Shown here: positions 1 through 64,000 of the stretch, one piece after another
Position numbering within the stretch: the stretch's first letter is position 1
Layout: every line of letters starts with the position of its first letter
Assembly: GCA_029855935.1 (NCBI GenBank)
Contig: JAGSHN010000005.1
Location: forward strand, 32,001-96,000
Length of the DNA: 64,000 nt
Source of the DNA: Candidatus Thorarchaeota archaeon
Lineage (GTDB): Archaea; Asgardarchaeota; Thorarchaeia; Thorarchaeales; Thorarchaeaceae
Direction of reading: 5' to 3'
Translations under genes and position numbers: made by a program
Notes under the pieces: generated by a model
The model's database searches: none
What the model was told of the DNA's origin: nothing
What the model saw: the letters and a program-made list of their open reading frames with translations, nothing else

Positions 1-757
1 GCACGTCCACGGCTATGTGATCTTTGAGCCCTGTTGTGGAGATCTTCTTCTCAAGCACGGCTTGGACTTGGAACACGCCCGCAGGATTATCCATAGCGAC
101 TGTGATGAGCAGGGGTCTGTCCTTACCTGGCTCCAGTGTCACATTCTGAATCGCCATTGCGCTGACAGAATGTATGTCAACCTTTCCCTTTTGATACGGG
201 ATTATGGTGCGCCCCTTGGTCATATCGCATCCGTCGCCAATCTTCGTGACACCGGCCTCAAATGTGAGACATTGAGTGTCATCATCATGTGCGTATATGC
301 CGTGAAGTGCAAATGAGAGAATGTCCGTGGCCTTACTGGGGTCATCGTATATCTCGTTGAGTTTTGCATCGAGTATGGGAGCCGCGAGATGAACTGCAGC
401 CTGGGGATGCTCGTTCCGATGAATTACCATCCCGATGTCGTGTAGATACGTCGAGGCCAAGATTACCAACCTAGAGTCATCGATGTCGCCAATTCCCTCG
501 GCGACAACGTTGGGCCGAAATGTCTGCTCCAAGATCTCGAAGGCACGCAGTGCATTCCACGTTGCAACCTCTGCGTGAATGGGGCCGTGATCCGTATAGC
601 CCAGACGCGACACAGCCATCCTGTTTGCGGTCCGTAGATACGACTGCACCTTCGGGTGACTGCGGAGATACTCGTACATCTCCATCGCCTTGGAGCCCGG
701 CTCCAGCAAGTCGCGGACGCTGATTGCCTCTCGATTGAAAACGACTGTGTCATTCAT
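1..757 (-). CDS. HD-superfamily phosphohydrolase (runs off the window at position 1; not in the ORF track)
   Basis: Manual translation from ATG at 757: MNDTVVFNREAISVRDLL...RLGYTDHGPIHAEVA...YLHDIGMVIHRNEH...IYAHDDD...KIGDGCDMTKGR, giving H...HD...D motifs. GGTGA SD upstream. Confidence 0.85.
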   Translation of the reverse strand, partial: MNDTVVFNREAISVRDLLEPGSKAMEMYEYLRSHPKVQSYLRTANRMAVSRLGYTDHGPIHAEVATWNALRAFEILEQTFRPNVVAEGIGDIDDSRLVILASTYLHDIGMVIHRNEHPQAAVHLAAPILDAKLNEIYDDPSKATDILSFALHGIYAHDDDTQCLTFEAGVTKIGDGCDMTKGRTIIPYQKGKVDIHSVSAMAIQNVTLEPGKDRPLLITVAMDNPAGVFQVQAVLEKKISTTGLKDHIAVDV

Positions 758-902
758 TTACCCCATCACCTGTGGTGATACATAGAGAGAAATGGTCAGG
801 CACTACGTGAGCTGATAAGCATTACGCAATGGACGAACGAGAGTGCTACGGACTCGACGGTATCCGAGATAGAAAGGTGATGGCGGGACAGCCGATCTAC
901 GA

Positions 903-3851
903 CTATATCTCGCCCGCCTCTTCCTGCATAGAGAGGAGTATTCTGTCGGTGGCGGTCACGGCCTGCTTTATGGTCTTCAGGTATTCCTGGCGAGTCTTCT
1001 CAAAGGCAGCCCGGCTGATGCGCTGCTTCTTCTTCCGCAACAGGAGCTGACGCAGCCCAGCCTTTGCACCCTCCATTCTCTCCTCCTGCAGCTCAAGCTG
1101 GGCAATCATATCGCGATACCGTGAGCCGTATTGCATAAGCTCCTGCTTCAGCGAGGAGAGCTCGGACTCTATCTGCTGCAGCTGGCTCTTGATGTCGCGT
1201 TCGCGAACCATGAATTCGCGTTTGGACACCTTGCCTTTCCTCCGAGCCGACTCCAGCTTCTCCAGGTCAAGATTTAGTGCCGTCTTGCGAGAGTATGTCT
1301 TTGCAAACGAACTCAGGAGCTCGGGTGGTGCGCCCACCTGTGCGGCAACAGGGCCGCCCCTAGCTGCGGCCTCAGTAGTCACTTCAAGACGCGCCTTCCT
1401 TGCCACGACGTAGGCCGCTGCCACAAGTCCCACTATTGCAGAGAATATGAGTGGACGAGCAAAGACGCCAATTGTGACCTGATAGATGAGATAGCTCCGG
1501 GGGGGATTGTGGACAGTGGTGTTGAAGTAGCTATACCGGAAGATTGCATTGAATGGCCCACTGAGCAGTCTGTACTCGCCGGATATGTAGACCACGTTGA
1601 CACTCGTGGGAATGATTATGTCGACAGTGTGACTCCGGACGAGTAGCTCATCGAGAGTGGCCATCGGGAAATCAATCCTAAGGCCCCGGGGGACAACCTC
1701 CTGATACTCGGGCAGATAGATGTCGTATTCCACATTGAAGGTGTACTTGTAGTTCGGCCAGAAGCCCTTCTCACCGAATCGGTCGGCCTTGAGATTAATG
1801 CGCTGGTCGAAGGTGGCATTCCAGTCATAATCGTGAGGCATAGATGCTGCCAAGATTCCCACTTGATCGTAGATTCGGATGTTTGACGCATACGCTGGAA
1901 ACGTGAACGTGAGATCGTTCTCACGCGCGGGACCGATGTTGTCAACGTGTATTGTTTCTTTGTAGTGAAGCCAGCCCCATGGGTCCACAGTTATCTCCGT
2001 TGTCCGCGTGGCGGCAAGAAGTGGTGTGAACGACTTTATGACAATCTCGAAAGACTCTACTGTCATGGGAGCTATGTTCGTGTACACACCCTCTGGATTG
2101 GTACCTGAATGCAGGCTGTCGCCACTCCGAAATCCTATCGTGAATGACAGCCGGGAGATGACATATGGGACCACCGGATACTTCAGAAAGCGCATCTCGT
2201 AGAGGTTGTCATCGGAGTTGATGAGTGTGTGAGTCGAATGGAAGAACATTCGGACCGTGAATTCGTATGTTTCGCCAGGCTCGACTTGATCCAAGAAGTA
2301 GACGCGCCAGCGGTACATTCCGTTGTAGTCACCCACACGGACGACCTGTAGCGCTGCCTCACTCTCACTCTCGGCCTCTATGGACATGAAGTTTGACGTG
2401 TAGGGCTTTGGGAGAAACACGTCGAAAGCGCTGATTGGAACGGCGTCATCGTTTACGATTGTGAAAACGTCTTCAGACTTGACCGAGTGATACAACAGTG
2501 TGCTGACCGTTCGGGCCACCCTAAGAGTGATTCCAAGCAACGGCGTGTAGGGAATCTCGACGGTCACATTGATGAACATCACCGAGGTTGTGTTGGAGGG
2601 GTCTGTTGCATTGAACCAGAGCGTATGGGCCGTGCCCGACTCATAGTCAGACACGTCAAGCACGCCAGTCCACAGATCAGACTTGAAGTCGTACTCAAGC
2701 GGATTCCACGACTCGTTGTCAAATCGGAAAAAGGCCCGTCGCACCCATGAGTTGTCTGTGATGTTGATGCGGAGGTCCATAATCCAGTCAAGTGAGTCGC
2801 CATCCTTGGGACTCACAGGATTAATCCTAGGCGGCGTATTCGGCACGAGCCGAATCATCATCGGGCTCGACCAATCCGTATGACGCACGGGAAAGCCGTC
2901 GATGTCCTCATCAGCACCAATAAGTAAGACAAAGGGATAGTAGATGTTGTTGGCGCTGACAAGAGGAACGTCGTTGGTGTCCGTACTGTTCATCCGAATG
3001 AAGTACTCAATGCTGGTGGTAGCACCGTTGTCGCTAGCGTTTGCTGCCAGTATTCTGGTCGAGTCGTCATCAGGAAGGTGGTTGAACGTGCTGACACCGT
3101 GATCGTCACGATAGACAATTCTGCTGTAGTCAGCCGGGTTCTCCTCGCTGGACCCAATCTTGCGAAGTGTCACCACGTACTCAAGGTCCTTTCCGTAAAG
3201 CTCGTGGCCAGGGGAGTTGTAGGCCTCCTCCGCGGGGATTATGAAGTGTCTGACCTCGCCCACGCGCATGCCAATTATCGCCTCCTTGTAGGCGGTCAGC
3301 AGCTTTTCCTCATTGAGGGGTGTATCCCCGGTTCCGTCCGGGGCCATCCCCTCCTCCAGCAGAGTCCCGTTCCTGTCGTATAGACGATACTCGACCGCCA
3401 CGACCTCATTTCCGGTGACACGTGGAAATGCCTTATGAGGTGTTCCGGGAGCAAAGCCATAGACTAGGTCCGTGTTGTTCAGGCCATCGGTGGTATAGGT
3501 GCCATTGGGAGCCTTCCATCCTATGCCAACCCAACCCGAGGTGGGAGCCTCTAGGCCGACGAATAGAACGGATGAGTTGTGCTCCATATAGACTGTGACT
3601 CCCGTCGCAGGGTCTGTGAAGTTGAGGGCATACTCCTGCGGGTCGATTATCCCATCTGCATAGCCATAGTGCTGGTCGACAAATGGAGCCGAGATGTTGG
3701 GCAAAGAGGATGCCAGCACAGGCTGAGGGCTGTTTGACGACAGAGAAACCGGATGCGTACCGAGTGTACCGTCAGCTGGGAGAGAGCTCAGTCCAACCAA
3801 CAGTGTCAACAATGCCACGACAATGATTTGTCTATGCAGATGGTTCAACAC
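903..3851 (-). CDS. Secreted/type-I membrane protein: DOMON-like domain with inserted FKBP-type PPIase, Ig-like domain, ribophorin I (Ost1/RPN1)-like region, TM helix, cytoplasmic helical bundle
   Basis: N-terminal signal peptide. DOMON-like GWVGIGW...DLVYG. FKBP-like VAVEYRLYD..G...EAIIGMRVGE.RHFIIPAEEAY...LYGKDLEYVV. RPN1-like RTTEITVDPWGWLHYKETIHVDNIGP. TM LIFSAIVGLVAAAYVVA, then a coiled-coil tail. Many N-x-S/T sequons. Confidence 0.75.
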   Translation of the reverse strand: MLNHLHRQIIVVALLTLLVGLSSLPADGTLGTHPVSLSSNSPQPVLASSLPNISAPFVDQHYGYADGIIDPQEYALNFTDPATGVTVYMEHNSSVLFVGLEAPTSGWVGIGWKAPNGTYTTDGLNNTDLVYGFAPGTPHKAFPRVTGNEVVAVEYRLYDRNGTLLEEGMAPDGTGDTPLNEEKLLTAYKEAIIGMRVGEVRHFIIPAEEAYNSPGHELYGKDLEYVVTLRKIGSSEENPADYSRIVYRDDHGVSTFNHLPDDDSTRILAANASDNGATTSIEYFIRMNSTDTNDVPLVSANNIYYPFVLLIGADEDIDGFPVRHTDWSSPMMIRLVPNTPPRINPVSPKDGDSLDWIMDLRINITDNSWVRRAFFRFDNESWNPLEYDFKSDLWTGVLDVSDYESGTAHTLWFNATDPSNTTSVMFINVTVEIPYTPLLGITLRVARTVSTLLYHSVKSEDVFTIVNDDAVPISAFDVFLPKPYTSNFMSIEAESESEAALQVVRVGDYNGMYRWRVYFLDQVEPGETYEFTVRMFFHSTHTLINSDDNLYEMRFLKYPVVPYVISRLSFTIGFRSGDSLHSGTNPEGVYTNIAPMTVESFEIVIKSFTPLLAATRTTEITVDPWGWLHYKETIHVDNIGPARENDLTFTFPAYASNIRIYDQVGILAASMPHDYDWNATFDQRINLKADRFGEKGFWPNYKYTFNVEYDIYLPEYQEVVPRGLRIDFPMATLDELLVRSHTVDIIIPTSVNVVYISGEYRLLSGPFNAIFRYSYFNTTVHNPPRSYLIYQVTIGVFARPLIFSAIVGLVAAAYVVARKARLEVTTEAAARGGPVAAQVGAPPELLSSFAKTYSRKTALNLDLEKLESARRKGKVSKREFMVRERDIKSQLQQIESELSSLKQELMQYGSRYRDMIAQLELQEERMEGAKAGLRQLLLRKKKQRISRAAFEKTRQEYLKTIKQAVTATDRILLSMQEEAGEI

Positions 3852-4046
3852 AGTATCACCCTGCTGATATGGTCTTGGTATCTCGTGCAGAGCCTTTGCT
3901 ACACTGCAAACGCGGCGCCCCAGCAGTCGGGACAGTTAAAACAGTTTCGGACGTCAAAGCAGTGTACGAAGAAGAACAGGAGCGCCTCGCAGAGCCCAAA
4001 GCATAAAATATCGATGTGACAGCCGACTCATCCGGAGTGACGCCAC

Positions 4047-5078
4047 TTGTATCTGCTGCTACTCTCAGTCCTAATCGCCTTCGTGATAGTCATCGTCGTG
4101 ATGCCGAGCACTATCCGGCTTCTACAAGAGAGAGGCCAGATGGGCATTGATGTGCACAAGCCGGATCAACCCGAGGTCCCCAAGGGGGGCGGCTTTGTGG
4201 TGCTGTTCGCCATTGTGACCTCTCTGCTCCTCATCATAGGCGGCACCACATTCACAGATGGAGTTGCCAATCCAGCACTCCTCGCATCACTCGTTTCAAT
4301 TCTGATGGCTGGAATGATTGGTCTACTGGACGACAATCTGGACTTCAGGAATCGGACTAAGATTATCCTCCCCCTATTGGCCTCAATACCATTGGCAGCA
4401 GTACGCGCAGGCACTACAAAGATGGCCATTCCCCTCATAGGCGAGATCAACCTTGGCCTGATGTATCCACTTGTCATCGTGCCACTGATGATGACATTCA
4501 TTGTCGACTCCACGAACATGTACGGCGGCATGAATGGCCTTGAGGCGGGGCTCGCAGCCATCAATTCTTCAGCCATTGTCTTGTATGCGTTCCTGTGGCC
4601 CCTATTTACCGGCTCGACACAACCGCAGTCGACCATTGAGGCAGGCATCGTCGCAGGAGCGCTTATGGGGGCCTCTGTAGCGTTCTGGCTGTTCAACAGG
4701 TACCCGGCCAAGGTTCTGCCCGGCGACGTTGGAAGACTGCCAATGGGTGCGGCGATAGCAGCAGCTCTCATTCTCGGGAATATGGACAGGTTGGCAATAC
4801 TGCTCTACGTTCCCTTCGGCCTCAACTTTCTGTTGTACATAGTGTACCGACTCCATGTGAGGAGGACTGGCATGGAGTATGCGAAGTTTGCATCTCCAAG
4901 GGAGGACGGTACCCTTGAGGTTGTTGGACCATTCACGGTCTACTGGATAGTACCGTATCTGTGGAGAGTCACAGAGAAGAGGAATGTGGAGATTCTTCTG
5001 CTTGTCCAAGCAGTAATAGCGTATGGTACGGTGTTGATGTTGCTGCTGGGGTATCCCTTCGGCGTCGGCTGGATCTAG
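4047..5078 (+). CDS. aglH: UDP-GlcNAc:dolichol-phosphate GlcNAc-1-phosphotransferase (AglH/Alg7/GPT, MraY family)
   Basis: Polytopic. Motifs GIDVHK...VPKGGG, GLLDD, NMYGGMNGLE, FNRYPAKVLPGDVG. Confidence 0.85.
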   Translation: MYLLLLSVLIAFVIVIVVMPSTIRLLQERGQMGIDVHKPDQPEVPKGGGFVVLFAIVTSLLLIIGGTTFTDGVANPALLASLVSILMAGMIGLLDDNLDFRNRTKIILPLLASIPLAAVRAGTTKMAIPLIGEINLGLMYPLVIVPLMMTFIVDSTNMYGGMNGLEAGLAAINSSAIVLYAFLWPLFTGSTQPQSTIEAGIVAGALMGASVAFWLFNRYPAKVLPGDVGRLPMGAAIAAALILGNMDRLAILLYVPFGLNFLLYIVYRLHVRRTGMEYAKFASPREDGTLEVVGPFTVYWIVPYLWRVTEKRNVEILLLVQAVIAYGTVLMLLLGYPFGVGWI

Positions 5079-6127
5079 CCCAGCTTGTCAGCCAGATAGT
5101 GCTCCACCACAAAGTCCATGCCATACCTGCTGAAGGCCTGCTGCTCGGCCTTCTTGCGCAGGGACTTGAAGCCAGCAATATGATGCTGACATTCTGGAGA
5201 GCTGTATCGCACATCGTTAGACAGTTCGTCCAGCCGGCGGAGATCTGCATCATTTAGAGGCTCAGTGGGAAGAGTGTAGTCCCGGATATCGTCGGGAGTA
5301 ACACCAATCCAAGCGGCATCAGGTACTACGAGACCAGGGACATGTGCGGCGTTCGCACTACCAGAGATTATGACTCGTGCGATGTGCATCCCCCACGGAT
5401 CACCATCCGTGAAGATGTACACCGGCAGGTCTAGGGCATCATGCAGGAGACGAATCATACGACGGGTTGCACGTGGCGGCTGGCCCCCCAGATGGACGAG
5501 AATTGCTCTGAAACGCTTCCACGCCCCTGTCTCGATGAGGCGGGAGAACATGCCACCAGACTCAACTGCAAGAATGAGTTTCGCATCCGCTGAGATCGGC
5601 TCTGCGGTGACAAGTGCGGGTCCTATTGGGAAACCGTCCGGGCTGAGGGTAAGGTCGATGACCCTGCCCTCATATCCGGGCACTGTATACCTCATCTTGA
5701 CCGCCCCATAGATTGAGGACCTCTCTTCAGGAAATATGCCGAAGTCCTCGCGGGAGAAACCCGTGACACACTCAAGGTCGGCCACTGTACGGTCAGACTC
5801 GGCCTGATCCTTGAACCTTATTCCAAAGGCCTCGGCGGAGTAGTAGAGGTCCCTTAGCGAGCTTGTCCGCCCAGACACAAGAAGACGCTTCGCATACGAT
5901 GCCACCCAGACCAGCTGAGCGAAGCTGCGGATGTGCTTCAGGTTGCTCGAGTCCCTGACCACCTTCTTGGGGCCCATCACAAATTGGTGACGCTGCTCAT
6001 CAAAGACTATGTTTGTAGTTCCCCTGTCGGGAATCTCGAGTACTGGGAACTCGCCAGAGCGAATGCTCTCGACTATGCGATGGCCTATGCCACGAAGCAG
6101 ATGCAGGGGCTGGGCAGGGTCACTCAT
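5075..6127 (-). CDS. top6A: DNA topoisomerase VI subunit A
   Basis: RDLYY catalytic Tyr, toprim DGDPWG, KAEQQAF. Start taken at ATG 6127 (MSDP), overlapping the top6B end. Confidence 0.93.
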   Translation of the reverse strand: MSDPAQPLHLLRGIGHRIVESIRSGEFPVLEIPDRGTTNIVFDEQRHQFVMGPKKVVRDSSNLKHIRSFAQLVWVASYAKRLLVSGRTSSLRDLYYSAEAFGIRFKDQAESDRTVADLECVTGFSREDFGIFPEERSSIYGAVKMRYTVPGYEGRVIDLTLSPDGFPIGPALVTAEPISADAKLILAVESGGMFSRLIETGAWKRFRAILVHLGGQPPRATRRMIRLLHDALDLPVYIFTDGDPWGMHIARVIISGSANAAHVPGLVVPDAAWIGVTPDDIRDYTLPTEPLNDADLRRLDELSNDVRYSSPECQHHIAGFKSLRKKAEQQAFSRYGMDFVVEHYLADKLG

Positions 6128-7631
6128 CAATATCAACTCCAAACAGTGTCTGGACAAGGTGGCCCGTAGGGGGCACTGGAACATCCGCGAGCTCGGCACC
6201 GTATTTCACAACAAGGGAAAAGAAGCGCTTGAACTCCCTCAATCGCCGCGACTCACGAGCCGCACGTGCTCGAGATCCTGATAGTCTACCTAACTTGCGC
6301 CCCAGGTCCCTGTAGAGATGCTGAACCTCTGTCTCTATCTCAGGAATGGTGTCTATCGACTGTTTTCCTGCTGCCCGGTAGGGAATTCTCGTTGAACATA
6401 CGTGGACGAGGATCACAGGAGTGCCGAGATCCATTATGCCGTATCTTGACCAGTTCGTTTCACGGAGGCCCTTGGTGAGTACACAGCCACTGGCATCATA
6501 GAGCAAAGGTACTCTGTTGGCAAATCTGTAGAGGATTGGGAAACTGCCAGATGTGTTGCGAAACCCCCTCGCGACACAGAGGACCGCCTCGATCAATAGC
6601 GGGTTGCCATTCCACTCTGTGGGGCCCCTCACGGCATATGCGGCAATGTCACACTCAAAGAGAGAACGAACTGCAGTCAGCATCGGTTCCTTTCCTACAG
6701 GGCTGAGGCAGTCTGAGGACGGTTTCTGAATGCCCTGAAAGGAACGCAGCGCGGAGCTCAGGGTAAGAATGTCATCACGGTCCAGTTCCGCTGTCTTCCT
6801 ATTCGGGTCGATGTTTGCAAATCTCAGTAGTCGGCTGGCTGTTCTCGTACCCAGCTGTTGAAACGAACTGACGAGGAACTCCCTGACCCGGATGCCGGGA
6901 CTCGCGGATATCATACGACGCAATAGTTCCACATCAGCAGCTCGAGGGTGCGGCCGACAGACTCGTGACCGTCTTGGGAGTTCGCGCGTGTGTGGACCGA
7001 CACGAATGTGACTATCATCAATTGAGAGGGAGAACAGAACGTGCGGAGATACTATGGTACTCAGGCGCACATAGTCCAGTATACGTTCCTGGGAGCGCGC
7101 GAGATTGCCTCTCAGACGGATTGTCACTGTCGTCCCGGGACCTTCGCGCTCGCCCTCGCTCTCACTGACCACTACGGGCCTGTTCTTCTGTACGTCAATC
7201 AGTATCTCAAATCGCTTGGCCGGCTGTTCGCCACACTTGGTCTCCACCATGACTGGGGAATCTGTCGTAATCTGACCGTACAGAACAGCCATAGTGACAC
7301 CAAGGCCAAAGGTACCTCGTTGCTGACACATAGCGAACTTGCTGCCAAAGAGAACCCGACCGAATGCCTCGGGAACATGCTCATATGAAACCCCTGATCC
7401 ATTGTCTGTCACCGAAACTTCGTAGGTCTTAGGGGCCACTGTGCGGACCCTGATGTCGACTACCGGATTGACACCAGCGAGGTCACATGCATCGAGACTG
7501 TTCTCGACGAGTTCACGAACTGTTGAGAACAGGGCTTGTGCAGGATTGCCAAAGCCCGCCATCTGTCTGTTTCTGTAGAAGAATTCTGCTGGCGAGATAC
7601 TCCCGAATGAGTCATCTGGTAACGAGTCCAT
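6120..7631 (-). CDS. top6B: DNA topoisomerase VI subunit B
   Basis: SPAEFFYRN, ELVENSLDAC, DNGSG, QRGTFGLG, RFANRVPLLY. Confidence 0.95.
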   Translation of the reverse strand: MDSLPDDSFGSISPAEFFYRNRQMAGFGNPAQALFSTVRELVENSLDACDLAGVNPVVDIRVRTVAPKTYEVSVTDNGSGVSYEHVPEAFGRVLFGSKFAMCQQRGTFGLGVTMAVLYGQITTDSPVMVETKCGEQPAKRFEILIDVQKNRPVVVSESEGEREGPGTTVTIRLRGNLARSQERILDYVRLSTIVSPHVLFSLSIDDSHIRVGPHTRELPRRSRVCRPHPRAADVELLRRMISASPGIRVREFLVSSFQQLGTRTASRLLRFANIDPNRKTAELDRDDILTLSSALRSFQGIQKPSSDCLSPVGKEPMLTAVRSLFECDIAAYAVRGPTEWNGNPLLIEAVLCVARGFRNTSGSFPILYRFANRVPLLYDASGCVLTKGLRETNWSRYGIMDLGTPVILVHVCSTRIPYRAAGKQSIDTIPEIETEVQHLYRDLGRKLGRLSGSRARAARESRRLREFKRFFSLVVKYGAELADVPVPPTGHLVQTLFGVDIDE

Positions 7632-7714
7632 GACCGCTCCGAATGTTCCTAGTGGCAGTCTATATTAGAGAGGGGGTATTACGTTGGGGATCACAGGTCG
7701 GAGTTTCACCTATC

Positions 7715-8284
7715 TCAGGGTGTTGGTTCCCACAGGTCCGCCTTAAGACGATTAATCTCTCTACGCATTCGTTCCAAGTATCTGTACACTGCACTGTGGG
7801 GCGCACCATCAATGAGCATGTTCACCGCACGTGTTGCGTACTCAAGGCCAGGGTCAGCGCCAATCAATGCGACGGTCCGCCCATAGACCGACATCTTGGT
7901 CTCTGTGGTCTGTTCAATCACCCTCCGAGTCCGACCGTGCTCTCCTATTATGCGGCCAGCGACCCTACGTATCTGGGAAGGCGAGGTCCCAACAAACTCG
8001 CGCAGGGAGATTATCACAAGGCGCATGTCGTCATCGATAAGCGTGAGGGCGTTCTTCGGACTGAAGCCGCGCGCCATCGCTCTGACCATATCTCGTGCCT
8101 TCCAAATCAGCACGGGGTCCCTGGGATCAGGCGGGCAGCTGATTGTAACGACTCCATCCCTGCTCACAGTCACGTGCGAGTGCGTCAACTCCTCAATCCG
8201 GCGCTTGACACGTCCATTGCGGCCGACAATCACGCCCACTCTCTCGGCGGGCACACGAACAGTTTCTTGTATCAGCATAATCAT
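7715..8284 (-). CDS. dim2: KH-domain rRNA-processing protein Dim2/Pno1
   Basis: Two KH GxxG motifs (VGRNG, IGEHG), ARGFSP, and position next to RIO1. Confidence 0.9.
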   Translation of the reverse strand: MIMLIQETVRVPAERVGVIVGRNGRVKRRIEELTHSHVTVSRDGVVTISCPPDPRDPVLIWKARDMVRAMARGFSPKNALTLIDDDMRLVIISLREFVGTSPSQIRRVAGRIIGEHGRTRRVIEQTTETKMSVYGRTVALIGADPGLEYATRAVNMLIDGAPHSAVYRYLERMRREINRLKADLWEPTP

Positions 8285-9126
8285 CCTTCACCTGAGAGAA
8301 TGTATTCAAGTATTACCTCAGGATCCTCTGTTTCAACACCTAGTCTTCGGAAATATCGTGTAATGTTTTGAATGTCACGATATAGATACTCGCGTGCGTT
8401 GCTATGGACCATGAGCACTGACTGGGACACGTCGATGAAGACTGGCTCATCGAACCAGAGGATGTTGTACTCGCTCAGGTCTGCGTGGACGAGCTGGGCT
8501 TTTCGCACTCCACGCTCTATCATCTCAATCACTCTGTTGAACACGTCGACAGAGTCTTCGAGATGAACATCCTTCAAGAGCGGCGCGGGAATCCCCTCCT
8601 CCGCATCACCAATGAACTCCATGACGACCACATTGCGCTCTATCGCGATGGGCTTGGGAACACGCACACCCGCCTCAGAATATCGAACCAGATTCTTGAA
8701 CTCCTTCATTGCCCAGACGGGGATCAGAGCGCGTTTCTTGCGTTTCACACGTCGGAACCGTGGATCGCCCTCGATATACTCCATCATGTAGTCAGACTCT
8801 GCTGTAGTGACTCGATAGATCTTGACCGCTATGGAGCGTCCATCAGGATTGATGCCCCGATACACATTCGCCTCCTTTCCCGTGCTGATGGCACCGAAGA
8901 GCGAACTTATGATTCCGCGATTCAGAAGCCTGTACAGGGCCTTCATTGTGGCAGAGTCGAGCACACCCTCTACTACCTTGAACTCATCAGAGTCGCGACG
9001 ACGAAACCTGCGCCGTTCCAGCTCGTCCTGTATTCTCTTCCACTTGCTCTGAATACGAGTCAAATAGTGTTCCACCACTGCCCTTGTGAACGTGTTGTAG
9101 GCGGATCGAACCATAGATATGAACAA
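8281..9126 (-). CDS. rio1: RIO1 serine kinase
   Basis: STGKEANVY, AVKIY, LVHADLSEYNIL, IDVSQSV. Exact start uncertain. Confidence 0.93.
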   Translation of the reverse strand: MFISMVRSAYNTFTRAVVEHYLTRIQSKWKRIQDELERRRFRRRDSDEFKVVEGVLDSATMKALYRLLNRGIISSLFGAISTGKEANVYRGINPDGRSIAVKIYRVTTAESDYMMEYIEGDPRFRRVKRKKRALIPVWAMKEFKNLVRYSEAGVRVPKPIAIERNVVVMEFIGDAEEGIPAPLLKDVHLEDSVDVFNRVIEMIERGVRKAQLVHADLSEYNILWFDEPVFIDVSQSVLMVHSNAREYLYRDIQNITRYFRRLGVETEDPEVILEYILSGEG

Positions 9127-9145
9127 AGAAAAAAGATACGGCAGG

Positions 9146-9472
9146 TCAGAACATCTTCAGGATTCCACGGCGCTTCAGCCACTCAAGCTCGTTGTTGCGA
9201 TAACGCCAGACAACATCGCACTTGGCGTCACTCTGAAAGTCCCACGGGACAATCAGAACGGTGTCGCCAATTCGCATCCACACTCTCTTCTTCATTCGAC
9301 CTGGAATTCGGCCGACACGGATCTCTCCATCCTCACAACGTACCCGCACCCGGTCATGACCGAGCATCTGCACTATGACTCCGAACATCTCCCCCTCGTC
9401 GCGATTGGGGACACGCACTCGGACGAGCTCTCCGTCAGTCTGATCCGGCTTGGACTGTTTGCCTTTGGCCAA
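9146..9472 (-). CDS. eif1a: Translation initiation factor aIF-1A
   Basis: RVRCEDGEIRVGRIPGRMKKRVW...IVPWDFQ...VVWRY. TTG start at 9472 with GGAGG SD. Confidence 0.95.
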   Translation of the reverse strand: MAKGKQSKPDQTDGELVRVRVPNRDEGEMFGVIVQMLGHDRVRVRCEDGEIRVGRIPGRMKKRVWMRIGDTVLIVPWDFQSDAKCDVVWRYRNNELEWLKRRGILKMF

Positions 9473-9558
9473 AATTATCCTCCACTTACATTTTGTTCGA
9501 GGTGCACTTGTTGAGAAACTGCTGGTGCTGGGCATTTAAGCGTACCGAAAGAACGGCG

Positions 9559-10644
9559 CTATTCTGGCTCTGATGGGAGAGAATAGAAGCGATTATCAAT
9601 CGTCACAGCACGAACAATGTCACCAACACGTATCGAGGGGTCAAGTAGTTCGGGCTCCACCTCTATGATCTCAAACGTCTGCGAGTCCATCAGATGAGTA
9701 GGCTGGCCATATCCTTGGGAGATCACACTATACTCTCTGCTCTCTGAGGAGGAGGCGAGATACTCTATTGTACGCCACTTGGAGCTCTTTGGGCTCACGC
9801 TGAACCGGGATCTGTCAACGAGGTCGAAGCATCTCAGAACACCATTCCCTATGGACAAGACCTGACAGGGATGGCCAGCAACTGTGATGAAGTCCCCACG
9901 GTGATAGCGAGGAAGACGAAGAAGAATTGTCACACGATATTTCCGTCGGCCAGTCCGATCCTGTGTGATGAGCTTGTAGTTCTCCTTCCTCTCCGCGAGA
10001 AATGTCGACTGTATCTCATCAGCTATCAGGCGCGAGAGATGCTGAGAACCCACGTGAAAGTCAATGCCATGTTTCGTTTCCGCCACCTGTTGTACGAACG
10101 CCTTTGCATCGTGTCCGTGCTCGGAATATGTACGATTCAGCACAATCCCTCGAATCTCATCGATCTCGTCTTGTGTCACTGAGCGGCCGTCCGCACGAAT
10201 CTGCAGTATCGCCTCATGATAGCCGCCACGAGCCAGTGAGCATGTCTGACATGTGCCATACATGACCCGAATCTCAACTGGTACTCGTTCCTCATGTTCC
10301 GGAAGAGCCTCGTGCGACCTTCCGCGTGCTATCACACTCGTCCTCAGTGTGCTATCGAGATGCGAGTCTATCTCCAGTCCGAGCGTGACGCTCGAATTGA
10401 GAACAGAGACGCTGCGGGCCAGCAGTATCTGGAGCTGGCGGTCAAGACGTTCGGAGTCGGTCTTTGGAGGAGGAACGAGTTGTTGCCAGCCACCCGGTAT
10501 CTTGACGGCACCACAATGCCGACAGACCGTGATGACGAGCCGAGGGTCGACTGCCAAGAGAGGGTGCGCATCATTGTAGCAACTGGCGCACAGGCCACCA
10601 ACAACTGCTTCGGCTCCACACACATAGCAAGGGACTGGCATCAT
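9559..10644 (-). CDS. nmd3: NMD3 family ribosome biogenesis protein
   Basis: Four CxxC pairs, GYHEAILQIRA, RKYRVTILLRLP, C-terminal eIF5A-like OB region. Confidence 0.9.
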   Translation of the reverse strand: MMPVPCYVCGAEAVVGGLCASCYNDAHPLLAVDPRLVITVCRHCGAVKIPGGWQQLVPPPKTDSERLDRQLQILLARSVSVLNSSVTLGLEIDSHLDSTLRTSVIARGRSHEALPEHEERVPVEIRVMYGTCQTCSLARGGYHEAILQIRADGRSVTQDEIDEIRGIVLNRTYSEHGHDAKAFVQQVAETKHGIDFHVGSQHLSRLIADEIQSTFLAERKENYKLITQDRTGRRKYRVTILLRLPRYHRGDFITVAGHPCQVLSIGNGVLRCFDLVDRSRFSVSPKSSKWRTIEYLASSSESREYSVISQGYGQPTHLMDSQTFEIIEVEPELLDPSIRVGDIVRAVTIDNRFYSLPSEPE

Positions 10645-10775
10645 CCGTTCAGGATTGATTCGTGCCGCAGGGGCTTAAAATGTCTATGAAGTGGGCGAAC
10701 ATAGTCTGATACAGCAGCCCGATGGGAGGGAACCTAATCGTAGAACCTATTTGTGAGGATGAGCAAGCCGAAGTC

Positions 10776-11231
10776 ATGCCACGCAAGAAGCGCTGGAGAA
10801 GAGTTTTTCGTGAGCCGACCGTGTCAGTGTTCAAACCTGCGGGAGTTCCCGCCAAGGAACTAGAGGAGATACTCCTAGCGGTCGACGAATTTGAGGCACT
10901 GCGGCTTGCGGACTATGAGGGCATGAATCAGAGAGATGCGAGCGAGATCATGGGAGTGAGCCAGCCTACGTTCCACAGGATTCTCTCCTCAGCCAGGCAC
11001 AAGGTGGCCAAGGGACTGGTCGAGGGCCAGGTGATACGGATAGAGGGGGGCAGGTATATTCTGGCAGATGGCAGCGGAGTATTGGTCTGTCAGGACTGTG
11101 GCCAGGAGATAGATCCCAAAGAGCTGGAGAAGACCGAGACCTGCCCACGTTGTGGTTCAAGGCATATCAGATGGCTTCGCTGGGGGGAGCATCGTGATCG
11201 GCACGGGGCGACGGGTCATCACGGTGGGTGA
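10776..11231 (+). CDS. DUF134 (UPF0251) HTH protein with C-terminal Zn ribbon
   Basis: MPRKKRWRRV...FKPAG...EFEALRLADYEG...MGVSQPTFHRIL..AR.KVA; CQDCG...CPRCG. Confidence 0.85.
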   Translation: MPRKKRWRRVFREPTVSVFKPAGVPAKELEEILLAVDEFEALRLADYEGMNQRDASEIMGVSQPTFHRILSSARHKVAKGLVEGQVIRIEGGRYILADGSGVLVCQDCGQEIDPKELEKTETCPRCGSRHIRWLRWGEHRDRHGATGHHGG

Positions 11232-11388
11232 GCGAGCTACCGAGACTGTCAGAATGAAGCGGGCAGGCTAGAACTCTCGAGGCGCAATCCACTGAGGCGA
11301 AGCACCTTGACGGAGGGCTGGTATATGTTGCTGGCGACAGGGCGTACGCCAAGTGTGTGGCCGTGACATGGAGTAGTCACTACTGGGA

Positions 11389-11688
11389 CTAGAGACGTAC
11401 CCATTGAGCATGAGGATGCCCATCGATGTAGAGCACTGCAGACTCGTGGACGATTCCTGCCTCAATCGCAGCTCTGACAGTGACCTCGCCTATCATGTTG
11501 ACAATGGTGGCCTGTTTGATATGCTCCAGGCAGGTGGAGAGATCCACGAGGTCACCACCGTAGAACTCTTCGCTCACTGTAAAAGTGATGTCACCATGCT
11601 CAAGCGTCTTTCCCAAGAGCTCCTTGTCGCATACTGCGACAACATAGTGCTCGATTGTCTTTCGCACACGCATGTATACCGAGTTCAT
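11389..11688 (-). CDS. DUF424 family protein
   Basis: VVAVCDKELLGK...VSEEFYGG...ATIVNMIG...GHPHAQ. Confidence 0.85.
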   Translation of the reverse strand: MNSVYMRVRKTIEHYVVAVCDKELLGKTLEHGDITFTVSEEFYGGDLVDLSTCLEHIKQATIVNMIGEVTVRAAIEAGIVHESAVLYIDGHPHAQWVRL

Positions 11689-11712
11689 ACAACACCCTCT
11701 TCTACTCGGGAC

Positions 11713-12126
11713 TCACACAGGGCGAATGGCGGTCCTTGCACCACAGGCTGAACAGTGGAGGTAGTAGGCGTTCCCCTCCTTGACTATTGTGGTGTCAGGT
11801 CGCGTACAGACAGGGCAGATGACATACGAGTCGATGTATCGATTGAGCGCCTCCTCAACCGTTTCGGCCGTGAACTTACCATTGAACACTGCAGTACTAC
11901 CCTCAAAGTTTCCAGCAGTGGCAAGTTGTCCAGCGATAAACTTGAGAACCTCCTTGCCCGGGCGGTTTAGAACATTTAGTATCTCCTGAAAGTTCTGCCA
12001 AATGGTGCGATTGCCCTGGATCATTAGCTGCACTCGTGGGACCTTGAATCGCTCACCCGACCTCTTGAAGGCATCCTCCGGAATCTGTGATCGCGCCCGT
12101 TCCAAGAGCTTCTCGTATTCGTCCAT
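11713..12126 (-). CDS. eif2b: Translation initiation factor aIF-2 beta
   Basis: MDEYEKLLERA...ERFKVP, YVICPVCTRPDT, CSACGA. Confidence 0.95.
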   Translation of the reverse strand: MDEYEKLLERARSQIPEDAFKRSGERFKVPRVQLMIQGNRTIWQNFQEILNVLNRPGKEVLKFIAGQLATAGNFEGSTAVFNGKFTAETVEEALNRYIDSYVICPVCTRPDTTIVKEGNAYYLHCSACGARTAIRPV

Positions 12127-12199
12127 ACCGACTGACGGACCATGACCTCTATTGAACCTTGCGACACAGCCATTCAGCAACTGAACGTCGCTGGGTCAA

Positions 12200-12910
12200 C
12201 TACTCGCACCTGTAGACGCCGATGGGGTCCTCAATTATCGCACCATCATCAAGCAGATCCAGTATCTTCAGAGTGATGTCATTCTTGTCGAAGCCCTTCT
12301 CGACAAAGTAGGCGATGATCTCATCGTTGGGTACTGGCCCGCCACTCGAACGGATGAATTCCAGTATCTGCTTGACAAGAGGGCCAGTCATGCCCGAGGA
12401 GCCCTTGGGCGAAGGGGCAGAAGACACCGACTCTTCAGCCGAGGGTGGAGATGCAACAACGAGAGGTGGGCCCTCAACACCTCCCTCGGGCTCCGCGGGC
12501 TCGATACCAGTGAGACCGCTGCGCTCCAAGATTGTCCGCAGCCTCTCTAGCTTGTGTAGAGTAAGATAGTTGGAGTTGGGAATGTCTCGGATAATCTCCG
12601 GCACGATATAGCGCTCCCCCTCGTACTCACGGACACGCCCCACTACAAGAGCAAGACTGTATAGGTTCACTTGGGACAGCATCTCGGCCTCTGCTCCCCA
12701 GCCCTTGACTCGAATCGTTCCTGTGCCATCATCAAGCGTGAGGGTTGCATATTCACTGGAAGAGTAGTTGCCCACTACGAACCCGATCAATACGGCTCTC
12801 CGAATCTCTACACCATAGGGCGACACCACGCGAGGGCTGTCCTCCTCAGAGTATTTCCCGTGGATTATATCTGATATGTCGCAGCGGATGGCGGTCATTC
12901 GTCTTCTCAT
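12200..12910 (-). CDS. RPA32/RPA2-like ssDNA-binding protein (OB fold, linker, winged helix)
   Basis: LDDGTGTIRVK, VVGRVREYEGERYI, a P/S/G-rich linker and a C-terminal wHTH-like segment ending GVYR. Confidence 0.75.
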   Translation of the reverse strand: MRRRMTAIRCDISDIIHGKYSEEDSPRVVSPYGVEIRRAVLIGFVVGNYSSSEYATLTLDDGTGTIRVKGWGAEAEMLSQVNLYSLALVVGRVREYEGERYIVPEIIRDIPNSNYLTLHKLERLRTILERSGLTGIEPAEPEGGVEGPPLVVASPPSAEESVSSAPSPKGSSGMTGPLVKQILEFIRSSGGPVPNDEIIAYFVEKGFDKNDITLKILDLLDDGAIIEDPIGVYRCE

Positions 12911-13007
12911 AGATCAGCACACCACATCGGATCGGAGCTCGTAGACCGAGTCACGTCCACACTCTCGTAGTTCGGCCCAGTTAAAAAACTTCGACATGGT
13001 GGCGCCC

Positions 13008-14042
13008 CTAGAAGAAGTCGGTCAGCGAGCTCTGTGCGCCGGACTCTGCCAGTTCCTGTAGTTTCTTCTCAAGGCGTTCAAGAGCAGACTGTACACGATT
13101 CTCACTAAAGTCGTGCTCCTGGCACAGAATCTTGAATATCTCAGTATCGTTAGGCGGATGCCAGTCCAGCTTTGGGACATCGGCCTCTGGAGGATCCAAG
13201 AATATCCTACGGATCTCCTGATACGGAAACTCCAACTTGATGCCCTTCTCCCGTTCAATCGTTTCAAGATTGCCGTACTGCTTTATGAGCTTCAATGCCG
13301 TCTTGGGACCAATTCCAGGCACTCGGTCGTTGTAGTCAGTCCCCACCAAGATGGCAATATCGACCAACTGCTCGCGTGTGATCCCCAGCGCACGAAGGTT
13401 AGACTCGAGCTCGATGAGTTCTGGGTATATCACCTTGTAGCTCTTCGAACGTCCAGACCGTCTTCGTCCTGTGATTGACAGGTTGCGGACCATTCGGGGA
13501 CAGTTGTAGAGTAGAGAGTCATTGTCTTGGCTCGCGCTCGCCCACGCTACACCCGCACGTGTCATCTGAGCAGCCAGTGCCTCGCCCTCCGAGGGGGCCT
13601 GGACAACGGGTATGCCCATTGCCGTGAGAAGACTCTTGCTCTCTTCGATCATCTCAGCCGACAGGCGCGAACTGGCCCGGGCCGCCTTTCTTGCGTCCTC
13701 CATACGCCCCTCCTCAAGAGCACGTCTCCACTCCTGTCGAGCCTCCTCTCTGATCTTGCGACGACGTTCCTTCTCAGGTTCCTTCAGCACTGGGGACTCT
13801 CCATCAAATACGTACACAGGTCGAATACCGTGTTCGAGAAAGTTGAGATTGCGATAGAACAGGCCCGACAGATGACTAGTGACGCGACCCTGCCGGTCCA
13901 TCAACGGGGTCCCATCGGGTTGGCGGATTGTTGACAGGAACTGGTACAACGTGTTGAATGCGTCCACTGCAATTACCCGGTCCCGCAGGTCCTCGAGAGA
14001 GATTGTCTGAGCCGTGATTATGTCGCCCAGCTTTGTTCCCAA
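13008..14042 (-). CDS. fen: Flap endonuclease 1
   Basis: DAFNTLYQFLSTIRQ, APSEGEA, SQDNDSLL, GTDYN..PGIGPKTA, C-terminal PIP box QSSLTDFF. Confidence 0.97.
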   Translation of the reverse strand: MGTKLGDIITAQTISLEDLRDRVIAVDAFNTLYQFLSTIRQPDGTPLMDRQGRVTSHLSGLFYRNLNFLEHGIRPVYVFDGESPVLKEPEKERRRKIREEARQEWRRALEEGRMEDARKAARASSRLSAEMIEESKSLLTAMGIPVVQAPSEGEALAAQMTRAGVAWASASQDNDSLLYNCPRMVRNLSITGRRRSGRSKSYKVIYPELIELESNLRALGITREQLVDIAILVGTDYNDRVPGIGPKTALKLIKQYGNLETIEREKGIKLEFPYQEIRRIFLDPPEADVPKLDWHPPNDTEIFKILCQEHDFSENRVQSALERLEKKLQELAESGAQSSLTDFF

Positions 14043-14206
14043 AGTATCAGCCCCTTGGCCTGATGATGCACGACCGTGTCTACGGCGGTGTTCCCAGCAG
14101 TAGACAGTCGGTCAGATTCCGCATCCTTCGGTATGCTTATAAGATTCACACTTAGTGGGGGCCAAGACTCTCAGAAAAAGACACCCCTGGTGAGTATTTG
14201 TTGTCG

Positions 14207-14374
14207 ATGCGCGCAATCCGATGTACGTCCTGTCACAGGTCGATATCGCCTCAGGAGGACAGTGTCAAGTTCGAGTGCCCCAACTGCGGAGCCTTCACAA
14301 TAAGAAGATGTGAAACATGCCGCAAGTTCTCTGTCAAGTACAAGTGTCCAAACTGCGGATTTGAGGGGCCATAG
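14207..14374 (+). CDS. Small double Zn-ribbon protein (DUF1610/HVO_2753-like), 55 aa; not in the ORF track
   Basis: Manual translation [55 protein letters not shown]. Typical position upstream of EF-1beta. Confidence 0.9.
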
Positions 14375-14420
14375 TGAGAATGAGATAGTCAGAGTCGATT
14401 CAAGATTGGAGTGAGGATAG

Positions 14421-14687
14421 ATGGCCAGAGTTGTAATGACGCTCAGGATAATGCCCGAGGATGTCGATGTGGACTTGGAGGCGCTACTGGAGGAGATTAG
14501 GAGGAGGATGCCGGAAGGAACCGATGTCCGTGCGACAGAGATAGTGCCAGTCGCCTTTGGTCTCAAGGCTCTACGGATGAATGTTGCAAGGGAAGAGTCT
14601 ATGGGAGGTCCAGATGACATAGAAGCCGCAATCTCGGTCATCAAGGGCGTGGGGCAGATAGAAGTCGAGAGAGTCTCTCGAATGTAG
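14421..14687 (+). CDS. ef1b: Elongation factor aEF-1 beta
   Basis: LRIMPEDVDVDLE...PVAFGLKAL...IKGVGQIEVERVSR. Confidence 0.93.
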   Translation: MARVVMTLRIMPEDVDVDLEALLEEIRRRMPEGTDVRATEIVPVAFGLKALRMNVAREESMGGPDDIEAAISVIKGVGQIEVERVSRM

Positions 14688-14900
14688 GCTGTAGTCTGGG
14701 CAGACCAAATCATATCTCAGTGCTTATATTCGAAGACAGCGTAGGAGAGAACAGGGTCGGGCCGCAGTGTGGGCTTGACTGTCAACAGAGGTAGACTAAT
14801 TAGATAACGTTGTGGCGACAGTGATGGTCAATGATAGCAATTGGGACGGTCAATCCTGCTTCTCAAGAAACATCAACATGCCGGAGGATGCGTATAGGCC

Positions 14901-17099
14901 GTGGTTGAGATTGTACTGAAGGTCGCAGAGGCCGAACACAGAGACATTGGACGCTTCATAGTAAGGATAGATGCCATCTCCATGGAGAAGCTCGGGATCA
15001 GGACAGGAGACATCATTCAGATCAAGGGAAAGAAGACGACCGCGGCCATTGCATGGCCAGCCTACCAAGGTGACAAGGGTCGTGAGATAATAAGGATGGA
15101 TGGCAGAATCCGGCGGAATGCTGGTGTCAGCCTTGGTGACAAGGTCGTTGTTTCCAGAGCCAATGAGGAGCCTGCACGCAGTGTGACACTGGCGCCAACA
15201 TCTGTTCCGATACGACCGGAGCCACGTTTCGAGGAATTCGTGAAGAGGAAGCTGCTGAACTGTCCCGTCACCGTCGGAGATACTGTATATATTCCAATCT
15301 TGGGTAGGGCCATTCCATTCAAAGTGACAGAGGTAAAACCCAGTGGCACGGTCCTCGTTCAGCACTCGACAATGTTGACGATTGCAGAGAAGCCCACAGG
15401 GGAAACGACAACAGCTGCGCAGGTGACATACGAGGAGATTGGTGGACTCGATGAGGCCATCCAGCGAATCAGGGAGATGGTCGAACTCCCGATGAGGCAT
15501 CCGGAGATCTTCAAGAGGCTAGGAATAGACCCGCCACGAGGCCTCATTCTGCACGGTCCCCCGGGCACTGGCAAGACACTACTTGCCAAGGCGGTTGCAA
15601 GCGAGTCCGAGGCCAACTTCATCCACATCAACGGGCCCGAGATAATGTCCAAGTTCTATGGTGAGTCGGAGCAGAAGTTGAGGAAGATCTTCGAGGAGGC
15701 AGAGGAGAACGCACCGAGCATCATATTCATCGATGAACTCGATGCCATCGCCCCGAAGCGCGAAGATGTGCAGGGAGAGGTGGAGCGACGCGTAGTTGCT
15801 CAGCTGCTCGCCACAATGGACGGTCTCAAGTCACGAGGACAGGTCGTGGTGATAGGCGCTACCAACAGAATCAATGCTCTCGATCCTGCGCTCAGACGAC
15901 CAGGACGCTTCGACCGCGAGATTGAGATAGGAGTACCCGACGAAACCGGTCGACTGGAGATTCTGCAGATCCACTCGAGGGGGATGCCACTGACCAAGGA
16001 GGGCCCCAAGAAGGTCGATCTCAATCACCTTGCGAAGATCACTCACGGATTTGTGGGAGCTGACCTGCAGGCGCTGTGCCGTGAGGCAGCTATGAAGGCT
16101 CTGCGAAGATACCTTCCCGAGATGGACCTCGACCAAGAGGAGATACCCCAGGAAGTACTGGACAAGATGGAGGTGAATGCAGAAGACTTTCAGAATGCCC
16201 TCCGCGAGATACAACCATCTGCAGTACGAGAGGTGTTCATAGAGGTCCCGAATGTCCACTGGGATGACATCGGGGGACTTGAGGATGTCAAACAGCAACT
16301 GATAGAGGTCGTCGAATGGCCTCTAAAGAAGCCCGAGGCGTTCAAACGCATTGGGATAACCCCGCCAAAGGGAGTTCTCATCTTTGGTCCGCCGGGTTGC
16401 GGTAAGACCCTACTGGCCAAGGCGGTGGCCACAGAGAGCGAGGCCAACTTCATCAGTGTCAAGGGTCCAGAACTGCTGTCCAAGTGGGTTGGAGAGAGCG
16501 AGAAGGCAGTCCGAGAGATCTTCCGGAAAGCGAGAACCGCAGCACCCGCAGTGATATTCTTTGATGAGATTGATGCGATTGCACCGACCAGAGGCGGACG
16601 CGCTGGCGACAGTCATGTCACTGAACGGGTCATAAGTCAGATTCTCACCGAGATGGATGGCCTTGAGGCGATGAAGGACGTTCTTGTTCTCGCCGCCACC
16701 AACAGGCCTGACCTTGTCGACCCCGCACTACTGCGGACGGGACGCTTTGACAGGCTCGTATATGTTGGAGTCCCAGACGCACAGGGGCGCAGGGAGATTT
16801 TCAAGATATATACCGCCAACATGCCTCTGGATGACGACGTCGATATGGATAGGCTTGTTGCGGAAACAGAGCTCTTTGTCGGCGGAGACATAGAGGCGCT
16901 CTGCCGAGAGGCGGGAATGCGTGCACTGCGGGAGGACATGAATATCGAGAAGGTCTCGTGGCGGCACTTCGAGGCGGCGCTGAAGGTAATCCACTCGTCC
17001 GTCAGACCACAGGACCTAGAGCGCTATGAGCGGATGAACGAAGAGCTCAGGAAATCCGCCGTCGCTAGTACGACGGCTGAGCCCCCAGCCTACATCTAG
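14901..17099 (+). CDS. cdc48: Cdc48/p97/VAT AAA+ ATPase
   Basis: N domain plus two AAA modules ([28 protein letters not shown]). Ends in an HbYX-like AYI. Confidence 0.97.
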
Positions 17100-17122
17100 T
17101 AAAGTACAGGAGGACGAGAACA

Positions 17123-17383
17123 GTGATAGCGTGGAATGTACTCCCTCTTAGAACCGTCATAATGAATATTCTGAGAAAGCGACGCGGCGTCATGCTTGAT
17201 GACGAGCTGGAGAGGGCCATCAAGAAGGAGATTGGGCGTCATCCAACAGATGCGGAACTGAACGATGCGCTGATGCAGTTGGAGATCAACGGCCTGATCC
17301 ACGTCAGCCAGATCACCAAGACCAAACGGAGAATCGAGATGATAGAAGAGGGAACTGAATTTCTCGCCGTCGATGAGGACTGA
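17123..17383 (+). CDS. Small winged-helix protein of unknown function
   Basis: ELNDALMQLEINGLIHV wHTH pattern; tightly packed between cdc48 and ribL. Confidence 0.65.
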   Translation: MIAWNVLPLRTVIMNILRKRRGVMLDDELERAIKKEIGRHPTDAELNDALMQLEINGLIHVSQITKTKRRIEMIEEGTEFLAVDED

Positions 17384-17418
17384 GCTAGCTGGCTATTAGC
17401 AGATGAAGGTCGCATCCA

Positions 17419-17880
17419 ATGGCAGGGAAGAGAGTACTGGCAGCAGGCAAGTTTGACATCCTTCACCTTGGACATATCGCATATCTTGAGCAGGCAAGAG
17501 AGCTTGCAGGGGAGGATGGCGAACTAATAGTGGTGGTGGCCCGTGACACGACAATCCTCCGAGAGAGAGGCGCCCCGCCAGTCTTCCCACAGGAGCAGCG
17601 AAGACGCATAATAGCGTCGCTCAAGATGGTCGACGAGGCCGTGATAGGCTATGATACGACAGACCGCACAAAGATAGTGGCCGACTACCAACCCGACATA
17701 ATTGCGCTGGGCTATGATCAGGAGATAGATATAGAACAACTCTCCCTCGAGCTCGAACGACGGGGCCTGAGGACCAAGATTGTAAGACTTGAGCGCAAGG
17801 ATGCAGACGGCCTCTCTTCATCGACCACTATTAGAAGACGCATCATAGAGTACTACAAGAATAACGGCACCGTCAGATAG
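17419..17880 (+). CDS. ribL: FAD synthase (cytidylyltransferase family)
   Basis: AGKFDILHLGH, VVVARD, PDIIALGYDQ, SSTTI. Confidence 0.8.
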   Translation: MAGKRVLAAGKFDILHLGHIAYLEQARELAGEDGELIVVVARDTTILRERGAPPVFPQEQRRRIIASLKMVDEAVIGYDTTDRTKIVADYQPDIIALGYDQEIDIEQLSLELERRGLRTKIVRLERKDADGLSSSTTIRRRIIEYYKNNGTVR

Positions 17881-17881
17881 T

Positions 17882-19240
17882 TCATATGACCAGCTCGCCG
17901 CGTTCCTCCGCCTCTCTAATCAGACGAAGTCTCTTCTCTCTTCTCTCAATGGCCTTTTTCCAGAGAACATAAGCGAGCCCGGTGAACCCAATTATGGCGG
18001 TCAGTCCAAAGAGAGAATACCATCCTGGGACAAAGTGGCTGGTAAAGTCAGGTAGCGGGCCCGTGATGAAGTAGGGCCAATTGCAGGCCACCCCTAGCGT
18101 GTACAGCAGTCCGACCACCGTCATCTCTCTCAAATAGCCGGATGCCTGTTCGTCCTTTTTGAACAACAACACTGCAGGACCTAGCCAGAATAGGTACCAT
18201 GGCATCACCCAACGAAATGCAAATAGTGCCCCAGGGAGAAGATATAGATAGAGAGGGACCATCAGCCCGAGCTTCTCTCTGATAGTGGCCTTCGTGAATT
18301 CCTCGCGCTTTGGAAGGTACCGATGAATAGTGAGTAGCATAAAGGCGACATAGATCGTCAGCGGAATGAACCCGGGGGGCCAGAAGTAGTACTGGACGGG
18401 ATCGGTGGTGAAGTCAGGCGTCGCCAGACCAAGTCCCGGGAACAGGGGGTTGACAATGTATGAACTGTACTCGGAGGTGTTGAGAAAGTGATTGACAAGT
18501 GAGCTGAAGTTTACCCCAAGCAACGTCAGTGGGATGACCGTGAGTAACATGGATATGAAGAACCATATGGCTGCAGTTGGAGCCTCGAGGAATAGAATTG
18601 GAAAGAAGACGGCGGGGTAGATCTTCGTCTGAACCGACAGACCCAATGTGAACATCGACTTTCCATACTGTTTCTCCTGACGCAGTACTAGCGACATCAG
18701 AAGTAGACAGTCCACTATCGGTTCCAGCTTTCCGCCCCCGGCAGACATTATGAGCCCATAGATGAAGTAGCCCCCAAAGAATAGTCGAGCCCATCTTGAG
18801 TAGTAGATCTTGTCCCCAAGCAGTATCGCCACTAGAACAAGGTTGAGATTGAAGGTCAATACCAACAGGAAGTTCAGCCATAGTGGTTGAAGGTCGTTCA
18901 CACCCGGGAACAACCACGTGGCGATTGCAAAGAATATGAGACCAAAGACAGGATATTCGTACTTGACATTGCCTAGGTAGCTGGGAAGCACATGCAGGCC
19001 ATCGTTAAACCCCCACTCTGGTGGTAGCGACTCGGCCAGCTCTTGGTCGGTCATATTGTACACGCCAAAGCCGTAGATCCAGAATGCCTCACCGTACATC
19101 TCGTTCCTGTTCCGGTCACGCTGAATCACAATCATGTTGGCAAAGGGAATCGCTACGATAGATATGACAAGACTGAGAACGAGATAACGCCGCATCTCAT
19201 AAATCTTGAAGGAGATAGCACGAAGCATTCGGTGGACCAC
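17882..19240 (-). CDS. Polytopic membrane protein, GT-C (GT87/PIG-M-like) glycosyltransferase candidate
   Basis: About 10 TM segments; loop YEYPVFG, GLSVQTKIYPAVFFP, WVMPWYLFW. Confidence 0.55.
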   Translation of the reverse strand: MVHRMLRAISFKIYEMRRYLVLSLVISIVAIPFANMIVIQRDRNRNEMYGEAFWIYGFGVYNMTDQELAESLPPEWGFNDGLHVLPSYLGNVKYEYPVFGLIFFAIATWLFPGVNDLQPLWLNFLLVLTFNLNLVLVAILLGDKIYYSRWARLFFGGYFIYGLIMSAGGGKLEPIVDCLLLMSLVLRQEKQYGKSMFTLGLSVQTKIYPAVFFPILFLEAPTAAIWFFISMLLTVIPLTLLGVNFSSLVNHFLNTSEYSSYIVNPLFPGLGLATPDFTTDPVQYYFWPPGFIPLTIYVAFMLLTIHRYLPKREEFTKATIREKLGLMVPLYLYLLPGALFAFRWVMPWYLFWLGPAVLLFKKDEQASGYLREMTVVGLLYTLGVACNWPYFITGPLPDFTSHFVPGWYSLFGLTAIIGFTGLAYVLWKKAIERREKRLRLIREAEERGELVI

Positions 19241-19333
19241 CTAGTAGCGTAGCGCCTAGCGCTGTCACAAGGGCCGTGATAATTAAGGTTTCGTAACATA
19301 TGGGCCACAGACATCAGGACCTGACAGCCATTC

Positions 19334-21295
19334 TCACTGCAGATAGGTCGGGCAGGGGAAGGTATCGCACTGCAGACAATGCGTGCACCGTTTGGAGTCT
19401 ACTGCAATCTTACCATCTGGGCCCAGATAGAGAGCATTATGAGGGCACTGCGGAACACAAGACCCACAGCCCTGACAGAAGAGGGCCCGCCGAACCGCAC
19501 GCTCGACCGGAGTGACAAGTTTCCGAACGGTCTGCTCATCAGGGCCACGTATTGTGAGAGAACCAGAGCTGAACAGAACAATGCTCGTCTTGTCAGTTGC
19601 AATACGGACACCGCCAAGCGACTCTGATACGCTGAGTCGTCCGAATATCGGGAGGAGTCTACGAACTCGCTCGATGTCAACACTGGAGGAGAACTGTCCC
19701 TCCACACTGAATCCCGCGGAAACGCATGGCGAGACCCCCTTCACAATCCTAAGGCTCAGCATTTCCGTGGGGGCATCTCTCACGGGTCTGAGAGAGAGCC
19801 CCAGTCGCTCGGCAAGTTCGCGTTGGGCTGGAGGCAGATGCTTCCATCGCCAGAACCCGAGCGTTGCCCACTCTCGGGGAAGACCCTGCTTCTCGGCCCA
19901 GTCCAACAGAAAGTTATGCCAGCGGGCATAGAGGCCCGGATGAGTGACCTTGAGCGACTCCAGCTCTGCCATCGACGAGGCTGGACATAGGTAACATCCC
20001 ATTCGATGATATCCGCGCTCGTAGAGCGGGTTGAACGACACGCCCTCCCGAAATATGTACAACCACACCTCAAGGGCATTCCAGTTCTGAATCGGGTTGG
20101 CAGAAGTCTGTCCCGGCACCCACGGATTGGATGTGACACGAGGCTCCATAGAACGCTGAAACGACTCCAGACGCCGTTGCCCCAGAAATGCCAGTGTGCG
20201 TCCCCCCATCTTCTCGGCAATTGCGGTGGCGGCCGGGCCAAGCTTTAGGACCTTACAGCACCACCGGAAGTCGCGTGCAGGGGGACCAAATGAATCAAGA
20301 GATCTCCAGAAACGACCACCAGCCTTCTCGCCGATTATCTCGACACCGTGCTCCCGTGCTATGCTCCTCACATACTCCACAGTCTCTGGAAGCTCTAGTC
20401 CTGTGTCCATGAAGAACATTGGCGGACTGCGGCCCAGTGCCTTCTCCACAAGCAGATATGTTACAAGAGAGTCCTTCCCCCCACTGAAACCTACGACCAC
20501 AGGAAGGGAGTGACGCTCCACCGTGGAGCGAATGAATTGTATTGCCTCGGCCTCAATCATCTCAAGGTCGGCCCGGTTCGCCTCCACAGCATCAGCCCAG
20601 CTACTGGAGCGGTCGTTGATTGAGGGAGGCTGGGACTCTGCCGACAACCGCACCTTCACGGCCACACCTCTTCGCTCATTCTGCATAGACCGACCGCTCA
20701 TCCGTGCGATGCCGGTTCCGAGGACTTCGTCTTGGGGGCCGAGTATGTATACCTCATCGCCCGGCTCTATGGCGGGGTCACAGTCAGACACACCCGGTAC
20801 GAGCAGACTGCCACCATTCTTGAGATATGGAATCACATCCTCGTGGCACCTCACCCAACTCTTTCTGCTGAAACGAGCAACACGCCTCGCGCCCTCTAGG
20901 GACAGCAGGAAGTTGTAACAAAGACGAGGGATGTCAAAGCGTAGCCTGCCGACGATATGACCATCGACAACTACCTCGAACATTGCATCGATAGCCGATA
21001 CTTTGTTCAACACAATCGTCTTGTTCCGCGGAAAGAGCTTCTCGCCTACGCCAGGCCCGAACTGCCTGTCGACAGCACCAACCATCTGGACGCGATGACC
21101 ATCCATTGCTGGAAAGCTGTCGCCAGGTGGCGAGATTGGTACACGGCGAGGAGGCTGTCCGCACACGCTGCAGAGGGTTTCACGGACTCGCGGTACGTTA
21201 CATGTGTCACACCAGAAGAGGCGAATCTTGCCTAGGTAGGGGGCGTGGCCCCGCCTGAACTTCTTGCGCCTCCTGCGTACATGGCCAGTCCCCAG
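19334..21295 (-). CDS. PAPS-reductase family protein with N-terminal Zn ribbon, PUA domain and C-terminal 4Fe-4S dicluster
   Basis: FSGGKDS, WCCKVLK, RMGCYLCP, CQGCGSC..CP / CTHCLQC. The frame stays open upstream of 21166 (PYLGKIRLFWCDTCNVP) to a CTG at 21295. Confidence 0.85.
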   Translation of the reverse strand: MGTGHVRRRRKKFRRGHAPYLGKIRLFWCDTCNVPRVRETLCSVCGQPPRRVPISPPGDSFPAMDGHRVQMVGAVDRQFGPGVGEKLFPRNKTIVLNKVSAIDAMFEVVVDGHIVGRLRFDIPRLCYNFLLSLEGARRVARFSRKSWVRCHEDVIPYLKNGGSLLVPGVSDCDPAIEPGDEVYILGPQDEVLGTGIARMSGRSMQNERRGVAVKVRLSAESQPPSINDRSSSWADAVEANRADLEMIEAEAIQFIRSTVERHSLPVVVGFSGGKDSLVTYLLVEKALGRSPPMFFMDTGLELPETVEYVRSIAREHGVEIIGEKAGGRFWRSLDSFGPPARDFRWCCKVLKLGPAATAIAEKMGGRTLAFLGQRRLESFQRSMEPRVTSNPWVPGQTSANPIQNWNALEVWLYIFREGVSFNPLYERGYHRMGCYLCPASSMAELESLKVTHPGLYARWHNFLLDWAEKQGLPREWATLGFWRWKHLPPAQRELAERLGLSLRPVRDAPTEMLSLRIVKGVSPCVSAGFSVEGQFSSSVDIERVRRLLPIFGRLSVSESLGGVRIATDKTSIVLFSSGSLTIRGPDEQTVRKLVTPVERAVRRALFCQGCGSCVPQCPHNALYLGPDGKIAVDSKRCTHCLQCDTFPCPTYLQ

Positions 21296-21317
21296 GGCTT
21301 ATCCACTCCATGCCTGC

Positions 21318-21983
21318 TCAGGTTTTGAATCCCGATATGATCTGGACGCCTCTGCTGGCACCAATACGAGTGGCGCCCGCCTCGATCATAGAGATGGCGT
21401 CCTCCAGAGTGCGAATCCCACCTGCAGCCTTGACACCCAGATGATTGCCTACAACACTTCGCATCAGTCGCACGTCCTCCACCGTTGCACCACGAGGACC
21501 AAATCCAGTAGATGTCTTGACAAAGTGCGCACCAGCCTCCTCAGCAAGGCTGCAGCCCAGCCTGACCTCCTCTGTTGTCAGATAGCCGGTTTCGAGAATC
21601 ACCTTCACCGTGTTTCCCTCTGCAGCATCGACAACGGAAACGATGTCATTCCTCACGTCGTCTGTCTGGCCCGCCTTGAGGAAACCAATGTTGATCACCA
21701 TGTCAATCTCAGTGGCACCATCACTGACCGCGGTCTGTGTCTCCAAGGCCTTTGCTCTGCTGCTCATAGCGCCCAGCGGGAAACCCACAACACTACAGAC
21801 CGCTACGTTCTCCCCCTCAAGGAGTGTGCTTGCCAACCTCACGTAGCAGCTGTTCACGCACACAGCGCCGAATGAGAACTCGACTGCCTCGGAGCAGAGC
21901 TCCCGAATCCTGTCCGGGGTCGCAGTGGGTTTCAGCTCAGTGTGATCAATCATCCTTGCAAGTTCGTTTCGCGTTATCTTCAC
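21318..21983 (-). CDS. deoC: Deoxyribose-phosphate aldolase
   Basis: IDHTELKP, VVGFPLG, EIDMVIN, FVKTSTGF, VKAAGGIR. Confidence 0.97.
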   Translation of the reverse strand: MKITRNELARMIDHTELKPTATPDRIRELCSEAVEFSFGAVCVNSCYVRLASTLLEGENVAVCSVVGFPLGAMSSRAKALETQTAVSDGATEIDMVINIGFLKAGQTDDVRNDIVSVVDAAEGNTVKVILETGYLTTEEVRLGCSLAEEAGAHFVKTSTGFGPRGATVEDVRLMRSVVGNHLGVKAAGGIRTLEDAISMIEAGATRIGASRGVQIISGFKT

Positions 21984-22055
21984 AGCGAGAGCACCGGGTG
22001 CTGTGCCTCGCCACCACTATTAACCGCTTCGAAACGTACCAGCGGTATGACTCAC

Positions 22056-22394
22056 TCATCGTCCGCCGAGATAACTCCGGATGTCGTCCATCACCTCTTT
22101 CTGTAGTCGAATGACATCGTGAACCTCGATCTCTTCTGCATCCTTGACCACGGAGTTGAGCTGGACGACTGTGCCGACAGTTTCAACCTTCGAGAAGTCA
22201 ACGGGAAACTCCACCTCGGCCCCTTTCACAATGAGCTCGGACCTTGTGGGATGAAGACCTATCCGAACACTGCGGACAATTCCTATGCGGCGGGCCCTAC
22301 TGTCCAGTACCTCCTTGCCAATCAGTCTTCCTGGCATGGTGAGTTCATAGAGTTCGGCTTCAATGCTCGGTATGGTGTCCTCTTTGGCCGTCAT
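22056..22394 (-). CDS. PRC-barrel domain protein
   Basis: LIGKEVLDSRARRIGIVRSVRI...VDFSKVETVGTVV. Confidence 0.7.
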   Translation of the reverse strand: MTAKEDTIPSIEAELYELTMPGRLIGKEVLDSRARRIGIVRSVRIGLHPTRSELIVKGAEVEFPVDFSKVETVGTVVQLNSVVKDAEEIEVHDVIRLQKEVMDDIRSYLGGR

Positions 22395-22668
22395 CGTAAT
22401 GATGCTCCTAAGATCTCAACTCTAAATGGCATAACACACGTTTTTTACGGTAAGTATTACACAGGAGGATGAACAATGCGCACGACAGACGCACCTGACA
22501 ACGGAATGAGGCGTCTTGGAACTGCAAGACTCTGTCCCTGCTGTCGTTGATATAGATTAGGCGCAGAATCGTGACCGAGAGTGCCTGTGCGTGAACATCA
22601 TCAGAGAACATGTGGCAATGTCCGTCGGCCGGGATGATTCTGCACCTATCAAGGAGAGGTAGAGCCCC

Positions 22669-24987
22669 GTGGAGCGCAGACCTGATACAATAGAAATGCC
22701 GCTGATTCGACCGAATACAATCGAGTACAGGGAATATCAGGTCAACTTGGCCAGGATTGCAGCCGAAGAGGACACACTGATAGTGCTCAGCACAGGACTT
22801 GGAAAGACCGTCATAGCAGCCCTTGTGGCCGCAATCCGGCTTGACAGGTTCCATGACTCACAGGTCCTCTTTCTCGCACCCTCAAGACCTCTGGTGGACC
22901 AGCAGGCGAGATTCCTGAGAGCCGCACTCACGCTCCCTGAGAACAGCGTCATTTGCCTCACAGGACAGGATGGTCCTGCCGCGCGGCGAGATAAGTGGGA
23001 CACAGCGAGAGTCATCGTGATGACGCCACAGGCGCTACAGAACGATCTCGTCCAAGGGAGCTACGACCTTGCAGATGTATGTCTGATAGTGTACGATGAG
23101 GCCCACCGCGGCGTTGGGAACTACGCGTATACGTTCATCGCGGGGATGTATGAGAAGCAGGGGATCCACCGACGGTCTCTCGGCCTCACAGCATCCCCGG
23201 GGAGCGATAGCGAACACATCCGTACCGTGTGTAGCAATCTCCGACTCAAGAGGGTGGAGGTCAGGGACCATAGCAGCCCGGATGTCCGGCCATACGTGGT
23301 AGGGGTGAATACGGACATCAAGTATGTACATCTCCCATCGGAGATTGAGGTGCTTCGGGACATGTTGTACGATCTGCTAAAGGTCTATCTCGCTCCGTTG
23401 AAGAACTACGGCTACACCATCTCCGACCCAAAGAGACTCGGCAAACGGGAGATACTGGACCTTCAGATGCAGATTCGAAGGGAGATAGGAACGTACACGA
23501 AACCGCCGCGCCATCTCTTCACTTTGGTCAGAAACCTTACGGCGGCTCTTCGCGTGAACAGTCTTCTTGAGTTCGTCGGAACTCAGGGCCTACTACCAAC
23601 ATTCCGATACATCCAGGGAATATACGAAGAGGTGAGGAATAGGAGAGGGTCCAAGGGGGTAAAGGATTTGATATCAAGGTCAGAGTTCCGGGAGTTCGAG
23701 AAACTCCTGCAGGCCCTGATAGCTAACGGGATGCGACACCCCAAGGCGGACCTCCTGCTGGAGATTGTAGAGGAGCAGCTCTCTATCAATCCTGACTCTA
23801 GAATACTTGTCTTCACACGATACCGCGACACAGCATCAGAAGTAGCAGAGATAATTGACAGTCTCGATGCAGCACGCGTGAGCAGGTTTGTCGGCCAAGG
23901 TTCTCGGTCGCTCGACAAGGGCTTTACTCAGAAGAAACAAGTGGAGGTGCTGGACGCATTCAGGCTGAACGAGTTCAATGTTCTCGTGGCCACGCAGGTG
24001 GGTGAGGAGGGGCTCGATATCCCAGAGTGTAATCTAGTGGTGTTCTACGATTGCGTACCGTCAGTCGTCCCGTTCATTCAGAGAAAGGGACGCACTGGCA
24101 GACGTACTCCTGGCCGAGTCGTGATCTTCGTTGCGAAAGGCACCCATGATGAGTACTACTACTGGAGCGTCAAGAACAAGCTCAGGCGTATGAGTTCCAC
24201 TCTCAGAGAGGTGGGAGAGATTGTGGAGGAAGAGAAACAGACAAGAATTGACGAGTTCGAGGAAGAGGCCGCGCCAGCCATTGAGAGGGAACCAACTGAG
24301 AGAGCCAGCCAGACGTTTCGGGCCAAGTTGATAGTAGACACGAGGGAGATGCCCACAGCAGTGGCCAGAGAACTGGCTAGGCTGGACGTCCAGATTGTCG
24401 GAGAGCAACTCCAGATAGGAGACTATGTGGCCTCAGAGGAGGTGGCCATCGAACGCAAGGATGTGGGCGACTTTGTGCAGTCCCTGATTGATGGCAGACT
24501 CTTCTCGCAACTGACATCACTGAGAGCAGCGTATCGGAGGCCAGTCCTAATAATCGAAGGGGAACAACTTCTGGGACAGAGAGCCGTGAACCCGGCGGCA
24601 ATCTTCGGTGCCTTGGCCTCCATTGCCATCCGCCTCCAAGTCCCAATACTGTGGACTAGGTCTCCAGAGGAAACCGCCCTTCTACTCTACCGAATAGCAG
24701 TCATTGAGCAGAGAGAGGAACGGAGGACCCTGAGGACACGCGCTGCCGATTCTAAGGCGACAGATGCAGAGGTCCTTGAGTATATATTGTCAGGCTTTCC
24801 AGGCGTTGACACTGTGATATCTCGTGCCCTCCTAGAGCATTTTGGAACTCTGGAGAACGTGTTCAATGCCGAAGAGAGAGAGTTGCGCAAGGTCAAGGGG
24901 GTCGGCCCCAAGACTGCCAGCTCAATCAAGAGGCTATTGAGAACGAAGTATCCTTTGTACGGAGAGAGTCGGTCGGCCGATCAGTAG
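22669..24987 (+). CDS. hef: Hef/FANCM-like DEAH helicase fused to an ERCC4 nuclease
   Basis: REYQ, TGLGKT, DEAHR, LTASPG, EEGLDIP, QRKGRTGR; nuclease GDY...ERK; HhH GVGPK. Confidence 0.95.
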   Translation: MERRPDTIEMPLIRPNTIEYREYQVNLARIAAEEDTLIVLSTGLGKTVIAALVAAIRLDRFHDSQVLFLAPSRPLVDQQARFLRAALTLPENSVICLTGQDGPAARRDKWDTARVIVMTPQALQNDLVQGSYDLADVCLIVYDEAHRGVGNYAYTFIAGMYEKQGIHRRSLGLTASPGSDSEHIRTVCSNLRLKRVEVRDHSSPDVRPYVVGVNTDIKYVHLPSEIEVLRDMLYDLLKVYLAPLKNYGYTISDPKRLGKREILDLQMQIRREIGTYTKPPRHLFTLVRNLTAALRVNSLLEFVGTQGLLPTFRYIQGIYEEVRNRRGSKGVKDLISRSEFREFEKLLQALIANGMRHPKADLLLEIVEEQLSINPDSRILVFTRYRDTASEVAEIIDSLDAARVSRFVGQGSRSLDKGFTQKKQVEVLDAFRLNEFNVLVATQVGEEGLDIPECNLVVFYDCVPSVVPFIQRKGRTGRRTPGRVVIFVAKGTHDEYYYWSVKNKLRRMSSTLREVGEIVEEEKQTRIDEFEEEAAPAIEREPTERASQTFRAKLIVDTREMPTAVARELARLDVQIVGEQLQIGDYVASEEVAIERKDVGDFVQSLIDGRLFSQLTSLRAAYRRPVLIIEGEQLLGQRAVNPAAIFGALASIAIRLQVPILWTRSPEETALLLYRIAVIEQREERRTLRTRAADSKATDAEVLEYILSGFPGVDTVISRALLEHFGTLENVFNAEERELRKVKGVGPKTASSIKRLLRTKYPLYGESRSADQ

Positions 24988-25649
24988 ACCTCGGGGTTTT
25001 TCCCTGCACCTCTACGATAGGCATCTCGCAGAGCGTCCGTCACTTCTCGACTGATCTGCCAGTAGTGCTCATAGTCGGTGTCGTGGAGACTTATGATACT
25101 CAGGAGGCGCCGAAGAGCGACATAGACCTCAGGGTCGATGACGGGGACCATCCGGAGCATCTGTTCTGCATGTCCGCGACCCTTTCGCCAGAGCTCGTCC
25201 CACTCCACGTACTTCTTGGCCAGTTCTCTGATCTCCGGCTCACTAGGAATCGCAAATCCCATCTGTTTCATGACTGAAACAATGTTGTAGGCGGTGGCAA
25301 TGTCTGCAGCGCGCCTGGATGGAAGATTATCGAGGTTCTCAGTCGCGATAAAGATATTCTCTGCTGTGGCACGCCAGACCTTTTTCATGATGTGGGTATC
25401 GCCATTCCCCGCTGGCTCGTAGCCGTCCTGCCGAATCAGGCCGCTCCGGGCCAGTTCCTTGAGGTGATACCTCACGGTCTGAGGCTTGATTTCCTTGTTG
25501 GGATCCTGCTGTGATAGGAATTCCACTATCTCGCTCGTTGACATCCTGCGTGCCTTGAGGGCATGAAAAATCCTGCGTCGGGTTTCGTCGGATAGGGCCT
25601 TGAATGCCTGAATTGCCTCATCGCCTGTCAGTATCTTTAGAGAATCCAT
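24981..25649 (-). CDS. ArsR-family winged-helix transcriptional regulator
   Basis: AFKALSDETRRRIFHAL...PQTVRYHLKELARSGLI. Start taken at MDSLK. Confidence 0.8.
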   Translation of the reverse strand: MDSLKILTGDEAIQAFKALSDETRRRIFHALKARRMSTSEIVEFLSQQDPNKEIKPQTVRYHLKELARSGLIRQDGYEPAGNGDTHIMKKVWRATAENIFIATENLDNLPSRRAADIATAYNIVSVMKQMGFAIPSEPEIRELAKKYVEWDELWRKGRGHAEQMLRMVPVIDPEVYVALRRLLSIISLHDTDYEHYWQISREVTDALRDAYRRGAGKNPEVY

Positions 25650-25790
25650 CCCACAATCACCCGTCATACAAGAAGAGTTGCCACTCGATATTCCGCCAAT
25701 GATCTCCCGTATCATGCGTCCCGAAGTAATCGTGACTAGGTCGGCGTCCGAGCGAGAGGAGGAGTCATCAGCAGAAGCCATTCGTCTGCC

Positions 25791-26042
25791 TCACGCCGGT
25801 ATGTAGATGTACTGGCGCATGTCCTGTAGACAGGGTACTCTCTTGATCAGCTTCTTCTTGAGTAGCTTTCTCAGTGCATACCTGACAGTCCTAGGCGCGA
25901 AAGACACCTTGTCCAGTAGCTGCTTTGGTGTCACCCCGTCCTTTCCACTGCTGCGCAGGATATCAAGGACTATCATCTGGCTCTTCGTGAGCTTCATGTC
26001 CTTGAGCTCTTCCCGAAGTTCTGCATCGGTCATCATTTCCAA
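25791..26042 (-). CDS. Small winged-helix DNA-binding protein
   Basis: LTKSQMIVLDIL...PRTVRYALRKL..KKLIKRVP..QDMRQYIY. Confidence 0.75.
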   Translation of the reverse strand: MEMMTDAELREELKDMKLTKSQMIVLDILRSSGKDGVTPKQLLDKVSFAPRTVRYALRKLLKKKLIKRVPCLQDMRQYIYIPA

Positions 26043-26231
26043 TCGGTATCTCCTTCAAATTGTGTTATCGTGTTCCCGGGTGGCAGTCTCTTCACTGCCC
26101 CACGATACACTAGATTGTACACACAGTGACCCTTATTAATTTATCGCCGTCTGGCTATGCGTACCGCGGTCTATCACCGCGCCATAAACGTGCAAATGAT
26201 TTATCCGAGAGCAGGGTGATGGACGGGCCGA

Positions 26232-27518
26232 GTGAAGATGAAGGCAGCAATCCTTGCAGCAGGCGAGTCCACTAGAATGCGACCGTTGTCAGCATATGTG
26301 CCTAAGCACCTCCTCCCAGTAGCGGGGGAGCCGATGATATTTCACACCCTCAGAGGCCTGAGGGCCGCAGGGATAAGGGATGTACTGATAGTCACCGGAT
26401 ATATGGAGGAAGAGCTCAGAAGGACCATTGATGATCGTGACTGGGGACCAATGAGTATCGCCTATGTGACTCAGACCGAGCGGCGGGGGACGGCTGATGC
26501 CGCATCATTTGCAAGAGAGTTCGCTGGCGATGAGAATCTTCTGCTCATGTATGGAGATGTCATGGTGGGACCCGGGACCTTTGAGGGGCTTGTGAGGGCC
26601 CACAGAGAGAGCGGACTGGCACTTACGCTATCAGTCATCGAGATGGAGGACCCGACCGCGTACGGGGTCGTTGTTGTTGGTGATGACGGATGTGTGAAAC
26701 GACTTGTCGAGAAGCCGAGTAGAGATAATCTGCCGAGTAACCTCGTGAATGCTGGTGTATACGTGGTAGGCCCAGAACTGTGGGAGGCTATTGAAAAGAC
26801 GGAGGAGTCGGAGCGAGGAGAACGAGAGATCACGGACTCCATTAGCCTGCTCATTGAGAGAGGGGTCGTGGGAGCCTATTGGTTGCCCTCGTGGTGGATA
26901 GATGTCGGTCGACCGTGGGACCTTCTTGAGGCCAACGAATTGATTCTCAGAGATGCTATGAGAAGGGTCGATGGTGACATCGAGGAGGGCGTAGTTCTCA
27001 AGGGACCTGTGATTGTGGAGAGGGGTGCAACCGTCAGGTCGGGCGCCTACATAATCGGTCCCGCGTATATTGGGCCAGAGTGTGTTGTTGGGCCCAACTG
27101 TTTCATCAGACCGTACACCTGTTTGGTACGGAAGGTCAAGATAGGCAACGCTGTTGAGATAAAGAACAGTATCATCATGGAGGGCACCAATATCGGACAT
27201 CTGTCTTATGTGGGCGACTCTGTCATAGGCAGGAGGGTCAACTTCGGTGCTGGGACTATCACTGCAAACCTGCGACACGACAATCGGCCCGTCAAGGTGA
27301 CAGTCAAGGACCAGAGAGTGAGTTCCGGACGGAGGAAGCTGGGAGCCATCATCGGCGACAACGTGAAGACGGGCATAGGGACCTCCATAGGACCAGGTGT
27401 AGTGATTCATCAGGACTCTAGGACGGGGATTGGCGTGATAGTTGACAGGGACATACCGCCCGGGCGACTCGTTGTGGCGGACCAGCCCCGACGCGTGCTC
27501 GACGTTACAAGGATGTAG
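26232..27518 (+). CDS. glmU: Bifunctional sugar-1-phosphate nucleotidyltransferase/acetyltransferase (GlmU-like)
   Basis: ILAAGESTRMRPL...PKHL, VEKP, hexapeptide LbH region with HLSYVGDS, NFGAGT. Confidence 0.9.
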   Translation: MKMKAAILAAGESTRMRPLSAYVPKHLLPVAGEPMIFHTLRGLRAAGIRDVLIVTGYMEEELRRTIDDRDWGPMSIAYVTQTERRGTADAASFAREFAGDENLLLMYGDVMVGPGTFEGLVRAHRESGLALTLSVIEMEDPTAYGVVVVGDDGCVKRLVEKPSRDNLPSNLVNAGVYVVGPELWEAIEKTEESERGEREITDSISLLIERGVVGAYWLPSWWIDVGRPWDLLEANELILRDAMRRVDGDIEEGVVLKGPVIVERGATVRSGAYIIGPAYIGPECVVGPNCFIRPYTCLVRKVKIGNAVEIKNSIIMEGTNIGHLSYVGDSVIGRRVNFGAGTITANLRHDNRPVKVTVKDQRVSSGRRKLGAIIGDNVKTGIGTSIGPGVVIHQDSRTGIGVIVDRDIPPGRLVVADQPRRVLDVTRM

Positions 27519-27544
27519 TAGAGAATCGTAGCTGGTGCGATCAC

Positions 27545-29068
27545 TTGTCACAGTTTCCCCGCGAGATTAACACTGTCACCAAGGATGTGAGACAAGTCAA
27601 CATCCTGTTCGCGCTCTGCTATCCCTCCACATACCGCGCGGGGATGAGCGGACTCGCAATGCATCTCTTTTATTCAGCGCTCAATGCACGCCAGGACACC
27701 TCATGTGAGCGATACTTTAGATTCGACACCCCCTCTCCTGTTCGGTCTCTTGAGAGCGGCCGTGGGCTGAGGGACAATCATATCGTTGGATTCTCCCTGA
27801 CCTATGAAATCGATATTCTTCATCTCGTGCAGATGCTTGAGATGGCGGGCATCCCAGCCTTTGCATCGGACAGGGAGTGTGATGACCCCATAGTCATCAT
27901 CGGAGGACCAGCCGTAAGTGCCAACCCCCTCCCCTTCTCAAGATTTGCTGACGCGTTCGTCATCGGCGAGGGCGATTTGGTAATTCACGACATAGTCGAC
28001 ACTGTGGGGGAAGACAAGAGTCGGAATGATATCATAGATGCAATTGCGGACATAGAGGGGGTGTATGTCCCCCACAGATCGGAGGGGCCGGTCCGTAGGC
28101 TCAAGATTGACAATATTGACCACATCTTCCATCCGACCCGTCAGATAGTCGCGGATGTTCCTGATGGGAGTCGCCATCAACCCATCTTCGGAAGAGCCCT
28201 GCTGGTCGAGGTCACACGAGGCTGTGGTCATGCCTGCAAGTTCTGTCTGATTGGCCATATCCCGGGGCCACGCAGGGCAAGGTCCCTTGAGCGTCTGCAG
28301 TCCATCATCCAGAGAGGTATTGCCGAAACGCCAGTGAAGAAGCTTGCCCTTATCGGGTCGTCGCTAGGTGATATGCCCCGTCTACAGGAACTGATAGACT
28401 GGATTGTGGGAGCGGGACTACAGCTGTCGGTGCCATCACTCAGGGCCGACACGGTCACTCAAGAACTGGTGTCGTCCATTGCGAAGGGTGGACAGAGGAC
28501 GCTCACGATTGCCCCCGAAACTGGTACCGAGGAGTTGCGCAGACGCGTAGGCAAGGGGATTAGGGACGACCAGATAGAGAGAGCAATTGACATGGCAGAG
28601 TCCGCAGGAATGCACGCCGTGAAGTTGTATTTCATAGTAGGTCTGCCAAGCGAGCAAGAGTCCGACGTTGCCGCCATAGCTGAGATGGTGAGGTCACTTG
28701 CAGAGCGGCACCGGATACGCATAACGGTTGGTGTGAACCCCTTTGTACCGAAGGCCCATACGAGGTTCGAGAGAGAGGCCCAACCCTCGCTTGAGGTCAT
28801 CCGTGCCAAGATTCGACTCGTAGAGGAACGTCTCCGCAGTGTGCCGAGGGTCATATTTGAGGGACTCGATCCTAGGGAGGCCCGAGTTCAGGCTGCACTA
28901 TCAATGGGGGACGAGTCCCTCTCCGAGGTGATACTGTTGGCATCAAGATACGGCGGACTTGGAGGATGGAGAAGGGCAGAACGTGAGAGCGGCATCGCAT
29001 TCTTCTCCGTGGCAAGCGACACATCAAGGCGAGAGGGGGATCTCCCCTGGTCATTTATAGTGGACTAG
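27545..29068 (+). CDS. Radical SAM protein
   Basis: EVTRGCGHACKFC (CxxxCxxC), PSLRAD, TIAPE, YFIVGLP, FVPKAHT. Confidence 0.88.
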   Translation: MSQFPREINTVTKDVRQVNILFALCYPSTYRAGMSGLAMHLFYSALNARQDTSCERYFRFDTPSPVRSLESGRGLRDNHIVGFSLTYEIDILHLVQMLEMAGIPAFASDRECDDPIVIIGGPAVSANPLPFSRFADAFVIGEGDLVIHDIVDTVGEDKSRNDIIDAIADIEGVYVPHRSEGPVRRLKIDNIDHIFHPTRQIVADVPDGSRHQPIFGRALLVEVTRGCGHACKFCLIGHIPGPRRARSLERLQSIIQRGIAETPVKKLALIGSSLGDMPRLQELIDWIVGAGLQLSVPSLRADTVTQELVSSIAKGGQRTLTIAPETGTEELRRRVGKGIRDDQIERAIDMAESAGMHAVKLYFIVGLPSEQESDVAAIAEMVRSLAERHRIRITVGVNPFVPKAHTRFEREAQPSLEVIRAKIRLVEERLRSVPRVIFEGLDPREARVQAALSMGDESLSEVILLASRYGGLGGWRRAERESGIAFFSVASDTSRREGDLPWSFIVD

Positions 29069-29161
29069 GTGAGAATAGCCGACAGGAATTATGTTATAAG
29101 CGTGCCAGGACTAGCTCATTATGGATGGCCGAAATGCCCCCTGTCACTGCGGTGAGCACTG

Positions 29162-29506
29162 ATGGAACGAGACGAGTTCGAGAAGGCGTTTCCAGCGCTC
29201 AGTGAGGAGATCAGGACAGGCAAGACAAAGACGTATAGGATTACTGGAGTCCGTCTGGAGATGAAGGAAGAGAGTGAGAGCGACTCGAACCAAGACCAAG
29301 GGACCTTCCTGCCCGATGTCGTTGACTACATCCGCCGATGCGACACAGTGCCACAGGCACTTGAGATAGTCGACTATCTCCTGAAACAGGGTGAGATAAG
29401 CAGGTCGGAGGCGTCATCAATCAAACGTCAATTGAAGACGCAGGGTCTCAGAAGTTTTGGTTCAAAGAAGGAGAAGGACTACTATCTCCACCACGGAATT
29501 GGCTGA
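29162..29506 (+). CDS. DUF2095 family protein
   Basis: EFEKAFPAL...PDVVDYIRRCDT...ALEIVDYL...GLRSFGSKKE..YY. Confidence 0.8.
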   Translation: MERDEFEKAFPALSEEIRTGKTKTYRITGVRLEMKEESESDSNQDQGTFLPDVVDYIRRCDTVPQALEIVDYLLKQGEISRSEASSIKRQLKTQGLRSFGSKKEKDYYLHHGIG

Positions 29507-29565
29507 GCGGTTCCAGACACCTTCTCACAATTGAGGTCGAATATGAAGAAAAAAGAGGCGGGAGA

Positions 29566-30966
29566 TCAGGGCGGCACATAGACACCCTTCTCTCTGGCCC
29601 ACGCTATTGTGGAGGGGTCACATCTCTTCAGTTCGCGTTCAGGAAACTCGCTGAGCAGTTTCCAGCCCAGGTCGAGCGTTTCCTCAAAGGATCGGTCCTC
29701 GTACTCATCTTGACTTATGAATTCCGCCTCGAACCGGTCAGCAAACTTGAGGTATTTCTGGTCTCGTTCTGTGAGAGCCTCAGATCCAACAACGGCTACC
29801 AAGTCTCGCAAGTCGCGCCCTTCAGAGTACGCGTAGTAGAGCTGGGCTTGAACCTCTCTGTGATCGAAGCGAGTCATCCCCTTACCAATGCCCTCCTTCA
29901 TCAACCGGCTGAGAGAGGGGCCAGGATCAATGGGCGGATAGACGCCACGTCTGTGGAGTGCCCTGCTCACCAGAAGCTGTCCTTCTGTGATGTATCCTGA
30001 CAGATCAGGAATTGGATGTGTCATATCGTCCTGTGGCATAGACAGAATTGGCATCTGGGTGATTGTGCCCTTGCGACCGTGGATACGTCCAGCACGCTCG
30101 TAGATTGTACTCAAGTCAGTGTAGAGATAACCGGGATAGCCGCGTCGCCCTGGCACCTCTGACCTAGCGGCGCTAATCTCGCGAAGAGCCTCGGCATAGT
30201 TTGTCATATCAGTCAAGATGACGAGAACGTGCATGTCTGACTCGTAGGCCAAATACTCAGCTGCAGTGAGTGCTGCGCGAGGCGTGATGATACGCTCGAT
30301 TGCAGGGTCGTTTGCGAGGTTAAGGAACAGTGCTGTGTGCTCAAGAGCGCCAGTTTCCTGAAATGAGGATATGAAGTACTGGGCCTCGGTGGCAGTGATT
30401 CCCATCGCCGCAAAGACTATTGCGAACTCGCTCTCCTCGCCGGGAATCTTGGCCTGTCTCACAATCTGGGCTGCGATGCGGTTATGGGGCAGTCCAGAGC
30501 CAGAGAATATGGGCAGCTTCTGTCCCCGGACCAGCGTGTTGAGGCCGTCAATGACAGAGAGGCCAGTCTGAATAGGCTGACGGGGATACTGTCGGGCGTA
30601 GGGGTTGATTGGGGACCCGTAGATGTCCCAGTGATCCTCTGCTGTGAGCGGTGGCCCTCTGTCAAGGGGGTTGCCCGAGCCATCGAGGACACGACCTAGT
30701 ATCTCAGATGATACGGGGAGCTTCAGAGTTTCGCCGATGAAGCGGACTGCGGTGAGCTCGGTGTCAAGTCCGCGAGTCCCCTCAAAGACCTGGATGACCG
30801 CCCGCCCTCTTCCTGTTTCGAGCACAGTCCCGGTGAGGGTCTCTCCCGACGGCGCACGTATCTTTACGACCTCGTTGTATGCCACATCGTGAATGTTCTC
30901 CACAACAAGAAGAGGCCCGCTGACATCGGACACCGTGCGATAAGTGATTGTGGTTTCCTTCCTCAT
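29566..30966 (-). CDS. atpB: A/V-type ATP synthase subunit B
   Basis: [45 protein letters not shown]. Confidence 0.97.
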
Positions 30967-31041
30967 ACTAGGCAGCCGTCCCGTGAGTGCAAGCGGTAGT
31001 GACCTGTTTTAAGAATTGCTCTGTGAAGGAAACCATTTGGG

Positions 31042-31560
31042 TCACCACAGCCATATGACTGCAGAGAGGGACACGAATATTGTCAGCACGATTAGCGAAC
31101 GCACAATCAGTCTTTTTCCAGTTCGTTCCATCTCAGGGGACAGATGGGTAAAGTATGTAATTGCTCCCACAAGCACGCATATTGCACAGATTGCAGAGCC
31201 GAATGCATAGACCAGGGGAAGAGTTTCGACATCGGACAGCTTTAGCAGCTGCGCGGGAATGAAGTCCACGTTTGCGAGCAGCAGTGCAATGTTCTCAACA
31301 TCCACGATGGTGCCAAGTATGTTCCCCAGTACATAGAAGACAATTCCGATGATGATTGACCCCTTCGCGGCAGAATCGCTCAGTGTCGAGGCATAGACGA
31401 CCAGCCCTATGACTAGAAAGACATAGTAGAAGCGAACGCAGAGTACGTAGGCCACAACGAGAATGTTGTAGACAGTGTCTACACCGTTGAACGAGGGAAG
31501 AGGCGTGTTCTGCAGCAATGCTCTGAAGATTGGCAGGGCTGGAGAAACCATTGATCTCAC
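31042..31560 (-). CDS. Hypothetical membrane protein with about 4 TM helices and two similar hairpins
   Basis: Hydrophobic ORF co-oriented between udg and atpB. Confidence 0.6.
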   Translation of the reverse strand: MRSMVSPALPIFRALLQNTPLPSFNGVDTVYNILVVAYVLCVRFYYVFLVIGLVVYASTLSDSAAKGSIIIGIVFYVLGNILGTIVDVENIALLLANVDFIPAQLLKLSDVETLPLVYAFGSAICAICVLVGAITYFTHLSPEMERTGKRLIVRSLIVLTIFVSLSAVIWLW

Positions 31561-31565
31561 AATGA

Positions 31566-32153
31566 CTAGTGCGAAGTGGCGGATATAACCCCCACTCGAA
31601 TCAGCTCCCGTTGTAACACACGAAGGTCGTGGCGTAACAGGTCAAGTATCGTGCGACTTCGGAGCGCGGCTGCAGGATGATACGTCATGAACATCTTCAG
31701 AGAGTCAGCCTCGTAGAATCGTCCGTGCGCCTCAGAAACCCTCCACGGACCAACAACCGAGGAGATAGCCACCCCGCCGAGAAGGACGACGACCTCTGGC
31801 CGAATGATGTCGATCTGATGTAGGAGATATGGCAGGCATCGTTCGATCTCGCTAGCCGCTGGAGCCCGATTGCGCGGAGGACGGCATTTCAATACCGACG
31901 TTATGAAGACATCACTGCGGTCAATGCCTATCTCACCCAGTAGCTCTGTCAGGAGCCTACCAGAACGCCCTACGAAGGGTCGGCCAGTTTCATCTTCCCT
32001 TGCGCCCGGGGCCTCTCCCACCATCATGATCCTCGCCTCGGCCGGTCCCTCGCCAGGTACCGCGTGCTTCCGTGACGCACTCAGAGGGCATAGGCTGCAC
32101 TCACGCATGTGTTGATGAAGTTGCTCAAGGGCATCAGTACGACGGGTCATCAT
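31566..32153 (-). CDS. udg: Uracil-DNA glycosylase family 4
   Basis: CSLCPL, VGEAPG, GRPFVGRSG, KCRPP.NR.P, YHPAA. Confidence 0.95.
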   Translation of the reverse strand: MMTRRTDALEQLHQHMRECSLCPLSASRKHAVPGEGPAEARIMMVGEAPGAREDETGRPFVGRSGRLLTELLGEIGIDRSDVFITSVLKCRPPRNRAPAASEIERCLPYLLHQIDIIRPEVVVLLGGVAISSVVGPWRVSEAHGRFYEADSLKMFMTYHPAAALRSRTILDLLRHDLRVLQRELIRVGVISATSH

Positions 32154-32200
32154 CAGACATTATTGAACGGCCAGTAATAAGGACAGAGTGATTGTGTCCA

Positions 32201-34006
32201 TCACTGTACGTCCAGAGGAGTCGCGCTCGACATCGATAACTCTTGGAAGAGTGACTCGAACTCCTGTTCCATCTTCTTCTCAATGGAGTCCATTATACCG
32301 TCAAAGCTGTCCCACGGCGCAATCTTCATACGTGCTATGTTGTCAAGGACACTGAACTCGAGTATTCGCCGAACTGTAGCACCTATCTCCACAGCCTTGG
32401 TCATCTTGCGTGCAAAGTTGATGATGATCCTGAGCATTCTGTAGGTCTTCCTTATTGGGCAGTACGTGTCAATCTCATGAAGCGCACTCTGAGTCAGAAA
32501 GTCTTCCTTTATCATCCGCGCGGCCTCCAGAGTCGCGCGCTCCGACTCTGGCAACGCATCGGGGCCAACAAGCTGGACTATCTCTCTCAGCTCTTGGTCC
32601 TTCTGCAGAATCGCCATAGCCTCACGCACGAGATCGGGCCAGTCAGGACCCAAGTGCTCCTTGTGCCACTTCTCAAGATTGGCCATGTACAATGAGTAGC
32701 TCGTCAGGGTGTTGATGGCTGGAAAGAATCTCCGGGCGGCGAGGTCCTTGTCCAATGCCCAGAAGACCTTGACGACTCGAAGAGTGGCCTGTGTGACCGG
32801 TTCTGAGAAGTCGCCCCCAGGGGGAGAAACAGCACCACAGATTGTGACTGAGCCAAGACGGTCGTCTGACCCGAGAACTCTCATATGCCCCGCACGCTCA
32901 TAGAACTGAGCAAGACGTGACCCGAGATACGCAGGATAGCCCTCCTCAGAGGGCAGCTGTCCAAGCCTGCCGGAGATCTCACGGAGCGCCTCAGCCCATC
33001 GGGAGGTAGAGTCTGCCATAAGGGCGACATCATAGCCCTGGTCACGGAAATACTCGGCAATGGTGGCTCCTACATATATTGAGGCTTCCCGCGCGGCGAC
33101 AGGCATATTGGACGTATTGGCTATGAGGACCGTTCGCTCCATCAGAGGACGCCCACTCTGCGGGTCCTTCAGCTGGGGCCATTCCTCAAGCGCCTCAGTC
33201 ATCTCATTCCCGCGTTCGCCACACCCAACATATACAACGACTTGAGCATCAGCCCACTTTGCGAACTGATGAAGAGTGACTGTCTTGCCAGTCCCAAATC
33301 CCCCGGGGATTGCGCCCGTACCACCCTTTGCTTGCGGCATAAACGTGTCAATGACGCGCTGACCTGTAATGAGGGGGGTGTCCATAGGGACTCGTTCCTT
33401 GAACGGTCGCCCGACACGGACAGGGGTGCGCTGCATCATAATGACATCATGCACATCACCCACTGCATCCTTGACTCTGCAGATTGTATCGACCACCGTA
33501 TAGTCACCCTCATCGACGATCTCAACAATCTCGCCCTCCACACCGAGAGGTATCATTATTCTCGACGTGATTATTCCAGTCTCAGGGACCTCTCCGATGA
33601 TGTCGCCGGGAACAACTTTGTCCCCCACCTTGACAGTGGGATGGAAATGCCATTTCTTCTTCTTGTCGAGACCCTCGACAGTCAGCCCACGTGAGATGAA
33701 GTCCCCAGACATCTTCTTGAGCTCTGGGAGAGGACGCTGAATGCCGTCATATATGGAACCAAGAAGGCCGGGGCCCAGTTCCACTGAGAGAAGGCCACCT
33801 GTGGCAATGACGGGTTCGCCGGGGGCGACTCCGGAGGTCTCCTCATAGACCTGAGTGGTGAACTCCTCCTCACCCACCTCGATCACTTCGCCGATCAGCT
33901 TCTCGTGCCCCACATGGACAACCTCATACATCTTGATACCGTAAATCCCACTGCATCGCACTACAGGCCCAGAGATACTCTCAATGCGTCCCACTCTCTC
34001 GTTCAT
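32201..34006 (-). CDS. atpA: A/V-type ATP synthase subunit A
   Basis: PGGFGTGKTV, GCGERGNEM, PVAAREAS, VSPPGGDFSEPV. No intein. Confidence 0.97.
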   Translation of the reverse strand: MNERVGRIESISGPVVRCSGIYGIKMYEVVHVGHEKLIGEVIEVGEEEFTTQVYEETSGVAPGEPVIATGGLLSVELGPGLLGSIYDGIQRPLPELKKMSGDFISRGLTVEGLDKKKKWHFHPTVKVGDKVVPGDIIGEVPETGIITSRIMIPLGVEGEIVEIVDEGDYTVVDTICRVKDAVGDVHDVIMMQRTPVRVGRPFKERVPMDTPLITGQRVIDTFMPQAKGGTGAIPGGFGTGKTVTLHQFAKWADAQVVVYVGCGERGNEMTEALEEWPQLKDPQSGRPLMERTVLIANTSNMPVAAREASIYVGATIAEYFRDQGYDVALMADSTSRWAEALREISGRLGQLPSEEGYPAYLGSRLAQFYERAGHMRVLGSDDRLGSVTICGAVSPPGGDFSEPVTQATLRVVKVFWALDKDLAARRFFPAINTLTSYSLYMANLEKWHKEHLGPDWPDLVREAMAILQKDQELREIVQLVGPDALPESERATLEAARMIKEDFLTQSALHEIDTYCPIRKTYRMLRIIINFARKMTKAVEIGATVRRILEFSVLDNIARMKIAPWDSFDGIMDSIEKKMEQEFESLFQELSMSSATPLDVQ

Positions 34007-34031
34007 CGATTCTATCACCACGGCGGGGGAG

Positions 34032-34355
34032 TCATATGTCGATCTCGATACCAACTGCGCGGCGCACCAACTCCTTGAGGACCTTCTCGTATGCGCCAGT
34101 GGAGCCACTGCGATCGGGAATGAGCACTATGACCGGCACCGGTGACACAGACAGTTCGAGTATGGTCTTCTCGACCGTCTTTGCAAGAGGCTCGGTGATT
34201 ATTATCAGCCCCATATCGGGGTCACGAAAGTAGTCCACTAGGGCCTCTCGTGTCTCGTCCGGGTTGGACGGTATCGTTGACTCCTTGACACCAGCCATTC
34301 TGAATCCGATGACTGTATCACGGTCACCGATAACTGCGATCTTGTCATTTATCAT
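34032..34355 (-). CDS. atpF: A/V-type ATP synthase subunit F
   Basis: KIAVIGDRDTVIGFRMAGV...LVRRAVGIEI. Confidence 0.93.
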   Translation of the reverse strand: MINDKIAVIGDRDTVIGFRMAGVKESTIPSNPDETREALVDYFRDPDMGLIIITEPLAKTVEKTILELSVSPVPVIVLIPDRSGSTGAYEKVLKELVRRAVGIEIDI

Positions 34356-34435
34356 AGGTGGACCCGCACCACAGTTGCGTCTTGCAGGTTCCATAGGCGT
34401 CATGATAAAAACAATTTGGATTGGCGAAGTTCAGC

Positions 34436-34930
34436 TCACCGTTCCGTGAACTGACGGATGATCTCTTCCTCGTCCACTATTGTCCAGCAGTACAGGCACT
34501 TCAGGCGGGTTGGCTTTCGAGAGATCACCTGATACTTGGCAATGATGGGTTCTCGAGGCTCGTTTGTTATGCAACGGGTATTGGGACAGACCACAATGTC
34601 CGTAATCAGGTCAGGGAGCCGGACTCTGTTCTTCTCGACCACCTTTGCATCGCGGATTATGTTGATCGTCGCCTCAGGCGCAACTAGGGCGATCTTTGCC
34701 ACCTCGGGCGTTTCGAGAAACCGGTCCTCAAGCTTCACGATGTCCTTCTGACCTATTCGCGAGCTGGATATGTTCATAGCGATTGTAACTATGCTGCCCT
34801 CCTTTCCGGTGATGCCGAGAATCTGGAGGACTTCGAGGGCATGCCCGGCGCGAATATGATCGATGACAGTACCGTTGTTTATCTTCACAATACGGATATT
34901 GCCTATCTTCTCGCTGCTCAAGGGCCTCAC
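34436..34930 (-). CDS. pyrI: Aspartate carbamoyltransferase regulatory chain
   Basis: INNGTVIDHI, KDIVKLE, ATINII, CPNTRCIT, CLYC. Confidence 0.95.
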   Translation of the reverse strand: MRPLSSEKIGNIRIVKINNGTVIDHIRAGHALEVLQILGITGKEGSIVTIAMNISSSRIGQKDIVKLEDRFLETPEVAKIALVAPEATINIIRDAKVVEKNRVRLPDLITDIVVCPNTRCITNEPREPIIAKYQVISRKPTRLKCLYCWTIVDEEEIIRQFTER

Positions 34931-35093
34931 ACCGTGTTGGTCGCAGCAGACACTATATGTGACCGGCTGAGCAAACTCAGAGCTGCATTGGATTTATGGC
35001 TTGTGCAGCAACACAGCCGAGCATCACCATAACAGAACCGAAGGTTGATATGTGGAGTCTAGAGAGGTCGAGGAGAAGACTGGTGATTGACCG

Positions 35094-36437
35094 ATGGTAC
35101 TAGAGAGTCTTGGCAGGGCGCTCAACTCGGCACTGAAGAAACTCTTTGGAGCCAGCGTTATCGATGAGGAGCTCGTAAAGGAGCTGGTGAGGGATATTCA
35201 GAGGGCCCTCCTGCAGGCCGATGTCGATGTCAACCTGGTGATGGAGATAACAAAGCGAGTCCAGGAGCAGGCCCTCGCGGAAACCCTGCCAAGAGGCATC
35301 TCGAGAAGAGAGCATATCGTGCGAGTCGTCTGGGACGCCCTTGCTCACTTTCTGGGAGAGAAGGCCGTGCCGCTGACCATACATCCAGGCCGGCCCAATG
35401 TGATAATGCTCGTCGGTATTCAGGGATCAGGGAAGACCACGACAGTGGGGAAGCTTGCACGGTACTATCAGAAGAGGGGCATCAAGACTGGAGTAGTCTG
35501 CGCGGACAACTTCCGTCCGGGAGCATACGACCAGCTCAGACAGCTGGCCGAACGATCACACGTTCCCTTCTACGGTGATGAGAGAGAGAAGAATGCCGTG
35601 AAACTCGCCAAGCGCGGCGTTGAGGAGATGAAGAAGAAGGGAATCGAGCTAATCCTCGTTGACACCTCTGGTAGGCATCGTGAGGAAACCGGTCTAATCA
35701 AAGAGATGCGGGACATAGCCAAGGCAATCAAGCCACAGGAGATAATCCTCGTAATTGATGGGACTCTGGGGCAACAGGCTGGCGCACAGGCTGCCGCATT
35801 CAAGAGGGCCACTGACATCGGATCAATAATAGTGACGAAACTGGACGGTGGCGCCAAGGGCGGCGGTGCACTCTCTGCCGTCGCGGCGACCGGTGCGCCC
35901 ATCAAGTTCATCGGCGTCGGAGAGGGGATGGATGCGATAGAGCCCTTCAACCCGACCAAGTTTGCAGGCCGTCTGCTCGGGATGTCGGACATCCGGGGAC
36001 TCATTGAGAAGGTCCGAGAGGCGCAAGTTGAATTTGACGAGGACGCGGCCAAGCGTCTGATGAAGGGGCAGTTCACACTGACGGATATGATGGCCCAGCT
36101 GAGGCAACTCAAGAAGATGGGGCCCATCGGAAAGGTGATGGAGATGCTGGGTCTGAAATACAAGCTGCCTGAGGATGTGGCTCAGTTGCAGGAGCAGACC
36201 CTACGGAAGTTCGAAGTCATAATGAACTCGATGACCAGAGAGGAACTCGACAACCCCAAGATCATCAAGTCGTCACGGATTCAGAGGATAGCCCGAGGGT
36301 CGGGGACCTCACCTCAGGACGTGAGAGAGCTGCTCAAGCAATATGAGCAGATGAAGAAGTTGATGAAGAGCCTCGGAAAGCAGCGTCGCGGCAGGAGAGG
36401 CGGGTTCCCAGCGATTCCGGGCCTACCGGGGATGTAG
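35094..36437 (+). CDS. srp54: Signal recognition particle protein SRP54
   Basis: GIQGSGKTT, DTSGRH, TKLDGGAKGGG, M domain RIARGSG. Confidence 0.97.
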   Translation: MVLESLGRALNSALKKLFGASVIDEELVKELVRDIQRALLQADVDVNLVMEITKRVQEQALAETLPRGISRREHIVRVVWDALAHFLGEKAVPLTIHPGRPNVIMLVGIQGSGKTTTVGKLARYYQKRGIKTGVVCADNFRPGAYDQLRQLAERSHVPFYGDEREKNAVKLAKRGVEEMKKKGIELILVDTSGRHREETGLIKEMRDIAKAIKPQEIILVIDGTLGQQAGAQAAAFKRATDIGSIIVTKLDGGAKGGGALSAVAATGAPIKFIGVGEGMDAIEPFNPTKFAGRLLGMSDIRGLIEKVREAQVEFDEDAAKRLMKGQFTLTDMMAQLRQLKKMGPIGKVMEMLGLKYKLPEDVAQLQEQTLRKFEVIMNSMTREELDNPKIIKSSRIQRIARGSGTSPQDVRELLKQYEQMKKLMKSLGKQRRGRRGGFPAIPGLPGM

Positions 36438-36445
36438 CATTCAAC

Positions 36446-37036
36446 ATGTCAGTCCGGCGGTTCGTCCTGTGCCTAGAGAGTCTCCGACTAGAATGGGACG
36501 CCATCAGACGCGGAGACAATCCTCGGGATGTTGTGGTGGCCTGCCGGTGTGTGAACGCAGGGCTCTTTGTGTCAAAGGATATCCGTAGGGATGTGGAGGT
36601 GGTCGTACTGTATGGCCTTGCCGATGACCTGACGGGCATAGTCTTTCCAGGGGATGGGCTGAGAAGGGTGTCACCGGACGAGAGGTCGATATCTTTCTTC
36701 CTCAAGAAGGCCAGTGAGCGTGCGGTTGACGTTGACCACGGGAGAACGAGGCGGCTTGACAACGGAATCATTGTGATCCACAGCGACATCGATACACTAG
36801 CACAAGAGTGGAGTCGTTCTGGCCTCTATGTTGTAGTCCCTAGAAGCGATTCCTCAGGCATGGGTATTACGAGATTCCATGGGACGTTCGTCGTAGGGGT
36901 CAGTGGGACCATCTTCGAGGCATTAGTCAACCACCAAGAGGCCCAGCGAATCGTTGGTAACCATAGTCCAGAGAGATGGATTGTGGAGATTAATTGGCGG
37001 GCGGACCGCGTCCAAGGGATGACTTCGGAAATTTGA
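36446..37036 (+). CDS. trmY: tRNA (pseudouridine54-N1)-methyltransferase-like SPOUT protein
   Basis: DVVVACRCVNAGLFVSKDIRRDV, VSPDERSI. The C-terminal half is divergent. Confidence 0.7.
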   Translation: MSVRRFVLCLESLRLEWDAIRRGDNPRDVVVACRCVNAGLFVSKDIRRDVEVVVLYGLADDLTGIVFPGDGLRRVSPDERSISFFLKKASERAVDVDHGRTRRLDNGIIVIHSDIDTLAQEWSRSGLYVVVPRSDSSGMGITRFHGTFVVGVSGTIFEALVNHQEAQRIVGNHSPERWIVEINWRADRVQGMTSEI

Positions 37037-37088
37037 TAATGGAACGCTCTTAGAGTGTCGCGAGCAAGCCTTCTGGGCGTGAGTACCC

Positions 37089-38264
37089 GTGCCGACAAAT
37101 GTGTCACCCGAATTTGACCGCCAGCGTCAGATATACGAGGACACAGAGGATCTTGAGCAGAGGATAATAGAGCTTCAGAAGCTGCTCGCACTGGCGCCCA
37201 ATCACAAGGGCGCAGAACGTATGATTGCCGACTACCGGAAGAAGCTCGCGAAGCTGAAGGCCGAGCTTGAGAAGCGTCGTGAACAAGAGAGAGCAAGGAG
37301 GAGCGCGGCCGCTGCAGAGGGCGCGATAAGGAAGGAGGGAGCTGGTCAGGTCTGCCTCATTGGCGTGACCAATAGTGGTAAGTCGACACTCATCAATGCG
37401 GTCACGAATGCGGAACTCGAGGTTGCGGACTATCCTTTTGCGACCTCCGTGCCCATCCCCGCCATGATGGCCTACGAGGACATCAGCATTCAGCTGGTCG
37501 AGCTCCCAGGTCTATTCGAGGGCAGCTATGACTCCAGTATCGGAAGACAAGCACTCGCACTGGCGCGCAACACGGACCTCATTGCAATAGTTGTTGATCT
37601 ATCCCAGGACATAGAGTCACAGATGAAGATAATCCTTGGAGAGCTTGATAGGGCACGAATCAGACTGAATCGCGAGAGGAGCGCCGTGAGGGTGGAGCGT
37701 ACCGGGACGGGGGGAATCATGGTCTATGGTGTCCATAACTTTGAGGGGACGCGCGAGGAGGTTGTCGAGTTTCTCAAGAGCCGCAAAATCAACAACATAA
37801 TTGTGCGATTCCAGAAGCCAGCTACATTTGAGAACTTGATTGATGCGCTCGACTCGAGCGTGGTGTTCGTCCGTGCCATGATCATTGCAACGAAGGGAGA
37901 TATGCCCGGCTCGAGGGAGCGTTTTGAGGAGCTGAGGGCCAAGTATGGCAATAGGTTCGACATAGTTCCCGTCAGTGCTCTGAGAGGAGAGAATCTCGAC
38001 GTAATGAAGGACGCCCTCTTCGACCACCTAGACATCCTCAGGGTATATACCAAGGCACCAGGCAGGAAGAAGGAGGACAAACCTATAGTCCTGCCAGAGG
38101 GATCTGTCGTGGAGGACGCGGCAGCCAAGGTACACAAGGAACTCTTTGTCAAGCGATTCAGGATGGCAATACTGTATCGAGAGAATGATAGAATCAAGAG
38201 AAGGCAGGTCGGCCTGAGCTATCCCCTACGGGATGGCGATGTTCTTCAGTTGCTTCACAGGTGA
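37089..38264 (+). CDS. DRG/OBG-family GTPase with TGS domain
   Basis: PNHKGAE, GVTNSGKST, ADYPFAT, LRVYTK, L.DGDVLQL. Confidence 0.9.
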   Translation: MPTNVSPEFDRQRQIYEDTEDLEQRIIELQKLLALAPNHKGAERMIADYRKKLAKLKAELEKRREQERARRSAAAAEGAIRKEGAGQVCLIGVTNSGKSTLINAVTNAELEVADYPFATSVPIPAMMAYEDISIQLVELPGLFEGSYDSSIGRQALALARNTDLIAIVVDLSQDIESQMKIILGELDRARIRLNRERSAVRVERTGTGGIMVYGVHNFEGTREEVVEFLKSRKINNIIVRFQKPATFENLIDALDSSVVFVRAMIIATKGDMPGSRERFEELRAKYGNRFDIVPVSALRGENLDVMKDALFDHLDILRVYTKAPGRKKEDKPIVLPEGSVVEDAAAKVHKELFVKRFRMAILYRENDRIKRRQVGLSYPLRDGDVLQLLHR

Positions 38265-38303
38265 GCCCTCTGTGGTCCGTGTGTATAGAAGAGGCGCTGT
38301 AAT

Positions 38304-39041
38304 ATGAGCGTGCTGTCCAATGTGATTGTTGTCCTAGTCGAGCCCGAGTCGCCGGGGAATGTTGGATTCACGGCGAGGGCAATGGCCAACTTTGGAGTGG
38401 ACAAACTCAGAGTGGTTGGTAGCGACCCTAGAAACGAGGACGAGGCAATCATGTTCTCAGTCCACGCCAACAACATCCTTCAGTCGGCTCAAATCTATCC
38501 AACGTTGAACGAGGCGATCTCAGATGTTGACATTGCTTGGGCGGCCACAGCAAGAGCAGGAGGCGATCTCAGTGTCACAAGGGTGGTGGTGCCGCTGGAA
38601 GAGCTCCCCAGTCCACGCAGTCTGCCCGGACGCGTTGCCCTCGTATTCGGGAGAGAGAGCAGTGGACTGACGACCGAAGAGATTCTCTCCTGCGATATCA
38701 CATTTACAATACCAACATCATCCAGATATAGGAGTCTCAATCTCAGCCACGCTGTTGCGGTGACTCTGTATCAGCTCTACCTGAGGGCCACGTCTGAAGA
38801 GGAGGACATTGAGCAGGTGGCTCACAGACTGGCCTCAAGAGATTCACGCGAGCAAGTATGTGAGTTCTTTGATGAGATTGTCGACGCCATACCTCTGAAA
38901 GACTACCGTAAGCCCATAGCAAAGCAGGTGTTTCGAAACGTCGTGGGCAGATCCTTTCTGACTGGTCGCGAGGTCACAACACTGACTGGCGTCATCAGGA
39001 AGATGAGAAACTACATCCTGAAGTGCAGTCAACGGGATTAG
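38304..39041 (+). CDS. trmJ: tRNA 2'-O-methyltransferase, TrmJ family (SPOUT)
   Basis: PESPGNVGFTARAMANFG, VFGRESSGL, YRSLNLSHAV. Confidence 0.9.
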   Translation: MSVLSNVIVVLVEPESPGNVGFTARAMANFGVDKLRVVGSDPRNEDEAIMFSVHANNILQSAQIYPTLNEAISDVDIAWAATARAGGDLSVTRVVVPLEELPSPRSLPGRVALVFGRESSGLTTEEILSCDITFTIPTSSRYRSLNLSHAVAVTLYQLYLRATSEEEDIEQVAHRLASRDSREQVCEFFDEIVDAIPLKDYRKPIAKQVFRNVVGRSFLTGREVTTLTGVIRKMRNYILKCSQRD

Positions 39042-39589
39042 TCAGGGCCGTAGCCGAGCTTGCGTTTCAGCTCTGGGTCTATCTTTTCAAAGACGATCTT
39101 GCACGGCGTCGGAAACTTTGGAGCGGCCTTCTTCAGTGCCTCTCGCGCCACCGCGATGTGTTCGCGATTCACACGGATTGTTATCAGCGGCTGACCGGGC
39201 CGGACACGCGCTGCAGAACCGATGACCTTGCCAAAGGCCTTCCGCATTCCGTCCTGCACGCGGTCTGCTCCCGCGCCGGAGATCATCTTGTTCTCCCGCA
39301 GATAGTGGTATGGTTTCACGCGGATACGAAGATGGTAGTTCTTCCTCGTGGCACGGCGAGTCATATGACGGTTTGATGCGACACGTGCCGCCTCAAGAGC
39401 CTGATGACGAATCTGACATCTCTCAAGGGCAATCAGAGACAGTGTGACCTCGAAGTCGCCAGAGGTGTTGCCCATATCAAAGCTCACAATTCGACTGGCG
39501 GGTCTTCTGTGGATGTACTCTTTTCGTACGAATGGAGGTCTGTCACAGAGCCTGTAACAATGACCAGGTCGTTTTCCCATATCTGCCAC
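39038..39589 (-). CDS. rpl10e: 50S ribosomal protein uL16 (L10e)
   Basis: QIRHQALEAARVASNR, LRENKMISGAGADRVQDGMRKAFGK. Confidence 0.97.
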   Translation of the reverse strand: MADMGKRPGHCYRLCDRPPFVRKEYIHRRPASRIVSFDMGNTSGDFEVTLSLIALERCQIRHQALEAARVASNRHMTRRATRKNYHLRIRVKPYHYLRENKMISGAGADRVQDGMRKAFGKVIGSAARVRPGQPLITIRVNREHIAVAREALKKAAPKFPTPCKIVFEKIDPELKRKLGYGPD

Positions 39590-39737
39590 CTAGTTTAGAT
39601 GATGGTATCAGGCCTTGAGCGGCTGAAGTCAGAGTCACGCTCTGAGGACCGAATAAAAGGATTATGGCGTGGACCGAGAACCTGCGACGATTCTCTATGC
39701 GTCCGGCCGGACCCAGCGGTGCTCAGAAACCAGTAGT

Positions 39738-40670
39738 TCAGCTGCTGATCGAGGCCATGATGAGGATCGGGAATATTATGGTGGCGTCACCAATCACGGT
39801 TTCAAAGTTCGAGTCCTCACGTATCTTCTGCCAAGAGATTCCCTCGGCCAGTGGTGCACCACTCAGACTACCGCCCTCGGGACGGTCCAGTGTTATCTGC
39901 ACAGCGAGGTCCAGACCGCCACGGAGGATGGTGCTTCCCATCGTGAAATGCTTTGAAAGACCACCACCCAGAATGATGGCCCCTGTACGTTTGGCAGACC
40001 GCACCATCTCTGCGAGGATACGGAGGTCCTTGACGAAGTCCAGTGAGATGGAGGTCATAGTGCTGTAGGTGAACAGATGAAACCCGAGCATAGAGTCCAT
40101 CAGGCCGGGAGAGAAAATGGGGACACCGCAAACAGCTGATTGGTACACGAATGAGGTGGGGTCATTGAGTGTCAGACCCAGATCCCGCAGGAACTCACTG
40201 GGCGACATCCCGTTGTTTCGTTGTTGGATGGTGAGTCCGTCTAGAAACTCATAGACCTTCTTCTCGAGAGTTTCAAAGTCTTTCTCGCGCACGGAGATAT
40301 CGCCGATGCGTCCCATCCCCGAATGACGAAGTGATACGTCTGTGCTCTCGTGCGTGACTCTGTAATGCGCCCCTCCGAACGCCTCGATCAGATCGTGTAC
40401 AACGTTGGCACCGCTTGTGACTATCACGTCCACATAGTGTCTCTCAACAAGATAGCTGACGATTCGACGAAGGCCTCCGGGAATCAGAGGGCCCGACATC
40501 GCCAGATACGTGAGGCAGTCTTCATCCTCAAACATCTGTCGAATAATAGATACTGCCCGACCCAGCCTACCGGCACCGAGAACGCCCACCGCACGAAAGG
40601 CCTCTCCAAGATCCCCCAGGGAAGAGATCTCTGCGGGGTCGATATGATGGACTCTGTGCAAGAAACACAC
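39738..40670 (-). CDS. dys: Deoxyhypusine synthase
   Basis: TSGANVVHDLIE, ILGGGLSKH, GSLSGA...EGISWQK with the catalytic Lys, GDATI. Confidence 0.92.
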   Translation of the reverse strand: MCFLHRVHHIDPAEISSLGDLGEAFRAVGVLGAGRLGRAVSIIRQMFEDEDCLTYLAMSGPLIPGGLRRIVSYLVERHYVDVIVTSGANVVHDLIEAFGGAHYRVTHESTDVSLRHSGMGRIGDISVREKDFETLEKKVYEFLDGLTIQQRNNGMSPSEFLRDLGLTLNDPTSFVYQSAVCGVPIFSPGLMDSMLGFHLFTYSTMTSISLDFVKDLRILAEMVRSAKRTGAIILGGGLSKHFTMGSTILRGGLDLAVQITLDRPEGGSLSGAPLAEGISWQKIREDSNFETVIGDATIIFPILIMASISS

Positions 40671-40961
40671 CCAGCTGTTGACCTGAGTGACTCAATAAAA
40701 GAGATTCGTAGCACAGAAGAATAAGGAGCGCGAGAGCAGGTCAGTTCCGGGAGGGCTCGACCGTGTCTCGCGCGGTTGGGTCAAGTCAGACGTGATTGAG
40801 CATGTCAGGCGCGAGTAGAAATGTTGCGGCGGCTGCCTGTACATCTAGACGGACTCGTATGGCCCGGAGAGAGATGACCGAAAGTATCTGTGCGAACATG
40901 TAGCAAGTCTTAAATGTGGACCAGAAGGCGTGAACGAGAGTCCAACCGTGAGGAATTCGGA

Positions 40962-41246
40962 ATGTCCGAGAATGGTATCCTGAAAGGCCGTCGAGGTGTT
41001 GTGACGAGCTACCGCAGGGGAAAGCATCTCATTCACCCCAATCAGGTGCTACTCCAGTTCGATGGGATTGATACTAGGGCGCAGGCGGCCACGCTCTCAG
41101 GGCGCAAGGTAAAGTGGGTCTCTGAGAACGGCCGGGAGTTCTTGGGAAAGATATTGGGACCCCACGGCAATAGCGGAGTGGTACGTGCCAAGTTCAGAAC
41201 AAATCTGCCCGGCCAAGCAATCGGCACTCCTGTCTACCTGTTGTGA
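40962..41246 (+). CDS. rpl35ae: 50S ribosomal protein eL33 (L35Ae)
   Basis: SYRRGKH..HPNQVLL, GKILGPHGNSGVVRAKFRTNLPGQAIG. Confidence 0.95.
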   Translation: MSENGILKGRRGVVTSYRRGKHLIHPNQVLLQFDGIDTRAQAATLSGRKVKWVSENGREFLGKILGPHGNSGVVRAKFRTNLPGQAIGTPVYLL

Positions 41247-41418
41247 ACGCTATGTCGATGCCGTACCAAGTTTTATGAGGATTGCCGAGAGCAGTTGATG
41301 CGGCTCCAATGATGCAAAAGGCTATCCGAGGGCAAGAGCCCGACGACGAATCATAGTTAGGCTGAGGAGCCAATTCTTCAACAAATGCCGCCCATATTGC
41401 CTTGGAACGTGAGATCAA

Positions 41419-42000
41419 TTGCTGGAGTGGACGATCTACTTCTCTCTGTACTGGTTGGCTGGCTTCTCACTTAAGATTGGGGATGAAATGCTGGATACTC
41501 TCCATAGAGCACGGATGTCGCTGATCCCCCTATCACTTGCCGGACTGACATTCGGAGTACTGATGTCCACCTCACAGTGGGACCTAGTTCTTCTGTGTGC
41601 AATCATCATAGGAGTGGTCGTTTCAGGAAAGATGAACAGAGTGCAGTTTATAGTAGGTCCTGTGGTGATTGGGATCGTTCTACTCATCTTCGGACTGCCC
41701 GAGATCACTGATGCCTATGTTCTGGTCTTCATACTTGTCGCCCTGCTCCTCGCGGCCGCGGCAGACGAGATGGGGAACGACTGGGCTGACAAGAAACGCG
41801 AGGCAGGTATCTTGGTCCGCTTCTTCAGATACAGATTCGGACTCAAGCTCTGCGTTCTCGTGATAGCAATAGGAGTACCATCATTCCTTCCAGCAGCACT
41901 GGGGCTATGGCTCTTGGATGTGGGCTATGAGATTGCAGCTGCGACTATGAACCGCTCGTCACAACATGCTCAAAGGCCAGACTACAGCATACATCAATAA
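41419..42000 (+). CDS. Hypothetical polytopic membrane protein
   Basis: About 6 TM segments; repeated KIGDE / AAADEMG acidic motifs. Confidence 0.65.
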   Translation: MLEWTIYFSLYWLAGFSLKIGDEMLDTLHRARMSLIPLSLAGLTFGVLMSTSQWDLVLLCAIIIGVVVSGKMNRVQFIVGPVVIGIVLLIFGLPEITDAYVLVFILVALLLAAAADEMGNDWADKKREAGILVRFFRYRFGLKLCVLVIAIGVPSFLPAALGLWLLDVGYEIAAATMNRSSQHAQRPDYSIHQ

Positions 42001-42967
42001 ACACGGGGCGAAGACCCAATGATCTCGCAGTCTCGACACCTGCTTCACTGGCGTAGGCTATGCCATTGACACCAGCCCGGACCGCGTACTCATCAGTGGC
42101 CCTCTTGTGGACACCAAGAGGACGAGCACATCCTAAGAGGACCGGGATAGAGGGGAAGCCCAGCCGAGCGGCCAGTATGACGCGTCCCACGCTCTCCGGC
42201 GGCGGAGGTGACAGTCCCTCCATGGGAGTATGACGCAGAGGACTCAGAACAATTATGACAACTGCCGCGGGAGAGAACTCTCCGACCAAGCTCAGGGCCT
42301 CAATCTCCCCACGGAGCCGCCCAAAATAGAGACCAACCATGATGTGTGGAACGACGCGAACGTCAGAGCTTCTTAGAAGCGTCAACGACTCACGGACTAT
42401 CGCTGCGCCATTCTCAAGATGATAGACCTCTCTTGCGACAACATCGTCGGCGATAACATCCATCATCGCAGCATCAACGCCAACGTCGGCGAGCATCTCG
42501 GCGGTCGGCGCATCGACGAGCCCGGTATGTACAACGACTGTCAAATCGAGGTCTTCCTTGACAGTACGAATGGCATCTCTGTATCGGAGGAGTGGGACGT
42601 GACCCTGAAGATCCGATCCGCCACTGATGAGTAGGCCCACTCCGCCGTGTTCGCTGACCTCACGAGCCCGTTGAACGAGCTGCTCTGGACTCAGTGCGGG
42701 CTCCATCCCCTTCAGCAGCTGTCCCTTGCAATGCTCGCACTGAAGCGCACACGCTTGGCCGGTTACGCTGAGAGAGATGAAGTTGTGTCGGTTCGATTGG
42801 GAATGGGATGGAATGGAATGCGGATAGGATGTGGGTCCATAACAGAACAGCTCGCGACCAAATCGGTTAGTCCGCAGACGAAGGCCCTCTCTCAGACGGG
42901 CCTCAAACTCGGCAGACGGCACAGCAAGGAGGCTGCGCCCATCACTGAGCAGGTCGAAATCTACCAT
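41945..42967 (-). CDS. Radical SAM protein (biotin synthase-like archaeal family)
   Basis: CALQCEHC, LISGGSD..G.VP, VVPHIMVGL, LGCARP, CCS. Start taken at MVDFD. Confidence 0.85.
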   Translation of the reverse strand: MVDFDLLSDGRSLLAVPSAEFEARLREGLRLRTNRFGRELFCYGPTSYPHSIPSHSQSNRHNFISLSVTGQACALQCEHCKGQLLKGMEPALSPEQLVQRAREVSEHGGVGLLISGGSDLQGHVPLLRYRDAIRTVKEDLDLTVVVHTGLVDAPTAEMLADVGVDAAMMDVIADDVVAREVYHLENGAAIVRESLTLLRSSDVRVVPHIMVGLYFGRLRGEIEALSLVGEFSPAAVVIIVLSPLRHTPMEGLSPPPPESVGRVILAARLGFPSIPVLLGCARPLGVHKRATDEYAVRAGVNGIAYASEAGVETARSLGLRPVFIDVCCSLAFEHVVTSGS

Positions 42968-43094
42968 TTCACAGTGGCACAGCCATGGCGGTGTTATAGA
43001 GTTGTCGTATCTTGCCAGATGAGAAGCTACAAGTACTAGATGGGGGAGGGCCGTGTTGAGGTCTAAGCAGACTATCGAGGTCTTCGCGAGGCGG

Positions 43095-44543
43095 ATGGCG
43101 GTGAGCCAGAACACGAATGATGAGATTGACATCTTCTTCAGTGCCAAGAGTGTTGCAATATACGGAGCGTCGGCCACTCCGAACAGTGTCGGACAGGCTA
43201 TCGTACAGAACTTCATCAAGCCACAGTTCACGGGTAGGGTCTATGCTGTTAACCCGAAATACTCTCAAGTACTGGGAATACCATGTTATCCTTCTCTTCA
43301 GGATATTCCCGATGAGATTGATATGGTCGTGGTTGCCGTCCCAGCAAGAATCACGCCACGCGTCTTTGAGGACATTGCGGCAAAGGGTGTGAAGGCGGCA
43401 ATTGTCATATCGGGTGGATTCTCGGAAACCGGTCCCCGTGGTGCGGAACTTGAGGACCAGATAGTCAAGATTGCACGTGAGAACGGAATTCGTGTCATCG
43501 GACCCAACTGTGTTGGCGTCATCGACACAACGACCCACATTGACACCTTTTTCCTCCCTGAGTACAGATGTAGTAGGCCTCGAGCCAGCAATGTCGCTAA
43601 TATCTCGCTGGTCTCGCAGTCAGGAGCGTTTGCTGCGGCGATCGCCGACTGGACCGCCGAACTTGGAATTGGAATGTCCAAGATAATCAGCCTCGGTAAC
43701 AAGTGTGATGTGGATGATGACGACCTGCTCAGATATCTCGCCGCGGACGACTCCACACAGGTGATATGCTTCTACACGGAGGGCTATGACCCGGGGAAGG
43801 GTCGATCATTCTTCGACACAGCAAAGGAGGTGACACCGCACAAGCCAGTCATAGTCGTCAAGTCAGGCAGAGGAAAGAGGGCAAAGGAGGCGGCCAGCTC
43901 GCACACGGGATCACTTGCAGGCTCTGATCAGGTCGCGGGTGCAGCCTACAAACAGGCGGGCGTCATAAGGGCGGACAACTTCGAGCACATGTTCGATATG
44001 GCCAGGGCACTTGCAATGCAGCCACCAGCACGAGGTGATAGGGTTCTGATGGTAACGAACGGAGGGGGCCTAGGAGTGATGACCACAGATGCTCTTGAAG
44101 CGGAGGGACTCGCTATTCCGCACCCATCGCCCGAGCTTACCGAGAGGCTGCAGGAGAGGCTGCCGAGCTACTGTGCAATAGGCAATCCGATAGACGTTGT
44201 TGGTGACTCCGACTCATCAAGATACGACATAGTCTTCGAGGAGGCCCTCAAGAGCGGTGAATACGACATAGTTGTGGTCGGAATGCTTCTTCAGACCCCT
44301 ACCCTGGGGATGGACATAACCAATGTCATCGCGAACCATCAGCGTCAGTCAGGAGTCCCCTTCGTGGCAGTCGCAATGGGAGGCGCATTCACGAGTAAGG
44401 CAGGAGAGATTATGGAACTGATGGGGGTCCCAACATACGCAACTGGCGAGAAGGCTGCAGTGGCTGCAAAGGCGTTGGCTACGTATGGTGAGATCAAGTA
44501 TCGAGACAAGTTCAGGAGGACGTTGTTTCCTGATAACCCATAA
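43095..44543 (+). CDS. acdA: ADP-forming acetate/acyl-CoA ligase alpha subunit
   Basis: SVAIYGAS, ISGGFSE, RVIGPNCVG, SQSGA, SHTGSLAG (phospho-His), NPIDV. Confidence 0.93.
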   Translation: MAVSQNTNDEIDIFFSAKSVAIYGASATPNSVGQAIVQNFIKPQFTGRVYAVNPKYSQVLGIPCYPSLQDIPDEIDMVVVAVPARITPRVFEDIAAKGVKAAIVISGGFSETGPRGAELEDQIVKIARENGIRVIGPNCVGVIDTTTHIDTFFLPEYRCSRPRASNVANISLVSQSGAFAAAIADWTAELGIGMSKIISLGNKCDVDDDDLLRYLAADDSTQVICFYTEGYDPGKGRSFFDTAKEVTPHKPVIVVKSGRGKRAKEAASSHTGSLAGSDQVAGAAYKQAGVIRADNFEHMFDMARALAMQPPARGDRVLMVTNGGGLGVMTTDALEAEGLAIPHPSPELTERLQERLPSYCAIGNPIDVVGDSDSSRYDIVFEEALKSGEYDIVVVGMLLQTPTLGMDITNVIANHQRQSGVPFVAVAMGGAFTSKAGEIMELMGVPTYATGEKAAVAAKALATYGEIKYRDKFRRTLFPDNP

Positions 44544-44589
44544 ATAGGACTTGAATTCAGACGGTAAGTGAAAGAGAGGTCTGCGAGCA

Positions 44590-45309
44590 ATGAAGATTGC
44601 CAAGAAGATATTCGAAACCGCACGAAGCGAGAACAGGAGTTTTGTCTTGGAGAATGAGGCCAAGGAGATAATGAGGGCCTACGGCATTCCGGTGCCCCCA
44701 TTTGACACAGCAACCACTGCAGATGAGGCCGTTGAGAAGTCCAAAGAGATTGGATTTCCAGTCGTGTTGAAAATACTGTCGAAAGACATTCTTCACAAGT
44801 CGGATGCAGGAGGGGTCAAGGTAAATCTACGGACAGAGGATGAGGTCAGAGAAGCGTTTCAAACAATAATGGAGAATGCGAGGAAGTATGGCGAGGAGCA
44901 CGGTATTGATGTCGATCTGAGTAGAGGCGTGTTCGTTTCCAAGTTCGCAGACGAGGGCACTGAGGTCATCATCGGTGTCACACGCGACCCTCAGTTTGGT
45001 CACGCAATCATGTTTGGCCTTGGCGGCATATTTGTAGAAGTTCTCAAGGATGTGACCTTTAGGCTCATTCCTCTGACTGAGAGTGATGCCAGAGAGATGA
45101 TTAGAGAGATAAAGGCCGCAAAGATACTCGACGGGATAAGGGGACAGCCTCCACGAGACACCGACGCCCTTGTCAAGGTGATTCTTGCCGTGTCAAAAAT
45201 GGTAGAGGAGAACCCAGAGATTCGGGAGCTGGACTGCAATCCCACTTTCGTCTATGAGAAGGGCAATGGAGCGCTTGTGGTCGATGCACGAATCCTAATT
45301 GATGTGTAG
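44590..45309 (+). CDS. acdB: ADP-forming acyl-CoA ligase beta subunit (ATP-grasp)
   Basis: GFPVVLKILS..ILHKSDAGGV, DPQFG..IMFGLGGIFVE, ELDCNP, VDARI. Confidence 0.93.
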   Translation: MKIAKKIFETARSENRSFVLENEAKEIMRAYGIPVPPFDTATTADEAVEKSKEIGFPVVLKILSKDILHKSDAGGVKVNLRTEDEVREAFQTIMENARKYGEEHGIDVDLSRGVFVSKFADEGTEVIIGVTRDPQFGHAIMFGLGGIFVEVLKDVTFRLIPLTESDAREMIREIKAAKILDGIRGQPPRDTDALVKVILAVSKMVEENPEIRELDCNPTFVYEKGNGALVVDARILIDV

Positions 45310-46506
45310 TCCTCCAGCCTGTGCGTTGTACTGACGGAACATGTTTCCCAAGAGAACAAGGGCTCGCTTGATGTCCGTATCCCCGATACGACCAGCATCG
45401 GTAGTGCCAATCGCGAGAAAGAGGATCAGTGACACGAGACGTGGAACTAGCCGGGGATTATGGAGGAGGAACTCCCGCCCTTGCGACTCTGCAACCAGGC
45501 TCTCAATCCGCTGACCGAGTAGGTCTAGGCGCTCAACCGTCGAGGATTCCCGAGGCAGACGAACAAGACACTGTTCCACAAGACGGTCGTCACCGAACAT
45601 CTCCGTCTTGATACCGGCAGACTCCAGAACCGACATTGCCTCGGCCATCATAGACTCATATTCATCGGCCTCCACACGATCAATACCAGCCATTGCTGAC
45701 CGCAGTTGGACAAGAAGTCGGAACGAGTTTGTCAGGACCATTCGGATGGACCGTAGAGAGCGGCCTCTCACCGTGGGGGTCTTTGTGGATTCGAGAACAG
45801 CTGCACGGGACGACTCCAGCTTTCGTTCAAACCCCGGGGAGAGTGTCACAGATGCAATCCTAGGCAAGACTGGACTACGGCAGACTTGTCGTAGCGCACC
45901 GAGCGAGAGAAAGTCATCGGTAGGCGTGTAGAACAGCAGTATTCTCATTGTGTCGTATGCGATCTCAAAGTCGGCCTCCTCCGTCACTGAGCGGCCATGC
46001 CCGTGACACGAGAACGCACTGAGCAGGGCCCACGAGGAGAGAATCTCATCACGCAGTCTCTCACAGTTGCCCCGCTCACAGATATCATGTTCAGACAGGA
46101 ACGAGTGAATTCGTTCGGCGGCACTGTCTATTCTAGAGAGGGTTGGACCCGAGAAACGGACGGTCGAAGCCTCCCTGATGGACTCGCGGGGGTCGTACGA
46201 GGGCGGACGAATGATGAATCCGGGCTGCTCACGCGTCATCATCCACCATCGTGAGGTTGAGGAGAAGTAGTCAAGCGTGTCTACACTGGCCGTGAGTGAT
46301 GTGGAATCGGCATTGGACTGTGAACGAAGATAGGAAACAAGCCGGCAGATTAGCATCATGAACCTTGAGAGATGTGACGACATCTTGTCGCCAGCAAACT
46401 GAATGTCGGAGAACTTGTCTGTTATGAGGCTCATTCTAGAGGTGACATGGTCATCGATGAGTATGGAGATGATACCCCGGTATACCTCTAGAGGTGTCCT
46501 TGCCAA
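45295..46506 (-). CDS. Hypothetical protein, mostly helical
   Basis: 403-aa ORF with TTG start and a GGAGG-like SD region. No recognised catalytic motif. Confidence 0.6.
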   Translation of the reverse strand: MARTPLEVYRGIISILIDDHVTSRMSLITDKFSDIQFAGDKMSSHLSRFMMLICRLVSYLRSQSNADSTSLTASVDTLDYFSSTSRWWMMTREQPGFIIRPPSYDPRESIREASTVRFSGPTLSRIDSAAERIHSFLSEHDICERGNCERLRDEILSSWALLSAFSCHGHGRSVTEEADFEIAYDTMRILLFYTPTDDFLSLGALRQVCRSPVLPRIASVTLSPGFERKLESSRAAVLESTKTPTVRGRSLRSIRMVLTNSFRLLVQLRSAMAGIDRVEADEYESMMAEAMSVLESAGIKTEMFGDDRLVEQCLVRLPRESSTVERLDLLGQRIESLVAESQGREFLLHNPRLVPRLVSLILFLAIGTTDAGRIGDTDIKRALVLLGNMFRQYNAQAGGLHIN

Positions 46507-46600
46507 ACCTCATCGTCTCCTCCGACTGGAGCGGCGCGCCTGTTCTGTGGGAGTTGTCCGACAGAAACCACATATAAAACACAGTGTCACTCGCCATATT

Positions 46601-47368
46601 CTACTGACCAAAGCGGCGAGAACGACGCTCGTATGATCTCAGGGCACGCCATATGTCAATTCGCCGAACAGCAGGCCAGTATATCTGAGCAAAGTACAGC
46701 TCGGAGTAGGCCGACTGCCACAGAAGGAACCCGGAGAGACGCTCCTCGCCGGATGTCCGAATTATCAAATCGGGATCGGGGAGACCGTGAGTGTAGAGAT
46801 GCTGCTCGATGACGGACTCGTCAATCCTTGAGGGATCCAGCTCACCTCTCTGTGCCTTCTCAGCAATTGCACGGACCGCATCCACGAGCTCCGCTCGTCC
46901 CGAGTACCCAATCGCGATGTTGAGAATATGGTCCGAGTAGTGGGCGGTCGCCTCTTCGGCCATCCGGATGGCCTCACGCACATCCTCAGGAAGGAGGTCG
47001 ACACGACCAATTGCATTAATCCTGACGCGATGTCTATGGACATCCGGGTTGCTGACGACCTCGTTGAACTTCTCCTTAGCAATCTCCATTATCTCACGGA
47101 CTTCCTGTTCGTTGCGGCGAAAATTCTCCATTGAAAACGTGTACAGCGTGCAGACCTTTACTCCCGCCTCCCATAGTATCCGCAATACCTCCATGACCTT
47201 CTGAGCACCCAGTCTGTGACCATACCACGGCGCGTCCAAGCCATGCTCTCTAGCGTACCGTCGGTTGCCATCCAGGATAATTCCGACATGCCGAGGGGCT
47301 CTGTCCTTGTTCAGCTGTCGATAGAGCACGTACTCGTAGAGGCGATACATAGGCCCAGTGAGATTCAA
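46601..47368 (-). CDS. uppS: cis-prenyltransferase (polyprenyl diphosphate synthase)
   Basis: HVGIILDGNRRYA, YTFSMENFRR, PDLIIRTSGEERLSGFLLWQSAYSE, RRFG. Confidence 0.95.
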   Translation of the reverse strand: MNLTGPMYRLYEYVLYRQLNKDRAPRHVGIILDGNRRYAREHGLDAPWYGHRLGAQKVMEVLRILWEAGVKVCTLYTFSMENFRRNEQEVREIMEIAKEKFNEVVSNPDVHRHRVRINAIGRVDLLPEDVREAIRMAEEATAHYSDHILNIAIGYSGRAELVDAVRAIAEKAQRGELDPSRIDESVIEQHLYTHGLPDPDLIIRTSGEERLSGFLLWQSAYSELYFAQIYWPAVRRIDIWRALRSYERRSRRFGQ

Positions 47369-47446
47369 TTGTGTGGCACACCCCTTGCAAGGGGTCCCTC
47401 TCTAGACAACCCCCTATTAGGATTGTGAATCATGAATAGAGGGGGA

Positions 47447-47827
47447 CTATATCATCGTGGCAATCTTGCTTGCAGCCTGCTTCACGTCAATATGGACAAG
47501 CCCAATCTTGACGTTAGCAGTTGTGGAAACAGTCAGACACGCATTCAGACCAGCCTGTACGACAAGCACCCAGCCATCGGAACCCTTGACACTGACCTGC
47601 TCGAGCTCGCCCTTGCCCAGCTCGATAGCCGCCTTCTCGCCGAGCGTCAGCATAGCTGCTGTTATCGCCGCGAGCTTTGCCTCATCTACATCTGCGGGCA
47701 ACGCAGAAACGATTGGAAGCCCCTCGACGCTCACTATGGCACAGGCCTCAATCTCAGGGATATCCCCCTGAAGCTCATTGAGAATGCTTTCAAGAGTTTC
47801 GCCTCTAGACTCGCTCATTCTGCTCAC
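47447..47827 (-). CDS. Roadblock/LC7 (MglB-like) protein 1
   Basis: IEACAIVSVEGLPIVSALP...LAAITAAMLTLGEKAAIELGKGELEQVSV...KIGLV. Confidence 0.9.
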   Translation of the reverse strand: MSRMSESRGETLESILNELQGDIPEIEACAIVSVEGLPIVSALPADVDEAKLAAITAAMLTLGEKAAIELGKGELEQVSVKGSDGWVLVVQAGLNACLTVSTTANVKIGLVHIDVKQAASKIATMI

Positions 47828-47834
47828 CTGGGTG

Positions 47835-48398
47835 CTACTTGTACAGTCTTTTGAGGATTACTTCACGCGATATGGCTTGAAACGCCCTCTTAACTCCTAC
47901 GCCCTGAATGGCAATGGTTTCGTAGATCGGGACGTTGCCGCCCAATCCGAGTAGGTCGAGCATCTCTTCACGCGACATCCTGTTGGGTAGGTCACGCTTG
48001 TTGAGCATGACCACTATCGGAATTTCTCTGCCAAGAGCGTCCCCGAGAAACATCTTAAGCTCTTCGAAACTCTCCACGTTTTCCTCTCGCTGGTCTGGGG
48101 AGGAGTCGGCCACAAAGATGATGCCATCAGCACCTTGGAGGACGACCTTTCGTTGATGCCGGTGCCGTTTCTGACCAGCGACCGTGAACACGTCAAATAG
48201 AACACGTCCACCTGCGCTCATCGGTGCGTAGTCGAAGAAGAGGGTGCGATTGGTTTCGTCCTCGATCGACGTGAACTCGCCCTTCTGCAATCCCTCGACC
48301 TTTGCATAGAGCCATCGCAGTGCAGTTGTCTTCCCGCCCAGACTGGGCCCGTAGAAAACAATCTTGAAATGAATACGGCCCTTATCGTCTTTCCTCAC
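47835..48398 (-). CDS. MglA-like small GTPase
   Basis: KIVFYGPSLGGKTT, RTLFFD, TVAGQ, GADGIIFVADS, NKRDL, AIQG.GV. Confidence 0.9.
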   Translation of the reverse strand: MRKDDKGRIHFKIVFYGPSLGGKTTALRWLYAKVEGLQKGEFTSIEDETNRTLFFDYAPMSAGGRVLFDVFTVAGQKRHRHQRKVVLQGADGIIFVADSSPDQREENVESFEELKMFLGDALGREIPIVVMLNKRDLPNRMSREEMLDLLGLGGNVPIYETIAIQGVGVKRAFQAISREVILKRLYK

Positions 48399-48495
48399 AC
48401 AAACACCTCACTGATCTCTGCGCTCCGTTGATGGCAGTCACACCAGTCAGTAGATTGAACAATACCATCTTGTGGCCTCACTGTGGACAAGCGTA

Positions 48496-48610
48496 AGTCA
48501 GTTGGGAACGACGGCGGATGCCACCATGAACGGGATGGCCTCCGCAGGCGGGGAGTGTAAGAAATGTAGTCTCATAAAAGCCTTTGTCCGTCGTCTGGCC
48601 CGACTTGACT
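48496..48610. other. Imperfect nested inverted repeats, candidate structured RNA
   Basis: AGTCA-GTTGGG-A-ACGACGG (48496-48514) pairs with CCGTCGT-CTGG-CCCGAC-T-TGACT (48588-48610). Inner hairpin GCGGATGCCA/TGGCCTCCGC. Confidence 0.35.
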
Positions 48611-48634
48611 GAAACTGTGCTGTGCCGCGGACAA

Positions 48635-49105
48635 TCACACTCTCTCAAGCTCTGCAAGCGCGGACTTTAGATCTTCCTCGTCGAGCTCTCGGTCCTTTGA
48701 GGGTGCTCCGGGCTCCACAGCCAAGAACTTGTCGAGCTCCTCGGCCAGCTGCTCACCTTGCTTCTTCATCACCATTCGTATGAGGCCGATATTGACCTCC
48801 TTGGCCTCGGAAACCACGCATAGCACGCCCTTGCCGCATGCGGATGCAAAGATCTTGCCCTCTGAGAACTCCGAGGTGACAATCTCAAGCTCTCCAAGCT
48901 GCAAGTTCTTCCCCTGTTCCTCGCTTGCACAGAACACGGCACTGGCTATGGCCCCAATGCTATCAACATCAACTGCAAAGTAAGCCAACCGAGATACGTG
49001 GGCAATGGTCAGGCCAGTCTTGTCAACCAGGATCACCCTTCGAATACCGCGGTCCTGCCTGATGATGTCCGTGAGAATCTTGTCGAACCTCTTAGGATCG
49101 CTCAT
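48635..49105 (-). CDS. Roadblock/LC7 (MglB-like) protein 2 with acidic C-terminal helix
   Basis: ILVDKTGLTIA...IGAIASAVF.ASEEQG..L.LGEL...NIGLIRM; tail DEEDLKSALAELERV. Confidence 0.88.
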   Translation of the reverse strand: MSDPKRFDKILTDIIRQDRGIRRVILVDKTGLTIAHVSRLAYFAVDVDSIGAIASAVFCASEEQGKNLQLGELEIVTSEFSEGKIFASACGKGVLCVVSEAKEVNIGLIRMVMKKQGEQLAEELDKFLAVEPGAPSKDRELDEEDLKSALAELERV

Positions 49106-49118
49106 GCGTCATACCCCT

Positions 49119-49418
49119 TCAATTTGTGCTCTTCAGAACGACTAGTATCAGACCCTCCTTGACGTCGGGTGCAATGTTGATTTGACCCTTGCTCGTGTCA
49201 AGCGTTAGGAATGATAGAGAGCCCTCTCTCAGTTCCCGAACCGCCTCTAGCGCCTTTCCGACAAGAGAGGTCACAATTGCAGCAACAATCTCTGTGGTCT
49301 CGGGGTCGAGGTCGCTGCTGAGAGGAAGCCCCTCCATATTGGTGACGACAATTCCTCTGACACCCTCTTGGGCCTTCAGTCTTGAAAGAATTGTCTCGAG
49401 CTTCTCTTGGCTGACCAA
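49119..49418 (-). CDS. Short roadblock protein 3, dynein light chain LC7/DYNLRB-like
   Basis: LETILSRLKAQEGVRGIVVTNMEGLPLSSDLD...SFLTLDTSKGQINIAPD...LILVV. Confidence 0.88.
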   Translation of the reverse strand: MVSQEKLETILSRLKAQEGVRGIVVTNMEGLPLSSDLDPETTEIVAAIVTSLVGKALEAVRELREGSLSFLTLDTSKGQINIAPDVKEGLILVVLKSTN

Positions 49419-49700
49419 CCGTCGATCCCCACTATGATTTGTTGTATTTCAGCAGTCTGTACCTCACGCAGGGGTATTTTAGACTTGTGGCAATGTGTAC
49501 TTGACGGAGGCCACATTTTGCGCATTTTGACATATTCCAAATGTACTGCCTGATTCCGTCATCGAATACTCAACAATACGCGTACATCGCGATAAGGGAC
49601 GGTAGAGGTGAGGCGTTATTAAATGGTAGAAGATATAAACAGGACGTGAGAACAATTCAAGCAAGCCAGTCCACGCGATGTGGCCCGGAGGACCGTCACA

Positions 49701-50069
49701 ATGGTTGACAAAGCGAAGGTCGAGAGCATTGTAGCAGACGTGATGGCGGCCAACGCGGACATCCAAGGAATAGTTGTGTGCAACGCGAAGGGCGAGGTGA
49801 TCTTTGGTCACACCATCACTGAGGACATCAAGCATGCCGATGTAGCCAAATTGGCCGTCAAGATAGCAGGGGACTCTGCGGAGCTTGTCGCGGGCCTCGA
49901 TCAGGGGGGATTGAAGGAGGTCACGATTGCCTCTGAGAAGGGGCTGGTTGTCATCCTAGGGGACGCGGAGATAATCCTTGCAGGTATCGCCGGAGAAACT
50001 GCACGTGAGGCGATGGGTCTCATACGGATTGCACTGCGAAGAGCACTCCTCAATATGGTTGCAAAGTAA
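49701..50069 (+). CDS. Roadblock/LC7-fold protein 4
   Basis: DIQGIVVCNAKGEVI...LDQGGLKEVTIASEKGLVVI...MGLIRIALRR. GGAGG SD before ATG 49701. Confidence 0.75.
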   Translation: MVDKAKVESIVADVMAANADIQGIVVCNAKGEVIFGHTITEDIKHADVAKLAVKIAGDSAELVAGLDQGGLKEVTIASEKGLVVILGDAEIILAGIAGETAREAMGLIRIALRRALLNMVAK

Positions 50070-50270
50070 CCTTTCAGCAGCGGCTGCTCTATGGAAACGG
50101 CGTTGTTGCTTGCAAGAGTGAGGCGCAGTCGTTTGGCGCCATATCAGATATGCTAATATTGTCTTGATAATACGATGGTATTACCAAGTGTATTTAGTGG
50201 CACGTATCTTCCAGATATATCGGTGCCACGAGAGAACAGGGTGCCTCAACCGACCGGACGGGATTGTGAC

Positions 50271-53200
50271 GTGGTCTACATCGATAAACTAGTGTGCAGA
50301 GGCTTCAAGTCTTTTGGCCGTGATACCGTCACAATCAAATTCCACCCGGGCTTCACGTGCATTGTGGGGCCGAATGGTTCCGGAAAATCCAATGTCGTTG
50401 ATGCCCTTCTATTTGTACTTGGACAGCTCAGTGCAAAGACTCTGCGGGCAAATGTCTTCTCGGACCTGCTATACTCACCACCAAAACCGGGAATGCCACC
50501 CAAGGCGAAGTCTGCTCTCGTTCAGGTCCACTTCAACAATAAGGATCGAAAACTACCAGTCGATGCAGACAAGGTTGTGATAGAGCGAGAGCTCGACGAG
50601 TCGGGAAAATCGGTGTGCCGCGTGAATGGCAGGGTCGTCACTCGCTCTGCGGTCCTTGACCTTCTGAGCAGCATTGGAGTCGACCCGAACGGGTACAATC
50701 TCGTTCTCCAAGGTGAGATAGCTCAGATGGTCCAAGTCAGTCCGACAGACCGCCGGAAGCTCATAGAGGACATAGCCGGAATCTCAGCCTACGACGAACA
50801 GAAGGAACGCGCTCTCAAGAAGCTGCAGGAGAGCGAGGCCAACCTCTCAAGAGTAGAAACGCAGCTTCAGGAACGCCGTCACCATCTGGAGAAGCTCGAG
50901 AATGAGCGTGAAGACGCCCTGAGATACGAGAGCATAAAGGCGCAGATTCGAGAGATTCGTATTGACCATCTCGCTTGGACAATAGTGAGGGCACAAAAGA
51001 GGATAGCCACGATCGACACCACACTGGCCGAACGCGCCCAAGAGGCCGAGGATCTCGAGAGACAGCTGAGAGAAACCGAGAGAGAGCGCGCCAAGATTGA
51101 GCAGGAGATTGGGGAGATAGAGGAGGAGATTGACAGAGTCACTGGTGGAGAGTCCGCCAGAATCTCAGAGAAGTTTGGAGTTCTCTCCTCGGCCGTCGAA
51201 CATGCCCGACACAGCCTTGAAAGAATGGCTGAAGACATAGAGGCCAAGAGAAAGGAGAAAGAGGCCCTTGAGAGCGAACTTGAGGAGCTTCGCCGTCGGA
51301 GAGAGGCCAGTGCGACCCGAGTCAAGGAGAAACAAGAACAGCTTGAGCAATTGGAGAGGGAGATTGCTGAACGGGAGGCGCACCTCTCAAATCTGCAGAG
51401 GGCACTCCAAGAAGAGCAGGACCTCTACTACGAGACTCAGCAAAAACTTCAGGCGCTCAACGACAAGATAGTGTCACTTGACGAGCGCATTGCAGAGGTA
51501 AGGTCGAGCATCAAGACAGGAGAGCGTGAATCTCGGGCGTTGGAGGAGGATCGAGAACAGGCAGAAACTGCCCTAGAGAAGACCGCTGAGAAGCTGAGTG
51601 AGCTTGAGCACTCTATTCCCGAGATTCGAGAAGAGCTAACAAGACTTGAGGAGATGGAACAGGCCAAGCGAAACGAGCTGGAAGGTGTTGATAGACAGCT
51701 CAAGACGCTTGATGCCGAGATAGCCGAGACCCAGAAGATACTCACTGCAACCAGAGAAGAACTAATCAAAATCAAAGCACGTAGAGACGCACTGAAAGAG
51801 GCGGAGGAAGCATTTCTCAAGCGCAGGAGAGCCATCGCAAGAGTCCTCCAACTGCGTGATGAGGGTGTAGTGAAGGGCATATTTGGGACCGTCGCAGAAC
51901 TTGGAACGATTGACCCTGAACTGTCGACTGCACTGGAGATAGCGGGAGGCAGCAGACTTGGATACATTGTTGTTGAGAACGAGGATGTTGCTACGGAGTG
52001 CATCGAGATTCTAAAGAGAGAACGTGCGGGTAGAGCATCATTCATCCCTCTGAACAGGATAAAGAGCAGAAAGCCCTCGTATGTGCCAGATGACGAGAGA
52101 GTCATAGGCTATGCAATGGACCTTGTCAAGTTCAACCCACAGGTTCAGCCTGCATTCGAGTTCGTGTTTTCAGACACCATTGTCACTGAGGACTTTAGCA
52201 CCGCAAAGAGGCTCGGCTTCAAGGGATGGAGAGCAGTGTCTCTTGATGGTGATCTCGTGGAGAGGTCCGGATTGATAACTGGGGGATATCATCAGCGGAC
52301 ACCCACCGGACTCTCGTTGAAGATAGAGGACAGAAGTCCCGAGATTGAGCGTCGCCTCCAAGGACTTGAGTCGATACTTGACGAGCTTGCCGACAAGCGG
52401 AATTCGCTGGCGCGCACTCGGAGGGAACTGGAGAGGGAGATACAAGACCTCACGAAGACGAGCTACCGTATGAGAATCAAGGCCCAGCTATTTCAGGAGC
52501 AGCACACCGAACTCGTGAGCAGGCAGGAGTCCCTGAAACAGAGAATAGAGGCGATGGGAGAGAAACTGGAGAAGATACGCAGGCAGCTCGCGGAGCTCCA
52601 CGAGGAGGAAAAGAGTCTCTCCCTGAGGCGCGAGAGCCTTCTGGCAGAACGGGAGAGGTACAGTGAGCGCATTGCCCAGTCCCGTGCTATGCAGGTCGCC
52701 CGGGAGATGAGAGAGCTCCAGAAAATAGTTGAGGACCTCAAACATGCACGTGAGAGTCTGCATAGTGAGGTCACAGAGCTGACCGTGGCGCTGAGCCAGA
52801 GATACGAGCCGAGGATAGCCGAGATTGAGAACAGAATAGACGCAGTCTGTCGTGAGGTAGAGGCCCTGAAAGCAAGAGAGGCCAGTCTGCGGCAGGAGCT
52901 CGATTCCAAGGAGAGAGAACTCGAAGAAACAGGGCGGGCACGCGAGAGAATTGAGGACAGGGTCAAGGACAGACGTACACAACAGCTTGAGCTCAAGGAG
53001 CGAGCCCGAAACCTACGGTTCCGACACGAGCAAATCAGAGATGCACAGACAGCAAATGAGAAGGCGGTCTACAGACTGCAGACAGAACGGTCCAGACTTG
53101 AAACTGAGATTGAGGGATGGAGGGCCGAACTCGACACGCTCTCAGACTGTGAAGCGGAGATTCAGAAGAGGAGCTCGGAACGCGAGCCAACGTATAAGGA

Positions 53201-53861
53201 GCTCGACCAGCTGACCGACAAGATCAGGGAGCTGGAGAGAGAGCTGGAGGAGATGGGACCAGTCAACCTGAAGTCGCTCACGGACTATGATGCTGAGAGG
53301 GAGCGATACGAGGAGATAGTGGACAAGAAGGCTCAGCTCGAGGAGGAACACAAGGAGATACTGCGATTCATGGAGGAGCTTGAGAGAGAGAAGACACGAA
53401 AGTTCCTTCAGGTGTACAATGAGATTGCTGACAACTTCTCAAGAGTGTTTGCGAAACTCTCTCCGGGCGGAGAGGCCAGCCTGATGCTGGAGAATCCAGA
53501 GCATCCGCTGATGGGTGGCGTCACAGTACGGTCGAAACCGCGGGGAAAGGAGGTCGTTTCTCTCACTGCAATGAGCGGAGGTGAGAAGACGCTCACGGGA
53601 CTCGCGCTCATATTCGCGATTCAGATGTACAGTCCCGCCAGCTTCTACGTGTTCGATGAGATAGATGCGGCACTCGATGACGTGAATGCGCACAACGTTG
53701 CACTTCTGATTCAGGAGATGTCCAAGTCGTCCCAGTTCATAGTGGTTTCCCTGAGGGATGTCACCGCTCAGAAGGCCGATGTGTTGGTAGGTGTTTCGAA
53801 CCAAGACGGAATCTCAAGAATCGTCGCGGTGGACCTAGAGGAGGTGGGGGCGACAGCTTGA
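50271..53861 (+). CDS. smc: Chromosome segregation protein SMC
   Basis: GFKSF, GPNGSGKSN, Q-loop VLQG, hinge GIFGTVAELG...GRASFIPL, MSGGEK, FDEIDAALD. Confidence 0.97.
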   Translation: MVYIDKLVCRGFKSFGRDTVTIKFHPGFTCIVGPNGSGKSNVVDALLFVLGQLSAKTLRANVFSDLLYSPPKPGMPPKAKSALVQVHFNNKDRKLPVDADKVVIERELDESGKSVCRVNGRVVTRSAVLDLLSSIGVDPNGYNLVLQGEIAQMVQVSPTDRRKLIEDIAGISAYDEQKERALKKLQESEANLSRVETQLQERRHHLEKLENEREDALRYESIKAQIREIRIDHLAWTIVRAQKRIATIDTTLAERAQEAEDLERQLRETERERAKIEQEIGEIEEEIDRVTGGESARISEKFGVLSSAVEHARHSLERMAEDIEAKRKEKEALESELEELRRRREASATRVKEKQEQLEQLEREIAEREAHLSNLQRALQEEQDLYYETQQKLQALNDKIVSLDERIAEVRSSIKTGERESRALEEDREQAETALEKTAEKLSELEHSIPEIREELTRLEEMEQAKRNELEGVDRQLKTLDAEIAETQKILTATREELIKIKARRDALKEAEEAFLKRRRAIARVLQLRDEGVVKGIFGTVAELGTIDPELSTALEIAGGSRLGYIVVENEDVATECIEILKRERAGRASFIPLNRIKSRKPSYVPDDERVIGYAMDLVKFNPQVQPAFEFVFSDTIVTEDFSTAKRLGFKGWRAVSLDGDLVERSGLITGGYHQRTPTGLSLKIEDRSPEIERRLQGLESILDELADKRNSLARTRRELEREIQDLTKTSYRMRIKAQLFQEQHTELVSRQESLKQRIEAMGEKLEKIRRQLAELHEEEKSLSLRRESLLAERERYSERIAQSRAMQVAREMRELQKIVEDLKHARESLHSEVTELTVALSQRYEPRIAEIENRIDAVCREVEALKAREASLRQELDSKERELEETGRARERIEDRVKDRRTQQLELKERARNLRFRHEQIRDAQTANEKAVYRLQTERSRLETEIEGWRAELDTLSDCEAEIQKRSSEREPTYKELDQLTDKIRELERELEEMGPVNLKSLTDYDAERERYEEIVDKKAQLEEEHKEILRFMEELEREKTRKFLQVYNEIADNFSRVFAKLSPGGEASLMLENPEHPLMGGVTVRSKPRGKEVVSLTAMSGGEKTLTGLALIFAIQMYSPASFYVFDEIDAALDDVNAHNVALLIQEMSKSSQFIVVSLRDVTAQKADVLVGVSNQDGISRIVAVDLEEVGATA

Positions 53862-54574
53862 GCGATGGTCAGAGTGACGTGCCGTTCTGGGTCCAACCAC
53901 CCTACATCCTCCTCACCGATGTTCTTCAACTCGACAAGGTGCAGCCATGGAACGTCAACGTGGGGCGTCTTGTTTCCGAGTTCCTGCGCGAGATGCGGCA
54001 AATGGGGGATATAGACTTCCGTGTGTCAGGTAATGCTCTGTATTCTGCCTCAGTGATATTCATGAGGAAGACGAGAGAACTCGTCCAGATGGGAGTGCTC
54101 CCCCAAGAGGAGGAAGAAGACGAAGAGGAGCTCGAGATTCCACTCATTCGCCCACCATTCAGACTAACGAACAGAAGAGTCACGCTTCAAGAATTGATCA
54201 TTGCAATGGACCGGGTGTTGAGCCGTGGCCCGCGTCGTCGAGCCCCACCCAAAAAGAGGAGGACCAGATCGCCTCTCGGGCCACTGTCCTTTGCCGTGGA
54301 CTCTCAGCGGGCTGATGCGGAGGAAACTGTTCTGCAGGTCTATTCTGACCTCAGGGAGATGGTCGGTATTGGCAAGACGGTGCGGTTCTTCGATGTGATT
54401 ATGAGCAGTACAAGACGTGAGATTGTACGCGTCTTCTTCGCTCTGCTTCATCTCTATTCCAGGTCCTTTGTTGATATCTGGATGGACGAGGAGGATGTCA
54501 TCTGGATAAGATTGCTCGACCCTCCATCGGATGAGCAGGGTAAAGACGAACTCGCAGCCGTGGCGAGAGAGTAG
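53858..54574 (+). CDS. scpA: Kleisin ScpA
   Basis: KVQPWNVNV, IDFRVSGNAL, RRVTLQELI, FFALLHL. TTGA overlap with smc. Confidence 0.88.
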   Translation: MSDGQSDVPFWVQPPYILLTDVLQLDKVQPWNVNVGRLVSEFLREMRQMGDIDFRVSGNALYSASVIFMRKTRELVQMGVLPQEEEEDEEELEIPLIRPPFRLTNRRVTLQELIIAMDRVLSRGPRRRAPPKKRRTRSPLGPLSFAVDSQRADAEETVLQVYSDLREMVGIGKTVRFFDVIMSSTRREIVRVFFALLHLYSRSFVDIWMDEEDVIWIRLLDPPSDEQGKDELAAVARE

Positions 54575-54582
54575 GTGGTCAT

Positions 54583-55134
54583 ATGGATGACGACATAGTC
54601 ACTCTTGAGGCGGCACTCTATGTTGCCGGACGGCCGCTCACAATCACAGAGCTGGCAGCAATAATTGGCAAGGCCGAGTCCACAGCCGAGAAGCTACTCG
54701 AAGAGCTTGAGTATGAGTATCAGAAACGCAATGGAGCGCTAGAGATAGTCAGGCTCCCGCGGGACCGCTATGTGATGCAGCTCAAGCCCGAACTGACCCC
54801 GCGTGTTGGAAAGTTGATACCCGGCGGGCTTCTGTCTTTCGCCACACTTCAGACCCTAGTCTACATTGCGCTGAAACAGCCAATCCTCCAATCGGAGCTG
54901 GCAATGCAGCGAGGTACACAAGTATACGACCATATCAGGGAACTCGTAGAGAAGAAGTTCGTAGAGGCCACCCCACAGGGCCGTTCGAAGATTCTCAGGA
55001 CAACCACACTCTTCGCGGACTACTTTGGTCTCGACCACGATGTGGTCAGGATGAAGGCTCAGTTGAGGTACAAGATGAAGCAGATCCTGCAGCAGCAGTC
55101 TGCCGAAGGGATGACAGGGGGGAGGAGTACCTAG
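54583..55134 (+). CDS. scpB: Kite subunit ScpB
   Basis: LEAALYVAGRPL, TLVYIALKQPI, RG..VYDHI.EL, TT..FADYFGL. Confidence 0.92.
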   Translation: MDDDIVTLEAALYVAGRPLTITELAAIIGKAESTAEKLLEELEYEYQKRNGALEIVRLPRDRYVMQLKPELTPRVGKLIPGGLLSFATLQTLVYIALKQPILQSELAMQRGTQVYDHIRELVEKKFVEATPQGRSKILRTTTLFADYFGLDHDVVRMKAQLRYKMKQILQQQSAEGMTGGRST

Positions 55135-56141
55135 CAGACTCGAGGCACGGGCTCACCATACGGCACCTGAACCACCTTGCGCCCCCCAATGCTGGTACGC
55201 ATGACAACACGGCCCGGCCCCTCTCGTACTGTCCCAATTGCCTTGGCATCAGATGTGGTCTTGTGAGTTCTTAGAGCCTTCAGGACCTCGTCGGTCCTAT
55301 CAGAGTCCACTATGATGATGGCCGTTCCCTCGCAGCTCATATGTAGCGGATCGAGACCAAGAATCTCGCATAGAGAACGTACAGCGGGGCGTACAGGAAT
55401 CTGCTCTTGATCTATCTCAATTTCTACGTGCGACTTTGATGCTATCTCATTGAGCGCCACCGCAGAACCACCACGTGTTGGATCCTTCATCGAATGAATG
55501 CCACCTACGTCCAGAGCATCGCGAATCGGTGACCATAGCGGTGCGACATCGCTCTTTAGGGAGGTGTCGAAGGCAAGACCCTCACGATGCGCCAGTAGGG
55601 TGGTCCCATGGTCGCCAATCGGGCCGGTGACAATGACATCGTCACCAACCTGTGCACCACTATCCGAGACTGGTGTGTCTAAGTACGTCCGACCGATGCC
55701 CGTGGTGGAGATCACCAGCCCATCCAACGTTCCACGTGGCATCACTTTTGTGTCGCCAGCAATCATAGCGACGTTCAAGGGGGCAATCACCTCATTGATG
55801 GATGACAGTATCCTCTGGAGGTTGTCGATGCCGAACCCCTCTTCCACGACTACCGTGTTGGTCATTGCGATTGGCTGTGCGCCCATCACAGCAAGGTCGT
55901 TTATCGTCCCGCAGGCAGACAACTTGCCTATGTCCCCACCGGGAAAGAACAGGGGCTGCACCGTGTGAGCATCCGTACAGACCACAAATTGCCCCGTTGT
56001 GTCAAGAGTCGCTCCGTCATCCATCTCATCAAGACCAATCGCACCCAGCCGTCGATGTGAGAACGACGGAACTATCACCTCTTCAATGAGTTTCTGCATC
56101 ACTCTTCCGCCAGCGCCGTGAGCGGACTCTATGCGGGCCAT
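55131..56141 (-). CDS. hypE: Hydrogenase maturation protein HypE
   Basis: HGAGG, FFPGGDIGKL..CGTINDLA, GDTKV, DPTRGG, C-terminal PRVC. Confidence 0.95.
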   Translation of the reverse strand: MARIESAHGAGGRVMQKLIEEVIVPSFSHRRLGAIGLDEMDDGATLDTTGQFVVCTDAHTVQPLFFPGGDIGKLSACGTINDLAVMGAQPIAMTNTVVVEEGFGIDNLQRILSSINEVIAPLNVAMIAGDTKVMPRGTLDGLVISTTGIGRTYLDTPVSDSGAQVGDDVIVTGPIGDHGTTLLAHREGLAFDTSLKSDVAPLWSPIRDALDVGGIHSMKDPTRGGSAVALNEIASKSHVEIEIDQEQIPVRPAVRSLCEILGLDPLHMSCEGTAIIIVDSDRTDEVLKALRTHKTTSDAKAIGTVREGPGRVVMRTSIGGRKVVQVPYGEPVPRVC

Positions 56142-56288
56142 GGACGTGTCTCCATACTGTCTTATGGCGAACTCCACCCGTAGGACTATTTGAACAAGTC
56201 GTTGTGTTCACACAGAAGACGGCCACTGAGCAAGATTTAAAACACGTCTACAAAGAGCGACAGTGACCTATTCGAGAGGTAGTCCAAG

Positions 56289-56666
56289 ATGGGTGTCTGG
56301 CATAGAAGGTCGAAGCGGATTGCTACTGGAGCACGCCTCAGGGAGTTTAGAAGTAAGAGAAAGCACGAGATGGGGCGTACGCCCACTGAGACCCTGATGG
56401 GCGAACCAAAGATACTCGTTATTGACAGCAAGGGTGCAAGGAAGAAGACCCCTGCGCTCCGGGTAAAGTACGCCAATGTCACTGATCCAAAGAAGAATCA
56501 GACCTTCAAGGCAGAGATACTGGATGTTGAGAAGAACGAGGCCAACATGGACTACCAACGACGAAAGGTCATCACCCGAGGGACCATAATCAAGACCTCT
56601 AAGGGACGCGCGCGGGTCACCAGTCGGCCCGGACAGGACGGCATCGTCAACGCAATTCTGATTTGA
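56289..56666 (+). CDS. rps8e: 30S ribosomal protein eS8
   Basis: RSKRIATGAR...KRKHEMGR, VITRGTII, ARVTSRPGQDGIVNAIL. Confidence 0.96.
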   Translation: MGVWHRRSKRIATGARLREFRSKRKHEMGRTPTETLMGEPKILVIDSKGARKKTPALRVKYANVTDPKKNQTFKAEILDVEKNEANMDYQRRKVITRGTIIKTSKGRARVTSRPGQDGIVNAILI

Positions 56667-56928
56667 GTTCCATTTTCACTAATGGCTATTCTTGTCAACA
56701 TTGACTACTCAGGCTTATTGGCCGAAAGTATCTACCAACATCCACCGGGACCGAATACGGGGTCTTTCGTCGATACGGCGTGCCCCCATCATAGGAGCGG
56801 ATGGATCGCTCGTTGCCACTGTTCTCCACGGTTAGAGAGCCGAACGTGCTGTTTTGTGTTACTCGTAGTAGGGTGGTATGGAGGCCACGAATTTGAATCT
56901 TGTCGTAGGCGCGTGTCATCAAAATGCA

Positions 56929-59900
56929 CTACCTAACACTAATGTAACCTAGATTTTCCCCTACTCGTACACCAGATATGTGCGGTATTTCGGGCCTTGC
57001 TAACGCGAAACACCTCATGCGTTGATGATCCGGCCATATCCACGATTCTTCACGACGAAGATAGAGCAGGATTTCGGCTAACTTGTTCTTTGAGAACCTG
57101 CGTAGTGATGCCAAATCAAGGGGATGATCCTCAAAGAAGAACTCAAAGATCTTCCCCCAATCACGGGTTGTCACAGGATAGACGTGACTATGATCTTCAA
57201 TCAAGAGGGCAATCGGTGTGCCGGTTTCGTCTTCAAGCAGACGTACCGGCAGTGTTCTATTGCTCGCAGTGTGTGCGGCCTCCAGTTTCTTTAGTAAAGG
57301 ATTTCCTATGCTCACGAAGTCATCATCAACGGGATCGACACTTACCCGCTCGCCCTCGATCTCGACTGTTGATTTGCTCTCAGACCTAACAGCCAGCCCA
57401 GACTGCACCGCAGCCCGCTCAATGACACGAATGAGATGAGCATACGGCGACTTGTCAATAATAGTTTGAACATCTTTCGAGTCGGCATGGAGGATCTGGT
57501 TCTTCCTGTATTCTGCCCTTGCACGTTCTATCTCTTCCAATGTGAGATTCACTATGGGAACCCTGCCATCTGCAAGCGATGAAATGACTCGCTTCTGCTG
57601 ATCAGTGAGTATTTCGGGAACTTGGCCCACGACAGCCCTGAAATCGGTTCTCCTATCTTCTAGGACTCTGTACATCCTCTCTTCAATCGAATTCGGATAG
57701 TATAGGTTTATCAAATAGACATCTTTGGCCCTCTGTCCGAGCCTGTCAACTCGTCCAAACCGCTGGAACAGCATAGCGGGGTTCCAAGGCACATCAACGT
57801 TTACCACTTCATTTGCATAGTGAAGATTCAATCCCTCGCTTGCTGCATCGGAACAGACAAGGACCCTTATCGACCCCCTCTTCAGCAAGCTAACGATGTC
57901 CTTTGGGGAACATTCGTGCAGTATTGGCCTTGTCCCATCCCATGCATAGGTCCCGACACACTCGCCATCGTATCGGCCCACCCCAAAAGTGTCCACGAGC
58001 ACTCCAAGCATCTCGATGATGGCGTCGGTCGTCGAAGTGTACCTGCTAAACACAAGAACTTTTCTGCCTCGTGAAACGTGGTCTGACAAGATCTGCCTCA
58101 ACCCTGTCATTTTCGGGTCCACCAATTGGCCACCGCTCTGAAACGCACGTTCGATTAAGTCCAAGATTCGTTGAACTGCGTAAAACTCCGTTTTGGCCCT
58201 TTGGACTGAAACGTTGCTTAGTTCACCATTGGAGGCGTCCATATCGTACTCAAGGTCGCTGTCCAGTTCGTTTTCACGTTGATCGTTTCCAGTCAACGGA
58301 GAGAAACAACCACGATCTACGATTGACTGAAGATACTCTTTTCTGCGCCGCAGTGTGTCAACTGCGGCTCTGATTGAAGAAACAATCCTTTGCCTATACA
58401 AGCTTCGCACAAGCCCAGTCCTGTTTCCATAGTACGACTCTGCATAAGCGAGATGTCTGCTGACGAAGTCCTCAAGTTCTTGGAGGAACTCTTCCTGCTC
58501 CTTGGTGACATTGATTCGTGGACTATACAAGTGGGGAGTTGGAAAGCGGTATCCAATGCTAGATAGGGTTATTCTTTCGCTCCTTACTGCCAAGAACGTA
58601 GCGGGATGTGTGGCAATCACAACTTCTTCTGGCAACGGCCGTACTTGCCGTGCAATCGTTTCATAGAACTTGGTATCTTTGTCGCATTTCTCAGTGGAGA
58701 AGCACTCAAGAGGCCCCACCAGACCGTGTCTTTCGCCCAGTTCATATTCTTGGGCAAATTGATGAATATATCTGAGGTGAGTTACTACAGTGCTCAATAC
58801 ACCGTGTGGGATTTCGCCTCGAAACCACCTTGAATAGTAGTCCAGTGCCTCTTTGAAGCCCTCAGGGACACCAAGGATATCTAACAGGGAGTAGTAGTCC
58901 ATGATGTTCGTCTGGTAGGGCGTAGCTGTGAGGAGAAGGATATGCGGGATATGCCTCTGCATATCTTTCAGTAGTTTGTATAGCCGTGTTGACCGCCCGT
59001 CTGAAGTGTCATCATGAATCCTGGCGTGATGCGCCTCATCAACGACGAGAAGGTCTGGCATATCTTCCAGATCAAGTTGGGGATTGCTTCGTGAATCACC
59101 TCTTAGCCAGTGCCAAGACATGATCAGCAGATTAATTCCGTTATCGCAACGGAAGGGCTTTCTCCCTACTTGTATTGAGTCCAGATCGGTTTGACAAGTC
59201 TGGGTTCTCGAGTCATATACCCAGAAGTTCAGGCCAAATAATTTCTTCAGTTCCTGCTGCCATTGTTTCATAAGAGAAGCTGGTGTGAGTATGAGAACGC
59301 GACGGACACCGCCGAAACGCAGCAGATAATGGATGATAGACCCAGCCTCAATCGTCTTGCCTAGTCCAACTTCATCCGCAAGAAGAATCCTGATTGGCCA
59401 TCTGCTTAGAGCTTGGACATACGCGTGGATTTGGTGCGGTAGCAAGCCCACATAAGGAAACGCAAGCGCACAATAAAGAGGTGAGCGCGAAACCGCGTCC
59501 GCGAAAGAGGCCCAAGAGATCCAATCTTGTCCCTCATTACTGTCAGTGCGTGCTTCGATGGGGGCGTGCTCAACCATTTGTGTTGCGGTGGAGCCGACTC
59601 TGTTTTTGCGAGATGTCAAAGCATGGTTGTATTCATCAACTACAGCACAGAACTCGTCCGTAAAAGGCATGGTTTCAACATCAGAACTTACGCAGTTCCA
59701 CATCTCCTCGAAGCGCTTCAAGAAGTATTCGCTTACTTCTCGCTCATGCGGAATCCAAGAGCGGTGCAGAACAGCATCTTCAATATTCTTTGTAAGACCC
59801 CTTACCGACTCGTTCACAGACCCAGTTATGACAGAATATCTCAGCCCTTGTCGGCGCCTTAGAGAGAGAGACTGGTAGTACCGTCTACCAGCCCAGCTGA

Positions 59901-60441
59901 ACAAGCGCCAGATCTTCGATCGTATTTGCCGAGGCTCTCTATCGTTGCCCTCATGATGGATTACCATGAACTTGGAATGGAACAGGGCAACTTCGGGATT
60001 GGGCCAAGTGCCATGTCTTTGATAATAGTCTATGTTAGCCCTTGGCGTTACCAGTCTAACCTGCATGGCATGTTGATTGAACATCTCCCGGAGTACTGAT
60101 AGAATGTCACCGCTCTCTTGACCAAGAAGAGTCAAGAGTTCTTCTGTATATCCTCTCAGAGCCTCTGCGACTGCTCTCTTTACAGCATCTGTGACTGTGA
60201 GGCCGGGCCGGAGAGCAGGTACAACGGCCTTTGACTGGTGAAAGCCAACAATCAATCTTACGAAGCCACCTCGTTTCCAAATCGCAGCCAGCTCCCGGAG
60301 CAAAATGAGAAGCGAGTAGGGATCATAGAATGATGTGACACGGTCGTACTGATAACCTTCCCGCAAAAGAGGCCCGATCATTCTCCTATAGATCTCTTCT
60401 CCACGTCCACTAATGGCCCGATACGGGGGACCTGATGTCAT
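56929..60441 (-). CDS. PLD-like nuclease fused to an SNF2/RapA-type helicase
   Basis: N-terminal YDRVTSFY...FHSKF...TGSVNES...NIE. Helicase LADEVGLGKTIEAG, VVDEAHH, LLTATP, ASEGLNL, DVPWNP...QRFGRVDRLGQ. Start taken at ATG 60441. Confidence 0.85.
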   Translation of the reverse strand: MTSGPPYRAISGRGEEIYRRMIGPLLREGYQYDRVTSFYDPYSLLILLRELAAIWKRGGFVRLIVGFHQSKAVVPALRPGLTVTDAVKRAVAEALRGYTEELLTLLGQESGDILSVLREMFNQHAMQVRLVTPRANIDYYQRHGTWPNPEVALFHSKFMVIHHEGNDREPRQIRSKIWRLFSWAGRRYYQSLSLRRRQGLRYSVITGSVNESVRGLTKNIEDAVLHRSWIPHEREVSEYFLKRFEEMWNCVSSDVETMPFTDEFCAVVDEYNHALTSRKNRVGSTATQMVEHAPIEARTDSNEGQDWISWASFADAVSRSPLYCALAFPYVGLLPHQIHAYVQALSRWPIRILLADEVGLGKTIEAGSIIHYLLRFGGVRRVLILTPASLMKQWQQELKKLFGLNFWVYDSRTQTCQTDLDSIQVGRKPFRCDNGINLLIMSWHWLRGDSRSNPQLDLEDMPDLLVVDEAHHARIHDDTSDGRSTRLYKLLKDMQRHIPHILLLTATPYQTNIMDYYSLLDILGVPEGFKEALDYYSRWFRGEIPHGVLSTVVTHLRYIHQFAQEYELGERHGLVGPLECFSTEKCDKDTKFYETIARQVRPLPEEVVIATHPATFLAVRSERITLSSIGYRFPTPHLYSPRINVTKEQEEFLQELEDFVSRHLAYAESYYGNRTGLVRSLYRQRIVSSIRAAVDTLRRRKEYLQSIVDRGCFSPLTGNDQRENELDSDLEYDMDASNGELSNVSVQRAKTEFYAVQRILDLIERAFQSGGQLVDPKMTGLRQILSDHVSRGRKVLVFSRYTSTTDAIIEMLGVLVDTFGVGRYDGECVGTYAWDGTRPILHECSPKDIVSLLKRGSIRVLVCSDAASEGLNLHYANEVVNVDVPWNPAMLFQRFGRVDRLGQRAKDVYLINLYYPNSIEERMYRVLEDRRTDFRAVVGQVPEILTDQQKRVISSLADGRVPIVNLTLEEIERARAEYRKNQILHADSKDVQTIIDKSPYAHLIRVIERAAVQSGLAVRSESKSTVEIEGERVSVDPVDDDFVSIGNPLLKKLEAAHTASNRTLPVRLLEDETGTPIALLIEDHSHVYPVTTRDWGKIFEFFFEDHPLDLASLRRFSKNKLAEILLYLRREESWIWPDHQRMRCFALARPEIPHISGVRVGENLGYISVR

Positions 60442-60460
60442 CGGATGTAGACCCCCAGCT

Positions 60461-61159
60461 CTATACATCTTCGAGTAGGTCAAAATGTCTGTATTCGTCA
60501 AGGAAATCTTTGACTATCGCAACCGCTTCGGGGTATTCTTTCTGTAACGCAGGTGAGGTAAACACGCCAAGGCCGAGTTCAAAGTCGTGAATTATTGCAC
60601 GTTCCAACCACATCAGTTGGGACTCCGAAGCATCATGCCTCTTTATGGTCATTAGCAGTGATCGAAAACGCTTCGTAATGGTGCCATTGACAATATCCTT
60701 GTCCTTGAGTAACGAACTTACAGCGGCCCAGTATTCCCTGTCGATCCGATCATATAGGTCACGGATGCGTAATCTCCAGTTACCATTCTCTACAAAATCA
60801 ATGATATTGGAGAGAGGTCGTTCCCCCTTCAACAAGTCATCAAGATGCTCGTAGACAACGGTGCGAACCACCGGATGCAGCAACATTAGTGTTCGAATAA
60901 CTCCCGTGTCCAGGTTCTTTTCAAGCAAGATTCGTCGCTCATCATCACTACACTTACGCAATTCGAAATACATCCGAACAATCTGGGGCGGTACGGCAAA
61001 CGCTTGCGACAGAAAGTGTTCATTTGGCAGCCCGCCATGGGAGGTGTGAAGGTCATATCCCATCTCAATGACCCGATCTTCAAACGTGTGCAGCCGTTCC
61101 AGTATGGACTTGCTGTCATCCATCAGACCGTAGGGATCCCGAATGTGGTCAGTCGTCAA
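60461..61159 (-). CDS. Hypothetical protein (middle gene of the accessory operon)
   Basis: Open frame between the ATPase and helicase. TTG at 61159 follows GGTGAGG and overlaps the upstream gene end. Confidence 0.7.
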   Translation of the reverse strand: MTTDHIRDPYGLMDDSKSILERLHTFEDRVIEMGYDLHTSHGGLPNEHFLSQAFAVPPQIVRMYFELRKCSDDERRILLEKNLDTGVIRTLMLLHPVVRTVVYEHLDDLLKGERPLSNIIDFVENGNWRLRIRDLYDRIDREYWAAVSSLLKDKDIVNGTITKRFRSLLMTIKRHDASESQLMWLERAIIHDFELGLGVFTSPALQKEYPEAVAIVKDFLDEYRHFDLLEDV

Positions 61160-62768
61160 CCTCACCCCCATAAAGGGTTGCGTGCCACTTATTACGCAGC
61201 GACAAGGCATAGTTGGGATCCACTGCCATCTCATTTACTAGACAGAAATATAGTGAGTCAACAATCGCCCAATTTACGATAAGACACGATATTTTCTCAT
61301 CACCTTCACGGACTGCCCATTGCCAAAGCGCGGAGGCCGTATTCACAAAGACACACATTTCGTCGGACTCCGGCCTATAGCTGTATTCCCAGAACAATGA
61401 GGGGTCATCGTATTGCGTCTGGGCTACTGAAATCAGCAGCCGACGACTATCGTCAATCGGGACACAGTTCGTAGTGTCAACATCTCCACCCGCCGCAGTT
61501 TCAGAAAAGTCCTGAGAGAGTAAGGATACGGCTTGTTTCGCGGCGCGCCTGAGACCTTGAATGATCTTGCGTGACTTTGCCCCTCCGTCGGTCGATGCAC
61601 GATACTCCTTTGACGCTTTCAACATCCGCTCAAGGATTGGCTGTAGTGCTCTCTGTGCGTCCTTCCACGACTGCAGCTCCGTATTCCATCCGACCTTCGT
61701 AAAATTAGGATCACACATGTCGAGGTGTACCTCGCCGTGTAATCGGGCATATGTTGGATGTGGTCTCTTTGGCAGTAGCCCGTTCTCATCAGGACCAGCC
61801 TTGTGAAATGCTTCGACCAATTGCCCCTTGCGAAATGTGTGGATACCCCAGAGACCAGAACCCGAGGCACTCGTCTGACGAAGAGCCAGCCAGCCCCTTA
61901 TTTTCATAGGTTCTCCTCGCTGTCCGCCCCCATAGTCTGGACGGGCCACTAGGTCCAGTTTGTCGAGAATGACCTTTGTTCCCGGTACAATAGGAATTTC
62001 GTCTGGCTCACAAGGAGCTAGTTCCCGCTCATTTCCTGAACTGTTATCAACAATAATTATCTTGATGTTATGATACTTGATCTCAGGCGAGAAATTTCGG
62101 CCGAGTTCTTCTCTCCATATCTCAGGCCTATGATGACGCTTGTGAAGATGCTCAATACGGATGTACGTACCGCTCTCTAGGCTGCCAAGAGGTCCACCAA
62201 GATCCGGTTCCTCGGAAACGCGGCCAATGATGCTGCCTAACTTCAAATGTCCGTTCTCGATTTCGTGGGTATCAATCTCTATCGAACTCTCCGTTCCATC
62301 TATAAGCGATCTAGTGCGGATCGCAAATTTCCAGCCAAGACCAAGAATCCCAACTTTCATACCCATTCCGTACATTCCCTTTCGGGACCGGAGGGGTATC
62401 CTCCGCTCATCAGAGGCGCCCCTAAGACGGAGAGCCATCTCCAGCTCGTCCAGTGTCATACCGATACCATTGTCCCAAACCTCAATGCTGTCGCCGTTAT
62501 ACCGTATCTTGATGACAGTTTCGGCGGGGCCAGCATCAATCACTCTGCGATATCGCCTGACGAATTCTTTGACATCAGGAACACCACGTTCCATATCCTC
62601 TTTGATGCGCAGGATCTCGTCTGCGCTGGGCCTTCGCCAGTCCAAAGCGTTTGCTACAAGCTCGGACAGGCATTGCACCACGCCAATATTTAGGGCTCCA
62701 ACTCCACGAGGTGTGAAGATCCTATCATCGGCCGTGATGTCGAGCTCCCGTTCTTTGAACCCCACCAT
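61149..62768 (-). CDS. MORC/MutL-like GHKL ATPase (HATPase plus S5 fold)
   Basis: N box ELVANALD, G1 WDNGIGM, G2 KGMYGMGMK, SGTYIRI; S5-like IRGWLAL...GIHTFRKGQLV...RLHGEVHLD. Confidence 0.85.
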   Translation of the reverse strand: MVGFKERELDITADDRIFTPRGVGALNIGVVQCLSELVANALDWRRPSADEILRIKEDMERGVPDVKEFVRRYRRVIDAGPAETVIKIRYNGDSIEVWDNGIGMTLDELEMALRLRGASDERRIPLRSRKGMYGMGMKVGILGLGWKFAIRTRSLIDGTESSIEIDTHEIENGHLKLGSIIGRVSEEPDLGGPLGSLESGTYIRIEHLHKRHHRPEIWREELGRNFSPEIKYHNIKIIIVDNSSGNERELAPCEPDEIPIVPGTKVILDKLDLVARPDYGGGQRGEPMKIRGWLALRQTSASGSGLWGIHTFRKGQLVEAFHKAGPDENGLLPKRPHPTYARLHGEVHLDMCDPNFTKVGWNTELQSWKDAQRALQPILERMLKASKEYRASTDGGAKSRKIIQGLRRAAKQAVSLLSQDFSETAAGGDVDTTNCVPIDDSRRLLISVAQTQYDDPSLFWEYSYRPESDEMCVFVNTASALWQWAVREGDEKISCLIVNWAIVDSLYFCLVNEMAVDPNYALSLRNKWHATLYGGEVDD

Positions 62769-63050
62769 CTGAAACCAACCAGTTAGTTACAATTGTCTAT
62801 ACATATCTTTCTTCGACATACTTGGTACTCTGGCTTCTCCAGGCCAACACGGACTGAACGGAAACTTTGCATCATCATTCGAAGAGTGATCGTGCCGCAT
62901 TGGCAGTCAAATGTAGGAGAGTTAGGTGCCTCACTCAACGACCCACTCAACCCCTACCCTAGTTTGTGGGCCTCATGGGACCATTGGGATTGTGTTTGAA
63001 GCACTACTTGGAATTTTAGGGTCAGAAACTCGCCCAAGCCTCTATGGATC

Positions 63051-63440
63051 CTAGCTAGGGTCCTCAACCTCAACCTCGATGTCACGTATGAAGAACTCCT
63101 TACCTCCAATGATCTCTGTGGCACTGCTCCCACAACGCGGGCATTTCATTGGGGCAAAGACGGCGAGTTCAGGAGGTAGGCTCGAATCAGACTGGCTCTC
63201 ACCCTCGAACCCGCAATCCTCGCATTTCAGGCGACCAGGTACAGGAACTATGTTCAATTCAGCGCCCTCAAGGAGCGTATTCTGAGATGCGATTTCGAAG
63301 TTGAATTTCAGCTGTTCGTGAACAAGGAATGTAAACTCCCCCACCTCAACATTGACACGATTGACCCGTCTTACAGGATGCTCCTGTAGTGCACTGAGTG
63401 CTAGCTCTACCAAGGACATTACTGCCGCAAGCTCGTGCAT
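63051..63440 (-). CDS. hypA: Hydrogenase nickel chaperone HypA
   Basis: MHELA, CEDCG, CPRCG, GKEFFI. Confidence 0.95.
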   Translation of the reverse strand: MHELAAVMSLVELALSALQEHPVRRVNRVNVEVGEFTFLVHEQLKFNFEIASQNTLLEGAELNIVPVPGRLKCEDCGFEGESQSDSSLPPELAVFAPMKCPRCGSSATEIIGGKEFFIRDIEVEVEDPS

Positions 63441-63560
63441 TTTGACATCGAAAAGAGTACAAAAGATATTGCATATGCAACTTGCGATATGAGCTAAGCG
63501 TATCGGTGACTGGAAAGAGTGGACTTATCAGGATAGATCTGCAAAGTTAGATCGAGTTGC

Positions 63561-64000
63561 ATGAGAGGTCCTGTACCGCGTCCCATCGTCAAATGGGCTG
63601 GAGGCAAGGCTCAGCTACTTCAGGAGCTGGAGGATAACCTTCCAGCCTCATTCGGTACGTACTATGAGCCTTTCTTTGGTGGGGGCGCACTCTTCTTTCA
63701 TCTCTCAGCCAAAGGAGTAGTGAGGCGGGCAATCCTTTCAGACCTTAATAGAGATCTTATGAATCTCTACACGGTGGTAAGAGATAATGTAGGGGACCTG
63801 ATTACAGAACTGGCATCAGGGAAGTACAAGAACGAGAGAGATGTCTACTACAAGATCAGAGGAGAGGAGCCAACAGACCCCATCAAGAGAGCTGCAAGAT
63901 TCATCTACTTGAACAAGACCTGCTACAACGGACTGTACCGTGTCAATGCTGCAGGGAAGTTCAATGTCCCGTTTGGCAGATATCGAAATCCCAAGATCCT
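63561..64000 (+). CDS. dam: Dam-family DNA adenine methyltransferase (truncated by the window end; not in the ORF track)
   Basis: Manual translation: RPIVKWAGGKAQL...YYEPFFGGGALFF...SDLN..L.N.Y...AARFIYLNKTCYNGLYRVN..GKFNVPFGRY. Confidence 0.92.
   Translation, partial: MRGPVPRPIVKWAGGKAQLLQELEDNLPASFGTYYEPFFGGGALFFHLSAKGVVRRAILSDLNRDLMNLYTVVRDNVGDLITELASGKYKNERDVYYKIRGEEPTDPIKRAARFIYLNKTCYNGLYRVNAAGKFNVPFGRYRNPKI

Follow-up and report, generated by a model that had tools for sequence, protein, structure and literature searches.

Ribophorin I is a helper subunit of the N-glycosylation machine and a eukaryotic-signature protein in Asgard archaea. To our knowledge, archaeal AglB is a single-subunit enzyme wherever it has been studied. 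Eukaryotic RPN1/Ost1 is part of an OST with eight or nine subunits, whereas the Thorarchaeota OST1 described here is known from sequence and models. In 'Ca. Prometheoarchaeum syntrophicum' MK-D1, the cytoplasmic domain of OST1 binds ribosomes, as judged by pull-down (PMC11417166), and a glycoproteomics study of the same organism reports no clearly eukaryote-like traits (PMC11284389). Human ribophorin I is bound by malectin (PMC9144812), and FKBP11 is located at the OST-A translocon (PMC12804085).

The gene analyzed here lies in a 64,000-nucleotide stretch of contig JAGSHN010000005.1 from Candidatus Thorarchaeota archaeon (the window) and encodes a type I membrane protein, the ribophorin I (OST1) of Thorarchaeota. 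It resembles the MK-D1 protein (cytoplasmic domain 8WHN) in its two lumenal-type beta-sandwiches, single transmembrane (TM) helix and basic cytoplasmic four-helix bundle. In contrast to MK-D1 and other Asgard OST1 proteins, it has an additional N-terminal module of ~400 residues (DOMON with a nested FKBP, then Ig), which among the Asgard families surveyed is fused to OST1 in Thorarchaeia only. Eukaryotic RPN1/Ost1 (6S7O, 6S7T, 8B6L; 6EZN, 7OCI) has the same fold over the C-terminal half, including the TM helix and the cytosolic bundle, but sequence identity is only 13–15%, and both FKBP and DOMON are absent from eukaryotic RPN1. Human FKBP11 (9YGY) and malectin likewise bring an FKBP and a carbohydrate-binding-type sandwich to the exoplasmic side by RPN1. 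These human components, however, are separate proteins acting in trans, whereas the Thorarchaeota equivalents are part of the RPN1 chain, and malectin is not a DOMON; the relationship is one of analogy, not orthology. The OST1 fusion is a natural single-chain analogue of human RPN1, FKBP11 and malectin. The initial annotation knew of no description of this architecture, and a literature search on Asgard ribophorin I with FKBP or DOMON, covering titles and abstracts, likewise found no published description of the fusion.

Gene and domain architecture

A single 982-aa ORF with a GTG start occupies window positions 903–3851 on the minus strand, which the initial annotation had not specified, and its translation has 0 internal stops. 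The plus-strand reading of the same interval contains stops throughout and was rejected. Every element that the initial annotation had listed (signal peptide, DOMON-like, FKBP-like and Ig-like domains, two RPN1-like beta domains, TM helix and cytoplasmic bundle) was found by Pfam, hydropathy or structure matches. From the N-terminus, the signal peptide is followed by a DOMON/CBM9-type sandwich that carries the FKBP in one loop, then by Ig, two RPN1 beta-sandwiches, the TM helix and the basic cytoplasmic four-helix bundle (Table 1). AF2 models were made separately for the N- and C-terminal halves.

Table 1 Features of the OST1 fusion gene and its divergent neighbor, in window coordinates.
Feature	Residues	Position	Strand	Evidence or remark
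Basic cytoplasmic four-helix bundle	841–982	906..1331	-	homology to MK-D1 OST1 ribosome-binding domain (8WHN)
Disordered cytoplasmic linker	~821–840	1332..1391	-	pLDDT <50 at model residues 391–407
Single TM helix, then RKAR	~794–820	1392..1472	-	hydropathy; AF2 helix at model 363–394
Ribophorin I beta-sandwich domain 2	~611–793	1473..2021	-	Foldseek and VIA to RPN1/Ost1
Ribophorin I beta-sandwich domain 1	~435–610	2022..2549	-	Foldseek and VIA to RPN1/Ost1
Ig-like (Big_7) domain	~338–434	2550..2840	-	Big_7 in orthologues; VIA
DOMON/CBM9-like beta-sandwich, C-terminal half	~236–337	2841..3146	-	structural matches as for N-terminal half
FKBP-type domain nested in DOMON sandwich	~144–235	3147..3422	-	Pfam FKBP_C, VIA; SlyD-like core without IF chaperone insert
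DOMON/CBM9-like beta-sandwich, N-terminal half	~45–143	3423..3719	-	AF2 model, VIA, Atlas cluster
Signal-peptide-like hydrophobic segment and GTG start	1–27	3771..3851	-	translation; Kyte-Doolittle windows >1.6 at residues 1–10 (+19)
Divergent spacer, 195 bp, between OST1 fusion and GT4 gene		3852..4046		sequence
Glycos_transf_4 gene (AglH/Alg7/MraY-type phospho-sugar transferase), divergent		4047..5078	+	Pfam PF00953, E 1.5e-27

By hydropathy, the signal-like hydrophobic stretch spans residues 5–27. This N-terminal segment has no Cys, so the protein is not a lipoprotein. There are no cysteines in the ectodomain, which is expected to be soluble and therefore open to enzyme, glycan-binding and structural assays. 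Fifteen sequons fall outside and 0 inside, compared with 6.6 ± 2.3 expected, and 13 sequon columns are conserved; judged from sequence, this pattern fits the predicted topology.

The C-terminal half is ribophorin I/OST1

The C-terminal half (residues 435–982) is a true ribophorin I/OST1, as the initial annotation had read it. In a Foldseek search of the PDB, the best eight matches were all OST subunit-1 chains (8b6l_O, 6s7o_E, 8pn9_E, 6s7t_E, 7oci_A, 6ezn_A, 8agb_E and 6c26_1) at E 1e-30 to 6e-18, followed by a ninth match at E 3e-8. VIA alignment of the AlphaFold model to RPN1/Ost1 gave Z 26–31 over chain residues 28–607 (human) and 25–474 (yeast), compared with 13.3 for the next unrelated fold. 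The model has the two exoplasmic beta-sandwiches, one TM helix and cytosolic helical bundle of this fold; beta-sandwich domain 2 also resembles the M1 aminopeptidase N-domain (Z 13).

The cytoplasmic bundle is homologous to the Asgard OST1 ribosome-binding domain, superposing on 8WHN with Z 17.4 and rmsd 1.9 Å over 141 of 142 residues (phmmer E 1.2e-6; family profile E 1.6e-9). It contains 32 K+R against 23 D+E, and its many closely spaced invariant or near-invariant columns place it with the best-conserved parts of the family alignment.

Of the three Pfam domains that the initial annotation implied, FKBP_C was found in the 982-aa protein itself, whereas Ribophorin_I and DOMON were matched only in some orthologues. 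Ribophorin_I (PF04597) gave no match to the 982-aa protein at E up to 10. The profile did match 12 of 43 orthologues (46–61% identity), colinearly, and four of these pass its 25-bit cut-off (P0086, 33.2; P0120, 29.2; P0023, 27.4; P0019, 25.1). Residues 455–649 of orthologue P0068 correspond to profile positions 12–235 (domain 1), and orthologue residues ~645–830 to positions 259–436 (domain 2). When the RPN1-like half was compared with PDB sequences, the sole match was 8WHN, with no eukaryotic RPN1; the link to eukaryotic RPN1 therefore rests on the fold comparison and on the Pfam hits in orthologues. A second OST1 or Ribophorin_I-like gene was not found in the genome (97% complete; the genome-wide Ribophorin_I scan itself gave no match), and the 982-aa protein is the only ribophorin I/OST1 candidate found there.

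An FKBP domain nested inside a DOMON sandwich

The AF2 model of the N-terminal half (pLDDT 90.6, pTM 0.85) is consistent with one confidently packed unit. Foldseek searches with this three-domain model returned Ig-dominated, high-rmsd matches only; VIA-align and the Atlas separated the domains. In VIA, DOMON-superfamily structures aligned across the insert at model residues 12–298, led by ethylbenzene dehydrogenase gamma (2IVF_C, Z 16.1) and NxrC (7B04_C, 15.2) and including the dopamine beta-hydroxylase DOMON (13.8), the CDH cytochrome (12.8) and CBM9 (12.7). An Atlas cluster (100% PF03351) also aligns to the DOMON sandwich over 163 aa with an rmsd of 1.8 Å. The Pfam DOMON profile (PF03351) found no match in the 982-aa protein and matched 3 of 43 orthologues weakly, the best at 24.6 bits, below the 32.7-bit cut-off. 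In orthologue P0120 this profile is cut by the FKBP, with profile positions 14–63 before it and 56–117 after it. The FKBP lies within the DOMON sandwich instead of standing in tandem with it. Both domains of the initial annotation are therefore present, but its serial arrangement is replaced by a nested one, with DOMON halves at ~45–143 and 236–337.

FKBP_C (PF00254) covers residues 146–229 (E 1.7e-7, 31.9 bits against a 21.1 cut-off) and is matched in 37 of 43 orthologues. The predicted FKBP fold was borne out over residues ~143–235. SlyD, SlpA and archaeal short FKBPs (3CGM, 4DT4, 3PRB) are the best FKBP structural matches by VIA, with Thermus SlyD at Z 12.4 (rmsd 1.9 Å, 85 residues, 32% identity) and SlpA at 11.9, followed by FKBP13 at 11.5 (rmsd 2.0 Å, 92 residues) and FKBP11 at 10.2; FKBPs as a whole range from 10 to 12.4. 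The family profile matches FKBP2/13 (E 1.4e-7), and the motif H-x-L-(A/Y)-G-x-x-L follows the flap of the nested FKBP, as in SlyD-type FKBPs. Unlike SlyD, however, the nested FKBP has no IF (insert-in-flap), and the topology is reversed: here the FKBP is itself the insert in a beta-sandwich. It also differs from SlyD/SlpA in being extracytoplasmic and sequon-rich. The Ig domain gave VIA Z 10–13.6 over model 299–395, and Big_7 is matched by 22 of 43 family members, above cut-off in orthologues.

A search of the rest of the genome found no second DOMON-FKBP module; its matches were confined to the Ig repeats of large surface proteins. The nested FKBP is also the only one in the genome able to be exported, the other FKBP being of the cytosolic long type.

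Genomic context and proposed role

In all 16 loci compared from the Thorarchaeota order, the OST1 fusion and an AglH/Alg7-type GT4 gene are arranged head-to-head. In loci from outside the order, GT4 lies within ~5 kb of OST1 in two of four, head-to-head in one. Genes for STT3 and an OST3/6-like protein occur on the same contig as the fusion; STT3 is ~107 kb away and not co-located. Together, the fusion and the GT4 adjacency are a concrete, testable pointer to a role for archaeal OST1 in handling nascent exported chains at the ribosome-Sec-AglB site.

We consider it probable, as the best explanation of these data, that the protein is an OST1 with a derived module that acts on nascent chains beside AglB/STT3 at the ribosome-Sec site. 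In such a mechanism, the cytoplasmic bundle would dock ribosomes at the SecYEβ channel during translation, as do human RPN1 and, by pull-down, the MK-D1 domain, and the RPN1 domains would be positioned beside AglB/STT3. The FKBP, fixed rigidly within the sandwich, would bind or isomerise prolyl bonds of nascent chains that are emerging and being glycosylated, and the DOMON/CBM9-like sandwich would offer another surface, to which glycan or unfolded chain could bind. The sandwich would then take the role of the SlyD IF insert, and that of malectin and FKBP11, which work in trans at the human OST. Prolyl isomerase activity, glycan binding and AglB association are putative properties of the OST1 fusion, and so is the coupling of protein folding to N-glycosylation that the initial annotation proposed. 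Points that weigh against this mechanism are the single-subunit AglB and the MK-D1 glycoproteomics mentioned above, the distance to STT3, the partly remodelled FKBP pocket, the missing IF insert, the role of human FKBP11 as an adaptor and not an isomerase, and the lack of a Pfam Ribophorin_I or DOMON match in the 982-aa protein itself.

A more ambitious version, which we put forward only tentatively, is a convergent, single-chain 'fold-and-glycosylate' station, in which a ribosome-docked OST1 carries an FKBP foldase inside a lectin-like sandwich at the Sec/AglB exit. If true, archaea would have their first described case of an extracytoplasmic prolyl isomerase coupled to the translocon, with the beta-sandwich standing in for the SlyD-type IF insert through a reversed domain-insertion topology, and Thorarchaeia would unite in one chain what eukaryotes assemble around RPN1 in trans.

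The FKBP12 pocket, which we take to comprise Y26, F36, D37, F46, V55, I56, W59, Y82 and F99, was mapped through the FKBP13 alignment (Y26 to Y155, V55 to L185, W59 to Y188, Y82 to Y211 and F99 to Y225). Y155 and Y211 are invariant, and L185, Y188 and Y225 are conserved at 90% or more. Within the family of the source genome, the pocket is remodelled in part (F36 to L165, D37 to E/Q166, and a shortened strand at F46, PFxF), so FKBP activity may be low or lost. This remodelling, with L-E/Q in place of F36-D37 and a shortened 40s strand, would suit a non-catalytic scaffold, in which FKBP, DOMON and Ig recruit a partner or anchor OST1 on the S-layer or on surface glycans and the FKBP pocket is a fixed protein-binding site. 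Human FKBP11 is such an adaptor, its pocket buried by CCDC134 (PMC12804085). DOMON/CBM9 and Big_7 are also frequent in surface proteins, and the pTM of 0.85 suggests a rigid block in the model. The scaffold is nonetheless rather unlikely in our estimation: Y155, Y188, Y211 and Y225 stay invariant or nearly so in >40 orthologues at ~50% overall identity, the sister-family fusion protein retains a fully canonical pocket string, and no partner is known.

The association with glycosylation can be questioned separately. The module could be a translocon-associated extracellular foldase or holdase apart from N-glycosylation, comparable to bacterial PpiD/PrsA, with Asgard 'OST1' being a ribosome/Sec nascent-chain scaffold that was later recruited into the eukaryotic OST. 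An AglB-OST1 complex is hypothetical in archaea, and the distance to STT3 and the placing of the ribosome-binding domain among the best-conserved regions point the same way, as do stand-alone N-modules with their own TM (see below), which imply that RPN1 domains are not required for the module to work. Against this, the GT4 paired head-to-head with the fusion in every Thorarchaeota locus, and near OST1 in half of the others, initiates lipid-linked glycan synthesis, and the fold is that of an OST subunit in every solved structure. We judge a glycosylation-independent foldase to be improbable.

Compared with OST1 acting on nascent chains beside AglB/STT3, a redox function fares poorly. The DOMON sandwich conserves H61, H91, H258 and H324 at 86–98% and M287 at 74%, and its top structural matches (ethylbenzene dehydrogenase gamma and NxrC) are haem-b DOMON-like subunits; the sandwich might thus bind haem b and the module be an extracellular redox domain. 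However, the family alignment has no Met conserved at 70% or more across the first half of the DOMON, the half in which CDH-type haem DOMONs would be expected to carry a Met ligand. The chain also lacks a redox partner domain, and CBM9 and non-haem DOMONs match nearly as well (Z 12.7–13.8). Haem binding is accordingly very improbable. W107, W112 and W327, looked at as candidate sugar-binding aromatics, are also conserved.

Distribution and origin of the fusion

Of 85 genomes from the source family, 82 carry the full-length fusion, and so does the single genome of its sister family. It is an uninterrupted ORF of ~985–1000 aa, and the sister-family version is 32% identical. With the same ORF, free of internal stops, in both families, the fusion is neither chance nor an assembly artefact, and the likelihood of an assembly or gene-calling error is negligible.

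OST1 in all other Asgard families surveyed is unfused, at about 580 aa. Outside the order, all matches listed begin at profile position ~430 or later, in ORFs of ~300–650 aa (mostly 560–630), and unfused Asgard OST1 (~560–630 aa) aligns to profile positions 434–975. Beyond the order, matches to the N-module profile are separate FKBP, DOMON or Ig pieces only. The fusion is thus restricted to one class (Thorarchaeia), where it is near-universal. With other Asgard families unfused, this confinement indicates a derived, lineage-specific accretion. The suggestion that it represents a 'primitive' ER quality-control module is not upheld; the fusion would instead be analogous to eukaryotic ER quality control, not ancestral to it, and, being lineage-specific, it has no direct bearing on eukaryote ancestry. 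Other Asgard families also export stand-alone FKBPs; considered as donors of the nested domain, these share only 22–30% identity with it and are no nearer than cytosolic FKBPs.

A few Thorarchaeota genomes carry stand-alone N-module copies on their own TM anchor. A tree places these paralogues, on long branches, within the source family when set against the sister-family fusion, and so points to partial duplication; the basal node of the tree is unresolved. Candidates for DOMON(FKBP) as a separate protein of 165–527 aa were rejected, being only same-family fragments on short contigs; one such fragment is binned in a 'Deltaproteobacteria' MAG. Among the sequencing runs listed for it, the stretch itself occurs in no RNA run and in a single run of DNA, which comes from a hydrothermal-vent metagenome.

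Gene and topology of the OST1 fusion

The OST1 fusion is read from the minus strand (see the table); a plus-strand reading of the same interval was rejected because it contains stops throughout. The predicted protein begins with a hydrophobic, signal-like segment, has its sole further hydrophobic stretch at residues ~794–820, followed by RKAR, and contains no cysteine. All of its 15 N-X-S/T sequons lie upstream of the transmembrane (TM) helix, as compared to an expected 6.6 ± 2.3 for this region (maximum 14 in 2000 shuffles), and 13 sequon columns are kept in at least 30 of the 43 aligned orthologues. Since a signal-like segment and a single TM helix are combined with sequons solely before that helix, the protein fits a type I membrane topology, with a large outer part, presumably glycosylated, and a cytoplasmic tail of 160 residues. 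Sequon density across the ectodomain (residues 28–795) is about twice the expectation. One conserved sequon, N161 (R-N-G-T), is located on the FKBP hairpin, adjoining the pocket.

The nearest database proteins are from Candidatus Thorarchaeota (46–62% identity over the full length), and the NCBI label of most is “FKBP-type peptidyl-prolyl cis-trans isomerase”. A 311-aa fragment of this Thorarchaeota protein, on a 2568-base contig (P0271), is filed under a “Deltaproteobacteria bacterium” MAG, probably through misbinning.

Ribophorin I/OST1 homology of the C-terminal half

Residues 841–972 match PDB 8WHN, “Ribophorin 1 superfamily protein” (E = 1.2e-6), and the match improves to 1.6e-9 with the family profile. 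This entry is the OST1 cytoplasmic domain of the Lokiarchaeon MK-D1; eukaryotic ribosomes are pulled down with that domain (PMC11417166). A Pfam Ribophorin_I search of the OST1 fusion itself gave no match; the same profile matches 12 of the 43 orthologues, four of them above the cut-off. These matches are colinear, with residues ~455–649 covering Ribophorin_I positions 12–235 and residues ~645–830 covering positions 259–436.

An AlphaFold2 model of residues 432–982 (pLDDT 88) was searched against the PDB with Foldseek. The best eight matches are all oligosaccharyltransferase subunit-1 chains, human (8B6L_O, 6S7O_E, 8PN9_E, 6S7T_E) and yeast (7OCI_A, 6EZN_A, 8AGB_E, 6C26_1), with E values of 1e-30 to 6e-18 as compared to 3e-8 for the ninth. 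VIA-align gave Z scores of 26–31 against the subunit-1 chains and 17.4 against 8WHN (rmsd 1.9 Å over 141 of 142 residues); the next match was an M1 aminopeptidase N-domain at Z 13.3. The aligned structure chains run over residues 28–607 (human) and 25–474 (yeast), ranges in keeping with RPN1 (607 aa) and Ost1 (476 aa), respectively. The C-terminal half of the OST1 fusion is thus ribophorin I/OST1. A search of the source genome (2.97 Mb, 97% complete) found no second Ribophorin_I-like gene.

An FKBP nested in a DOMON sandwich

Residues 40–436 were modeled with a pLDDT of 90.6 and a pTM of 0.85, and are predicted to form one well-packed unit. Structure searches with this model, run without Foldseek pre-filtering, delimit a DOMON-superfamily sandwich at model residues 12–298, an FKBP within that span at 104–196 and an Ig domain at 299–395. 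The sandwich matches ethylbenzene dehydrogenase gamma (Z 16.1), NxrC (15.2), the dopamine beta-hydroxylase DOMON (13.8), the cellobiose dehydrogenase cytochrome domain (12.8) and CBM9 (12.7), and an ESM-Atlas cluster that is 100% Pfam DOMON aligns 163 residues at 1.8 Å across the same span. For the FKBP, SlyD is matched at Z 12.4 (rmsd 1.9 Å, 32% identity), followed by SlpA (11.9), FKBP13 (11.5) and FKBP11 (10.2). FKBP_C matches residues 146–229 of the full protein above the cut-off, and in the orthologue P0120 DOMON profile positions 14–63 precede the FKBP and positions 56–117 come after it. Taken together, the structure matches, the position of FKBP_C and the split DOMON profile place the FKBP inside the DOMON. 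The initial annotation had listed DOMON-like, FKBP-like, Ig-like and RPN1-like domains in series; each domain is correct, and only the order changes, with the FKBP sitting inside the sandwich, not after it.

Other Asgard families have membrane-anchored proteins with one or two DOMON-like domains that are not interrupted and that share the N-terminal motifs of the Thorarchaeota module (loci L042, 932–2104, plus; L043, 1058–2770, minus; L044, 949–2664, plus). By comparison with these, the FKBP insertion point falls just after the “I-I-G-Y” strand.

Full-text literature searches found no description of the OST1 fusion, and public records name these proteins only as hypothetical or as FKBP isomerases. 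The OST1 family and the single components were known before; what is new is how they are combined, and the nested topology.

Distribution and origin

A full-protein profile was searched against 1.84 billion representatives and returned just two full-length fusion matches, along with many proteins of 550–620 aa matching profile positions 434–975 only, and a few of ~570 aa consisting of the N-module alone with its own TM anchor. In a survey of 400 genomes of the phylum, 82 of the 85 from the window’s family have the full-length fusion as one ORF of ~985–1000 aa (the other three, which gave no match, are 86%, 60%, and 62% complete), and the single genome of its sister family has it too. In every other family, the matches listed begin at profile position ~430 or later, in ORFs of ~300–650 aa, mostly 560–630. 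Outside the order of the window’s family, the N-module profile found separate FKBP, DOMON or Ig pieces only. Because both families carry the fusion and the full-protein matches listed elsewhere are restricted to the C-terminal half, these sequence comparisons identify the fusion as a derived feature, class-wide in Thorarchaeia. The other Asgard families in the survey lack it; the survey does not single out Hodarchaeales, the group placed nearest eukaryotes (PMC10307638). An artefactual fusion is excluded.

A few Thorarchaeota carry a second gene encoding the DOMON(FKBP)-Ig module alone (G336:C125:6162-7433 and G317:C23:20689-21876, given as genome, contig and positions). The stand-alone proteins (P0128, P0130, P0131, P0132) are ~570–590 aa long, with one extra Ig-like domain and their own C-terminal TM anchor. 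In a tree with the sister-family fusion as reference, they are long-branched and fall inside the window’s family, a position that suggests partial duplications.

Gene neighborhood

An HD-like gene, the OST1 fusion and GT4 follow one another in 16 of 16 loci of this taxonomic order, drawn from at least 15 genera plus the sister family, and topoisomerase VI A and B come next after GT4 in 15 of them. The exception, L013, has the three-gene order intact but gave no match to Top6A/B. Of four other Asgard loci, two have a GT4 gene near the unfused OST1. The STT3/AglB and OST3/6-like genes lie no more than ~5 kb apart, on the same contig as the OST1 fusion and ~107–113 kb from it.

Coordinates of the OST1 fusion, its neighbors and related genes of the source genome
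Feature	Position	Strand	Remarks
OST1 fusion ORF	window 903-3851	minus	982 codons, GTG start
Spacer between OST1 fusion and GT4	window 3852-4046		195 bp; divergent transcription, head-to-head
GT4 (AglH/Alg7/MraY type)	window 4047-5078	plus	Glycos_transf_4, E 1.5e-27
Topoisomerase VI A and B	window 5075-7631	minus	5075-6199 and 6120-7631, overlap ~80 bases; part of conserved block adjoining GT4
STT3/AglB	G000:C14:142877-144115		locus L001
OST3/6-like gene	G000:C14:148213-148530		locus L032

FKBP pocket and proposed working

The nested FKBP is of the SlyD/archaeal type without the IF chaperone insert; the sole other FKBP of the source genome is a cytosolic long type with that insert. The pocket was mapped through a HMMER alignment to human FKBP13, with pocket residues numbered as in FKBP12. 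The equivalents of Y26 (Y155) and Y82 (Y211) are invariant, and those of V55 (L185), W59 (Y188) and F99 (Y225) are conserved at 90% or more. F36 (L165) and D37 (E/Q166) are replaced and the F46 strand is shortened across the window’s family; the sister-family fusion P0124 (residues ~121–232) retains F-D and the canonical string IFDTS, PLSVNL, VIEGF, GY, LIF. The ancestral fused FKBP would therefore have looked fully canonical, with part of the pocket remodeled in the window’s family after fusion. Judged from these residues, the ligand pocket is very likely conserved, and catalysis is plausible.

Beside the observed architecture, homologies, topology indicators, distribution and gene linkage, a working model can be proposed. 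The cytoplasmic bundle would dock ribosomes at the Sec channel, in line with human RPN1 and with the pull-downs of the MK-D1 domain, and the RPN1 sandwiches would be positioned beside AglB. The FKBP, locked within the DOMON sandwich, may bind or isomerize prolyl bonds of emerging chains, and the sandwich may offer a second surface for glycan or unfolded chain. Human FKBP11, a single-pass FKBP, binds the ribosome-bound OST-A translocon (PMC12804085), and the lectin malectin is a ribophorin I binder (PMC9144812). The arrangement is similar but in trans, an analogy to the OST1 fusion and not orthology. At the translocon the FKBP11 pocket is buried by CCDC134, and FKBP11 seems to be an adaptor (PMC12804085); the N-module could likewise be a purely structural or adaptor unit. 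Alternatively, the protein could be a translocon-associated foldase with no relation to glycosylation, or its DOMON could bind haem.

Small, exported, membrane-anchored FKBPs are encoded in other Asgard families (plus strand: L037, 953–1480; L038, 938–1576; L039, 917–1561; L040, 947–1576; minus strand: L036, 974–1459; L045, 974–1504). In some, a signal peptide precedes the FKBP and a TM helix, in some of them with a Cys-rich, zinc-ribbon-like tail on the cytoplasmic side as well; in others the FKBP comes after an N-terminal signal anchor. Their layout is like that of human FKBP11, and the short flap “P-x-H-x-L-Y-G” is common to them and the nested Thorarchaeota FKBP, although identity to the latter is just 22–30%.

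Follow-up and report, generated by a model that had tools for sequence, protein, structure and literature searches.

Asgard archaea are the closest archaeal relatives of eukaryotes. To our knowledge, they possess dozens of small GTPases and roadblock/longin proteins, almost none of which has a known partner. A locus at which one small GTPase gene is grouped with four different roadblock genes raises the question of whether these proteins form one system and, if so, of which kind. Such a locus lies in the 64-kb window studied here (the whole stretch of DNA that was analyzed), and its initial annotation suggested a heteromeric proto-Ragulator or a polarity switch. Ragulator contains the full-length LAMTOR2/3 and the truncated LAMTOR4/5, and binds Rag GTPases via their C-terminal roadblock domains. 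It is a known case of several roadblock-fold subunits, full and truncated, around a small-GTPase system (PMC10933270).

Results

The five genes are arranged in the order RB3-RB2-GTPase-RB1 on the minus strand, with RB4 divergent on the plus strand, and the ORF list of the window and Pfam confirmed the gene order and coordinates first annotated. RB1 (47447-47827, minus strand) encodes a full-length roadblock protein of 126 aa, with a possible true start at an ATG 9 nt further in, and begins 7 nt past the stop codon of the gene for a 187-aa MglA-type small GTPase (mglA; 47835-48398, minus strand). RB2 (48635-49105, minus strand) encodes an MglB-like roadblock of 156 aa and starts 13 nt after the stop codon of RB3 (49119-49418, minus strand), which encodes a truncated roadblock of 99 aa of the 'RBLC7' type. 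These spacings of 7-13 nt suggest co-translation. RB4 (49680-50069, plus strand) encodes a full-length roadblock with a called length of 129 aa, and the start of its orthologues corresponds to the ATG at 49701.

With the Pfam Robl_LC7 model (cut-off 23 bits), RB1, RB2 and RB3 score 58.5, 41.8 and 66.5 bits, and RB4 falls below the cut-off (20.5 bits). RB4 is a roadblock protein despite this score: hhalign aligns its profile with that of RB1 (98.3% probability, E 1e-14), Robl_LC7 is matched at E <= 0.01 by 10 of the 11 orthologues in its alignment, its AF2 model (pLDDT 83.8) has the order alpha-beta-beta-alpha-beta-beta-beta-alpha, and Foldseek ranks solved roadblock dimers first for this model. 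With the HMM of its own orthogroup, each roadblock reaches 125-275 bits, versus 20-45 bits with those of the other three, and this gap, together with the recurrence in many genomes, indicates that the cluster is not due to chance. In the tree, the clades of RB2, RB3 and RB4 were supported at 98-100% (98/98 for RB2, 100/100 for RB4), and the RB1 orthogroup was not resolved as a clade. The C-terminal helix is present in RB1, RB2 and RB4 and missing only from RB3.

The GTPase had initially been credited with MglA signatures (RTLFFD with an intrinsic Arg; TVAGQ), and this proved correct: it scores 141.5 bits with Thermus thermophilus MglA and 137 bits with Myxococcus MglA, against 50 bits for the best Arf match. 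Its motifs are a P-loop GPSLGGKT, an Arg finger with the switch-I Thr (R51-T52), a G3 of TVAGQ (within FTVAGQ), a G4 of NKRD and a basic C-terminal helix. R51-T52 of its NRTLFFD aligns with ERTLFFD of Thermus MglA, and residues 8-61, spanning G1-G2, align with Thermus residues 12-65 without gaps. Among 77 distinct orthologue sequences, R-T-[LIV]-[FY]-F-D is found in 74, T-x-A-G-Q in 75 and NKxD in all 77. Identity is 87-95% within its own family and order, and the best matches in other sampled families are 50-66% identical; a cluster at 53% identity contains a protein of Promethearchaeum syntrophicum. Group 1 MglA proteins are described as having an intrinsic arginine finger beside the conserved switch-I threonine (G2), TVPGQ rather than DxxGQ at G3, a G1-G2 insertion typical of bacterial MglA and an MglB-family gene coupled within four genes (Wuichet and Sogaard-Andersen 2014, PMC4316618). 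The present GTPase carries the arginine finger (R51-T52), keeps the Thr, Val, Gly and Gln of G3 with Pro changed to Ala, contains the insertion by its gapless alignment with Thermus MglA, and is flanked by RB2 (236 nt upstream) and RB1 (7 nt downstream). Homology identifies it as a Group-1-type MglA with a predicted arginine finger (R51) and catalytic glutamine (Q76) of its own. Classification as an Arf-like or SR-beta-like GTPase, as in Pfam and public annotations, was dropped, the MglA score being nearly three times higher.

RB2 has the Roadblock/LC7 fold according to Robl_LC7, its AF2 model and Foldseek. The model (pLDDT 73.3) shows the roadblock order of elements, followed by a low-confidence, flexible linker (~130-142) and an acidic C-terminal helix (143-155). 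Foldseek gave TM scores of 0.75-0.80 (target-normalised) to MglB and other roadblocks, with Asgard roadblocks, MglB and LAMTOR2 all near E 1e-9, and so assigned no subfamily. Among solved structures, the RB2 profile matched MglB first, but weakly (31 bits), and the NCBIfam equivalog for Thermus MglB gave 25.2 bits for a cut-off of 200; RB2 is thus MglB-like rather than a member of the curated MglB family. The tails of the two proteins carry opposite charges, with a net charge of -3 or lower in 65 of 67 RB2 orthologues and +3 or higher in 73 of 77 MglA orthologues. This matches the co-varying signature of an acidic MglB C-terminus and a basic MglA C-terminus described by Baranwal et al. (PMC6785124), here as a D/E-rich C-terminal helix of RB2 and a K/R-rich last helix of MglA. 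The acidic tail may not be universal, since RB2 orthologues of two Asgard families (f9 and f23) match the profile only over about positions 3-133. By homology, RB2 has the build of MglB, with its core, linker and acidic C-terminal helix.

RB3 has no C-terminal helix, and its alignment to RB4 and RB1 stops after the last strand. Its profile matches an Asgard roadblock structure (7f8f) at 135 bits, and eukaryotic DYNLRB, including human and DYNLRB1 chains, at 84 bits (E 4e-23). RB3 is short, helix-less and close to DYNLRB, as expected of a dynein light chain roadblock or RBLC7, and it is present in 130 of 151 genomes of the phylum, nearly always as one copy. Among the prokaryotic lineages found in the present searches, that of RB3 is the nearest in sequence to the dynein light chain roadblock. 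We know of no dynein in archaea. RB3 resembles DYNLRB/LC7 and the solved Asgard 'RBLC7' (PDB 7f8f) in being helix-less and about 95-100 aa long (Tran et al. 2024, PMC10933270), but its gene lies in an MglA cluster, a context absent from the available text of that paper.

Orthologues of RB1 are found in 71 of the 73 named loci with sufficient downstream DNA, and the best solved matches of its profile are the Asgard roadblocks 7f8m (115 bits) and 9jue (103 bits), with CvnB5 (3leq) at 64 bits. The RB4 profile scores 75.7 bits to 9jq8. The correspondence is at the level of orthologues for 7f8f (RB3) and 9jq8 (RB4) and ambiguous for 9jue (RB1). No publication came up in a literature search with the PDB codes 9JUE and 9JQ8.

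With regard to Ragulator-Rag (LAMTOR1-5, RagA/B-RagC/D), the present locus likewise groups several full and truncated roadblocks with a small GTPase. Some profile matches would fit a common origin: RB2 scores 24.2 bits with the LAMTOR3 model MAPKK1_Int (cut-off 25), which all 8 RB2 orthologues match (best E 5.4e-9), RB3 scores 28.4 bits with LAMTOR5 (cut-off 27), matched by 11 of 11 RB3 orthologues at E <= 0.01 (best E 2.6e-7), and the profile search with RB2 lists LAMTOR2 at 21 bits. However, both proteins score higher with Robl_LC7, and the PDB profile searches put MglB (RB2) and DYNLRB (RB3) ahead of any LAMTOR; for RB3, LAMTOR2 reached just 19 bits, and LAMTOR4 and LAMTOR5 were absent from the matches to solved structures. 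The Rag heterodimer has roadblock C-terminal domains, whereas the GTPase here is a single 187-aa MglA domain, scoring 18.3 bits with Gtr1_RagA (cut-off 22). The roadblocks are three full (RB1, RB2 and RB4) and one truncated (RB3), not two and two, and no gene for a LAMTOR1-like wrapper or anchor was found among the neighbors scanned with Pfam. Descent from or to Ragulator is unsupported, given that the GTPase does not resemble Rag and that the roadblocks come in a different combination. Of the two suggestions in the initial annotation, the polarity switch gains from the homology of the GTPase and RB2 to MglA and MglB, and the proto-Ragulator is not supported.

The initial annotation had also called for a synteny survey, and this found the core RB3-RB2-MglA-RB1 contiguous in 10 of 24 sampled Asgard families and all four roadblock genes clustered without mglA in two more (f3 and f21). 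In f9 and f23, all five genes are kept but dispersed. In f5, f14, f24 and f25, it is RB3 and not RB2 that adjoins mglA, most of these regions having been selected through their RB3 match; RB3 could be the primary MglA partner. Mean distances over 46 loci are 0.14 for MglA, 0.19 for RB2, 0.26 for RB1, 0.35 for the adjacent prenyltransferase, 0.40 for RB3 and 0.69 for RB4. Thus, MglA, RB2 and RB1 change more slowly than the adjacent housekeeping gene, and RB4 is the fastest-evolving of the four roadblocks.

The cluster is bordered by a cis-prenyltransferase gene of the UPP synthase family (46601..47368, minus strand; Prenyltransf 260 bits), 78 nt downstream of RB1, and by genes for SMC (1228 aa) and ScpA (238 aa) (50175..54574, plus strand; ORFs and an SMC_ScpA match). 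The former comes after RB1 in 66 of 69 named loci, and several other families share this order. In Thorarchaeia, Jordarchaeia and families f2, f6, f12 and f19, SMC adjoins RB4, and in f3 and f21 it lies within about 3 kb. These genes are conserved neighbors, and their membership of the module is putative. A further neighbor of 403 aa (45295-46506) gave only helical-repeat leads in an Atlas search, with a best score of 0.82, below the trustworthy level.

In the RB2-mglA spacer, a BRE/TATA-like motif, AAAGGCTTTTATGAGAC (48569..48585, minus strand), occurs once in the window versus 0.01 times expected by chance, and its core GCTTTTAT is visible in 14 of 15 aligned Thorarchaeial spacers. It is a candidate promoter for mglA-RB1. 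The divergent intergenic region between RB3 and RB4 (49419..49679, 261 bp) contains TATA-like boxes, recognized only by visual inspection. In other Thorarchaeota, a 540-aa zinc-ribbon and vWA gene lies between RB3 and RB4; the RB3/RB4 junction of the present genome is spanned by an independently assembled contig with zero differences. A search of 44000-55000 with Rfam at E <= 0.1 gave no match.

Discussion

We favor, with a probability of roughly 60%, that the locus encodes an MglA/MglB small-GTPase switch in an old Asgard form, with an expanded complement of roadblocks as partners. Sequence comparison and structure models support this by the identity of MglA, the build of RB2, the match of tail charges, the distinct old paralogues, their co-conservation and the gene coupling. 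An RB2-containing dimer would sit on the switch face of MglA-GTP and reposition R51 and Q76 as the GAP step, and the RB2 tail may dock on the basic last helix of MglA and tune nucleotide exchange, as in Myxococcus. RB1, RB3 and RB4 would form further dimers, homo- or heteromeric, which may recruit the MglA-RB2 pair, position or modulate it and connect it to effectors, in analogy to MglC of Myxococcus, and the helix-less RB3 would leave a groove for the helix of a partner. There are probably three transcription units, namely RB4, RB3-RB2 and mglA-RB1, the last perhaps running into the prenyltransferase gene. Our best guess for the output is a spatial or polarity cue acting at the membrane or the cytoskeleton. 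We know of no gliding or type IV pilus polarity in the archaeal host.

The closest known system is MglA-MglB of Myxococcus xanthus and Thermus thermophilus, which shares with our locus the GTPase family, the intrinsic Arg finger, Thr replacing Asp in G3, the G1-G2 insertion, a neighboring roadblock gene with an acidic C-terminal helix and the basic last helix of MglA. The initial annotation contrasted the locus with bacterial MglA paired with one MglB homodimer, but this is not always so: systems with two MglB per MglA have been published (PMC4316618), and M. xanthus has an accessory roadblock, MglC, and a co-GAP, RomY, so that more than one roadblock protein serves a bacterial system also (PMC13408092). 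The differences are TVAGQ here and TVPGQ there, four roadblock genes versus one or two in the surveyed coupled systems (PMC4316618), and the truncated, dynein-light-chain-like form of one roadblock here. The actinobacterial conservon (CvnA-D: sensor kinase, roadblock CvnB, CvnC and MglA-like GTPase CvnD) likewise combines a roadblock and an MglA-family GTPase in a conserved operon, but CvnD belongs to Group 2, without the Arg finger (PMC4316618), and no kinase or CvnC-like gene was found at the present locus in the ORFs and Pfam matches. What a GTPase-regulator module can do in archaea is exemplified by the Arco/Dip oscillator of Haloferax volcanii, which comprises the Ras-superfamily GTPase ArcoA, the SepF-like ArcoB and the FtsZ antagonist ArcoC and in which the GTPase sets a spatial pattern together with a small regulator (bioRxiv 10.64898/2026.07.23.738820). 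It differs in the GTPase family, with an N-terminal amphipathic helix, and in the regulator, SepF-like and not a roadblock; its operons are reported as full in Jordiarchaeia and mostly split in Heimdallarchaeia, no further Asgard class being named in the available text of this preprint.

A tentative alternative is that the four paralogues are obligate heterodimers (e.g. RB2-RB3 with RB1-RB4, or RB3-RB4) that assemble into a single multi-subunit platform for MglA, in a Ragulator-like architecture but not necessarily by descent, the asymmetry of bacterial MglB protomers being fixed in two genes. In the source genome, RB2, RB3 and RB4 are single-copy except for one distant RB3-like gene (on C16). 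Most Thorarchaeial loci have RB3 and RB2 separated by 0-26 nt, the cluster of four roadblock genes persists in f3 and f21 although mglA moved away, and RB3-RB4 form an adjacent, co-directional pair in all five f9 and f23 genomes examined. Moreover, RB3 shares the truncated form of LAMTOR4/5 and the dynein light chain, with room for a foreign helix (PMC10933270), and Myxococcus MglA receives the C-terminal helix from only one MglB protomer (PMC6785124). On the other hand, the solved relatives of RB3 (7f8f), RB4 (9jq8, 'Roadblock2 homodimer') and RB1 (9jue, 'Roadblock3 homodimer') are homodimeric when made alone (PMC10933270). A search of two genomes from f5 and f14 gave no RB4, so that a complex with a fixed set of four would not be universal. 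Mirror-tree correlations over the 46 loci (0.90-0.96 raw, 0.51-0.71 after subtracting the prenyltransferase distance) did not single out any pair. The more specific proposal of one hetero-oligomeric platform, with an asymmetric RB2-containing pair as both GAP and exchange factor and an RB3-containing pair offering a helix groove, is rather doubtful.

It is improbable that the genes are historical neighbors only, with the roadblocks serving other GTPases or partners and a conserved core block (acetyl-CoA synthetase, prenyltransferase, SMC-ScpA) preserving the cluster. The genome is rich in both families (17 Robl_LC7 and 13 small-GTPase matches), the flanking housekeeping genes are conserved along with the cluster, and the cluster is split up in f5, f9, f14 and f23. 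However, nearly all members of the phylum carry three of the four roadblock orthogroups, each as a single copy, the roadblock genes remain adjacent after loss of mglA or of the flanks, and the complementary tails of MglA and RB2 and the close spacing of the genes also argue against it. That the four roadblocks are direct ancestors of LAMTOR2-5 and the locus a precursor of the Ragulator-Rag nutrient-signalling scaffold is very improbable on the evidence of the MglA-type GTPase, the roadblock mix and RB3 given above, and the candidate of Liu et al. is another Asgard operon, with a LAMTOR1-like protein, a Rab-like GTPase and DENN (bioRxiv 10.1101/2020.10.19.343400).

We found no printed description of this cluster in our literature search; its genes may be listed among the 'core' roadblock/GTPase families in the supplements of Liu et al. 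2021, which lay outside that search. The cluster is one matched set of a single GTPase and four nearly single-copy roadblocks, kept together across much of the phylum, and it names the likely regulators of one Asgard G protein; a forerunner of Ragulator is not demonstrated. If the heteromeric platform is true, multi-roadblock GTPase platforms, the architecture of Ragulator, would predate eukaryotes, and the RB3 lineage would have begun as a subunit of an MglA switch. The five small soluble proteins, with orthologues in cultured Asgard archaea such as Promethearchaeum syntrophicum, make it testable whether roadblock heteromers and multi-subunit GTPase platforms existed before eukaryotes, what role the ancestor of the dynein light chain roadblock had, and how an MglA switch works outside bacteria.

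Organization of the five-gene locus

The initial annotation placed four roadblock genes around one GTPase gene, in the order RB3-RB2-GTPase-RB1 on the minus strand with RB4 divergent, and the five open reading frames match this arrangement exactly. They are RB1 (47447-47827, minus strand, 126 aa), the GTPase gene mglA (47835-48398, minus strand, 187 aa), RB2 (48635-49105, minus strand, 156 aa), RB3 (49119-49418, minus strand, 99 aa) and RB4 (49680-50069, plus strand, 129 aa). The source genome is 2.97 Mb in size and 97% complete, and GTPase orthologues with 87-95% identity are found in public records titled Candidatus Thorarchaeota, which makes the host a Thorarchaeote within the Asgard archaea. 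Moreover, the region 47000-51000 showed zero differences from an independently assembled 27-kb contig, which may share the same sample.

Only 13 nt lie between the RB3 stop and the RB2 start and 7 nt between the mglA stop and the RB1 start, while RB2 and mglA are separated by a spacer of 236 nt (48399-48634). This spacer carries AAAGGCTTTTATGAGAC (48569-48585, minus strand), which looks like a candidate archaeal BRE/TATA element; the motif occurs once in the 64-kb window and recurs in 14 of 15 aligned Thorarchaeial spacers, which otherwise vary in sequence. We therefore infer three putative transcription units, RB4, RB3-RB2 and mglA-RB1, the last of which could perhaps extend into the cis-prenyltransferase gene 78 nt downstream. 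By eye, the intervening 78 nt (47369-47446, minus strand) include a pair of short G+C-rich hairpins and lack a T-run. The RB2-mglA spacer is an insertion hot spot in Thorarchaeia, with 0.9-3.9 kb of extra DNA in about 20 loci; in one relative (L038:1076-5000), a 600-aa membrane protein is encoded within the insert, on the other strand. Loci from outside Thorarchaeia mostly have a spacer of 15-99 nt, and in three of them it measures 185-464 nt. In addition, a 403-aa ORF (45295-46506, minus strand) follows the prenyltransferase gene throughout Thorarchaeia with 30-55% identity. It had no match in Pfam or NCBIfam, and a language-model search gave weak helical-repeat leads only (0.82).

The GTPase is of the MglA type

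Judged from its sequence, the GTPase is MglA. In comparison with solved chains, its scores were 141.5 bits for Thermus thermophilus MglA, 137 for Myxococcus MglA and 50 for the best Arf. An Arf-like identity, which comes out on top in Pfam (55.6 bits), was rejected on this difference, as were the public annotations of its relatives as "ADP-ribosylation factor-like" or "SRP receptor beta". The alignment with Thermus MglA runs without gaps across G1 and G2, and both signatures claimed for the protein, RTLFFD and TVAGQ, are present in it: the arginine finger adjoins the switch-I threonine (NRTLFFD here, ERTLFFD in Thermus MglA), and G3 reads TVAGQ versus TVPGQ. According to Wuichet and Sogaard-Andersen (PMC4316618), Group 1 MglA is recognized by an arginine finger by the switch-I threonine and by TVPGQ; their 2014 survey reports this group in bacteria only, and MglA1 appears in a later preprint as one of the GTPase groups of Asgard archaea (10.1101/2024.02.28.582541). 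The motifs are well kept among 77 distinct orthologue sequences (Arg-Thr in 74, T-x-A-G-Q in 75, NKxD in all 77). A search of 1.84 billion representative proteins gave 273 matches to the GTPase at E <= 1e-30; the closest named clusters comprised sequences of Hermod-, Odin-, Hod- and Thorarchaeota (63% identity), of Lokiarchaeia including Promethearchaeum syntrophicum (53%) and of one Korarchaeota record (48%).

The same genome (G000) carries two further MglA-type paralogues, neither of which has the four roadblock orthogroups around it. One (G000:C21:257830-258741) is 52% identical to the MglA of the locus, has a 120-aa N-terminal extension and was found in other searched genomes of the family (23 of 24 rows). 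The other (G000:C17:125264-125848) is 39% identical and lies beside a gene for a 335-aa roadblock-containing protein.

Four distinct roadblock proteins

Against the Pfam Robl_LC7 model (cut-off 23 bits), RB1, RB2 and RB3 scored 58.5, 41.8 and 66.5 bits, and RB4 stayed sub-threshold at 20.5 bits. Nevertheless, RB4 is a roadblock, because it matches the RB1 profile (hhalign probability 98.3%), 10 of 11 orthologues reach E <= 0.01 against Robl_LC7, and its AF2 model (pLDDT 83.8) shows helices and strands in the canonical order and is superposed by Foldseek on solved roadblock dimers. In profile-profile comparison, all pairs among RB1-RB4 were related with 90-98% probability but only 17-28% identity.

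RB2 is the MglB-like member of the four, the best solved matches of its profile being Myxococcus MglB (31 bits), with LAMTOR2 behind at 21 bits. In its model, the roadblock core is followed by a linker of low confidence (about residues 130-142) and then by a C-terminal helix (143-155). The last 25 residues have a net charge of -3 or lower in 65 of 67 RB2 orthologues, and those of MglA +3 or higher in 73 of 77. In the MglB dimer of Myxococcus, one protomer is reported to bind through its acidic C-terminal helix to a basic pocket on the last helix of MglA, which promotes nucleotide exchange, and helix and pocket co-vary (PMC6785124). RB3 is truncated and lacks the C-terminal helix; its profile scored 135 bits over the whole of 7f8f, the solved Asgard roadblock "RBLC7", 84 bits (E 4e-23) to the eukaryotic dynein light chain roadblock and at most 41 bits to other prokaryotic roadblocks. 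RB1 is a generic full-length roadblock (115 bits to the Asgard chain 7f8m, 103 to 9jue and 64 to the conservon protein CvnB5), and RB4 is a full-length, fast-evolving one (75.7 bits to 9jq8).

In a maximum-likelihood tree, RB2 (98/98), RB4 (100/100) and RB3 (98/99, including one further gene of the genome) formed clades, and RB1 was not separated from other paralogues of the genome. RB2 and RB4 are single-copy in this genome, RB3 has one distant relative on contig C16, and for RB1 there are seven or more looser paralogues. A second GTPase-roadblock cluster (L152, G000:C28:124996-127388) encodes, all on one strand, a roadblock of 120 aa, an Arf-like GTPase of 220 aa, a weak roadblock-like ORF of 144 aa and a roadblock of 122 aa.

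The RB2 reading frame in the window is intact. RB2 orthologues of two distant lineages have a short frame-breaking insertion at a similar site (after "..YYPV", before "DGIGAI"): about 32 nt in a Jordarchaeia locus (L106:4598-4629), and L116:6900-6952 in another genome, G035. The former folds as helix-bulge-helix-bulge-helix (-29.3 kcal/mol, z -3.7) and looks like an archaeal splicing motif within a protein-coding gene.

Conservation in Thorarchaeia and across the phylum

We compared 75 named loci from records titled Thorarchaeota, Promethearchaeota, "archaeon" or "uncultured archaeon", except for one of Hermodarchaeota (L104). Counted over loci with sufficient flanking DNA, RB1 was present in 71/73, the prenyltransferase gene in 66/69, RB2 in 62/66, RB3 in 60/63 and RB4 in 45/54. 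In six of the nine loci where RB4 was missed, insertions of 1.7-3.9 kb between RB2 and mglA put RB4 outside the 5-kb flank. Mean distances over 46 loci were 0.14 for MglA, 0.19 for RB2 and 0.26 for RB1, all slower than the neighboring prenyltransferase (0.35), followed by RB3 (0.40) and the fastest, RB4 (0.69).

The RB3-RB4 gap is 261 bp here versus 1.8-2.0 kb in most other loci showing both genes, including the closest relatives L031 and L033 (94-95% MglA identity). In other Thorarchaeota, RB3 and RB4 are separated by a gene for a zinc-ribbon plus vWA protein of about 540 aa (L031:2183-3808), which is absent from 49419-49679 of the window. The only relative of this gene in the genome is 43% identical and lies on a different contig (L131, G000:C30:52481-54082; VWA plus Sec23_trunk at 37.9 bits). 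Thus, the MglA-roadblock cluster needs no such neighbor.

Five Jordarchaeia loci keep the gene order of the window. Across the phylum, we surveyed 24 families with 1-3 genomes each, in regions centered on the best MglA or RB3 match; since most were picked via RB3, adjacency to RB3 is over-represented. A contiguous RB3-RB2-MglA-RB1 core was found in 10 of the 24 families (f1, f2, f4, f7, f8, f12, f13, f16, f17 and f19; RB1 is inverted in f4), with RB4 alongside in eight of the ten, and f18 is consistent with it as far as the contig end. In f3 and f21, the four roadblock genes are clustered with mglA elsewhere or missing from the region; in f5, f14, f24 and f25, mglA directly adjoins RB3; and in f9 and f23, only RB3-RB4 stay paired, with MglA (186-198 bits), RB2 (217-239) and RB1 (117-182) encoded elsewhere. 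In a larger set of 151 genomes of the phylum, each at least 80% complete, 130 genomes from 22 of 25 families had an RB3 orthologue, almost always as a single copy; these orthologues carry public names of Jord-, Frey-, Atabey-, Loki-, Heimdall-, Hod-, Odin-, Hel- and Thorarchaeota.

Relation to Ragulator and a possible mechanism

The locus had been proposed to encode a proto-Ragulator, of which a loose architectural analogy is what holds. Ragulator works with a Rag-type GTPase, whereas the GTPase here is not Rag-like, and the roadblock types do not match the Ragulator subunit types; among eukaryotic proteins, RB3 has its affinity to the dynein light chain rather than to LAMTOR4 or LAMTOR5. Consistent secondary Pfam matches were to the LAMTOR3 model for RB2 (8/8 orthologues) and the LAMTOR5 model for RB3 (11/11), and both models score below the generic roadblock model for the RB2 and RB3 of the window. 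Liu et al. present a different Asgard operon as a Ragulator/folliculin-like candidate; the Asgard core genes that they define include three roadblock/longin and two small-GTPase families (10.1101/2020.10.19.343400), which may cover the genes of this locus.

The components are already in print, namely Asgard MglA1 GTPases, Asgard roadblock/RBLC7 structures and bacterial systems that combine MglA with either one or two MglB proteins. Our full-text literature search for Asgard roadblock-MglA/MglB and gene neighborhood found no description of the five-gene cluster.

The four paralogues may assemble as heteromers: they are single-copy genes conserved together, RB3 is closely linked to RB2, the four-roadblock cluster survives without mglA, and bacterial MglB dimers use their protomers asymmetrically. 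However, the solved chains in or near the RB groups (7f8f, 9jq8 and 9jue, the latter two titled "homodimer") are homodimers when expressed alone, and RB4 was not found in the two searched genomes from f5 and f14.

The neighboring prenyltransferase, SMC-ScpA and acetyl-CoA synthetase genes are conserved housekeeping genes and give no clear lead to the output process. By extrapolation from the bacterial MglA/MglB system, an RB2-containing dimer would dock on MglA-GTP and move R51 and Q76 into place for the GAP step, and the acidic tail of RB2 would bind the basic last helix of MglA and influence nucleotide exchange. RB1, RB3 and RB4 may form additional dimers that recruit or modulate the MglA-RB2 pair, as MglC is reported to do for MglB in Myxococcus (PMC13408092). 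Among them, RB3 may provide a helix-binding groove such as that proposed for the solved RBLC7 homodimer (Tran et al., PMC10933270).
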